A stretch of 64,000 bases of DNA from Salisapilia sapeloensis CBS 127946 (lineage: Eukaryota > Protista > Oomycota): assembly GCA_023334545.1 (NCBI GenBank), contig JAADVB010000089.1, positions 1,534-65,533 of the forward strand, read 5' to 3'. The translations under genes and the position numbers were made by a program. Numbering within the stretch: the stretch's first letter is position 1; each line of letters begins with the position of its first letter. The notes under the pieces are model-generated. The model had not been told where the DNA came from, searched no databases, and saw only the letters and a list, made by a program, of their open reading frames with translations. This document shows positions 1-64,000 of this stretch, in pieces.

Positions 1-11965: not shown

Positions 11966-13372
11966 TCACTTGGCATGACAGCGGGTAATTGAAGTATCAA
12001 CTACGATCTCTTGGCCACTCTCTGGTGAGCCATTCATCATCGATGAATTGGTATCAATCGATTCATTAGGAAACGCTCCATCGAAATCATCTTCAGCCGA
12101 TGTGTCTATAGAAAGTAGAGCTGCATCCTTGGCACTGTTAAATTCAGCAGTAGTCTTGTTGCTGTCTTCTTCTGAACGACCTCCGGAAAGCATATTCGCT
12201 CCAATATCATCATCAAAGTCAGCACCATCGATAGCGACCGAGTAACGAACATCTTCCGTGAACTGATCATCCATCAGATAGAGCTTGAGGCTACCACAAG
12301 TGGATGTAGGTACGTCTGCTTTGATTGCTACAGTCGAACCTGGGAAGAAGTTTCGAAAATTTAGTTTAGCTCCCATGATTGTACCATCGCATTCAATCGT
12401 GGCCGACTTGCTTCGCGCTGGTCGAGCGAACCCAGAGTTCTTGAGGAAGATCGAGACGGAGCACGAGTCTTCTTTGCAATCGACCGTATGCTCTTCAAGA
12501 GTGGGCAAGTAACCTACACGATCTTGATAACCACATTGCTCATACTGTTTCAGCTTGCTCTTGTCGTAGTCCAAATTCACGTATGTGGCGTTGATCCGCT
12601 CCATATTTGCAATAAATGAAGCACAATCATCCAGTTCGTATGACTGGGAGCATGTCTCTCCACCAGTACCGAAAGGCATGTCATGCGTTGTGAAGCTCTC
12701 GTTGTCAAACAAGCCCAAATCGTTGTACGGAGCGTAGATGCAGTCGTCGTAAAAGTTGAGTCTTCCGTTTAGGGATGAATCTAACGCTGTGAGTTCGTCA
12801 TACCAGTAGGTCCAACGGACTGCGACTGGAACCTCAGCTGGCACTGCGTCGACCATCCTCCGAACGATATTGTATCGACTTTCCATCTGTAACTTGGTGA
12901 TCTCACCATCTTCTGGAGACCCAAACGAGTCACTATAGTACCATTCACCCCATGAGCCGATAAAACCAGCATCGAATGCGAGCAAGGATGCAGCAGAATC
13001 GTGAAGAGTGTCCGTGAGTTGGTCGATATGACCCAAAATGATATCTTCGGACGGATCATCTGAGTCTTCACCATAGGCAAAACGGAGAACAACCCGTTTA
13101 CCACCTTCTCGAAAAGCTTGCATGTCACTTCGGACGTTCTCAATAAAAGAATCGTCTAAAGGTCCGTTCTTGTAGAAATCTAGATAGTATAAGCGCTTGA
13201 TGATACTGACGTCGTCGTATTCAGACAGCATTGTGGCGGTTACTGGTTCGAACTCGGAAGCGAACGTCTCGAGATGATGGTACATACCACGATCAGGGTT
13301 GATATGAGCCTTGGTCATTCGCATGAAAGCGACGCTTAGCACAATGTTAGCTAGTGTGTAGAGGAGCTTCAT
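11966..13372 (-). CDS. secreted DUF4874 + DUF4832 protein (putative glycoside hydrolase, bacterial-like)
   Basis: Signal peptide; motifs RVVLRFAY, ILGHIDQL, AGFIGSWGEWYYS, GGETC and LKNSGFARP that I recognise from DUF4874/DUF4832 proteins; S/D-rich tail; intronless. Confidence 0.8.
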   Translation of the reverse strand: MKLLYTLANIVLSVAFMRMTKAHINPDRGMYHHLETFASEFEPVTATMLSEYDDVSIIKRLYYLDFYKNGPLDDSFIENVRSDMQAFREGGKRVVLRFAYGEDSDDPSEDIILGHIDQLTDTLHDSAASLLAFDAGFIGSWGEWYYSDSFGSPEDGEITKLQMESRYNIVRRMVDAVPAEVPVAVRWTYWYDELTALDSSLNGRLNFYDDCIYAPYNDLGLFDNESFTTHDMPFGTGGETCSQSYELDDCASFIANMERINATYVNLDYDKSKLKQYEQCGYQDRVGYLPTLEEHTVDCKEDSCSVSIFLKNSGFARPARSKSATIECDGTIMGAKLNFRNFFPGSTVAIKADVPTSTCGSLKLYLMDDQFTEDVRYSVAIDGADFDDDIGANMLSGGRSEEDSNKTTAEFNSAKDAALLSIDTSAEDDFDGAFPNESIDTNSSMMNGSPESGQEIVVDTSITRCHAK

Positions 13373-14132
13373 GGTTTAAAGCAAATAGTGGAATGAGCTT
13401 GGATTCAAAGGATTAACCTTTCATGATCAGTCTACAACGTCTTGACATCGGCTAATTGCAAACACAGTTGGTCGTAGCTTAATGAAGAACTATAGACATC
13501 TGGTCGATCGCTTACCGCGATAAATAGCCACGAATCGCCCGAAACCACATTTTTAGCATCCATTAATCGATGATAGGATTCAACCCAACTGTGATATTGG
13601 AAAGTAGGCCTTTTGTCAGCCCCATATCTTTTCCCGTAATGCATGCGAAGCAGTCAGTTACTCTTTTTGAACGTATTCAACTGAACATCAGTGTTATAGC
13701 TTCGTGGACGAAGCATGATCCAGAATCCATTATTTCTGGACTACCATTCCTCCCTTGAAACTTGCTTCAGCATCTCCTGAACTATTTATTTCGATTCCTT
13801 CAACATTAGACATAGCAATCACCAACGATAGCGTCTACAGTCACCGCATCAGGAATATGAGACCACATGACTTTTTCTGTGAGGCATCTCGTACTGCATT
13901 ATGTTACAATATCACTTCGTCAGTAGCAAACTGCGAGTATTTCTAGTCTTCAAACGATTATTGCAAGCATTAAGCGCAGAAGTCTTGCATTCCCATCTTC
14001 TTGTGTTGTCCTCGTAACTCTTGAGTACATATGAAACTTTAGCTGTTGTTCGCTTTTCGGTCAATCTTCATCATTTGCTTTTGTTCCGGTTAACTACTTC
14101 ATTTTGCCGCCATAGACTATGCTTAAGCTTCC

Positions 14133-14158
14133 CATATCATATCATATCATATCATATC
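14133..14158 (+). repeat. (CATAT)5 pentanucleotide microsatellite
   Basis: Five perfect CATAT copies read directly in intergenic DNA. Confidence 0.85.
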
Positions 14159-14982
14159 TTTTCATTTTCTTCGTTCTTGTAGAAGTATATCCTTTTGTTG
14201 CACTCCATCTTTCTTTCTCGGATTATAATCATTTAAATATGCACCAACGAGAAGCTTCTGGACAATGCTTTCACTTCATTCAATACTCATTTACGTAGCG
14301 CTCTTCTTCTATCTCGAATCATTAGAGAGCTGGAAGCTAATTTCATAGAAGGGCTTGGTGCTTTGCTTTCCAACATACATGGTAACTTGCGGTCGCGACC
14401 TCATTTGTGATTAATTCCCCTCCTAAAAGACTCGAGACTATTCATAAATCAATCCAGACATTGTAAGGAACGGCCTACATAGCTTCAAATGGTATTCATT
14501 TTCAATGGCTGGTTTCCGAAAGTGAGGAAAGCGTTGTCTTTGTATCAGCAATGTATCAAAATTTCAAGATACGAACAATAAACTTGCAGTCAAGGCCCAG
14601 GTGTCTTCTTATGCACGATCGCTTCGTAAATGGTCATCCACTAGCAGTGTATGGCAGCTTTCGTTGGAATCAAGAGAATCGTATCTCTAAATGAGTTCAT
14701 TCGACGGATAGTGCAGAGCATCGTTCGCTTAAAAGCTCTACATGCCGTTTACTTTATCTGACTTCCATTCGCTTGTATAGATCGGTCGTCTACACAAGTG
14801 AGATCAAGATTACCGCTTGCGTTGAAATAGCTAAGAGTTATAGTCCGCCCAAGTTTCCTCTCGGAAAGCTTTACGCCACGCTAACGAGACAAGTGAAAGC
14901 AACACAAGAAAGAGACTAAGGGTCAAAAACGAATATCATGTTTCCGGCTTGTGCTTATGGCAAGTCTAGAAGGCTAGTAGAT

Positions 14983-15291
14983 TTAAGCATGGTTGGAAGA
15001 AAGAGGAACCTCATAACCGTTACCAGAGTCGGCTTTGCCATAGCACATGGAAAGAGCGAGGAGGAGCAGAGAGAAGACAAGTCCGATAATGGACATGATG
15101 TAGACCGGCCACAAGCTTTCGCCGAAACCATAGATCAAGGTCAAGATCAGACCAATGACGTACGCGCCGAGCATGACCTTGCTGTGGTTACCAGCATTCT
15201 TGTTCTTGAAGACCGTGTAGGTTTCCTTGAAAAGGGAGACGGCGAGGAGGATCATGCCGATAAGGCCGAGGATGTTGTAGGCTTGAGTCAT
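14983..15291 (-). CDS. second SemiSWEET-like 3-TM protein (~102 aa), PQ motif replaced by KE
   Basis: ATG at 15291, with an Inr-like TCATTCTCACATTT at 15338-15325. Paralogous to 4737-5099 (YNILGLIG, KNA, GL.L..Y...E.LWP), but reads SLFKETY where the paralogue has SLVPQIY. Confidence 0.8.
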   Translation of the reverse strand: MTQAYNILGLIGMILLAVSLFKETYTVFKNKNAGNHSKVMLGAYVIGLILTLIYGFGESLWPVYIMSIIGLVFSLLLLALSMCYGKADSGNGYEVPLSSNHA

Positions 15292-15887
15292 GGTGTTTTG
15301 GAGGTGACTTGTCGGGAAGGAGGCAAATGTGAGAATGAGACTTGAACACCTCGTCAAGTAGAATGAAGAGGACTCTATAGAAATACTAGTCCCAGCCAAT
15401 AAGCATGTTGAGCGAGGTATTTGTCCAATGTGCTGGCATCAATTTCTTGCGTACTAGCTCATTCTTATCCTTTTGCTCCTTCTGGTCTGCTCTCGTCAAT
15501 TGACCTGCAAGCACCTCTTCATCACTATCCACGTCTCATACCAGTCACAGCCCTGTGCCTATGTACACCTTTACGAAAGGGTGCGTGGATGACTTGGTGG
15601 TACCATTTCTAATATGAGACGTCTTCCGACGTACCTTACAAACTACAGCACCTCATTCTTACCGATCCCAATCACACGCACCACATATCAGACTAATGAT
15701 CAAGACACAATCTCTATCTCTATCATTTTTATCCTTTGCATCACCATGTGGCAAGATGTTTTGGCACCAAGTGGACATGCAAGTTCATGTTCATGAAAGG
15801 ACCAACACTCTAGCATATTAAACGAGGGAAATCCTCAAAAGTTGCTAGGAAAGACAAGTCACAGACAAGTACTACTTGACGCGCATC

Positions 15888-17153
15888 ATGGAAAGCAATC
15901 ACAAGCAGATAGCTAGAAAAGATCATACATCTATAAAGCCAATGGACGAGATGAAAAACAGCTCAGACAAGTTTCCATTGCGTATGCGTCATGCATTTCT
16001 AATCGGACTCTATCAAAACCGTCATGCCAATATCTGTTTACGTCTAGGTCGCGTCCACTTCCAACGCACTCCTTCTCCCAAAGCCACTTTTCGTACGACA
16101 AATGGTAGCTGCAGGAAAATAGCCCTAGAGAAACGCATATCTTAAATCCAATTGTGAGCAGGTACACCGGCGTCGTCTAGCAAGAGCCATCGGAAGCGAT
16201 TCCCGACGTCTCCATTCACTTCAGAGACGGTGTCACTGGCACAGACCATGGAGTTATCGCCTGGCTGTCAACAGCAGTCGGATCAGCAAGACGTGAACTC
16301 CAAGAGAGCTCCGTTCACATCCAATGTGGTCAGACAAGCATCAGCTTCTGATGCTACCAAAGCTGCAAAGTCCAGTCTTGCGACATCTTCTGCATCAGTA
16401 AAAGCAAATCTACAGTTGGATACGGCTGCCACAAAAGCTGGTAAAGGAGAGAAGCGCTTTGCTTCTCCCGTGACCATCCCTCTTCCACCTAAGAAAAGGA
16501 AGAAGAGTGCGCATAAAGAACAGTCCGCACCGATCGCCAAACTTGTCTCCAAGGATACCGTAAAGGTAAAGACAAAAGGAAAGGAAACTTTGCCACGTCA
16601 AAATGAAAACATGGAAACAAGAAATGGTGAAACCATGGAGATATCTCCAAACGATTCCAATGAAAAGTTGCTACGAGATAAGGAGGCTGAGTCGGAAGTA
16701 GCCGTCCATGCAGAGTCACTTTTCACTCTAATGAAGGGAAAGAGACTCATGGAAAGTAGGTCATCGCTACAACGCATTGGTAGTTATAATATTTAGTAGT
16801 CGTAGCTCTATACACGATCCTCAGGGTACTTGTAGATGTAGAGGAAGAAGATGAACCGGTCGATCTAGATGTACTAGTATTACTACCTCTATGCACGAGA
16901 TGTAGAAGACAAACGTATCTCATAGGAACTTGCGGATCGTGAGCGGAATTTTTCATCTCGCATTAGACGTCTCGAGATGAATTATGCTTCTTTACATGAG
17001 GATGAGCAGGATCTCCGACAGCAATTGGCAGATACAGATGGTATGGATGTACCTTTATGCTGTAATGATGCAGATGATGTTTACTCAAGAGTGCTTTGCC
17101 CAGTCTGCGTCACGGAGATACTTTCCGATGCTTTAGAAGATCTTTACGTTTAG
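15888..17153 (+). CDS. hypothetical basic, low-complexity protein with putative NLS, multi-exon
   Basis: Phase-compatible GT-AG introns join the track ORFs 15876-16145 and 16230-16796 and a downstream acidic/coiled segment (ELADRERNFSSRIRRLEMNY). PPKKRKK resembles an NLS. Start and last exon are uncertain. Confidence 0.55.
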
Positions 17154-17880
17154 GTACTTTCGCTAAGAAAGTGGCACTGCAAGCTTGGCAATTCAGTTTC
17201 CACTCGAAGCATTCTTTTCTTTTGTATGCATTAATCTTTGCTTGAACGCGATGGATAGCTCTTCAATGGTGCCTTCATTCTATTCCTGATTACTAAAGTA
17301 GATAGTAGGATAGCTTGTCTTCATTCGGATTGTACCTCGTACGCATTGTTTTAAAGTTTCCCATTGTAGAAAGCCAAAGTCTCCATTCGACACACCTCTC
17401 ATCTCCATCCAGATACAAGATGCACATTGACACTAGAAAGTCTTTGCGAGCATCAAGATATCACGATCAGATCCCTTATCATACCTGTGACTTTCGAAAC
17501 TATGACGAGGACATTTTATACATTTAATTGTACGCCGAGTAAATAGTGTAAGTCTACAGTCATAAGTACTGAAGACGTTGTTCGGATCACTCTCAAGGTC
17601 TTAGAATGAATACTACTATCTATCACGTACCTTGATGAATCTCGAGATTGAATCAAAATTAATTGCTTTATGGTAATGTGGCTTTGTTTGGTAAGCTTGC
17701 TACGATGTGGGTGTGTAGTTAAATACATCTCAAGTCAAAGTGCATTACCAAATTACTATGCAAGCTCCCCAATGCACCATACTACTATGTCCTCTATCGT
17801 GCAACACAGAAGAGCAAGAGCGCTGCTTATAAGAATGCTAAACCAACTGCGTCATCTGCTAACGATGTCAAAGTTTCAAT

Positions 17881-20800
17881 TTATTCTGCTGATTCCTCCT
17901 CTTTCTCTTCCTTTTCCTCCTTTTCCTCTCCACCTTCCTTGTCCTCCTTCTCCACTTCTTCCTCTGGTTTCGTAGGAGACAACTGAAGTACAAGCTCCGA
18001 CGTAAGCAAAGCCGACGGCCCTTCCATCCCCGAGCTCTGCGTGTACCACAGGACAAAATCATCAAACGAAACCTCCAGCTTTTCATCCACATCCGCTTCC
18101 TGGAAACACTGGCGTGTCAGTACCACCCCCAGTTCTTCCGGCGTCGCACTTAATGCTTCCTGCAGCCCAGACGTCGTGGCATACAACACCTTGAAGACAC
18201 TCGTAAGGTACGCAGCCATTTCCTGGAACGAAATACCTCCGTCTCCATTCAGATCGAATAGATTAAACGCCGCACGCGCCTTTTCCTCCGGTGATCCACG
18301 ACACAGGACCGAGAGACCAGTGCAGAGCTCACTATAGTCAACATAACCTTTTTCTTCCACTTCAAAGATATAAAAGACTCGATCTAGCACAATCGCAGCG
18401 TCTTCTCCAACGTCCTTCAACAGCTCTTGAACACACTCGTCAAAGGCTGTTTTCGAAATCAGCCCGTCGTCACTACATCTAGACGCAAGTGCCGCAAAGA
18501 CTTCATTCGGTGCAAACTCCGTTAACCTCGTTGTCTTCTTCGCCGTCTCGAGCGTCAATTCATTCACGTTGTCCTTGGCCACGACACTTGGTTGCTCCGT
18601 TTCATGTCGATACCAGACCTGGAACTCTTCCAGACTGATCGTATCACCCACACCACGATCATGGAATGCTTCGGCAGCCGTGACTTTGCCTAGTTCCTCT
18701 GCATCGACCCCGACACGAGCGGCATACGACGGGTAGAGGTAGAAGAGCATCTTAAAGACACTCGTGAGACACATGCTCATGTCTTCTAGACGCATGCCTG
18801 TACCATTCGTATCAAATAGTTGAAAGATATCCGCCACTCGATCTTCACTCGATCCACCACAAAGCACGGAAAACCCACAAACGACTTGTACTAAATCCAC
18901 GATGCCGTCGTGCGCATACATCTTGCCAATCTCGTTCGCAAGTGTCTCTAGCCTCTCATCATTTTTCTCCACCGCGACATCCTCCATTAAATGACCCATT
19001 TCCTCCACACGTACGTTCGATACGTCCGATACGTGTGCCTGTAATGACGCATACAATTCATGAGGACGCATAGCATGTAGGCGAAGCATAGATGTAATCT
19101 CTCCTATCGTAAACGACGTCTCCTTGACGTCCTGCCCATCTTCCGTGCGCACCCACTTGCCAAACTCTTCTCGACTTAGTTGATCATCTTGATTCACATC
19201 AAACTGTCGAAAGCACTCTTCCATTGTCTCTTTCGCCAATTCTTCTGGAAGACAATGCGTCTGATCCTTGAGCTCCGGACTGACCTTGTACAATACTTTA
19301 AAGACCGCTCGTAAGAACGCTTGCATCTCTTCTCGAGACACATACCCATCTCCATCCGAATCATATAACTGGAACAAGGAGTCCGCACGCTCTTGTTTAT
19401 CTCCACCACATAAAATCGATAGCCCGGCACTCATCTCCAGCGCATCGATACGTCCATCCGCATCTTGATCAAACAATTCAAACAGTTCGAGCAACACTGG
19501 CTCGTCCGTCTTGCCATTCAACTTTTTAAAACTCTCGAGAAAAGCACTTTGCGTCAAGACATTCTCGTCATTCGCATGCGCTCGAAAGTAGGGAAGGACA
19601 GACGAAGCATCGTATTGATCTAATCCGGTCTGCTGGCGAAGTTGAAGGAGAGAGGACTTGACGTCCGTAGGGCTGGAGCTAGAGTACCAGTCTTTAAGCT
19701 GTTGGAACGTCACGCTGTCGCTACGTGCAGTCTTGAGCACATCTTGGGTCGTGACAGACGCAAGTTCCTTCGGAGATACGTGAGATGTACCGGAGGATGT
19801 CGCGAAGAGAACGGTGAAGACCGAGGCAAAGTACGTCTGGAGCTCATCAGGGGAGATACGTCCATCGCCATCGACGTCCATGAGCTCAAATGCAGCTTGA
19901 GTTTTCTCGTCTTGACTCCCGTCGCAGAGAGCAGAGAGACCACAAGCCAACGCGATGACATCAACCTTATCCTCTTCATTCTTGAACGCATGGAACAAGG
20001 TTTGCAGGACCGAGAGTTGGTTGACTGAAGGCGATGGGATCAAAGTAGCAAACAACTGATAGTAGACGCTCTTGGATAACATCCCTTCTTCATCCGAGTA
20101 CGATGCGACGGTATCAAAGACACGGTCTGGAGGTCCTAAATTCAATTCCGTCGTACCGGAGCTAGCGATCGTACTACCCATGTACCATCTCTGGAACTCT
20201 TCGAGACTAAGTTTCTCATCAGCATTCATATCAGCATCTACAAAGGCTTGTGCAGTAGTTAATTCAGCTAGACGAGATGGTGTCATCTGTGGCATTTGTG
20301 TCTGAGCATGTTTATCCGTTGCAAAGACGACGGTGTAGACGGCAGTCAAGTATGCTTGCATCTCCGTCTTGGTGATATACCCGTCTGCATCAGCATCAAA
20401 GAGTGCAAAAGCTGCTTCTAACTTACTTTCCGGTGGACCGGCGCAGAGAATCGATAGACCGGAACTTAATTCGACGAGATCGACGACGCCAGTACCATCG
20501 ATATCAAACGCATTGAAGAGACCATCGAGCAAGATCTCCACACAAGCATCCGTGCGACCTCCAATGGCTGCACAGCAGGCTTTAAAGTCTTCTTTCGTCA
20601 GCTCTCCGACGCCACTCGCGCTCTCGTGACTCTGCCGAACGTACGCGTCAAAGACCTGGAGAAGCTTTCGAGGTGGAATGCGATCGAGGCCGGTCAAATG
20701 TGCGATCTGAGGAAGCGTCAGGTGGAGCGCAGAGGAGAAGAAGGGCAGAACAGAACCGCTCTTGTACCACTGGCAAAAGTCTTCGAACGACACGCGTTGC

Positions 20801-21675
20801 TTGCGATTGCCACATTCCGAGAGGCAGTGGGAAGCAGCTTCTTGTGCAAAAGCTTGTGGATCAAAGGACGGAGTGTGCCAGAAAGCCTGGACAGCAAGGA
20901 AGACAGAGGAGATCAAGGTCGTGAGTTGAGACAAGGTGAGACTCGCGTGTTGCGAAGGATCAAAGAGATCAAAGAGAATACGGATCTTCACATCCTTATC
21001 GCCGGATGTGAAGGCTGCTAGACCTGCTAAGAGAGATGGAAGATGCACCTTTTTCGACGATGCTGGATGGCGTTTCTGGAAAAGCTCAAAGACTTGACCG
21101 AACGAAGCTCTTGTCAAACGATCGTATCGGCCGAATTCAGACAAGATACGATCGATGCATTGGTAGTACGTAGACTTGTCAATCGCGTTCGAAGACGTCG
21201 CTTTCGTGAAGATCTGGACGAGCGTTTCAAAGTCGAAATCGGATAAATCGACCGTCATGGACGCCTTCTCGTCTTCAACTTCACTGTCACTCGAGTCCGA
21301 GGAAGATTCATGCTTCACACGCGGCTTGGACGTCGATCGAGCAGTCGATATCGTGTGATTTGGACTTGGGACCGTCCGAGGATCTAGCACGAGGTCATAG
21401 ACTTTCTTCTGGAAATAGCTGGGATCTGCACAGACACACGAGAGAGGATAATACGTCTTCTTCTTCCGATCACGAAGCGCAACGGGCGATTGGAGAGCTT
21501 GAGCAGATGTGTCCGGCGCCGATGAATCCTCACTGCTTGCACTGTCTGTAGAAGCAGACTGGAACGCTGCTTGGAGACATCGCTGCACCTCCTCCACAGG
21601 GATGGACGGATATAGCGCGACACGCCGATGGCGGCCTTTAAGACGCACATGCACGGTTACGAAGGAGGAAGTCAT
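17881..21675 (-). CDS. 1264-aa multi-EF-hand protein with six tandem NCS/recoverin/CBL-like modules
   Basis: Intronless ORF. Six repeats of F..FD.dg.G.vD..El..GLS.LC.G..e.K...aF.lfD.dgDG.is..Em..yl.sVF, each ending F..W(Y/V). Separate ~95-aa N-terminal domain; acidic tail. Confidence 0.93.
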   Translation of the reverse strand: MTSSFVTVHVRLKGRHRRVALYPSIPVEEVQRCLQAAFQSASTDSASSEDSSAPDTSAQALQSPVALRDRKKKTYYPLSCVCADPSYFQKKVYDLVLDPRTVPSPNHTISTARSTSKPRVKHESSSDSSDSEVEDEKASMTVDLSDFDFETLVQIFTKATSSNAIDKSTYYQCIDRILSEFGRYDRLTRASFGQVFELFQKRHPASSKKVHLPSLLAGLAAFTSGDKDVKIRILFDLFDPSQHASLTLSQLTTLISSVFLAVQAFWHTPSFDPQAFAQEAASHCLSECGNRKQRVSFEDFCQWYKSGSVLPFFSSALHLTLPQIAHLTGLDRIPPRKLLQVFDAYVRQSHESASGVGELTKEDFKACCAAIGGRTDACVEILLDGLFNAFDIDGTGVVDLVELSSGLSILCAGPPESKLEAAFALFDADADGYITKTEMQAYLTAVYTVVFATDKHAQTQMPQMTPSRLAELTTAQAFVDADMNADEKLSLEEFQRWYMGSTIASSGTTELNLGPPDRVFDTVASYSDEEGMLSKSVYYQLFATLIPSPSVNQLSVLQTLFHAFKNEEDKVDVIALACGLSALCDGSQDEKTQAAFELMDVDGDGRISPDELQTYFASVFTVLFATSSGTSHVSPKELASVTTQDVLKTARSDSVTFQQLKDWYSSSSPTDVKSSLLQLRQQTGLDQYDASSVLPYFRAHANDENVLTQSAFLESFKKLNGKTDEPVLLELFELFDQDADGRIDALEMSAGLSILCGGDKQERADSLFQLYDSDGDGYVSREEMQAFLRAVFKVLYKVSPELKDQTHCLPEELAKETMEECFRQFDVNQDDQLSREEFGKWVRTEDGQDVKETSFTIGEITSMLRLHAMRPHELYASLQAHVSDVSNVRVEEMGHLMEDVAVEKNDERLETLANEIGKMYAHDGIVDLVQVVCGFSVLCGGSSEDRVADIFQLFDTNGTGMRLEDMSMCLTSVFKMLFYLYPSYAARVGVDAEELGKVTAAEAFHDRGVGDTISLEEFQVWYRHETEQPSVVAKDNVNELTLETAKKTTRLTEFAPNEVFAALASRCSDDGLISKTAFDECVQELLKDVGEDAAIVLDRVFYIFEVEEKGYVDYSELCTGLSVLCRGSPEEKARAAFNLFDLNGDGGISFQEMAAYLTSVFKVLYATTSGLQEALSATPEELGVVLTRQCFQEADVDEKLEVSFDDFVLWYTQSSGMEGPSALLTSELVLQLSPTKPEEEVEKEDKEGGEEKEEKEEKEEESAE

Positions 21676-22017
21676 AGCCGCACCCTTTGCGTCTGATCAC
21701 TTGTTCGGACGGACGATCTCGTCGTTTCCAGCTCTTACAAATTCCAAGTATACGTGGTAGATCCACCTTTTCGTGGGTCTAGGACCAATCTACTCAACAA
21801 AGTACGAATGAAATGAATCTTGAAAAGGTGTACACTGGATCCGAATCCTTTTCTAGGGTACTAGATATGACAGGTACTTGAGGTAGTCATTGTAGCAAGC
21901 ACCGAAATGGACGCTATCGAGTATGGCAGGTCGATGGAGATTTCGCAGATAAATGACTTTAACCGAAAACTCATTTCACTTGGATTTTTTCTTCCTCGTA
22001 CTCACCCACAGATAGCA

Positions 22018-23040
22018 ATGGCAGAGACATCTCCAGGTGATAAAGATAGTAGCTCTACAATGAACTCGACGTACAGTACAATGGATTCGAAACGTGTCAT
22101 TTTGATCACTGGAGGGACGTCTGGTATCGGATTCGAGTGCTGTAAAGCGTTATTGGAACGTTCCGACTTGCATGTGATGCTCGTCGGCAGTACACAACAA
22201 AGTGTTGATAACGCACTATCTAAACTGAAACCTTCAAAGTCTACGTCGGATACGCAATCGACGATTCAAGGGTTTGCATGCGACCTCTCCCAGCTAGCAA
22301 GTGTCCGTAGTCTGGTGAATGAACTCATATCGTCCAAGATGAAGCTGTCGACGATTATATGCAATGCTGCCGTCGAAGGTCCGCTCCATCCCATGACGGA
22401 AGATGGCTTTGAAACTACATTTGCAACCAATCATCTGGGACACTTCCTACTAACCACCGCGTTATTCCATGCTGGTGTCTTCGCGCAGCCGACTTCATCG
22501 ACGAAATCTCGATTGATCGTCGTGTCCTCTTCGCTGTACAACTCGCGTCGAACGCCGGATAATGGACCGGATGTCTCGAAATGGAAGCGCGTGGCATTTG
22601 GTGTGCAACCGGAATCCGACGCGACTTGGACATCCAGACAAGCCTACGCGACGAGTAAACTTTGCAACGTACTCTTTGCCCATGAATTTCAACGTCGGTA
22701 CGGAGATCAAGTCGACATGTATATCTTTTCCCCAGGCTTCGTCCCCGACACAAATTTATTCCGAAACCATTCGGCCATTGGATGGTTCTTTGCTAAAAAT
22801 TTGATAAAAGCCGTGAGTTACTGCAATGCAGTGGCAAAGATGAGCACGCCGAAGCGATCGGGAGACGTTTTAGCGAAACTTGGCGGTGATGTGGATGTGC
22901 AATATAAATCCGGATCTTTCATCTGGCTTGACGAGCTCCATGAAGCTAGTGACAAGAGCAAGGACCCTCGGATCGCAAAGCAACTATGGGAATTATCGAG
23001 TCACTGGTGTGATCAATCCGGATCCTCTAGAAGCGAATAA
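22018..23040 (+). CDS. short-chain dehydrogenase/reductase (protochlorophyllide-reductase/WWOX-like subfamily)
   Basis: ITGGTSGIG (TGxxxGxG), CNAA, TNHLGHFLLT, catalytic YATSK. Likely start ATG 22018, downstream of an Inr-like TCATTTC at 21971. Confidence 0.93.
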   Translation: MAETSPGDKDSSSTMNSTYSTMDSKRVILITGGTSGIGFECCKALLERSDLHVMLVGSTQQSVDNALSKLKPSKSTSDTQSTIQGFACDLSQLASVRSLVNELISSKMKLSTIICNAAVEGPLHPMTEDGFETTFATNHLGHFLLTTALFHAGVFAQPTSSTKSRLIVVSSSLYNSRRTPDNGPDVSKWKRVAFGVQPESDATWTSRQAYATSKLCNVLFAHEFQRRYGDQVDMYIFSPGFVPDTNLFRNHSAIGWFFAKNLIKAVSYCNAVAKMSTPKRSGDVLAKLGGDVDVQYKSGSFIWLDELHEASDKSKDPRIAKQLWELSSHWCDQSGSSRSE

Positions 23041-23136
23041 AAAATCTTCGAATTATGTATTGAAGTGCGTTTAAAGTGGTTTATAGAGGTTGCTAGAAGG
23101 TCGTCCGATTAGACAACATCCCTCAGACTCAGGAAT

Positions 23137-24036
23137 ATGGCGAGTCATGGCGTCATTAATGCCATCTTTGGGTCGTATGACCTCAGCAACGCCAAAAATT
23201 GGCGCAACGATGACATTGTCTATCGGGAACAGCAAGTCCAATGGCTGAATGACGACATTGCTCGCGCACACGAGTGGCGTCGAGCAGATATCATTCGCGA
23301 ACTGCGATGCGAGAAGCTAGAGAGTGAACACATTGCTTGTGATGCCCGAGCAGACCAACTTTCGACGGTAGCAGAGCAATGTGCTCTATTATCTGGTTTT
23401 TGTATCATCTCGATGTCGAATCTAGGTCTCCCAGACGACCTAAATTACGTCGTTTTCTTCCTATATGCGGTTTCCTGCTCTGCTGTCGCCATCACCTTGT
23501 TCCTAAGCGCAGTCATGTGCACGACTCTCACGCTTGCTGTTACAAGGTACGCTGGTGAAGAGCTGGAGCATAAAGTCGAAGCTTTGGACTTGACAGAGCT
23601 CCATGGAGATTCTCCATTTGGTCTCTGGTGGATCCACCGTTGCGAGCAGCAGCAGATGACGGCATACAAGTTTCTTGTTGTCGGCATCTCCATGTTCTTC
23701 CTCTACCTCGTGCTCGTCATTTGGATACAATTCGACCATTCGCTCATTACTACGACCTCCATGTCGGTAGTCATCGGCGTCGCGTTCCTCACGTGGCAAT
23801 TGCGCATGATCAGTCGATGGAGATACCTTTTCACACCTCCTAGGGCACCAAGACATTTACAACACACGCTACTGAACGCATCGCTAGAGGCACAGCAACG
23901 CCAAGCTCGAGCGTTTTCATCCAATTCCTTCATGCAAAACTCTGAAACGAGGAAGAACAATGCCAGTACTTTCGACATCCCAATCTCCCCTACGACACAA
24001 AGCAGCAGAACAAATTACGTCCAACATCAAAGCTAA
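23137..24036 (+). CDS. Orai/CRAC-family 4-TM channel-like protein with non-canonical pore residues
   Basis: TM1 ALLSGF motif (AEQCALLSGFCIISMSNL), four hydrophobic helices, TM3 ending W.QF, and an N-terminal repeated W..(D/A)D helix. Confidence 0.85.
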   Translation: MASHGVINAIFGSYDLSNAKNWRNDDIVYREQQVQWLNDDIARAHEWRRADIIRELRCEKLESEHIACDARADQLSTVAEQCALLSGFCIISMSNLGLPDDLNYVVFFLYAVSCSAVAITLFLSAVMCTTLTLAVTRYAGEELEHKVEALDLTELHGDSPFGLWWIHRCEQQQMTAYKFLVVGISMFFLYLVLVIWIQFDHSLITTTSMSVVIGVAFLTWQLRMISRWRYLFTPPRAPRHLQHTLLNASLEAQQRQARAFSSNSFMQNSETRKNNASTFDIPISPTTQSSRTNYVQHQS

Positions 24037-24174
24037 TATACACTATCCACTTTCATTTCTACTAGCTTGCATTCCTCATGCACGTCAATAGCTCCTAGCG
24101 AGAGCATGGAAACCCAGGAAGGCGATGAGGTCGTGCGAAGGTAGCTCAAAGGTAGCTTTTATCACCATAACAAG

Positions 24175-26568
24175 ATGGAGCCATCGGATGTCACGTCCTC
24201 GGCGCCTGCACACGGCCACCGCTTGCAGATTGCAACATGGATTATCCTTGCTGGTATCTGTGCACTTAGCATTTCCATTCGCATCTTTCCCGTCGCTTTA
24301 TGGGGCAGTGTACGTTCACTATTGCATATTACGTGCTCTATTGTCACCGAATGATGATACAACCTATCTATCAAGTCCTCATTCATCTTGTCATTTGCAA
24401 CTATCGCTTCTTACATCGTTGCACAATATCATTCTTCCCTCTAGACCATTATAGACATGCAAATATACTAATAAACGAGTTTCCAATAGGTCATTCACGA
24501 GTACGACCCACAATTTAATTTCCGTGTGACCAAGTTCCTGTCGCAATACGGCATTCAGGATCTGCTCTCTTGGTTCGATGACCGAGCATGGTATCCTCTA
24601 GGTCGCAGTGTTGGAACTACACTGTACCCAGGTCTCATGCTCGCAGCCTCCAGCATCCAATACGTCCTGCACGTCCTGTCGTTCCAAGTGGAGATTCGCC
24701 ACATCTGTGTCTTTCTAGCTCCTCTATTCGCAGCCTTATCCTGTATCTCTCTCTACTTCTTAACCAAAGCCGTTACGAACAAAACGTCCACCTCTCTCTT
24801 ATCCGCAGCTCTACTCGCTGTCTCTCCAGCATACCTCTCTCGCTCGACTGCTGGGTCGTACGATAACGAAGGCATCGCAATCTTCCTTCTTATCCTCACG
24901 TTCTATTGTTGGGTCCAGGCAGTACAACATGGCTCCATGTTCTTCGCTAGTCTAACAGCCTTGGCTTACTGCTTCATGGCTTTGTCCTGGGGAGGATATG
25001 TCTTCATCCTGAACATCATTCCACTCCACACACTCGTGGCGCTTGTCCAAGAAGGTGCTTCACCTCGAGTCTACATTGCCTACTCCAGTTTCTACCCACT
25101 CGCGATGCTTCTGTCGATGCAAGTACCGTTCATCGGCTTTAATGCAGTCCTACAAGGCGAGAGCATGGCAGCTAATGGCGTCTTCGGTCTCCTTCAAATC
25201 TGGGCCTTTGCAACGTACTTGAGATCAAAGCTATCTCCAACTGCCTTTGCAGCCTTGATTAAAGGCCTCAAGGTCACCGCTCTTGTTGTTATTGTTCTAA
25301 TTTTCATCTCCATTGTCTTCTTTCGTAAAATGCAGTGGAGTGGACGTAGCCTTACGCTACTTGATCCTACGTATGCCTCCAAGTACATTCCAATCATTGC
25401 TTCCGTTGGTGAGCATCAGCCGACGAATTGGTCCAACTTCTACCTCTCTCTCGGTCCTTCCATGCTCTTCATGCCTCTTGGTCTCTACTATAGCTTCGAA
25501 CGCTCGACCATCGCATCGTCCTTCATGATCGTCTACAGCATCACAGCGCTCTACTTTGCTGGTATCATGATCCGCCTCCTACTAACACTTGCTCCAGCTG
25601 CCTGTTACCTCAGTGCTGTCGGTTTCTCAGAACTCTTGACAGGTCTGTCACTAATGTGTCAACCAGCACCAACGCTCGAGATACCTCCAAAGCCAGAAGC
25701 AAAAACATCTATGCGTAAGAAGAAGGCGATGCAAGTGACTCCGCCAGAGAACGAAGAAACAGACTTTGTATTCATCGTTATTGCCAAAATCGGTAACGTC
25801 CTGTCCTTCCGACCTATGAAAAAGAGTTTCCAGGACACTCCGAGTCCAGTGAAACTTCTACTCGTTGCTGTCACTGTACTCTTGATCATTCATATTCGCC
25901 ACTGCTCGGCTGTTGCACGGAAAGCTTATTCGTCTACATCTTTACTTTTTGAACGACAGAACCGGACGACTGGAGAGTACATCATACGCGATGATCTTCG
26001 AGAAGCATACTGGTGGCTACGTCAGAATACACCAGGGGACACAAAAGTTCTTAGTTGGTGGGACTATGGCTATCAATTGTCTGTCATGTCGAATCGAACG
26101 ACGCTAGTAGATAACAATACGTGGAATAATACACACATCGCTACGGTCGGACGAGTCCTTACGTCTGATGAGGACGCAGCATTGCCAGTGCTCGAGAGTC
26201 TCGATATAGACTACATTATGATCTTGTTCGGAGGTCGAGCTGGTACCCCTGGAGATGACATTGATAAGATGTCGTGGATTCTACGGATCGCAGAAGGTGT
26301 GTTCCCGGAAACAACGATTGAATCAGAGTACTTGTATAAGGAGAAGATGGTCGTTGGTGAGAATGCGACTGCTCGAATGCAGCAGAGTCTCTTGTACAAG
26401 TTTAGCTACTACGACTTTCGAAATGAAGAGGATGGAACGAATTATACTGCCATGGATCTTAATCGTCGGGTACCTATCGATTCAAGCGGCATTCAATTAA
26501 AACACTTTGAGCCGGCATTTACGACTGAAAATTGGATCGTTCGACTGTATCGTCGAAAAAGACAATAG
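24175..26568 (+). CDS. STT3: oligosaccharyltransferase catalytic subunit STT3, 2 exons
   Basis: Exon 1 is 24175-24309 and the intron is 24310-24489. Exon 2 starts VIHEYDPQFNFRVT and contains GSYDNE, SVGEHQP, WWDYG, DNNTWNNTHIATVG and DDIDK. Confidence 0.97.
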
Positions 26569-28255
26569 GACTGAGATTAGTAGAATGCAAACCTTTTCAT
26601 GTTTGAAAGTACTTTGGTCATGCATAAACTGATGATTGTCGTGGGTTTGGAGTCGAATGACGAAACTTGGTGTGTCCAGAGAACGTCACTTTGCCAGTGC
26701 ACATATATATATATTCCTGCTTTTAGCTTTCACCTTCGGCATCTATTGACCAAAGCCGTAAAAGATGTCCTTAAAGATGTTCGGATAGCCGAAAAGGACT
26801 TTTCATTCATTGATGTAGTAATAGAGGCTCATAGTCGGATTGGTATGCATACCTCATTTATCTTTTACGCTCAAGCAGATAGAATGATCTTCTGTTTGCA
26901 CTCGACATAATATTTAGCTAAATCACATGACCAACTTATGGGTAAATATGCGAAGGAGGCAAAGATAGAAATAGTTTCTTATGGTTGCTACGTGGAAACT
27001 GTCTTTGCTCATGTGATCACTTTGTGGTCACCTAGCTGATATACACGACTCCAGGACTACCAGCAATAGCTGCTCTATCTTTAGTTCCATCCAAATAGAT
27101 CATTTTACGATCCTACGCGCGATTCGGTATCGTTGTAGCAAGTTGAAACGATTGCGGCCACCTTGCATGGCCGCATCGTGCCTCATTTACCATCAGGTCC
27201 ATTACTTTACATGGTAGTGATTTAAAACAAGATTTCTATTCATTATAATCTCCGCTATGCATGCCTTTAATTGCACCCGCACACCTAAAAGTACCTGTAC
27301 CAGAACAGGTTGTAGTAGATGGATTTTGCATGTGACAACAACCAATACTAGTTTAAGTTCGAAGCATGGGGTTTGCAGTGCTGTCAACATCTATTTTTTC
27401 TTTTCGTTCTAGACAGAGACATCAATCTTCAACTACGTTTTCATTGCTAGATTGTCGTGATCTACTTTATCAGGTACCGATCAAGAAGAAACTTGATTTC
27501 GGATAAAAGATATCGTCATATAAAGAAAAATTTAAAATCGAAATAAAAAGAAATAATAGTTTCATGCAACTATAGCACAAGTACGGAAACTGCTATTGCA
27601 TTTATCTGACAGTCAGAATGCTGGACATCGGTTGCCAAGTAGCTTTTGTGTCGTAAACTTCATTTATGCTTCAGCGGATAATCTGATAGTCGGCAGTCTA
27701 TGAAGGCACAAAGACAAATTTAGATCACACAGCCAGTTGTCCTGCAGCACCAGTCAAAAGATTGCTTCCACGTCGAAAGACACATGACAACGACAGCATC
27801 ATCTACCGACCAATCTAAAGACCCTGTCAATCCAACTCATAACGCAGACATCTAGTCAAGAACATGTTTTCTCAACATGCACGCTGTATCAGACCATTGC
27901 TGCTTTTGAGTGTCTCTATCCACCATATTTAATACTTATACATGTCTCTATCTTGCCCGAAGCGAAAAGCTCAAAAGTAACATGGCTACAAGAACTTCGA
28001 GAAACTTCTTCCCGCAATGCACAACTCACTCTTCCCAACTCTCCTTATCTGTCCAACACTTCAGTCATCCTCCATCCTCTCTAAACTAGAACTCAGATAT
28101 TATCATACCACAAGTCCACAATCGAGCACCCTTCCGTACGGATATAGCAGTTGAAATCAGTATCCAACACTCTTTCCTATAGTGAATGATGGTCTATTTC
28201 TTATCCTTCTATCATCCTCCACACAATTGTATTTCGAATCTACTACGCACCTACC

Positions 28256-29536
28256 ATGGCATGGAACATGACTGCAACCGCGGCGCCAGTCGCACCAACT
28301 CGACAGAAAACTATGCAAGAGATTATGGACGAAGAATTAGCACAACAAATGTATGAAGAAGAATGTCGTGGTCTGGAGCATGACATTAATCCGGAACGCC
28401 AGAACAATGTCTTTGCCCACATGGCACCATCAGCTCAATTCGAAGACACTCGTGCCAATTGGTTGAATGCAGAGACAGCCAACCTGGAAGATAAGGAGCC
28501 ATCGACTGATACAGACAGCAGCATTCCTACTGCCAAGACAGATCTTCGACTCGGGAGTAGTCCGAAGAAAGCATCGAGCAGCACTCTTCCTCGTCCGGTA
28601 GATGACTTTGCCAAGACACATAGCTCATTTCGTGAAGCCATGCGTCGACAGTACAAGTCGGACAAGAAAGGCTTGTCTGGACGAGTGGAAGCAGCTACGC
28701 ATGCTACGCGCGAAGGTGTATTGGACGAACGTACGGAACGTTTGATGCAAAAGCTAATCAATCGAGAAGAATTGGATGAAATGCACGGTATTGTCCAAAC
28801 GGGCAAAGAGGCACATGTCTTCCATGCCGTCGGAACTGACCCGGACACTTTTGCCGAAACGCATTTCGCGGTCAAAATCTTTAAAACGACATTAAACGAA
28901 TTTAGCAATCGACATGAGTACGTCACTGGTGACCATCGCTTCCAGCCGAACTTCAACAAGCATTCCAACCGACAGCAATTGCATACGTGGACCGAAAAGG
29001 AGTTCAAGAACCTCCATCGAGCGATTCAAGCCAAGATCCGAGCGCCACTACCGAAAGTCTTTAAGGAACATGTCTTGATTATGGAGTTTATCGGCGTCGA
29101 AGGCTTCCCTGCTCCACCACTCAAGGATGTATCGTTCGAGACGAAGCAGGAGATGGCAAGTGCCTACGTACAGATCTTAAAGTCCGTCCGGGAGCTCTAT
29201 CAGACAGCTCGTTTGGTCCATGGTGACTTGAGCGAGTACAATGTCCTGTACTTGGACAGCAAGTGCTGGCTCATTGACTTTGGCCAAGCCGTGACGACGA
29301 CACACCCAGAGGCTGAGACCCTGCTCGTACGCGACATGGATAATATCCGACAATTCTTTTTGAAAAGAGGGCTAGAAGCTTCAGATGAAGATGACTTGAC
29401 AGTCCTAAGTCGAGAGGAAGAAGTGGCATATGTGACGACGGAAAACGATGCTTTGGACACGATCCAATCTGCTAGTATGCAAACGCTTGTACGCGAGACA
29501 CAAGTAGGACGAGGTGATGTTCAAGACACGGAATAA
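28256..29536 (+). CDS. RIOK3: RIO-family atypical protein kinase, RIOK3-like
   Basis: QTGKEAHVFHA, AVKIFKT, VLIMEFIG, LVHGDLSEYNVL, IDFGQAV; N-terminal MQEIMDEELAQQM motif resembles RIO3-type kinases. Confidence 0.88.
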   Translation: MAWNMTATAAPVAPTRQKTMQEIMDEELAQQMYEEECRGLEHDINPERQNNVFAHMAPSAQFEDTRANWLNAETANLEDKEPSTDTDSSIPTAKTDLRLGSSPKKASSSTLPRPVDDFAKTHSSFREAMRRQYKSDKKGLSGRVEAATHATREGVLDERTERLMQKLINREELDEMHGIVQTGKEAHVFHAVGTDPDTFAETHFAVKIFKTTLNEFSNRHEYVTGDHRFQPNFNKHSNRQQLHTWTEKEFKNLHRAIQAKIRAPLPKVFKEHVLIMEFIGVEGFPAPPLKDVSFETKQEMASAYVQILKSVRELYQTARLVHGDLSEYNVLYLDSKCWLIDFGQAVTTTHPEAETLLVRDMDNIRQFFLKRGLEASDEDDLTVLSREEEVAYVTTENDALDTIQSASMQTLVRETQVGRGDVQDTE

Positions 29537-29559
29537 CTTTTTAAAACTCTCTTTTGCCA

Positions 29560-30372
29560 TTAAGTCGCTTTTAACCGTCGAAGTAGATTTTGTAAATCCT
29601 TGATACTCATCTGTGCATTTCCATCAGCTTCTTTCACATATTCCAATATCTTCTTATGTGGGATTTTAATCCGAGCAAGTATCGCGACGGTCTCTTGGAC
29701 GTGACTGCTCAAAGCGTTTCGGACACGAGGATAGCGTTTATAGATCTCTTGGTTGACAGCATGGTTATGACAAGCATGCTGGGATGTCACGACGACGTGC
29801 CAATTCGCTCCACGACGTTGGACGCATGCGTTGATACGAGCAGGGCATTCTAACGATCGATGTCCTCGGATGCTCCGATCGCCTTTGGCACGTAAGCGAG
29901 GCTTGCCTGCGTGCGTGCATACGAGTGTTTTCACGTAGACTGGGAAGCTTTCTTGTGGAATTAACGGCGATAAATTACGTTTGGTCATGATCGAATTGCG
30001 ATGGCTCGTCGGCGTGGCCGTCCGGACGATATAGTGTTGATACGTCTGACCTTCATACGTTCGAATGTACGCATGGAAGTCTTCCCATGACACAAAGATA
30101 GATTGGTCGAGTTTCGGTACTGGGACAGGTGTCGATGACAAGGTTAGTTCACCACTATGTGGCGTCGACGTCGTGTCCGACGGTATGTCCGAGGACATGG
30201 CAAGAGCTGATGCATCGTCATTCGGAGCATTCTCCGAGAAGGCGGACTCATGGAGGAGGATAGGTGAATGGACATTGGGTACATGTGTGGATGGTGTCAA
30301 TAGAAAGTCGTTGGAGGCATTCACATCGCCTTTGAGTGGCATGGAAGCGTTTTCCTCCGCCATCGCCTCCAT
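29560..30372 (-). CDS. FAR1/ZSWIM3-N-like (MULE-derived WRKY-GCM1 fold) DNA-binding protein
   Basis: SWEDFHAYIRTY...LVCTHAG...CPARINA...HNHAVNQEIY pattern typical of the N-terminal domain of oomycete MULE-related proteins. First ATG at 30372; no DDE domain follows. Confidence 0.75.
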   Translation of the reverse strand: MEAMAEENASMPLKGDVNASNDFLLTPSTHVPNVHSPILLHESAFSENAPNDDASALAMSSDIPSDTTSTPHSGELTLSSTPVPVPKLDQSIFVSWEDFHAYIRTYEGQTYQHYIVRTATPTSHRNSIMTKRNLSPLIPQESFPVYVKTLVCTHAGKPRLRAKGDRSIRGHRSLECPARINACVQRRGANWHVVVTSQHACHNHAVNQEIYKRYPRVRNALSSHVQETVAILARIKIPHKKILEYVKEADGNAQMSIKDLQNLLRRLKAT

Positions 30373-30491
30373 CTTCCAGAACTGGTCGAACACTTCCTAG
30401 CTACACGGAAGGGATGTACCATAAATGTGCCGACAACAAAAGCGTTTCAAGGTTTATTATGGTTACGAGCATCTAAATACGCATTCTCTGC

Positions 30492-32144
30492 TCATGACAA
30501 TACGAGCTGGAAGTCGGAGATTAATGCAAAGATGAGCGTGACGATCGATAAGATCACTAGTGTGAGCAATCGCCTTGAATCCCATGCCGAATGTCGCCAC
30601 GGATACAATTTCCAGTAATACACGGTCGGCAGGATGTAGCACAAGAGCAAGAGCGCAGTCGATCCGACGAACGAAAAGACGAACTCGACACCAGGGACGT
30701 GCAATGCACACAAGACTTGCGTTGCCAACAGAAGAAATGCGACCGCAGCTTGGGCCATCCACTGCCCCATCCGATGTTTCCATCCGAATGCTTGTCTTCG
30801 CAACTCGGTCGTACTAACGTTGCGACATCGTATTTCCAACATTAACTCCTTTAACGGATGAAAGAGCAACGGAAACGACAACAAGATGGAGCCAAAGAGC
30901 GCTACACATGGGATCGTCATGATCGCGTCGTCATCCAGATTAAGCAAGATGTTGCCCTTCGTTGCTGAACCGTAGATACTCGCAGCGCAGTATCCAAAAC
31001 TTCCGTATAACAAAATGCACACAAACGCTGCTGCATAAACGTAGTATCGCATACGCCTTCCAGCTTGATGGAAATCGCTGTTGAACGCAATATCCAGCAA
31101 CCCGGAGCTGCTCGCAGTGTGGAACAATGACTGGAGTCCAGACTGACTGTGTGTCTCATTCCAACGCTGTGCGACTAATTGGGCCAGCAACGGGATCACA
31201 TTGAGATGCATCATAAAGGTGAAATTGTAGATGCCAAAGACTTCTGCAAAGTGAACCCCACTTGGTGACTCTTCCGGATGTACATTTCCTTTCTCCGGTA
31301 AGTCGTTCGGCAACGTGATGGCACGATAGGTTACTGCCGCCACTAGATACAGCACAAACGTGAAGCTTAGATAGGAAGAGTATCGTAGCGCCGAGATATT
31401 CTTCAACGTGCCAAGAGGCAATGCGACAAGAAGAAACACAAGCCAGACTGTGCGCAATACAAGCGTGTCTTGCGTTTCCATCGGCATGTCTTCAAAGGCA
31501 GTGCTGCTGAACGCATACGCGAATGAAAGAATCGTTGGTGCCATGTCTTTCACAACACGAACGCTACCAACGCATGCTCCAAACACAGCAAACGCAGTCG
31601 TAAACGCGACAAAACGAGCGAGCTTCGTTCCGCCTGCTCGTACAGCCAGTTCCTGATACGTTTCCTTCATCTCGGCTTCACTTGATTTACATGCAACGGC
31701 AACATGTACACGCAAGATAATGTCGGCCGTAAACGCCATGGCTGTACCAACAACTACAAGTACGATAAAAGCTGAAGTGGGCGATAGAAGAAGGAACGTG
31801 TAGGGTATGGACAAGGTGCCGGCGCCAATGGCCGACATGAGCAATGTAAACGGTATGGCACAATAGCTCGACACTTGTTTAAACCATGTCAAAATGCCGT
31901 TTCGAGTGTCTGGAGCAGTCAATTGTAGAGAATTAGTACTGCCCTTTAATGTTTCTCCGGATAATGCAGCAGCAGCGTCGATGGAGATGAGCTCACCATC
32001 ATCAAGTACGGATGGGAAGCCTCGCTCAAAAGAAGCGAGGTGTTCTCGGCCTTGAAGTTCTGGCGATAAAGATGCCGAGCGACCTGCTGGCGCAGATAGC
32101 AATGGATGTTGTTCGTAAGTTCCTGTCATCTCGTCGCATACCAA
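30492..32144 (-). CDS. amino acid/auxin permease (AAAP, SLC38-like) transporter
   Basis: About 11 TM helices; FTLLMSAIGAGTLSIPY, FMMHLNVIPL, GNILLN, SFPLLFHP, GSTA motifs. Confidence 0.93.
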   Translation of the reverse strand: MVCDEMTGTYEQHPLLSAPAGRSASLSPELQGREHLASFERGFPSVLDDGELISIDAAAALSGETLKGSTNSLQLTAPDTRNGILTWFKQVSSYCAIPFTLLMSAIGAGTLSIPYTFLLLSPTSAFIVLVVVGTAMAFTADIILRVHVAVACKSSEAEMKETYQELAVRAGGTKLARFVAFTTAFAVFGACVGSVRVVKDMAPTILSFAYAFSSTAFEDMPMETQDTLVLRTVWLVFLLVALPLGTLKNISALRYSSYLSFTFVLYLVAAVTYRAITLPNDLPEKGNVHPEESPSGVHFAEVFGIYNFTFMMHLNVIPLLAQLVAQRWNETHSQSGLQSLFHTASSSGLLDIAFNSDFHQAGRRMRYYVYAAAFVCILLYGSFGYCAASIYGSATKGNILLNLDDDAIMTIPCVALFGSILLSFPLLFHPLKELMLEIRCRNVSTTELRRQAFGWKHRMGQWMAQAAVAFLLLATQVLCALHVPGVEFVFSFVGSTALLLLCYILPTVYYWKLYPWRHSAWDSRRLLTLVILSIVTLIFALISDFQLVLS

Positions 32145-32360
32145 GGGAGGCGCAGTGTCCTGGAATCGTCATGTGGCTCTACGACAGAATACTTCGAGTT
32201 GTAAAAGACATTCACGGTAGTATCTGACGATTCTCGACTGAAGTTTCTCATTGGTCGTGTTAAAGCCCAATGAGCAACATGGAGGAAGGCGGACTACTTT
32301 GGTAGGAGAGGAGAACGTCTACTAGCATTTATAAATTTGCTTCGAATATATCAAGTAAGA

Positions 32361-33437
32361 ATGACCGCGGATAACTGTCTTGGGATCTATGACCCGTCGC
32401 AGTACGACTCTTTGCAAGCGTATGCGGATGCCATGAATGCTCAATTGCAAGGCAAGACGGCAAGCGAAATCATCGAATGGACGCTCGAAACGTTCGGCGC
32501 ACAGCACACTGCTTTGAGCTCCAGTTTTGGCATCACCTCCGCAGTTATGCTCAACCTGACCAAGCAGCATGCACCTGGTGTACCTGTGATCTGGATTGAC
32601 ACGGGCTACTTGCCAGCAGAAACGTACCGGTTCGCGGATAAACTGACGAAATCACTTGATTTGGATATCCGCGTCTTCCAATCACCAGTGACGCCAGCGC
32701 GTATGGAAGCGTTGTACGGCAAGTTGTACGAAATCCCGACCGAAGCTGCCCATAAGCAATATGGCTACCTTCGAAAAGTTGAACCGATGCAACGAGCTTT
32801 AGAAGAGCTCCAGACAAAAGCTCTATTGGCTGGCGTGCGCGCTGAACAGACTGCCAATCGTCAGCAAATGCAGATCGTCAATGTGTACGAGGGGAGGTTG
32901 AAGATTTGTCCCATTTTGCAATGGACGAAGCAGGATGTCGAAAAATACATGTCGGTCGAGGAGCTGCCGTACCATCCGCTAAAGTATGAAGGATACGTTA
33001 GCGTCGGTGACTGGCATTCGAGCCGTCCCGTGGCGGAGGGCGAGGAAGGTAATGAACGTGCTGGTCGATTCCATGGTGTTTCCCAGGAATGTGGTCTTCA
33101 CGTCGATATGGCCGATGTCACTTTGGAGGATTTGAAGGTCCAGACGGGATTGACGGCTAAGGAAGAGGAAATTAAGGAAAAGGTCGCGCAGCCGAACGGC
33201 ATCGTGATCGTGAGCAAACCGACGTGTAAATTCTGTAACGCGTCCAAGGACGAATTCAAGCAGCGCGGATGGACGTATGAAGACTTTACGGTCGGTCAAG
33301 ACATCTCGATTCCCGCAGTTCAAGAAATTGTGGGCAAACCCGTGAAGACGGTGCCGCAAATATGGAAGGACGGTCAGTATATCGGCGGTTACACGGAGCT
33401 GGCGCAGCACCTGGGCATCCCATCTCGATTTGCATAG
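32361..33437 (+). CDS. cysH: PAPS reductase (CysH type) fused to a C-terminal glutaredoxin
   Basis: LSSSFG, IDTGY, RKVEP, GVRAEQ, GYVSVGD, ERAGRF and ECGLH motifs, followed by a glutaredoxin domain (CKFC, TVPQIW, IGGYTEL). Likely start ATG 32361. Confidence 0.95.
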   Translation: MTADNCLGIYDPSQYDSLQAYADAMNAQLQGKTASEIIEWTLETFGAQHTALSSSFGITSAVMLNLTKQHAPGVPVIWIDTGYLPAETYRFADKLTKSLDLDIRVFQSPVTPARMEALYGKLYEIPTEAAHKQYGYLRKVEPMQRALEELQTKALLAGVRAEQTANRQQMQIVNVYEGRLKICPILQWTKQDVEKYMSVEELPYHPLKYEGYVSVGDWHSSRPVAEGEEGNERAGRFHGVSQECGLHVDMADVTLEDLKVQTGLTAKEEEIKEKVAQPNGIVIVSKPTCKFCNASKDEFKQRGWTYEDFTVGQDISIPAVQEIVGKPVKTVPQIWKDGQYIGGYTELAQHLGIPSRFA

Positions 33438-33449
33438 AAAGACAGAAAA

Positions 33450-33838
33450 TCAAGCTACTTTATGACTTTTCGCATCTATCTTTTCGATTTCCGAATCTCC
33501 AAGCGTCGTGACGATCTTCTCGAGCGGAAGAAAGCCGTTGACGCTTGTAAAACTGCTCTCCATAAATTTTACATAAATGCTGTCGCACATCCTTCCAACT
33601 TGCACCTGGTCGAAAGCGTTCGTGCAATCGCTCGTGCTTTCGCTCTTCCGCGCTAGCAACTCGGACCGCCACAAAGCCGCGAGCTTTTTCAGTTGGCGGT
33701 CACGAAACACCTATTCCGCGATTGAAATGCTCGAACACGCTATAATTTCGCCTGGGATCAATTTTCAACGTTCGTTTCTTCGAGCGCCGACTCGCCCCGT
33801 CTCCCCCAATGTATCTCCGTCGGCTTGTCGAGCACCAT
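33450..33838 (-). CDS. hypothetical protein (~109 aa), 2 exons
   Basis: ATG 33838, exon 33838-33770, 59-nt phase-0 intron 33769-33711 with a weak GTTGAA donor, then VFRDRQLKKLAALWRSELL...HKVA and stop at 33452-33450. Confidence 0.45.
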
Positions 33839-33962
33839 GGGCAACACAGTTACCGTCGAGGTGGCAGTCCGAATTCCGAACCTCGAGACTTCGATCGTGA
33901 TTGGTTGAAAATACTAAAGTAGCGTTAAGTGAACCTAAGCACAGATGCTCTCTCTTGCCTTT

Positions 33963-33976
33963 TCATTTTGCATTTT
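33963..33976 (+). promoter_or_regulatory. oomycete Inr+FPR core promoter element upstream of sestrin
   Basis: TCATTTTGCATTTT is an exact match to the oomycete consensus TCATTYYNCAWTTT and lies about 77 nt upstream of ATG 34053. Confidence 0.7.
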
Positions 33977-34052
33977 GCCCGGTCCTGCACAAGTTGACGT
34001 TCCCGCGTAACTAGTAGATACTCATCGCCGATCTTCACGTATCTTGAACTCG

Positions 34053-35822
34053 ATGAGTTTTGCCTTCCCCTATACTCGAGACGACGCAGCCATGCGCCGC
34101 AGTGTCTCGAAAGAGCTCTTCTTCCGACGCTTGCTCGTCGAAAGCAGCGACGTGCAAGTGCAAGTTGCTGCGTCCGTTGCCCAAGAGCTAGAGCAGATGT
34201 TGCAGGATGCTGATCCTACCATGCTTTATCGAGAGTACTACCCGACTGCTGCCCGCATGGCGAAAGAGGCACCTTTCCGCGCCATACGAGATGCACTGGC
34301 GCCGATCGTCGACAACATGAAGGACCAGTTCGCGCACTTGAAAGAAGATAATAACGACGCAGACGAGATCAGTGCATCGTACTTTGTTGATGCAAAGGAA
34401 CTGCCGACCGTCGAATCCCTCTGGAGTGATGCTGAGAATGAATCCGAGGCCAAGCACGTTGTCGCCGAGACGTTTCTATCTGTTGGACGACTCACACACT
34501 TCACCCGCGTCTTATCGTGGCATCCAAGTTACTTGCAGCTGTTCCAGGCAAGTTTAAGTGCCATCATGATGCATGAAGGTACTCTACCTCTTGCATGGCG
34601 TAGTTACATTTCAATCCTAGCATGCGCAGAGCAGCGTTGCCACTACCTTGCAGACATGCAACAGAGCCTCTTCCTCGTGAACGGTGGAGAACCTGCGTGG
34701 GTTAAAGGTATCGAACATGTGCCAAGCAAATTATTCCAACTGCACGAATTAAGTGCTCTGCTCGCACACCGACCGTGGCTGCTAACGAAAGACCACATTG
34801 CAGACTTGCTATTTGCAGATCAAGAAGAGTCCTGGTCAGTGTCGGAACTGGTGCATGCCATCATCGTGCTCTGCCAGTACCACTCTATGAGCAGCATCGC
34901 TCATGGTATGGGCATGGCAGAGGAACCTGATCTCGCTTCTTACAGTGATTATGGGTCAGCTGGTAAAGCATCTCCAATCTCCAGCAGGTCTTCCAGCGCA
35001 TCTCCACGACAGTCTGGTGAGAATGATGCTGCCTTGATGAACGCAAGCGATTTCTCTCTATCGGAGGACACGATAGATGAAAGTTCGGCCGGCGTCACGG
35101 AGATGAACATTGCTGAAATGGACCGCGAAGATGACTTGGTCTTTAAGAGGCTACGTAGCTGCACGAGAGACGGTAGTGAAACCGCAGAAGATGACGATGA
35201 CGATGGACTACTTGCCGATATCGAAAGCGACATGGACTACATCTTTGAAGTCGCAGCAAACGAAGAAGCAGCCGAAGTCGGTACGCCATCCAGCAAACAG
35301 AAGGATGCGTTACGACGTTTCTGTGGCGGATCTGTGTCTTGTTACTCGGACTTTGACGTGCGCTCCGGCGAATACGATGTGCTTCATACTGAAGACTTTT
35401 CCTGGGACGAGCATTGCTTCTCCCTCGTACGTCGCTACTTTCCCGGAGACACTGGTCAGATCCTGGAAGATCTATTCGATCTAACTGGCAAACTGACGTA
35501 CGACTACTTTGGTCACGAGAAACGCGAAGTGGACACGAGTCCCTACCGTAGCGCCATTTGGTACTACGTCCACCGAATCTTCGGTATCTTTCACGACGAC
35601 TATGATTATCGTCAAGTGAACTTGTTTTTAAATACGCCGACCAAGATTTTCGTTAAAAAGGTCGCCTGTACGCCGTGGCGTGTGACGAGAGAAGATTTTG
35701 AGCACTTTGATCATTCACTAAGTCCACCGGAAAAGTGCCACGTCACATTGATCGTGGCAGAAGCTAGGAAACAAGCTGGACTCATGTATGCCCTGCGTGC
35801 GGTCATGAATCACATGCGTTAG
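34053..35822 (+). CDS. SESN: sestrin (PA26 family)
   Basis: LSWHPSYL, LPLAWRSYI, RCHYL, LAHRPWLLTKDHI, WSVSELVHAIIVL, FSWDEH, AIWYYVHRIFGIFHDDYDY, EARKQAGLMYALRAV. The track start at 34044 is TTG; first ATG is 34053. Confidence 0.95.
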   Translation: MSFAFPYTRDDAAMRRSVSKELFFRRLLVESSDVQVQVAASVAQELEQMLQDADPTMLYREYYPTAARMAKEAPFRAIRDALAPIVDNMKDQFAHLKEDNNDADEISASYFVDAKELPTVESLWSDAENESEAKHVVAETFLSVGRLTHFTRVLSWHPSYLQLFQASLSAIMMHEGTLPLAWRSYISILACAEQRCHYLADMQQSLFLVNGGEPAWVKGIEHVPSKLFQLHELSALLAHRPWLLTKDHIADLLFADQEESWSVSELVHAIIVLCQYHSMSSIAHGMGMAEEPDLASYSDYGSAGKASPISSRSSSASPRQSGENDAALMNASDFSLSEDTIDESSAGVTEMNIAEMDREDDLVFKRLRSCTRDGSETAEDDDDDGLLADIESDMDYIFEVAANEEAAEVGTPSSKQKDALRRFCGGSVSCYSDFDVRSGEYDVLHTEDFSWDEHCFSLVRRYFPGDTGQILEDLFDLTGKLTYDYFGHEKREVDTSPYRSAIWYYVHRIFGIFHDDYDYRQVNLFLNTPTKIFVKKVACTPWRVTREDFEHFDHSLSPPEKCHVTLIVAEARKQAGLMYALRAVMNHMR

Positions 35823-35907
35823 AAAGTGTCCATGTCTTCACCTCGGTCGTGTCGAAAGAAATGCACGTTAAGAATCAATAAGAATTGGTATTTAAAATAC
35901 GCATCAA

Positions 35908-38900
35908 TTAGTTTTGTAAGTACGTCCATGCATGCGCGAGACGAAGGTGGTAATTTAACCGAGTATCTGGCTTGTGCGAGCCTTCGGTCCGAGGTCGGAC
36001 GTTGAGATTAAGCATCCGGCCAGTTGATTCCGTCCGAGGTCTCACCGTGATACCTTCCTTGGAGATGTAAAACTCTTTTAATTCGTCTACAGAAGCAGCA
36101 TTTGTTGTATCAGGTGGAGTGGCTTGAACCACCCGAGGAAGACTTGCTAGTGTTGATCTACGCTTTAGTATCGGCTCGTCCTTTGCCTTCCTTTGGTTGC
36201 TCGTAGCTGGCTCCAATGGCGTTCTTGGTTTTGGCAGCTTTGTCTCGGAAGCAGACGATGGAAGTGTCATTTTGCCAATGTCGGAAAGAATCTCATCTAT
36301 AGACAAGTTAGCAGTCTACTTTGCAAGGTTGTATTCGATTCACTTACGAAGGGAAGGCTCTTCTTGTGGCCATTGCTCTTCCATTGCGGTGGGAGTTGGC
36401 GTGGAGGATGCTTGTCGGAGTATAAAGTTTCGAGCAGCTTTCTTGATGACGGAGCGACGTACAGCTCGATTCGGGCCAAATCGCTCGTTAGCTCTGCGTC
36501 TATACAGTATCTTTGTCGTCGCTTCCGAAGCATTCGAGCAGATACCTAGCTCACCATCATCTAGACTCAGCTTTCGCTGAAGGACAGACTCTCGCTTTTG
36601 TAGAGCTAATCGACCATTGACACGGTCAAGACACTTTTGAGCTTCCGTTTCCTCCCTTTCCTTCCTTGATACCAGATCGAGCGGGAAATTCCATGGTGTC
36701 AGCTCCGGTTGACGACGTGTAGCAAAGTGATCGAGTATACCACATAATTCTCCTCCAAGTGTCCACACTTTGAGCTTCCCATCGATCGAGGACGACAGAA
36801 GGACACGAGGGTCATGGACGAGAGTCAAGCAAGATACACGATCAGTATGCGCTTTCCAACGCACTGTAGGCACGATCTGCATTACTTCATCCGGAACAGG
36901 TCGCGCAGCGTTGTATAGAGCAGATAGGAAGTCGTTTCCAAGCTCGACTTCCGGTCGACGATCAGAATGCGCTGGACCAGATCGAGTACTGTCGAACGTA
37001 CCCAGGCGAAGATAGTCCTGGTCACGTTGCGTTGTACGAATATCGTGTGGCATGTACCATACTGTAATCCAACCATAGTCATCTCCACCAGCAACCACTC
37101 GATGGTCCTCCTTGGACGATAGATGCGGTTCAAATGAGATATCATCACCTTCTAACGATCTTTCGACATCCGTTTTAAACACTTTGGCAGGTGTCGATGC
37201 CAGCGTTTGTACGTGCAAGATGCATGGTGTAGGCAGGCCCGGATCCGTTGGGACCGTTAGTGCCACATTACATCTGCATAAATAATTAATGCTGATACAT
37301 TACTTCTTTTAATACATTAGCGAGCAGACACGTACCTGTATCTTGCCAAGTCTGCTGACGGTATCCATGCGAGCACTCGACCTCGACTTGTTCCTCCTAG
37401 CAAGACACCTCCATCGCCATAAAATGATAAACAATGGAGTTCACAACCTTGTGGAACTAGATAGGATCCCTGAGGATGCGTGACATTGTCATCCCAAAGC
37501 TGTAGGAAACTCACGTTTTGCTTGCCACTCATCGTCACCGCTAGCTTTCGCAATTTTAAATCAGCAACTGCCTTTAGTTGCTCATATTCGGTATCAGGAG
37601 AGTTGCCTAAACGTACGCGTTGGATAGCGACAGATTGGGGAGTAGTACTTCCAGCAGGTTCATAGTAACCATCCTGATCGTTTTCGTTTAAGATATAGAG
37701 TCTCGAGTCGGATGATAGAGCTAACACTTGCTTTGAATTTCGTACGTAGGATAGGTAGACTACAGCTTCACCGCGCTCAAACGGATCTAAATGCTTCATG
37801 ACGTTACCATTGAAGGCATTCAAGACTCTGATAGCGCCTATATCATCGCCGACGATGACTTTTCGTTGACGGTCGTCGACACACACGGCAGTGATTGATA
37901 TCCCTTCCGTATGTGTGATTGTGTTCCATTTAAAGACTTTACACTGTTCTCCTGTTTCTCCTTTCCACGTAATAATCTTCGAGTTGGTCGCGACAACAAT
38001 TAGATCCAACGGAGTCAAGTACGAAGTAAAGAATACTTCCTCTCGTACATTCAGAACACACAAGTCAAAGAACACAACTTGAGGACCTTTCATGGCTACC
38101 ATGACGGCATCCATTGTACTAGTTGAAGGAACGACACAAGCGTGGATATTTGTGATACTTGCTCGCGATACAGAGTGATAAAGAGGACCGTCGTACAGAC
38201 CCAAGTCGACGGTCTGAAGCAGTCGCCAAGAGTGCGTGGAGAAAACGCGAGCGACACTGGCTACATCTATCGATACAAAATGCTGTGCGCACTCGACGAA
38301 AGATATGTATTGGACAGGTAGAAGATGCTGTTTGATCGTCGTTTCGCATTTGAGAGTATCTCGGTCTTTGCCTGATGAAGTTTGCTTCCAAATCGTAATA
38401 GATAGTGTCGATTGGTCGGTGCCAGAGAAGTATCCGACACTAGCCAGCCTCTGTTCCTGCATAGAATAAGCCAAGCAACGTACACCTTGAGGATGTGCTT
38501 CCAAACTCTGCATGACTTCCCCTGTATCTATTTCCGACAGCGTCAGTAACGGGTGGGTTTATGAACGTAAACGACAGCTTCAGGCTACCTGCTCGTAAGA
38601 TAGTAAGGATACCATCTTTTCTTCCAAGTACCACTCGGGTATGACTACCGCATCGAATTGTGATCATTGAATGCACTCCTTTATATCGGTCTTCTGGACA
38701 TTCGCTTGGTAATTGAAAGGTTCTAGTTTCTGCATCGAATAGCACGTATTGGCCTGTACTTGCCATTGTCTGTTTTGTATTATTCTTTCCTGAGCAAGAG
38801 CGCGAGATAGCCTGATTGTACACGCATTCAGCAGTAGGGAGGATGATAGCAAAGCAGGCGAGTTGCTGCAATGTAGGAATCCATTCAAATTGACTGATAC

Positions 38901-39625
38901 TGCTATTCCCAGGCACTTGAACTCGGCACACTAGCGTTGGATGATGAATAGGATCCAAGCCCCAGATACTTATCCAACCACTAGATCGGACAGATGAAAT
39001 TGCTAGTTGTCTTGAAGATGAAATATACTCAATGGCAAGTACAGCGTGCTCATGGAAACTTGTGTGTTGACGCAACCGAGCGATGTAGTGAGGAGCTTCA
39101 TTGTGGTGGAAATGTAGCGAATATAGCATCACGACATCAGACCCGTGTTCAAAATATGCAATAGATTGTAGCTCATTGATAAGAAGGAGTTGGGCGATAC
39201 TGGACTGGACTTGTAAGTGAGGGGTATGTGGGTCCTTACGAGGGAGTGACCATTGGGTGTATCTTTTTGAATGGAGAAACCTTCGATGAACAACGTCAGA
39301 CTCAACTAAATTGTCAGCTTCGGCAAGACCAGCGTCCGTAATGTATGCTGAGAATTCGTCCCACTCAACTTTGCCGTCACCATTGATGTCGATTGTATGA
39401 AAGAGCTTGATGACTCCTACGACAAACTCCAGCTACTATGGCAATTGGCATACAACTTAGAATCTATTCTATTTTCATATAGATATACAAGCATACTTCA
39501 TTAGCTTTACGAATTTGGAGATGAGACTTGAGTAACTTGACAAAGCGATCCAAGGATAAGCCTTTGGTAAACCCTGACCGTAGGCGCTGAACATCCGCCG
39601 TTGACAGTGTCATCATGACGTCCAT
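35908..39625 (-). CDS. EF-hand + WD40-repeat protein (WDR49/EFCAB8-like), 5 exons, ~1159 aa
   Basis: Exons 39625-39497, 39432-38589, 38527-37336, 37273-36348 and 36296-35908 sum to 3480 nt with compatible phases. EF-hand LFHTIDINGDGKVEWDEFSAYI; WD repeats AHPQGVRCLAYS, KVIVGDDIGAIRVLN, WKAHTDRVSCL, LLSSSIDGKLKVWT. Confidence 0.88.
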
Positions 39626-39786
39626 GGTGGCTATCTTGTGCTTGGTGTCGATTGTTAAAGAGAAAAGCTAAAGCTAAAAATAAGAAGGAGGAAACATAGT
39701 TCAATTGTAATATTGTCTAGAATGAGATGAAACGCTCAGAGTTTAATTGAAGACAGCACAGCGTAAGCGCATCAATGGTTCACATA

Positions 39787-39817
39787 CCACGTACGACATC
39801 CACGTACGACATCCACG
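39787..39817 (+). repeat. short tandem repeat, 13-bp unit CCACGTACGACAT, about 2.4 copies
   Basis: Read directly in the intergenic region between the divergent WD40 gene and the hypothetical gene at 40333. Confidence 0.6.
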
Positions 39818-40332
39818 ACGGATCTTTGTCGAGTAATATAGCTCTAGTATTCCTTGCTGCATCCATGAAATGCTTTTACCGAGCAGCACGGCAAATACTG
39901 ATGCTGGACCGAAGAGTAATCTGACTGTCAGATCAACTCGATAGCCTCACGTAGTTTTAGCATGAATATGCACCAGCAAATAACGAAATGTGCTTTTGAC
40001 ACATGCGAAACTATTTTCTAAATGAACTTATGTGATAAGCTCGTAGATTTAAAGATAGCTACTGCCATCCTAGGTGACAGATCTCTTCCAATCCAGCAAT
40101 ATAGAAACATACTGGAAGTCTAGACCAACTCAAGAATCAAACGTGATATTCAATTGGCATGCTTCTTACTAGTAAGTTGAGGATAGTATGACGTATCCAG
40201 CTTTAATGATGGACATGTAGCAAGCAGCACTGAACAGTAACTTGGGATTATAGCCCGATCCGATTGACGGATTTCATGTGTGTGGCATTCTGTATGTAAA
40301 AGACAGACCGACAGATAGCAACAACTGCGAAC

Positions 40333-41273
40333 ATGGTACGGCGTGGACGTCTAGCTCTACGGCAGGTAGAGCAGCCTGTAGGGCTTGACGAAGAAAAGGG
40401 CAATGCTCAAGCTGCCATTGCAACACACCAGTCTACTGCAGACGCAAGCGTCGACTCGAATGCAATGGAGAGAGAAACCAAACGTCGGAAGAAAGAGGAT
40501 GCATTGGCCAAGGCAGAGTCCAGCAAAGATAGTAGAAATCCCATTTGGAACCTCTATCAGGACGGGATTGATTCTAAAAGTGTTCTGCAACTGGCATACG
40601 TTCGACGACGAGTATGATCCTTCATCATTCCACATTTAGTAGCAATGTCTAATAGTAATTTTAGGCTCCGAAACTATCTAAGCGACCGATAGCTGAGCAA
40701 TTTCTTGTTCCAAGACCATCGCTGCATGTCGATGACTTCCTTCCACCGACAGATTATAGTGAAACAGCTACAACTTTACCAGCTAGCACACCCACTAGTA
40801 CAGTAGAGCATGATCAGGCTCTATCAAACGCAAATGCATTTTTCCATAAGATGGAGCAAGCAAGTGAAACAGATCGCCAGGCATGGAAGCAACTGAACTA
40901 TGAAGACTGGATGCAGATTTACGAGACACATCATTCCAAAGCACCCTCTCCAACCTTGCTCGTCGAGTTGTTAGAACAAGCTCCATCCTCTGAACTATGC
41001 ATTGTGACATGGGAAGCTTGGCTACTTCCACTACTCGAACGTACCTCTCAAATGGATAGCTCGACGTCCATCACGACTGCCAAACGCATCGTCGAGTGTC
41101 TAGTAACCCACCACCCTCGTCTCGGAAAATTGCAACCGAAAGACTATAGAGCACAGATCCGAGCGCTCCATCTACGAGACAATCTTCCAGAGACCTTTGG
41201 CGCCATCGTGGAAAGCCAATTTATCGAATTGTACCGCCAGCTCCGACATCTATCAGTTATCTCTTCCTCCTAA
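40333..41273 (+). CDS. hypothetical protein (~295 aa), 2 exons
   Basis: Exon 40333-40611, 53-nt intron 40612-40664 (GTATGA...TTTAG), exon 40665-41273 in frame with the track ORF at 40851; helical C-terminal half. Confidence 0.65.
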
Positions 41274-41406
41274 TCCCTACGTTTTGCATAATTCGTACCA
41301 ATCAGACAATGCATTCCATATAGCTACAAACTTCAAGTCCACCCATTCATGGATACACTTTCATTTTTAATTCACCCCTGCCGCTCTCGGAGCAGATACA
41401 TCAAGC

Positions 41407-42605
41407 ATGGAGGACTCGGCGACACCCATACTCATTGTCATCATCGTATTTGTCGGTATTACCTGTGCGATTGTCTTCACCGCCATCTGTTGTATATGCA
41501 AGCGTGATCAATCGAAGCCTTTAACGGATCCGTCATTGCCTCCTGGACCTGCCATTCTTTCAGAAGCTACTGTTAGTGGGAGTTCGTCACTACGGGAATC
41601 AAAGTCACCTACAAATGGTACAAATAAAGACAATAGAAAGAGCCGACGAGACACCCAGACTCGTGCAACTGAGGAAACCAACCAATACTTTCCTCAGCTC
41701 GTGCCGTACCGTTTGAACGAAAACGATGTGTTAACAACGCGCAGGATCGCTACTGGTGGCTTTGGTACAGTGTGGTTGGGCCATTACCACGGCGAGCCTA
41801 TTGCTTTGAAAAAACTGCAGAACATGGAGCTCAATGCGTCTGCCGTGGAAGACATGACGGACCGGTTCGCGAATGAGATTCAGATGATGGCAAAGCTCCA
41901 GCATCCGAAACTCGTTCGATTTATCGGCTGCACTTGGTCCACTCGAACAGATCTCGCTGCTGTCTCGGAATTCATGAGCGGGGGAGACGTCCGAATGTTG
42001 CTGGAGAACCAGCGAATTCAGCTCAGTTGGACTGATTTGAAAATGTCCATTGCGATCGACATCTGCGAAGCACTCGTGTATTTGCACACTCGATCTCCAC
42101 CGATTATCCATCGCGACATGAAATCCAGCAACGTTATGTTGAACGTAGCACAGGTCGCGAAATTGAGTGACTTTGGACTATGTCGCCACCGTACTTTTGA
42201 AGAAACGCAGACGGCGAACGTCGGGACCGTTCGATGGGCTGCACCAGAAATCATGTTGTCCGAAGATTACTCTGAACGCGCGGATGGTAGTTGCTTTTCC
42301 TTTTCATACCTCATGCAACCTACTAACTTGTTGACCTTGTAGTCTATTCTTTCGGCGTCGTGCTAAGTGAATTGGATACACGAGTCATCCCGTTCGAAAA
42401 CAGGGGCACAGGTAGCGGCAGCTTTACGGAAATGGACATACCGAACCGTATTGCGCGAGGTGAACTCCTACCGACATTTTCGGAAGAATGTCCAGAGCCG
42501 ATCTTCAAGTTGGCGCATGCATGTTTACAATTTGACCCAGAATTGCGTCCATCGACAACGGAAATCCTTGAGCGACTGCAATCGATTCAAAAGACACTTG
42601 CTTAA
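41407..42605 (+). CDS. TKL protein kinase with N-terminal TM anchor, 2 exons
   Basis: Hydrophobic N-terminal helix; IATGGFGTVW, IALKKL, HRDMKSSN, DFG, GTVRWAAPE. Intron 42287-42342 has a TACTAAC branch point and restores DVYSFGVVLSELDT. Confidence 0.93.
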
Positions 42606-42917
42606 TCCTATCCCAAGTTTCCATTTCCTTTGCTGCCGACTTGTCCGTCTAAAGTAGCGTTCGATCGTCTCGTTTGAAAATCGTGATGAGTAATGTTTGT
42701 GACTATATACAATTTGGTAGAGGAATGAAACTCGCCAGTTTTGGGCCGCCGAGGCGAGTCGAACGCATACTAAGAACGAGATTAAAGGCAGGTCCACGAC
42801 GAACCTATCTCGTACCAACTCGTTTCCATACTCGTCACTTTCGACCGCCACGACTCGACCTCTATACCTTCCTTCCACACTACGCGTTGTAGATAAGACA
42901 AACACAAAAGAACAGAC

Positions 42918-43955
42918 ATGGGCTGCTGTGAAAGCAGACCTGAAAAAACAGGTTCCCCCGACATACAGAGTCCGCAGGCCACACCAGGCGGGGGCTACCC
43001 TCCTAGCAATCAAAAGCCGGTAATGCCCAGGCCGTTACCTCCGACTCGTGAGGCGACACCTGAAGGTGCATCGAAGGACACGGAGCATTTCTTTCCAGAG
43101 CTAGTCGAGCATCGTTTGGATGAGACGGAGGTCCTACTGACTCGTAAAATCAGCACAGGTGCCTTTGGTGTCGTCTGGCTAGGTCATTACCACGGCCAGC
43201 CAGTCGCGGTGAAGAGCATGATTGAAGGAGAGGAAGAAGTGCAATCGTTTGCACAGGAAATAGATACCATGTCACGGCTGATGCATCCAAAAATCGTCAA
43301 GTTTATCGGATGCACGTGGACGAGTACTAAAGACTTAAGTGGCGTATCAGAGTTCATGGATGGAGGGGATGTTCGGACGTTGTTGGAAAGCCGCAAGGTT
43401 GATTTATCTTGGGCAGATAAGAAACTCAGTATGGCCATTGACATTGCTGAAGCACTAGCGTACATGCATACGCGTGAACCGAGTGTCATCCATCGAGATT
43501 TAAAGTCTCGAAACGTCCTTTTGAATGCAGCATTTGTCGCGAAGCTTAGTGACTTTGGTCTCAGTCGTAATCGGACGTACGAAGAGACATTGACCGCTGG
43601 TGTCGGTACCGTCCGCTGGACTGCGCCGGAAGTCATGTTGGGTGAAAACTACTCGGAAGTCGCCGACGTGTATTCCTACGGCGTCGTGCTAAGCGAATTG
43701 GATACGCGAGAGATTCCGTTTGAAGAGAAATCGACGAGTCGTAGTGGCAGTGGCAATGGTGGCCCGGACATGGCGATCGTGATCAAGGTCGCCAAGGGCG
43801 AGTTGAAACCATCTTTTGCGCCGGATTGTCCAGATCCGATTTTGAAAATCGCGAAAGCTTGTCTCCAATTTGACCCTGCGTTACGTCCTAGTGCGACAAG
43901 AGTTGTCGAGATGCTCAACGAAGCCAAGGAACAGTTGCAAGACGCTGAAGCATAA
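42918..43955 (+). CDS. TKL protein kinase with MGCC N-terminus (predicted myristoylation/palmitoylation)
   Basis: ISTGAFGVVW, VAVKSM, HRDLKSRN, DFG, GTVRWTAPE, DVYSYG; intronless tandem paralogue of the upstream kinase. Confidence 0.95.
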   Translation: MGCCESRPEKTGSPDIQSPQATPGGGYPPSNQKPVMPRPLPPTREATPEGASKDTEHFFPELVEHRLDETEVLLTRKISTGAFGVVWLGHYHGQPVAVKSMIEGEEEVQSFAQEIDTMSRLMHPKIVKFIGCTWTSTKDLSGVSEFMDGGDVRTLLESRKVDLSWADKKLSMAIDIAEALAYMHTREPSVIHRDLKSRNVLLNAAFVAKLSDFGLSRNRTYEETLTAGVGTVRWTAPEVMLGENYSEVADVYSYGVVLSELDTREIPFEEKSTSRSGSGNGGPDMAIVIKVAKGELKPSFAPDCPDPILKIAKACLQFDPALRPSATRVVEMLNEAKEQLQDAEA

Positions 43956-45038
43956 GAACGGGTCGACAGGGTGTTTTCGAACGAGAGACAACAAGCATTG
44001 GATTTTTACTTTCACTTTCTTTGGACTTTGTTAGAACTATCTTGATACTAGTTCTTAGTGGGACTGTTGGAAGTAGGATACTTGTCATGGACTAGACGAT
44101 GCTAATGTTCTGATGTTGATGGGATGGTTGCAGATAGTGGTAAGACATAACCGAAGAGGAATATGAGATGGTGATACCAAGGTAGAAATTTTGACATGCA
44201 TGAAACGTACAAGTGCTCATAGGTAAAAATTATAGTGTGGAGTTGGATGCCGAGTACGTTGGATGGTTATATATGCTTAAGAGTGCTAGTAAATGATATA
44301 CATATCGGATACCTTCTCGCGCGGATGCATGATGGATACACTATTCCTCTCTCATCTATGCAATACTCTTGGAAACCATTCTTTCATTGTATCTAATTGA
44401 CCTTGTAGGCTGATCAAATAGCTTTATGTTGGTGAAGTACACTGTAAGCAAGTATGTCAGTCGTCTCCATTGTATTAGGAGCTATCCTATCCTTGTTTCT
44501 TGCCAACTTTGAGATGATACCAAGTTCCTAATTAGTTTTATGAATGACTTCTACAGTTGATCATGTCTTCTTCGTGAAAGGTAGGGCGAATGAATACGAT
44601 TAAGAAGAATGCATTGCTCTAAATTAGACTAAAATAAGGTTGTGATCAAACTGCCATTGACAGCATATGCGATCACTTCTTACTACAGATATGCAGAGTT
44701 GATTCGACAGCAACAACAACACTCTAGATAATGCTGCCAGTCTACCTTTGTTCTTGTCTCCTTACCACTTCTTCTGTAAGGAAGGTATGTTCAACTCGTA
44801 CGGAAGAAATTCTCGTTTGTTATCGTGGTGTCCTTAACGCAAGCAATCATCAGGGCAGCTACAAGGTAAGCATGTCCGAAGACAGATCATATCCCCCATT
44901 TCCAAACCTATAGTCAAGGCAATACCTCAGATGTCATCACAATCAAACCTCTAGCATAAATGGACCCAAACGCAAGCACGGATAAAGGCAAATAAGAATA
45001 TCCTTCATTTCGTTTATGTAAGCCTACTTGTCTTCTAA

Positions 45039-46622
45039 CTATGGACTGGCCACGTATCGCTTGCCCATCCCCATACACACCGCGACCGTCGTCACGCCAC
45101 TTAGCACCAAGAAGACCAGTGCAATGACAGTTAACACTGTCATCCAGACCTTTCCTCCTTTCACACGTCGCCACGGATACAACTTGGCAAAGAAGACGAC
45201 TGGAAAGACAAAGACGATGAGCATATAGCTTCCAGCTCCCGTAAGTGCAAACACAGTCTCGAGTCCAGGCACCCATATCGCCGTCAGGATCTGAGACAGC
45301 AGCAAGACACAAGTCGCAGCTAAGCGAGTTGGCTTCGTGGCTTCTAAGACTCGTGCTGGGAATCCAAGGGCCAAGAGCTCTTCAATAAGTCGACGCAAAG
45401 GATGGAAGAGGAGAGGGTAGGATAGGATCACCGTGAGGAAGAGGACGACGACAGGGATCGCCATCACGTCATCTCCCTCTAGATTCAGCAGAATGTTACC
45501 ACGGACATTATCTCCATAGACATTTAATGCCGAGAGGCCAAAGACAGCGTATAACAGCACCGCGACGGTGGTTCCGATCGCCAAGAGTCGATTCATTTTC
45601 ACATGCGAACGCTCAATTGGCTCGGCAAAGCTGCCTCGTAGCTGCAGGAAGAGAGGAATGAAGTTGAGATGAAGCATGAACGCATACGTGATGAGTGCTG
45701 CCACCTCCCCAAAGCGAGACAGCCATGATCCAGTATATTCTACGTCTAATGGTGGCTCTGGAGCTGTCGTAGGATCATTCATAGGTGTAGGAACAGCGTG
45801 AGAGGTCGAGAGAGCGCGATAGAAGAGAGCAAGGACGAGAGTGATGGAGAGGAGGAAGCCAATGTACGTGGAAATACGAAGTCCGGAGAGAGATTTAAAA
45901 AGACAGAGCGGAAGGACAATAGCGGCAAAGGAGATCCAGAGGACATATGTCGCGACATCCTTGGCTTGATCCGAGATACCGTCCTCGGTCGAATAAAAAA
46001 CGTTAAAAAGCAGAGAGACGAGGAACGGAGACACGTCTCGGGCGATACGGACGCAAGCGACGCAACCGCCATAGACACCAGCAGTCGTGACGACAGCAAC
46101 GACGGACCCTAGAGCCGGTCCACCTGCCGCGATGGCTACGGACTGCATCGAACTTACTTTTTTACCTGCACCAATATGCAGCACCGACTCTTCCTCTTTC
46201 GCTAGTTGCACGTGAGTATGTAGCAACGCATGGGCTGTGATTGTAGCACTCCCAGCAACAAAGATCAGCGTTAAGATCGCTTGAAGTGGAGTGACGAGGA
46301 CGAATATGTATGGAATGGATAGTAGACCAACACCCACGGCGGACATGAGTAGCGTGAAGAGGACGTGAACTTGTCGCCAGTCATCGTATGGCGAATACTG
46401 GAACGACAGACGATGAGGTCTAGGAGACGGAACAGGAGAAGACGTAAAGACCATTGGGATGCCCGTATCAAATGGCGATCGAACGCCTTGACGATGTCCA
46501 CTAGAGCAGTGCGCCGAGTTAGCATCACTCGCTCCTGCTGAAGATACTTTGGAGCTGAGAGACTCAAAGGAGCCTCGATGACTACTTAGTAGAGGCTGAG
46601 ACTCTTCGGACGTCCGAGGCAT
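45039..46622 (-). CDS. amino acid/auxin permease (AAAP) transporter, paralogue of 30492-32144
   Basis: FTLLMSAVGVGLLSIPY, AFMLHLNFIPL, GNILLNL, SYPLLFHP; about 11 TM helices. Confidence 0.93.
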   Translation of the reverse strand: MPRTSEESQPLLSSHRGSFESLSSKVSSAGASDANSAHCSSGHRQGVRSPFDTGIPMVFTSSPVPSPRPHRLSFQYSPYDDWRQVHVLFTLLMSAVGVGLLSIPYIFVLVTPLQAILTLIFVAGSATITAHALLHTHVQLAKEEESVLHIGAGKKVSSMQSVAIAAGGPALGSVVAVVTTAGVYGGCVACVRIARDVSPFLVSLLFNVFYSTEDGISDQAKDVATYVLWISFAAIVLPLCLFKSLSGLRISTYIGFLLSITLVLALFYRALSTSHAVPTPMNDPTTAPEPPLDVEYTGSWLSRFGEVAALITYAFMLHLNFIPLFLQLRGSFAEPIERSHVKMNRLLAIGTTVAVLLYAVFGLSALNVYGDNVRGNILLNLEGDDVMAIPVVVLFLTVILSYPLLFHPLRRLIEELLALGFPARVLEATKPTRLAATCVLLLSQILTAIWVPGLETVFALTGAGSYMLIVFVFPVVFFAKLYPWRRVKGGKVWMTVLTVIALVFLVLSGVTTVAVCMGMGKRYVASP

Positions 46623-46966
46623 GGTGGAAGTAGAGATGGAAGTAGGCTCGATCCTTCCGGTCGGATTATGATGTCGAACGAATTTTTCTGTTAGTCGGCA
46701 GAATTACAGACGATTTAGCTAAAGCGTATCTTTTTCGATGATATGATTCGAACGAAATAAGAAACAGGGCTTTGGTTGAAGTTGATGTGAAGTGCTGATG
46801 GGAGGCAAGTAGATACCTTCGGAGTATGCTTTTGAATGTCCTTGTTGCCAAGATTGATGTCATGGACATGGGATAAAATCGGAAGATAGTGTAGATAATG
46901 TTTATGAAAAATATTCGATGGGGAAAAGATTTTCCGTGGAATATCTTGAACGGTTGCATACCTAAA

Positions 46967-49057
46967 ATGGCTTCACGAAGCGAGTCCCGAAGACGAGAGC
47001 AGGCAGCGCCATCTCGACCTGTCAAGCATCTCGGGGAGGTTGAAGATGATGATGAAGACGTTCAACTCTCTTCCTCTTCGTCACTTGCATCTTCTCAGTC
47101 GTTTAACGAAACACCGAATCAGGCATCTGAACGTGCACAGCAGGATCGAAGTAAGGCACATGAGGTATCAAAAGAAGATCGGCAGCAAGTAGAGCAATCT
47201 GCAATCTCCTCCATCGTCTCATCCCGTAGTTCCAAGCAACCTGAACGGAGTAAAAAGTCTCGTGCAAGTAAGAAATGGTATGCTGATAGTGATTCGGACG
47301 AAGCGCTCGAGGCCATCACCGCCTCTCGATCTCTTCGACAGCGAAAGTCATCACGTAAACCATCTATCTCTTCTCAAAAGCAGTCTCCACAGAGCGTACA
47401 AAGTGATTCCTTAAGCTCGGAGTCGAGATCACCGACGCCCAAGGCCAAAGTAGGTAAAATAGAAACGTCCATCGCCACGACCGGCGCTAGGAAGCAAGAT
47501 AAAGTTGCAACTCCTCTCCAACGCGTCTTTGCGAAGACTCGTGTCCTATCTCCATTTAACTCTAAATTCGCTCGAGATAAGAAATCTCCTGCAAATGTAC
47601 CGAACATCGGTACACCTCGATCTCTTCCTTCTAATACGAATGACACACCTGCCGTACGTCCATCTCTCGTAACAGAGCGAAAGTCTCCTGCACTAACTCC
47701 TATCAACCGCCGTGTGGAGACACTCAAGCAATATCCGGATCCACTCGATCGAAATGCTGGTGGCTTCACACCACCACGTGCTCGTGATATGAGTAAAAGC
47801 CCAGCAGGCGCAACACCTATCGGTACTCCCATGTCCAATCGACGGTACAGTCAAGATGTCGTTAGTCCCTCGGCTCATCGAGGTCGGACGACTGGTGCTA
47901 AGGTCGGAGAGGACGGCAGTGGAGTCCTACTGGAAGGATGGCTTCGACAGAAACAACGTCGAGGCGTCAAAGGGTTCAAGAAATGGAACTCGAGATACTT
48001 TGTCCTGTACGCAGCGACGAGTGAGATCCGGTACTACACCGACGTCGTCCAGTCGGCATGGGGTCCCATTCCCTTAGGTGAGATCGGTTCCATCTCGCTG
48101 CGACTCATCCAGCGCATCGGGAAGCCTGGACATCCAAAATACAAAGGCTGTAGGTTTGACATCACCTGCCGTAATGCCTGGGGTACGCACTATGCCGAAG
48201 ACTATGTATCGTCCGAAGAAGATGAGACACCAAAGGAAGGTGGGAAGAAGACGACACCAAAGACAAGAGTCTTTAGTCTCATGGCAGACAGCGCACAGAC
48301 GTGTGTGACGTGGGTGAACACATTAGATTCTAGGTTAGTAAGAAGTGCTAGTAGTCCTCAAGTAGAGGTGAAAGAAAAGGATAAAAAAGTAATGACGGAC
48401 CGAGTGGTCTGTCGACCGGGGGAGAGTGTCCCGAAACCTGTTGTTTGGTGCTTAAAGTACATTGATCAGGTGACGCCAGGTATCGAGACACCATCCTTCT
48501 ATGAGCAAGAACCTCCTAAAGACCAGCTACAGGTATGTACACTGCATGTATCTATGCTATTGGAAAGCTTACGAGTAGCTTAGGCTGTGCTCGGGTACTT
48601 GAACGAGATATCGAAGGATAGTCCAGAGCCTACTGAAGACGAGATGGAACAAGTAGGAATGGACACGATCATAGCTGGAGCCGTCGTCAAGACGTGGCTC
48701 AGACAGCTCGAGTCGCCGTTGATCCCCTTTCCGATGTATCAAGACTTTTCTCACTTGGCCAAGACGACGCCACAACGCCAATTCGAGTCCAAACGAGAGC
48801 TCAAGGCACTCCTGCAAGCTCTACCGCAACGCAACTTGATCATGCTGGCAAGACTCCTCTTCCATCTAAACGATGTTCAGATGTATGCTTCGAAAAACAA
48901 ACTCCCGGCAGATGTACTTGCGTCTCACTTTACCAACTATATCCTTCGTCCACAAGAACCAGGAGGACATGAAGAAGCAGTGGAGAAGATGGTGGCAGAG
49001 ATGATATTGCATGCTGATACGCTGATTGATATAAGCGAGGAAGAGCTAAGTAGTTGA
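46967..49057 (+). CDS. PH domain + RhoGAP domain protein, 2 exons
   Basis: Long S/P-rich N-terminus; PH domain (LEGWLRQKQ, WNSRYFVL, WVNTL); intron 48533-48583; GAP-like VVKTWLRQLESPLIP, LPQRNLIMLARLLFHL, NKLPADVLASHF. Confidence 0.9.
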
Positions 49058-49084
49058 AATGCATCTTTGAGAAAAATCGTTTGT

Positions 49085-49447
49085 CTATGCTGTATTGCTT
49101 TCTTGCATCGGCTGCACGTGCATCGAGACGAGATGCTTCCCTGGTACGAGTGTCATGCCCAAGTTTCGACTGGACATTTCGCTACTATCATCATCCAACA
49201 CCTTTGGTGTGAACTCACGTGCTTCTGTTAAGATGACATTGCGCTGCTTGTCGAAACAATGGAATCGGCCGAGGATCCGGCGACCGTCCGCGATCTCCAT
49301 GCGCACCATTCGACCTAGAAGTGCCATTGCTATGCGCGTTGCCTCACCGATCTTTGGTTGTGAGTCTTCGGACTGATAGGATAAAGAATTATCCGCCTGT
49401 AGCTGGGCTACAGCCTCTCCATTGTGCGATATGACGCCGTTCATCAT
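49085..49447 (-). CDS. NAA38: Sm-like protein, most similar to NatC auxiliary subunit NAA38/MAK31
   Basis: LLGRMVRMEIADGRRILGRFHCFDKQRNVILTEAREF...LGMTLVPGKHLVSM has Sm1/Sm2 motifs with the VPGxH signature of NAA38. Confidence 0.75.
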   Translation of the reverse strand: MMNGVISHNGEAVAQLQADNSLSYQSEDSQPKIGEATRIAMALLGRMVRMEIADGRRILGRFHCFDKQRNVILTEAREFTPKVLDDDSSEMSSRNLGMTLVPGKHLVSMHVQPMQESNTA

Positions 49448-49680
49448 GCTACGTGACTTGTGTCCGAATTTCGTGTCAGGTGGTATTATATAACATTATA
49501 AATAGATTCAGTACATAATAACTTTATGAACATGTTATAAGTAAAATAATAGCAGTGTAAAATAGGTAATTACTCGTCAATTAATTGGTTGACTACGTAT
49601 GGTAGACCTTTGAAAAGAGAAAAGAAAGAAAAACTTTGACCAACTTTTGGACCACAAAAGAGATCAAGACCGAGAACAAA

Positions 49681-50067
49681 ATGTCATCGTGGTTCGGATT
49701 CGGAGGCAGCAAGCAGCCAGAGGAGCCTGCAACTAACTATGACGAGCCGATGTATGACTACGAGTCTACTTCCACTGGCTTTGGTGCAGCCGCAGGTGGC
49801 TCTCCTCCGAGCTTGGGCAATGCCAGCGCCGGAATGCCCAGTGGTTCCCAAGAGGTGCAGCAAATGCTGATGGAAGAGCAGCAGCGCGCATTGATCCAAC
49901 AGGCCATTGCCAAGATCACGAACATTGCCTGGGACAAGTGCAGTGCGACCAAGCCGGACCAGTCTCTCTCGAGCAAAGAGTCGGAATGCATTCGAAACGT
50001 CACGGCGGCATACCTCGACACGAGTGTCTTCGTCATGCGTCGTCTCAACAAGCCTGGCAGCGCGTAG
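49681..50067 (+). CDS. TIM8: small Tim chaperone (Tim8/Tim13-like) with only two cysteines
   Basis: IAKITNIAWDKC...KP...LSSKESECIRNVTAAYLDT matches the Tim8 helix-loop-helix; ATG at 49681. Confidence 0.85.
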   Translation: MSSWFGFGGSKQPEEPATNYDEPMYDYESTSTGFGAAAGGSPPSLGNASAGMPSGSQEVQQMLMEEQQRALIQQAIAKITNIAWDKCSATKPDQSLSSKESECIRNVTAAYLDTSVFVMRRLNKPGSA

Positions 50068-50116
50068 GCATCGAGATATAAAAAGAGAAACAGATAAAAT
50101 CTTGCAACACTGCATT

Positions 50117-50709
50117 TTATACTACACTTTTACTAGTATAGACAAGCAGGTCGACATTATTGTACGGACCTGACTCATGCTTTGCGACCGGCGTGACATT
50201 GTCTAGCCCCCATGTATTGCAAATCACTCGAAGTTTCGGGCTTTTGCGTAGTAAGTCGACCAGTTTGGGTGTCAATTGAGATAACGCCTCTGGAAGTAGG
50301 TACGTAACGATGACGGTAGCGTCGGAAAAGTCTCCTTCCATCAGATCAGCTTCCTCGACAGACACGAGATGCTCGAGCTTATGCTTAGCAACGGACGCGT
50401 GGAACGCTGCAATCAGATCTGGTTCAATCTCAATACCGCGGGCTCTTGCACCATACTTTAGCGCTGCTTCAATGCAAATACGTCCGTCACCACAGCCAAG
50501 ATCGATGATTGTCTACTTATGATGCATTTGTCATTTTCGGTGGTGGACAAGAAGTTTCGAGTACGTACGTCTTCAGGCGTCAATTGTGCAATCTCTACGA
50601 CCTTCTGGACAACGTCATAATCGCTTTGGCATGGAGGAGCAAGAGAGTCGCCCTCTAGCCACATCCCATCAAGTGGATTGCCTTCATCTTCGCTGGAAGA
50701 CCCGGGCAT
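50117..50709 (-). CDS. class I SAM-dependent methyltransferase (FAM173/DOT1-like), 2 exons
   Basis: Intron 50568-50513 joins LAPPCQSD...LTPED to TIIDLGCGDGRIC; GIEIE, TYLLPE and W motifs follow. Confidence 0.88.
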
Positions 50710-51258
50710 GCTCGATCAATGGGCTGTAGCCACTTTTTGTCCAATAGCGTTTGTTGTGAAAGACATACGTAAAGGTAGTTTATTGTTGGATCGTCAAGAG
50801 ACACAAACACTTCAACGTACATCTACCGAGTCAAGTAGCTCAGATGATGTGAAAGGCCTACAATAGTGATGGCATCCCACTTTTTTACGAAGTAGAAGCT
50901 ACAAGATGATGTAGCAATTTCATCTAAAATGAGGCTAAAGTAGTTTGTGATCTTATTAGTTATACGGTTGGTCGTATGCGTACGAAGTGGTCATTAAAAC
51001 TGACTATCGTATGAAGTCACTGTTCCTAGCACACACGAAAGCTTATGAAAGCTCTAGTTTAATGTCTCAATGCAACCAAATGTTTTGGTTTTCTCAATCA
51101 AGGTCATTGGATTTCAATTTGCATGTAGTCTCTTAAATGAGCTGTTCGACTCAAAATGCAGAAAAGACATTGCAAAAGCCTCACCAGCTACTATTGTATT
51201 TGCTCTCCTTTGTATCATAGCTGTCTTGCAATTGTACAGGAAGTCTTCTGCTCTAGCG

Positions 51259-52467
51259 ATGAAAAGGTTGGGCATAGAGTACTCGGGTGTCTACTCGACT
51301 TGCCACTTCATGGGAAAAGACAGTCAAGCGCTCGTCAATCCGAATCCCACACTCGAGACGTCTATTGCAGTGGATGCTGTGAGCTCGCCGTTTTCTATAT
51401 CTCTAAGCAGTGAGCACAACATATCTCCGCCATCATCCAATGTTTCCGAATGCATGAGTGAACTCTTGCTAAGAGACACTTCGGTTGATCACAACCTCAG
51501 TTTTCTCGTAGCTGATCAAGAGACTCATCCGATTGAAAGAGACTACTACGCCGAAAGAACTGAGTGTCCAACACAACCTCACTTCATTTCTTCAGACGAA
51601 AACCTCATTCCTCCACTTTCAATTGGTCAAGCATACAGAAGCGACTACTACCAGGAATACTCTACGATCGATACATCCAATCTAATGCCAATTCCATTTG
51701 AAGATGATCCAGAGGACCACACCACGCCTGTGCAGCAGCTGGAGGATAAGACCATCTTGCGTTACTTTCTCTTCACTCCACCTTCCGACGATGTCGATAT
51801 CAAAGTCGAACGCACCGATGAGCACCCGATTGAATACTCCTTCTCCTATCCGATGCCTACTCCCTTGGATCAAGCCCTCGAACATGCGGATACTTATGAA
51901 AGCAAAGTGAAACGAGACATTGAGCCCTTTCAAGCTATGAAGGCTATGATACCTCCATTCGTCCCAGGCTATGGAAACCGATACTACCGCTCCAACAATG
52001 TCATTTCGCCCATGATCATCAACAGATCAGCCACTCTGCCAGTACCCATCGCAAAGAGCGAGCGCACAATAAAATCGTCCAAGCTGTGCAATGCACCAGG
52101 CTGTACAAAGCGAGCTCAGACTGGAGGTCTATGCATTCGACACGGAGGAGGTAGAAGATGTAAGATCGAAGGGTGTCCAAAAGGAGCGCAAGCGACTGGC
52201 CGATGCAAACGTCATGGAGGTGGTGCTCGATGCACTCATCCAGGATGCACCAAAAGCAGTCAAGGCTCTGGATTCTGTCGTCCGCACGGTGGAGGCAAAC
52301 GATGCAAGTACTTAGGCTGCAACAAAGGACAGCAGAAAGGTGGTTACTGTAGTCGACATGGTGGACATCGCACATGTCAAGTGCGTGGATGTAACCTCAG
52401 TGATCGTGGCGGTGGCTACTGTTCACATCACAAGAGCCCGAGGTACTATTGGCAGAGTATGGAATAG
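51259..52467 (+). CDS. WRKY19-like Cys/His zinc-finger repeat protein (putative transcription factor)
   Basis: Five C-x4-C-x9-C-x2-H(GGG) repeats with 24-aa period at the C-terminus. Start uncertain (51070, 51259 or 51310). Confidence 0.85.
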   Translation: MKRLGIEYSGVYSTCHFMGKDSQALVNPNPTLETSIAVDAVSSPFSISLSSEHNISPPSSNVSECMSELLLRDTSVDHNLSFLVADQETHPIERDYYAERTECPTQPHFISSDENLIPPLSIGQAYRSDYYQEYSTIDTSNLMPIPFEDDPEDHTTPVQQLEDKTILRYFLFTPPSDDVDIKVERTDEHPIEYSFSYPMPTPLDQALEHADTYESKVKRDIEPFQAMKAMIPPFVPGYGNRYYRSNNVISPMIINRSATLPVPIAKSERTIKSSKLCNAPGCTKRAQTGGLCIRHGGGRRCKIEGCPKGAQATGRCKRHGGGARCTHPGCTKSSQGSGFCRPHGGGKRCKYLGCNKGQQKGGYCSRHGGHRTCQVRGCNLSDRGGGYCSHHKSPRYYWQSME

Positions 52468-52617
52468 AACGAACGGATGTAGGACGCAATATGCGTATAT
52501 AATGAGGATACTAGAAAGGATAGCAAGTAGCAAGAACCTCATATAATTGCTTATGGATGTTAAGTCTCATGTTCACTACACTTGATAACTAGTAGCGTTA
52601 ATCATGGTTCGCAATGC

Positions 52618-55189
52618 CTATGTTTCGTCGCATTTGCGGTCTATTTCTCTTGATGACGCGAGAATGTCTTGCATACTCGAAGTAGCTTCCTTCAATAGCT
52701 GCTCGAATTCGTGTTCTATATCAGAGGCCCCACGTGTGTCCTCTTGGGAACTAGTAGATGTATGGGATACCTTGGCTACCTCTTCATTCCATGACGTATG
52801 GCTACTGCGTGGTGCAAGGTAATACCCCTCTGGTTCCACTGGTAAGATCCTGGACTCTGCTTTGGCAAAGAGCATAGAGCACAGCTCTTTCAACATCTCT
52901 TCCAGCACAACAAAGGCACTGAATAGCGCGACTTCTTCCTCATCTTCCTCCACTTGCTCATCCACTAGAAGCTGACTTCGAACGCGTATCAGACGTTCCT
53001 CCCACCCTTCTAGCATCTGCATCTGTTCCCACGCAACAGCATACACCTCCTCCAGAATAGACCGAACGCTCTGTCCTTCCTCTTTCTCTTCATATATATC
53101 AAACACAAGATCACCACACTCTTCTCTACTAGCTAAAGACGCCACGAGACCAGAGAGAGCAATGTTCTCCTCGACTGTGTTGGATAAAAAGTCCGCAAGA
53201 CGATGAAAGACAAGCTCTAAGAAGACTTTGGAGTACCCTTCATCCTCCGTAGTAGACAGAAAGTCACCATTGTTGATGATAGCAGGTGAGAAGGAAGGGA
53301 TACCCATACTCAAGTTCAAGTCCTTCAACGTCTTTGAAGGAAGTGAGCGATTCGTTGGACTCATGATGATCTGCATCATCTCTTCATCCTTCTTGTTCAT
53401 CATTAACTTTTCTCTCGAAGAAGTTGAGAAAGCATCGTACTCGTCTTTATCATCATCCAAATACCAATCCTCCCAACTGTTCTCATATGTCACTTCACTA
53501 TCTTGTGGCAAACTTCTGCAAGCTGCATATTCTGCATCCGCAATATACGATAACAAGGACATGACTTGCTGTTCTCCATCTTGTGCGACGGGAATCTCGA
53601 CATCTTCCATGTCTTGATCGAACCCACGCAGCTTCCACAAGTGTGCATTTGAGGCAATGGAAGAGTTTGGAAATCTAGATGCAAACCACATCGCATGATT
53701 TTTATGCGAAATCGATGCATCAGTACTACTAAAGCTATGCGTTTCTGTAGTCTTGGAACCAAGTAGCAAGGCATCGACTTTTGGATCGTTGAGCTCGAGA
53801 AGATGAGTGTACAGATCCATCGCAGCGATACTTTGCATCGTATTCTCTGATGTTATGCGACGACACAATGTCATTGGCAGCGTTTTCTCACGGTTTGCGT
53901 CTTCATGAAGGAGAAACTGAAGGTAGATGCAAAGTAGAGGATTCGATGATGTGCTTGTGGAACATGATGATAGCTCTTCGAGCATCCGGTCAGCATACAT
54001 CATCGCAGTTGTATTCAATTCGTCATTTGAGTGCAAGAGGATGGGAGCGACTACTGGCCATAGAAATCGATCTTGGAATTGGACAAGTAGTTCTTCTGCT
54101 ATCGACATTCCACCTCCTTCCTCATCTTCTAGCGTGAGCTGATACCTTGCGACCATGCACAAGGTACAGCAAAAGCGTAGACGAACAGCTACAACTTGCA
54201 TGTCATGAGCAATTGTTCGAGATTCCATCCTCGGTGCTACGGAGGGAGGTATGGAGGAGGAGAATAGTGATGGTGGCAACGTCTCAAAGGTTGATATGAT
54301 CCCATCCAGGACATAGTGACAGAATGGAGTCAGTTGCAGGATGAATCGACAGAGAGATGGCTCTTGAATCGAAGCAGCTATAGCCAAAGCTTCTCGACAT
54401 TTCTCACCAATACTTCCTAATGCATACATATGTGGTAATAAAGCAGTGAAGAGCACGAGTTCAGGTATTTCTCCATCCGAATTGGATCTAGGAGATACAG
54501 CCGGTTGAACGAGCGTTTCTCCATGTCGAAAGAAGAACTCGGTCTGAGCTGGATCCGACTGGAGTTTCTTCCAAAGGACGTTAAGTAGATGCACAAGGTG
54601 TTTTCGAACGATCGGATCCTCCACTTCTTTATGTGTGGCAGCATGAAGTAGATTGACGATCGAAAGATGTACTTCACGCGCTGGTAAGATCGGGTAGGAG
54701 ATCCTATTGATCATGTATCAATACGAGTTATATGATGGATATACAAAGTGCATACCGACTGAATAGACAACCAGCAAATTGTAGAATTAGAGGCATAATA
54801 TCCTTTGGATGATCTCGCTTTCCAGCGTCACACAGCATTGGGAGAATCTTTTCTTCTAATAAAAACTCGAGACACTCCCGAACGTGATGTTCCTGTCCTT
54901 GCTGTTTCAACTCGATCTTCTCACACACTGCTTCTTCAGCATGCAATAGCATGACTAGCTTCTGCAACTCTTCCTGGATACTATAATGAAGTAATAACCT
55001 CCTTTGCTCATGCTCGTCGTAGCATCCATTGACCACCTCTAGTAGAAACCGAGCAATGATATCCCATCGATGTTCAAACTCCTCCAAACGAGAGTTGAAT
55101 ACAGGTGGAGCTATGATACCTACAGCTTGTACAAGTGCATCTGATGCACGCACAGCAGCCTCCTTCACTCGATCCGTGAACCAGCTCAT
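52618..55189 (-). CDS. FHIP: FHIP/FAM160 (RAI16-like) FHF complex subunit, 2 exons
   Basis: RECLEFLLEEKILPML, an intron between about 54754 and 54705, HLVHLLNVLWKKLQSDPAQTEFFF, LFTALLPHM, C-terminal NTVEENIALSGLVASLA and VVLEEMLKELCSML. An alternative ATG lies at 55216. Confidence 0.85.
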
Positions 55190-55318
55190 ATCGACTGACG
55201 CCCATTGAGGATTCATGCTGCATGTCGTGCGAAAGTTGATACAATGTCGCTTCGAGAGAGCATACGATTCGCAAGATAAAAACAGGAACAGGGAGCGGAG
55301 GGCCAAGCGTTTGGAGGT

Positions 55319-57118
55319 ATGCTGGTGCGAGGGATACTCCTACGTCCTGCAGTTCGATGGCGAACTCCTTGCACGATTCGAGCTGCCAGTGCTCTAAGCA
55401 CACATACACAATCTACTATCTTGGAAGAAAATGCTGAAAAGCTTGAGGAACACAGGTCTCGATGCCAGCCTCATGCCATGACGCCACCTCACCAGCACCA
55501 TAAGGCAGTAATAGCAAAAGTAAATGGATCTACCAATGCTACAGAAGTGAATGAATCTACAGAATCCATTCAAGAGTCTCCAATTAAACTTGCAGGGTCA
55601 ATTCCAGAGCAAGAAGCGCTTGATACAGCTCGAGACGGACTGAACAAGGTATGGGAAGACGCAAAAAAAGAGCAAGAGGACTTGGATCGTACGTTAAATC
55701 GCACTCGTACCTACCAGGCAAAAGAAAAGCAACGTATGAAAGCCTTGTCTCGATTATTGGACACGTATCTTCGCAATTTAAACGTCCGAAAACAATTTGA
55801 TGTCGTCGAAGCCGTCGCGTACTTATGGGAAGACGTCTTCCCTCAATTCAAAGGCAATTCCAGGCATTTAAAGGTACTTTGTGACAACTACGCTTGGGCG
55901 TTAAATCAGCAGAAACGCTTCCATCAGACTATCGACGTCTTTGTCACGAAGCATTTCGCACGCAATCATCCGTCTCGACCAATCTTCCTCTCTCGCAAGC
56001 TCTCCGACGCAGTCTTTCTCGCTTGTGGACACACTGGATCTTCGAAACAAGCCCTTGAGTTGTTACAAGCCCATCGACAACGAGAAACACCTCTCTCGAA
56101 CGTTGCATACTTCCATCTCATCCATACTTTGCTTCGAGACGATGACTTTATCGATCTCGACTTGGTCCTCTCTCTATGTACAGAGCTTCATGAACGAACG
56201 CAGGAAGGTATTCCACTATCTCTCGTTCCACTTGTCCTTCAGTCAGCAGCTGAAAGTGGCGCATTGAACAGGGCGATGGAGTTGTACGTTCATCCGCCAA
56301 ATGCGCGCTTAGATACATACTCTATCTTTCGTTTCGAAATCGCTTTACAGAAACTAACGGATCGTCGTTGCTTTCGACAAGTACTTGTCATCTACCAAAA
56401 GCTCATGCGTACTGTCCCAATGGACGTCCAGAAACGTATATCGAAAGACTTGTTAAACCGATGTAGCACGGACCTGGCACAACCATCCATCCTTTTCAAG
56501 ATCCTAGATGTCATGCAAGAGCATGGCGTACGAACGAATGCTACAAGCACCATTTCGCTCTTCAAAGCACTGTTCGAGCATCATCACTTTGCTTCAATCG
56601 ATGCTTTTGAAGCATTTGTCGAACAGTACGATCGTGTCTTTCGCATGAACTCTTTCCTTGTCTCGGAAGCTGCCATCGCGGCAGCTCAAGTCAAGGACAG
56701 TCAGATGGTGGAACAAGTACTAGGCTTTGCGTTGGAACGAGAGATCTTTATCAAATACGCAGCCTTAGAACAAGCCATCGCGTGCTTTTATAAACTCAAG
56801 ACGAACGATAGCATGGTTTTCGTAGCCGATATGGTCAAGTTCTTGCGTCGGAATCAACACATTCCACTTGGTGTCGCCGTGTGTGAGATGGGCATGATGG
56901 CCAATGCAGCTCTAGGTCGAGACCAAGAAGTCGTGCTCGTGTTTGAAGACTTTGCGTCGAGAGATGGGGAGAACCAACGTGTTGTCTATCGAAGTCGAAT
57001 GCTCGAACAGGCAGAACGGGCGTACATTCGTCTCAATCAACTAGAGGAAGCAAGTGCCGTTCGACAGCTTTTGAATCGTACGAAAGATGACGTCGTGTTG
57101 CCGGATGAAAGGAGGTAG
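55319..57118 (+). CDS. PPR-like helical repeat protein with predicted mitochondrial presequence
   Basis: R/S/T-rich N-terminus with no acidic residues (MLVRGILLRPAVRWRTPCTIRAASALSTH). PPR-like units such as DAVFLACGHTGSSKQALELLQAHRQRETPLSNVAYFHLIHTLLR. Confidence 0.65.
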   Translation: MLVRGILLRPAVRWRTPCTIRAASALSTHTQSTILEENAEKLEEHRSRCQPHAMTPPHQHHKAVIAKVNGSTNATEVNESTESIQESPIKLAGSIPEQEALDTARDGLNKVWEDAKKEQEDLDRTLNRTRTYQAKEKQRMKALSRLLDTYLRNLNVRKQFDVVEAVAYLWEDVFPQFKGNSRHLKVLCDNYAWALNQQKRFHQTIDVFVTKHFARNHPSRPIFLSRKLSDAVFLACGHTGSSKQALELLQAHRQRETPLSNVAYFHLIHTLLRDDDFIDLDLVLSLCTELHERTQEGIPLSLVPLVLQSAAESGALNRAMELYVHPPNARLDTYSIFRFEIALQKLTDRRCFRQVLVIYQKLMRTVPMDVQKRISKDLLNRCSTDLAQPSILFKILDVMQEHGVRTNATSTISLFKALFEHHHFASIDAFEAFVEQYDRVFRMNSFLVSEAAIAAAQVKDSQMVEQVLGFALEREIFIKYAALEQAIACFYKLKTNDSMVFVADMVKFLRRNQHIPLGVAVCEMGMMANAALGRDQEVVLVFEDFASRDGENQRVVYRSRMLEQAERAYIRLNQLEEASAVRQLLNRTKDDVVLPDERR

Positions 57119-57203
57119 TAATAGAGTCTGGTTTGTCAATCATCTTTTTCTACGTCTTGTGAGACCATGGGATCATCGTCTTCGTGTATTATTCTAAGAG
57201 AGG

Positions 57204-60200
57204 TTAGAGAAGGACGATAGTGTTATAAGAGCTAGAAAGAGACCGGTAGAAGAGTTGGAGTTGGTCAGGCGTCAAGATATCTTGTGTAATGCTGGATAAA
57301 TCTTGATATCTAAAGAGATGTAAGTGATAGGAAGAAGAGAAGGAGGTGACAAGATACGTCATGTGGAAAAGTGTGGAGAGAGGAGCTTTGTCGAGAAGGG
57401 ATTGGGCGGCGTAGTGGTTCATGGTTTGCGTCGATACGAGAAAGTGTTCATGGCGAGAGACATCGTCCTGGAGGAATGGACGCTCGTACCATACAGCCGG
57501 GAGGATCCGATACTTGTCGACTGCTTCATCAGCGCACTTGTCAATGATCGAACGGATACAAGTCGCTACTTCCTGTATCGTTGAGCTACACCACCTTGAT
57601 GTCAGTACGTTATAAGATAAAAGGATGGATATGTACCATAGGAAAGTGTGTATAGTGCTCTGGAAGCGTTGGAGAGCTTCATAGAAAGCACTTAACGTTT
57701 TCTCACTCGCAGTCGTTGTCTCTGCATCTACATCTATGATCAAAACAAGCACTTTTATATGATCGAGATGACCATGTACCGATGACGATCCAAAGAGATG
57801 CATATTCGATCTGTCTTGCCGCGAGATCGAATGTAAGTGACTTCATCATTTGCATATCTATCTATAACCTAAGCAAAGGATAGGAAGAATGCGGTAGCGA
57901 ATGGACCTTGAAAGCACGTGTGGTCTAGGATAGAGATTGCATTGCGTTCATCGACGGTAAAATCAATTGGAGACGGCAGATCCCGCTCGATGATGCTAAC
58001 GGCATACTCGGAATCCAAACTCTCCAACAGTTCATCCTACCTCATCGTCAGATCATGCCCTCATGTATCATTAGAATTGTTTTATACGTTTTGTAGGAAA
58101 CTCTCGGAGCAAATGATACGAACTGGTGTCAGCTCTTGCTTTGAAGACTCTTCTGGTGCTACAGAATACTCTTCTTCACGAGGTACTTGCTTCTCGCCAC
58201 CAAAGTGTCGATATAGACGCTCCAAGTCGATACTGTTCTCAGGACCGATGGATCGAATGTACTTGTCACTACACAATAGTCTCCAGATAAAATCCACGAC
58301 ATCTAGCTTAACGGATTTATCTGCTTTCTCCATGACAAACATAACCATCCTATAAACCATTAAACTAGAATATAAAGACACACGGATCATATCGAGAAGA
58401 AACCTTAGTAGATGGACCCATGACACTTGACGAAAGGTCATACACATCTCCACTAGCGCTTCTCTTGACTTGCCATTTGGATTCTCTTGAACCTTATTGA
58501 GGTCTCCGTGATACTGCATGATAATTATCTCCAACTTTTCCAACGACAAGTACCTCAACGCATCATTGATCGATGTCGAGTTTAACACTAACACTTTCTT
58601 CCGACGTAGATCCCACAATGCAGGCCGCACCAACTGCGACAGCAGTGCATATCGATCTGTATCAGCAAGACGCTGTGTCTTTCGAGGTGGAGCAAACACC
58701 TTAGTGTCCTCGAAAACAGTCAGGACGTCCTCCACGATACACGAAGTAGAAGGAAGACGCGTAGCTTTCATAGGAACTTTGCGACTTACTGTTTGCTCTC
58801 TAGAGCGATCAATTACATCTCTCGGTGTTTCGACAGCAATAGTACTGTCATCTGGATCCTCTGTCGTGGCATTTACGACTGATGTATGCTGCCAAAAGTC
58901 TTTTGCTCTTGCCATGACCTCGTGTGGTATCGTAAATAGACGATCTTGATACTGTTTTATAGCTTTCTTAACTTTCTCGACATGCCACATCGATGGAAAT
59001 GTCATCGTGACACCAGCTAAAGCAGATGAAGGAAGGATACAACCCTTTTGAATGTACATTTTAGCGACTCGGTGACTTTGCATCACGAATTTACTCGGTG
59101 CTTTCTCATGGAACATTTGATCGGACTTGAGGACAGATCGAGGAAGAAGGACGGATCGGAGCTGGATGGCGGTCAATTTACCTTCCTGTAGCTGAAGTTC
59201 TTGTAGAACGTTATATTCTTCCTCCCATGTCTCGAGTGAAGTAGGGAGGTGCTCTAGAAAGCTAGAAGAAAGTGGGCGTGATAAAAGTAACGCTGCCGTC
59301 TTCCGTATCATCTTTCGATATAATGCGACTGAGATGGTGGAAAGAGGGGATACGGGCGGATGCATGTCCATCGGTTCCATACGTAGAGGTCGTAACGCTG
59401 CGATAAAGGGTGCAGTCTTTGCATTCCTGTCAGAGGTATATAAAGCACAGAACTCCTGTATCTCATGGTACAGAGTGTCCTGGATGCTGTGCTTGGAGGA
59501 TGCCTGCAGCCACGCAAAGCTTGTCTCCTTATACTCTACCTTGTCTATCATATCTGCCGATTTGATAGGGTTGTTTGGTGCGTGCAACGAAGAGTTTATA
59601 TCTAAAGCTTGAGACCTTCTCATGACCGGCGGCATATCCAGTTCCTTTAGGTATGCAGGAGAACTCAAATCTGTAGATGATGCTACATCCATGCGAGTAT
59701 CCTGCTGACTTGTTTTTGCGTTTACGAGGCCAATAAACTCACTTTCCCAATTACTTTCGATGCATGTTAGTGCGACATCACTTGTACAATTGGTAGTAGA
59801 TGATAGATACCTGTTCCTGACATCAAGATTAAGACTTGACAAGTTAGGCATGTCCTTCATCAGCATTTCTAGTTTGCTTATAATCTGTAGACTGTCATTG
59901 TGGAGAGGAGAGCGTATATCTGCCAGCTTATCATGGTGATGGAAGTCGTTCCAATCTGCCTCTTGTAGAGCTATCTGTTCTGTTGGCGCATGATCTTTTT
60001 CCTGGATTAAATTATGCTTCTCGGAGTAATCAAAGGCTCCTAAAGGTGCTAATTGACGGTCTTCGTGCTGCTCAACGCATGCTCGAAGCCTTGTACCAAG
60101 CTTCTTTAAATCCACTGTGGAGTATACTTGGTCCCACCAAGATGCATCAGCCAGAGAACTGCTATAATTCTTCTCGCATTCATTGTAAAACACTTGAGGA

Positions 60201-60310
60201 GTCCAATCTCCTCTCATGTCAACTTGAAGCACTCGATGATAAGCAGCATCTCCATACAGCTTCTTTCTCTCAGCTCGTGCCTCTTGCACATATGCTACCA
60301 GGGAAACCAT
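57204..60310 (-). CDS. SHOC1: SHOC1/Zip2-like meiotic XPF-domain protein, at least 6 exons
   Basis: Exons 60310-58088, 58036-57907, 57857-57780, 57733-57637, 57594-57358 and 57309-57204 are phase-compatible. The C-terminus reads IICSESFLQNDELLESLDSEYAVSIIER...TVDERNAISIL...EYASLWIVI...EHFLVSTQTMNHYAAQSLLDKAPL, collinear with the XPF-like domain of SHOC1 as I recall it. The 5' end is uncertain. Confidence 0.72.
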
Positions 60311-60534
60311 CAGGTTATATCGGCTTCATATACACTACCTAAATACCACCGAGACAGAACGAACCTTTCATAGCATCCGCATAGCTGTCACTAGCTATAA
60401 ACGGCCACATCGGTATTCTTGTTCCTTTGCGTCCTTTTAACTTGATATTTGTATATAACTTCAACATATATGGAAGACATTTTCTAGTTACCATATAGGC
60501 GGAATGACAGCTTTATTGGTACTTACTACAGATC

Positions 60535-61401
60535 CTAATACCGTAGACTGTGCTTGACGATCTGAAGGACTTGAATTCGATAACCAAGATCATCATTTGT
60601 CTCGACTATCTTTCGTAGTCGATCGACGAGAGCCTGCTCTTGAAGCTGGGCTTGAGCGAATTGTAGACGGAGTGTACCACAGCGTTCATCCAGGCCTTGA
60701 CATCGGAAGAACCTTTCATTAAACTCTGTCTTGATTGTAGCGATCTCCACTTTAACGGCTGCCAATTCGGCGTACAATTCGTTGTCAAACTTTCGCGGTG
60801 ATTTGCGTGGAGAAGCCAAGTTTCGCATGGGTAGTATCAATCGAGTCTTGGCAATTTGTAGCTTAGGTGGGGAGCCTAGTGGAGTAGCAAAGCGCTTCGT
60901 CGCTTCCTGAATTAACGACTTTGTGTCATCGAGTTGTCGGATTGCGTTCTCTCTTGCACTTAGAAGATCTATCAGACGCTGCTCGAACGTCTCAATCTGC
61001 TTGTCGTACTCTACTCGTATCTCAACTGACTTATCTAGTTCCTCTTCCACAGCCATTCGCTGTCGTATACGTATTGATAGTTGGTCTCTTGCTTGTTCAT
61101 GCTCTTGGATAGCTTCCAGCCACTTGTAAAAGTCTTCCTGTTGCAAATCCCTGTAAGCACCATCAGCGTTGTTATCGACACCATCGCTTTGTAAAAAAGA
61201 TGGGATCTCTTTAGATGATCCTAGATCATCTATTGAACTTGATAGTAACCACTCTACAAATGGAGCAAATTGGTCTACTACAGGTGTCACGGAAGGCACC
61301 ATAGTCTGCCATTGTATCCGTTGGCAGAGCACTTCATCCAGTGTCAACGTTGGTGGCTGTAGGCTCAGTATGAGGTCACCAAATTCCTCGTCATCACTCA
61401 T
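60535..61401 (-). CDS. hypothetical coiled-coil protein
   Basis: Intronless ~288-aa ORF with long heptad-rich E/Q/L/R segments; start at ATG 61401 or 61413. Confidence 0.75.
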   Translation of the reverse strand: MSDDEEFGDLILSLQPPTLTLDEVLCQRIQWQTMVPSVTPVVDQFAPFVEWLLSSSIDDLGSSKEIPSFLQSDGVDNNADGAYRDLQQEDFYKWLEAIQEHEQARDQLSIRIRQRMAVEEELDKSVEIRVEYDKQIETFEQRLIDLLSARENAIRQLDDTKSLIQEATKRFATPLGSPPKLQIAKTRLILPMRNLASPRKSPRKFDNELYAELAAVKVEIATIKTEFNERFFRCQGLDERCGTLRLQFAQAQLQEQALVDRLRKIVETNDDLGYRIQVLQIVKHSLRY

Positions 61402-61588
61402 CACGTGCAGCATCTAGCGACATTGATCAGATGACAGTTATATTATCTACCGAACGGTTTCATCTTTCACTTATTATTAGTTGCAGCGTCATTAGATGTA
61501 TGCCTCATCATGCATGTACCAAGGTAATGTATACTAGTTTATCTGACTTCAAAAAGAGAGGATTGTTTCATTTCAACGAATACCTAGT

Positions 61589-62328
61589 CTACCTATTACG
61601 TTCATTCCTCATCTCTTGTATCGCCTGATACCGTCCAGTGTAGTATCCGGACTGATACCACGAAAGCAATAAAGTCGCTAGTTCATCATTCTGACCAGAT
61701 TGCTTCAACCCCGGTGTGTGTACGCCAGGCATGGCAGGCATTGGCATACCTGTCCCAAAGTTTGGTTGAGGTGGTGGTACAGTGGATTGCTGTTGAGTGA
61801 ATTGAGCTTGTAAATCGGCATAAGCTTGTGCGTACGCTCTTTGGTATGCTTCATCTTGAGGTGCACCACTAGCATGGGCTGCATCGAACTGATAGGTCTC
61901 AGTAACTTGGGCCTCTTCTTGACTTGCCTGAGCAAATTCTTTCGGTACATGAAATTCCAACGATTTCTTCTTGGCGTGCTTTGTGTTTTTAGCAGGCTTT
62001 TCGTTCTTTGGTGCTTTTGATCTACTGGTATCCGCTTAGAAACACGTAGCTATGTGGATAGACAGAAAAGATACGTTTGACGGCTAGTAGTACGCTGCTG
62101 ATCACGTAGTGCTTCATTAAAGGCCTATCAGTGGACACGAACATGAGTTGGAACACGCTGATATTGTATATGGATAGAGTGTACATTAACGATGGCCATA
62201 TCATCCCACTTTTCTTCCATGGGCACTTCTTCTTCATTAACTTCCATCTATGCAAACTTCATGAGCTTCATGTAGAAGATACAAGGGTACAGAGTCGTTA
62301 TAAAGGCGCGAAACCGTACCATGTTCAT
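61589..62328 (-). CDS. SMN: survival motor neuron (SMN)-like protein lacking a Tudor domain, 4 exons
   Basis: Introns 62319-62248, 62184-62125 and 62074-62022. Splicing creates WDDMAIVNAFNEAL (Gemin2-binding motif); the C-terminus has the YG box LLLSWYQSGYYTGRY. Confidence 0.9.
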
Positions 62329-62817
62329 GTTTCTCGTTTCGTGTCCAAATATGTATCTTCTTAGAACAACCTTCCAACAACCTTCACATCTGCTTCGCAG
62401 CTGCGAGACTTCCACCCACCATGATAGAATTTTTTTCTTGTAAAGACGAGCTACCTTGTATCGGAGGGAATGCAAGTTCTAGCTATGGCAGAGATCCACA
62501 TATAAGAAGATCACGATCCTCGACGATACTACCTCGATCGCGCCAGTTCTTCTTTTTTTCAAAATATTAAAGATAAGAGTGTTTGCACTCAGTTGAAGTG
62601 TCGTCCATACGTTTGTACCTTGCGCCTATCATCGAGGATGGAAGGGACGGGCCGTTCTATACGAAGATCAAGTTGAGTGAGTAACTGGATTCAGTGTAAA
62701 AAGTCAAAGACACGTTGGGCAGTCCGTTGGGCGACGAGGATAAAGTGAACCTGCTAACGATCCAGGCCACTCGTACTATTTACTCCCCAAAGAAACAGAC
62801 TACTCGCACGAGCAAGT

Positions 62818-64000
62818 ATGATGATAAAGCGCTTCGCTGTGGGAATTTTAGTCGCCATCACCCTCGCGACCACTCCGGCGCTAGCCCGAGAACAGAACGA
62901 TGCACAAGCAGATCAGCAGCCTGGAGGTGATTCTGAAAATCAGTCGCAACCTCTTAGTGAGGAAACGGCGAGTAAAAATGAACCAAATCAAGCAGGAAGC
63001 GAAACGAGTGGAAACAATAATAATAGTCCACTCGAACAACAGAATGGTTCTAGTAGTCTAACCACTGAGGGTAAATCTCCAGAACTCTCAGAGCCCTCTT
63101 ATCAAGACATTTATATCAATGGGGGAGGATGTGACAGCATAAACATTAATTCTGCCGACAAAGCAATCCAAGTCGTATGCACCAATAATGGGGCCACAAA
63201 CACCGACTTTCCGAAGAGTTTTAATGCCAACGACGACACAGGAGCAAAACTTAGCATTGAATACCCGACAACTATCTCTTTTGGTAATCTCTCCAGCACG
63301 AGCGAAAAAGCACTGTACGTGGCTTGATATATTTAAGTAATCGCACATAGAGAAGATCATTTTAACAATAACCGCACTATTTGTAGGTATATCAACGCGT
63401 ATGAAGGAAAAAGTCGTTTGAAGAGCTCCAAATTGGAACTACCGAATACTTATGAGATTCTGTATGTATCTAGAGATTTAAATCAAACTGGCATTTCTAA
63501 AATGCAAGCAGCCAACTCACTGTATAACCTACTAGAAAGCTTACTGGTGTTGATGCACCCAACGCGACCTTGAAACTCGTCGCGCCGAACTTAAAACTCC
63601 TGTAAGATCACATATTTTATCAAGATTTCAGTCCTTTTATTATAACGGTTCGCTAAAACACATTTCTGCCGCACAGAGAATTGCAAGGAACGAACATAGC
63701 AGAAGCAGTGCTTGAGGATTTTAACCAAAAGTCGTTGAATATGTATGCTCTTCATATTATTTGTATCATGCACGAAGCTCATCCTCTCTGACCTATTTTA
63801 ACAGAGCAACTTATGATGGCAATGACAATCCGAACACCTCTACTCTGGAGTGCACTCAGGACTCGAAAACTTTCAACGGGGTCACTTTTAAATGCGAAAA
63901 AGCTGAAGAAGCTGGAAGCAGCAATGATAGTGTGTCGTCCAGTTTGGGCAATTCGGCAGATGTGGGTGGTAGTAATGTTCCCTCGGACTCACGTAGTCAC
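62818..64000 (+). CDS. secreted/cell-surface LRR-like ectodomain protein, probably an oomycete receptor-like TKL kinase; runs off the window
   Basis: Signal peptide MMIKRFAVGILVAITLATTPALA, N/S/Q-rich linker, Cys cap. Four phase-2 introns separate short LRR-like exons (LKLTGVDAPNATLKLVAPNLKLL, ELQGTNI), followed by a Cys pair (ECTQDSKTFNGVTFKC) and an S-rich stalk. A kinase domain is not visible and is inferred only. Confidence 0.6.

Follow-up and report, generated by a model that had tools for sequence, protein, structure and literature searches.

The best-described relatives of the gene analysed here are the animal Orai channels. In human Orai1, the substitutions E106A, E106C and E106Q abolish Ca2+ conduction, E106D abolishes Ca2+ selectivity and leaves a non-selective pore, and V102A or V102C produces a constitutively open channel (PMC12893689). 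In concatenated human Orai1 hexamers, Ca2+ influx ceases as soon as one of the six subunits carries E106Q (PMC12893689). According to two reviews, oomycetes have no detectable Orai homologue (PMC4820453, PMC9694693); canonical STIM has not been reported in the group (PMC4820453). The Orai tree of Murphy et al. 2024 includes oomycete sequences (PMC11085791, Fig. 8, Data S2); those in the alignment are exclusively Glu-type proteins of Phytophthora and Saprolegnia, and the authors emphasise retention of the Glu in a divergent diatom class (PMC11085791). Oomycete zoospore release, swimming, encystment and appressorium formation are controlled by Ca2+ entry (PMC4820453).

Orai proteins of non-animal organisms are usually deemed Ca2+-selective and store-operated on family membership alone. 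Here we analysed a stretch of 64,000 nucleotides from the oomycete Salisapilia sapeloensis (the window), which carries an Orai-family gene at 23137..24036. The gene belongs to one of two oomycete Orai lineages, the one in which the residue defining CRAC selectivity is missing. Unless otherwise stated, positions are those of the window, and all features of the Orai gene lie on the forward strand.

An expressed, intronless Orai-family gene

The gene at 23137..24036 is expressed, has no introns and encodes a membrane protein of the Orai family with four helices. The open reading frame is complete, agrees with the reading in the initial annotation, encodes 299 amino acids and ends with a stop codon at 24034-24036. 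Its product passes the gathering threshold of the Orai family in Pfam (Orai-1, PF07856; threshold 25 bits, score 68.2 bits, E 9.5e-19), with protein residues 67-233 matching profile positions 8-169 of 173. This score and the structural match to Drosophila Orai described below bear out the family identity proposed in the initial annotation. Orthologues are 47-58% identical to the window protein, and its close relatives are all oomycete proteins. In the databases these orthologues are named "calcium release-activated calcium channel protein", a label that expresses family membership only. The upstream neighbour is a short-chain dehydrogenase gene (21907-23040), and an oligosaccharyltransferase STT3 gene, from 24526, neighbours the Orai gene as well; both are unremarkable genes of eukaryotic type. 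Within the 64-kb window, tblastn searches found no second Orai gene and no MCU or DHHC gene.

The gene is transcribed and unspliced. Discrete RNA contigs cover it at 23127-24052 (X3) and 23139-24052 (X4) with no joint, and their flanks beyond the reading frame measure about 10 and 16 nt. The transcript therefore spans at least 23127..24052, with very short UTRs, as contigs yield neither the expression level nor exact transcript ends. In a third RNA run, a single contig (22153-24055) extends over the dehydrogenase gene as well as the Orai gene. These three runs, all from the same organism, can be taken as RNA because their contigs skip the STT3 intron at 24310-24489 (GT..AG, 180 nt), which is kept in the DNA run.

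Fold and register of the pore

An AlphaFold2 model built with 23 homologues (mean pLDDT 83.9) predicts helices at residues 3-95, 104-149, 160-198 and 203-232, a four-helix fold in which TM1 continues as a long cytosolic helix, matching the solved Orai structures. The top Foldseek matches to this model were Orai structures (probability 1.0, target TM-score 0.6-0.7, E 4e-3). The six best VIA-align matches were all Drosophila Orai (Z 11.2-13.8), the first of them with Z 13.8 and an rmsd of 3.7 A over 141 residues.

To the Drosophila Orai chains, the HMMER alignment is gap-free in TM1 and anchored by an identical ALLSGF. In this register N95 corresponds to fly E178 (human E106), E80 to fly K163 (R91), S76 to fly K159 (K87), A72 to fly R155 (R83), Y190 to fly E262 (E190) and F122 to fly H206 (H134). 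Structural superposition places model residues 61..238 on chain residues 144..313, with an offset of +83 in every Orai row, and thus reproduces the sequence register independently. Both registers agree with the mapping given earlier from the sequence, in which E106 is replaced by Asn, R83/K87/R91 by Ala/Ser/Glu and E190 by Tyr, and the three codons cited for it were verified in the DNA as AAT (23419-23421), GAG (23374-23376) and TAC (23704-23706). The Glu ring of the CRAC filter is consequently absent, with Asn95 in its place by sequence and by structural register. The inner basic ring is absent too, being replaced by Ala72, Ser76 and Glu80, and R71 is offset from the pore line by one residue.

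Both registers define TM1, the pore-lining helix, as residues 73-95 (23353..23421), and we infer a pore line of A72, S76, E80, L84, F88, I91 and N95. Along it lie Glu80 (codon GAG, 23374..23376), at the human R91 and fly K163 position, and the A83-L-L-S-G-F88 motif (23383..23400), which contains the hinge glycine and the gate phenylalanine of Orai TM1. This motif satisfies the pattern (A/S)-L-L-(S/A)-G-F, is identical to the fly ALLSGF and ends in an invariant F88. The helix closes with Asn95 (codon AAT, 23419..23421), which occupies the site of the selectivity-filter Glu (E106 in human Orai1, E178 in the fly). The outer loop between TM1 and TM2 (23422..23445) keeps an acidic vestibule in P99-D100-D101.

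The remaining helices were delimited from the AlphaFold2 model. TM2 with its cytosolic extension comprises residues 104-149 (23446..23583) and contains F122 at the fly H206 and human H134 position. The conserved motif S-P-F-x-x-W-W-x-x-x-C-E (residues 159-170, 23611..23646) precedes TM3; outside oomycetes, F161 is present in 108 of 112 sequences, W165 in 111 of 114 and C169 in 102 of 114. TM3 comprises residues 160-198 (23614..23730) and carries Tyr190 (codon TAC, 23704-23706) at the human E190 position, and TM4 comprises residues 203-232 (23743..23832) and ends in an invariant S-R-W-R-Y-L (23812-23829), whose W228 is found in 71 of 82 sequences outside oomycetes. The C-terminal tail, residues 233-299 (23833..24033), is variable and modelled with a pLDDT of 42-71. 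A predicted tail helix (239-261) is not conserved, and the tails of orthologues cannot be aligned with one another.

Two Orai lineages in oomycetes

The oomycete alignment comprised 23 sequences, and word-based protein searches reached peronosporalean oomycetes only, so that the family-wide survey described below required an exhaustive profile search. Oomycete Orai proteins fall into two strongly supported clades within one oomycete supergroup (support 99-100). Judged by these sequences, the statement in reviews that oomycetes lack Orai is wrong, as two conserved Orai lineages are present. Clade A contains proteins of 286-343 aa from Phytophthora, Pythium, Globisporangium, Albugo and Lagenidium, and the tree placement shows the window gene to be its local orthologue. 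This clade has a support of 100/100 on a careful 37-row tree, and it keeps a support of 100 (14 rows) when the filter and R91 columns are dropped. Every clade-A sequence, fragments included, has Asn at the filter, and all have Glu at the R91 position; N95, E80, L84, F88 and Y190 are fixed, as is P99 of the outer loop. Since the filter Asn is invariant in every recovered clade-A orthologue, it is not there by chance. Aligned with oomycete, algal and animal Orai proteins, the window protein has Asn, and no acidic residue, at the filter position.

Clade B consists of shorter proteins (225-264 aa) with a filter Glu in 94% of sequences and Asp in Hyaloperonospora and one Peronospora. It has Gln at the R91 position in 83% of sequences and a conserved Glu buried in TM2, at the position of window residue 117. 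With N95 and E80, clade A mirrors the Glu/Gln pattern of this sister clade. A canonical paralogue with a filter Glu, which the initial annotation had proposed to look for in the same genome, was thus found in other oomycetes in the form of clade B. Members of both clades occur together in Phytophthora, Pythium oligandrum, Globisporangium ultimum, Albugo candida and Lagenidium. The downy-mildew matches were all Glu-type, within the limited coverage of the word searches.

Forty columns are invariant across clades A and B, and the window protein retains all 40. It is also the fastest-evolving member of clade A: no other end branch is as long (1.08), and it carries 13 private, mostly conservative changes at sites that are at least 95% conserved elsewhere in the clade. 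A protein with the same Asn and Glu pair is present in Aphanomyces (Saprolegniales). We considered a single origin of the pair before the split of Saprolegniales and did not adopt it, as the AU test rejects neither a union of the Aphanomyces protein with clade A (p 0.39) nor one with clade B (p 0.12).

Pore residues across the Orai family

When 1.84 billion representative proteins were searched with a profile, 377 family members were recovered at E <= 1e-3, and the best 150 of them were aligned to the profile. Among the 130 sequences in which the filter column is occupied (representatives and the window protein, from the best 150 of 377), the filter residue is Glu in 86, Gln in 23, Asn in 15, Asp in five and Ala in one, so that the Glu is missing in about a third of the scored representative clusters. 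Scored against Pfam Orai-1, ten sequences without the Glu all reached 70-160 bits, well above the threshold. Named proteins with a Gln filter come from Selaginella, Closterium, Coccomyxa, Chlorella and Chromochloris and from the rhizarian Lapot. On a 123-row tree, parsimony counts about 20 changes of the filter state, at least five of which are forced by well-supported branches.

The other pore positions behave differently from those of animals. In the survey set, the R91 position holds N, S, H, Q or E and never Arg, the R83 position holds A, S, T or V and just one Arg, and N, S or V predominate at the E190 position. The K87 position is basic in 93 of 123 sequences (K or R), and both oomycete clades have lost this basic residue. 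The survey of non-animal proteins indicates that three of the five "hallmark charges" (R83, R91 and E190) are animal features. The earlier description of the window protein as having all hallmark pore charges altered is correct in that the residues differ and overstated in that R83, R91 and E190 are unconserved outside animals. In these alignments, what distinguishes clade A is the filter Asn together with the inner Glu. Glu occurs at the R91 position in 32 of 40 Asn-type sequences. Co-variation of the filter Asn with an acidic residue at this position was set aside, as the supported branches hold two independent pairs, too few for significance.

The N-terminal helix and its tryptophan repeats

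The N-terminal cytosolic helix (residues 9-72, 23161..23352) belongs to the predicted helix 3-95, has a pLDDT above 90, is continuous with TM1 and is the most conserved region of the protein. In the oomycete alignment, its invariant residues are F11, G12, S13, Y14, D15, K20, W22, R23, D26, R30 and Q32 in the first part and Q35, W36, D39, R43, W47, R48, R54, R57, E64, A70 and R71 in the second. It contains three W-x-x-(D/A)-D repeats: W22-R-N-D-D26 (23200..23214), W36-L-N-D-D40 (23242..23256) and W47-R-R-A-D51 (23275..23289). Their tryptophans are invariant in all 23 aligned oomycete sequences. Outside oomycetes, the first repeat has its W in 31, R in 35 and D26 in 30 of 36 sequences, W36 of the second is found in 25 of 48 representatives, and the third keeps R48 in 70 of 83 and D51 in 56 of 84. 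The repeats can also be discerned for Chlamydomonas, Ectocarpus and Cyclotella in a published Orai alignment. The presence of three spaced repeats, reported earlier as a feature of unknown role, therefore stands, and their being common in members outside oomycetes identifies them as an ancestral cytosolic element of algal-type Orai and not an unexplained peculiarity. From helix geometry, the tryptophan spacings of 14 and 11 residues should bring the three side chains to the same helix face. Given that this helix is the most conserved region, we propose it as a candidate gating or partner-binding element.

Gene neighbourhoods

Clade-B genes are part of a conserved MCU-Orai block. In Pythium oligandrum, MCU and the clade-B Orai gene stand head-to-head, 167 bp apart, followed by genes for aspartokinase/homoserine dehydrogenase, PARP and peptidase M48. 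The same MCU-Orai block genes lie inside 3 kb in Albugo candida, and in P. ramorum the homoserine dehydrogenase gene is flanked by two clade-B genes. The neighbours of clade-A genes vary: a DHHC gene and an inverted duplicate in P. sojae, a GMC oxidoreductase gene in Albugo, and Yip1 and RCC1 genes in Pythium oligandrum.

Two candidate associations of the Asn-type gene were rejected. A gene for a 1264-aa multi-EF-hand protein at 17881-21675 was considered as the sensor of a sensor-channel pair; the neighbourhood of Asn-type genes is not conserved, and nothing supports the pair. A linkage between Orai and DHHC genes, considered from P. sojae and from a Lagenidium fusion with a "palmitoyltransferase", was dropped as Pythium has no DHHC gene nearby. 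The Lagenidium fusion itself is a chimeric gene model of 11.5 kb with other genes inside it.

Proposed function and alternatives

The initial annotation concluded that the protein is not a classical Ca2+-selective CRAC pore. This conclusion is reasonable, since the Asn is conserved in all orthologues, the human substitutions E106A, E106C and E106Q lose Ca2+ conduction, and other oomycetes have a paralogue clade with a filter Glu. The reading that we favour, with moderate confidence, is that the protein is a pore subunit of a poorly Ca2+-selective cation channel whose main charged site is a Glu80 ring and whose gating is independent of STIM. By homology, it would assemble as other Orai proteins do, into a hexameric pore lined by TM1. 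Lacking a carboxylate ring at the outer mouth, such a pore would offer no high-affinity Ca2+ site of the CRAC type and would pass cations while discriminating little or not at all in favour of Ca2+, and the inner Glu80 ring would form the main charged constriction. Gating would not depend on STIM and might proceed via the long N-terminal helix and the S-R-W-R-Y-L sequence after TM4. The Ca2+-selective role would then be left to the Glu-filter paralogue of clade B, which adjoins MCU. Clade A keeps the hydrophobic gate (L84, F88 and I91), the glycine hinge and the acidic outer loop, and the invariance of Asn95, Glu80, Leu84, Gly87 and Phe88 across Albugo, Phytophthora and Lagenidium makes a working pore likelier than a dead one. 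The strict retention of Asn, as opposed to drift to any neutral residue, likewise argues for a working pore position. The closest human mutant, E106Q, does not conduct, and by analogy the Asn ring could be non-conducting.

The main rival reading, which we regard as rather unlikely, is that of a regulatory subunit, in which Asn-type proteins would form no channel of their own and would instead enter heteromeric hexamers with Glu-type proteins, tuning or suppressing Ca2+ conduction and selectivity. Both clades co-occur in five oomycete taxa, from Phytophthora to Lagenidium, and share the near-invariant N-terminal helix and the S-R-W-R-Y-L end, which could serve as assembly or gating surfaces; the dominance of one E106Q subunit over Ca2+ influx through the human Orai1 hexamer (PMC12893689) is a further point in its favour. 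The genes of the two clades, however, are unlinked and have different neighbours, and a purely negative subunit would not require an invariant Asn and inner Glu. The uniformly Glu-type downy-mildew matches, a weak point given the limited reach of word searches, suggest that the Glu-type protein evidently works alone there. A non-conducting scaffold or signalling protein with an Orai fold, comparable to animal Jiraiya/TMEM221, is improbable in our view. It has a precedent in Jiraiya itself, an Orai offshoot without Ca2+-binding residues (bioRxiv 10.1101/716472), and it would fit the repeated loss of the filter Glu across the family and a faint Jiraiya match in Pfam (E 0.54). That match, at 10.2 bits, stays below the PF15038 threshold of 27, as against 68 bits for Orai-1, and the gate and hinge residues L84, G87 and F88 are strictly conserved along with the polar and charged pore-line residues N95 and E80.

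We give very little credence to a classical Ca2+-selective store-operated channel in which D100, D101 or E80 takes the place of the filter Glu. The acidic outer loop is kept, and the database names of the orthologues point the same way, though as statements of family membership only; yet even the conservative E106D exchange destroys the Ca2+ selectivity of human Orai1 (PMC12893689), canonical STIM is unreported in oomycetes (PMC4820453) and the inner basic ring is missing. A decaying or mis-called gene, which the longest clade-A branch and the 13 private substitutions might suggest, is effectively refuted by the intact frame of 299 codons, the discrete RNA, the full set of 40 cross-clade invariant columns and the confident AlphaFold2 model. 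The window gene is an ordinary member of a little-studied, conserved variant class, with no anomaly peculiar to the Salisapilia genome.

A broader reading, which we put forward tentatively and consider possible though not probable, is that Orai proteins with an amide filter (Asn or Gln) form a class of channels in protists and early plants that is ancient, recurrent and distinct in function, with differing selectivity, acting alongside the MCU-paired Glu-type or in heteromers with it. Under this broader reading, the acidic ring may have moved in oomycetes to the inner end of the pore, with N95 outside and E80 inside.

The Asn-filter clade is an undescribed but conserved variant of the known Orai family. 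No description of a natural Asn- or Gln-filter Orai was found in the full-text literature, a weak absence as subscription journals are mostly uncovered. The loss of the filter Glu recurs widely and extends to the "plant Orai" of Selaginella and green algae; in effect, nature has performed the E106N/Q experiment many times and retained the outcome. How an Orai pore behaves without a Glu ring and without STIM has thereby become a testable question. Because Ca2+ entry controls the stages of the oomycete life cycle named above, its answer bears on the biology of major plant and animal pathogens.

Comparison with known systems

With animal Orai (human Orai1 and Drosophila Orai; PDB 4HKR, 6BBF, 7KR5), the window protein shares the Pfam family, the four-helix fold, a long TM1 reaching into the cytosol, the ALLSGF motif, the hydrophobic gate positions and the acidic outer loop. 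It differs in its filter Asn, in Ala, Ser and Glu for R83, K87 and R91, in the TM3 Tyr and in Phe for H134. Its N-terminus is a conserved helix of 70 residues with W-R-x-x-D motifs, and it lacks a conserved C-terminal coiled coil. Jiraiya/TMEM221 (PF15038) resembles it in having an Orai-derived fold and lost Ca2+-binding residues, but is animal-specific.

The algal and plant-type Orai proteins (Chlamydomonas, Ectocarpus, centric diatoms, Selaginella) share with it the N-terminal W-R-x-E-D motif, the P-F..W..C-E loop, the Trp after TM4 and an R91 position without Arg. In these proteins the K87 position is mostly basic, a residue lost in oomycetes, and where the filter Glu is lost it is often replaced by Gln and not by Asn (Selaginella, Closterium, Chlorella, Coccomyxa). 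Clade B belongs to the same supergroup as the window protein and shares the N-terminal helix, the S-P-F..W-W..C-E loop and the S-R-W-R-Y-L end. It differs in its filter Glu, the Gln at the R91 position, the TM2 Glu, its shorter length and its location beside MCU and homoserine dehydrogenase genes.

As a functional comparison, the Q/N site of Ca2+-permeable glutamate receptors may be set beside the proposed pore. Within the Orai family, the six side chains of the corresponding filter ring are neutralised or altered in the human Orai1 mutants E106Q, E106A and E106D. These mutants are engineered and keep the basic inner ring, the Q and A forms being dead and the D form non-selective, whereas in the window protein the amide is natural and conserved and is paired with an acidic R91 position.

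Genomic neighbourhood of the Asn-type Orai gene

Upstream of the Orai gene (23137-24036, forward strand), at a distance of 1.5 kb and with one gene in between, an intronless gene on the reverse strand (17881-21675) encodes a 1263-aa protein composed of many EF-hand pairs. This adjacency was not conserved in the three genomes compared, namely Phytophthora sojae, Albugo candida and Pythium oligandrum. A single RNA contig from run X2, one of three runs of the same organism, covers 22153-24055 and spans both a dehydrogenase gene and the Orai gene, including the 96-nt spacer that separates them; UTR overlap, read-through or a merge during assembly could each account for it.

Downstream, the STT3 gene carries a first exon, with a candidate ATG at 24175, upstream of its long ORF (start at 24526), and a 180-nt GT..AG intron (24310-24489) that is removed in RNA contigs from all three runs. 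Two genes further downstream appear to be ordinary housekeeping genes: one, at 28256-29536 on the forward strand, encodes a RIO-domain kinase (PF01163, E 3e-60), and the other, at 30492-32144 on the reverse strand, encodes an amino-acid transporter (PF01490).

Orai paralogues and filter residues in other lineages

The Asn-type Orai gene occurs in P. sojae as two near-identical copies, inverted relative to each other (L001:8001-8915, forward, and L001:14167-15096, reverse), with 5 kb between them. The Lagenidium giganteum protein P0077, an 870-aa "palmitoyltransferase", derives from a chimeric gene model (L009:814-12314) that fuses a DHHC gene and an Asn-type Orai gene over 11.5 kb, with other genes inside. 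Word-based, non-exhaustive protein searches returned only Glu-type matches, and no Asn-type ones, from the downy mildews (Peronospora, Hyaloperonospora, Bremia, Plasmopara and Peronosclerospora), in which the Asn-type gene may have been lost.

The Glu-filter paralogue resides in a conserved block of genes, in the order MCU, Orai, aspartokinase/homoserine dehydrogenase, PARP and peptidase M48, located at L006:4250-6818 in P. oligandrum, L007:3283-7115 in A. candida and L004:8001-12695 in P. ramorum. In Pythium, the mitochondrial uniporter gene (MCU) and the Glu-filter Orai gene are arranged head-to-head.

Across the wider family, the filter Glu is missing in about one-third of the 130 sequences scored at this position, drawn from the best 150 of 377 family members and the window protein. 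Gln occupies the selectivity-filter position in Orai-family proteins of Selaginella, Closterium, Coccomyxa, Chlorella, Chromochloris and Lapot gusevi (database proteins P0124, P0140, P0163, P0120, P0100 and P0144).
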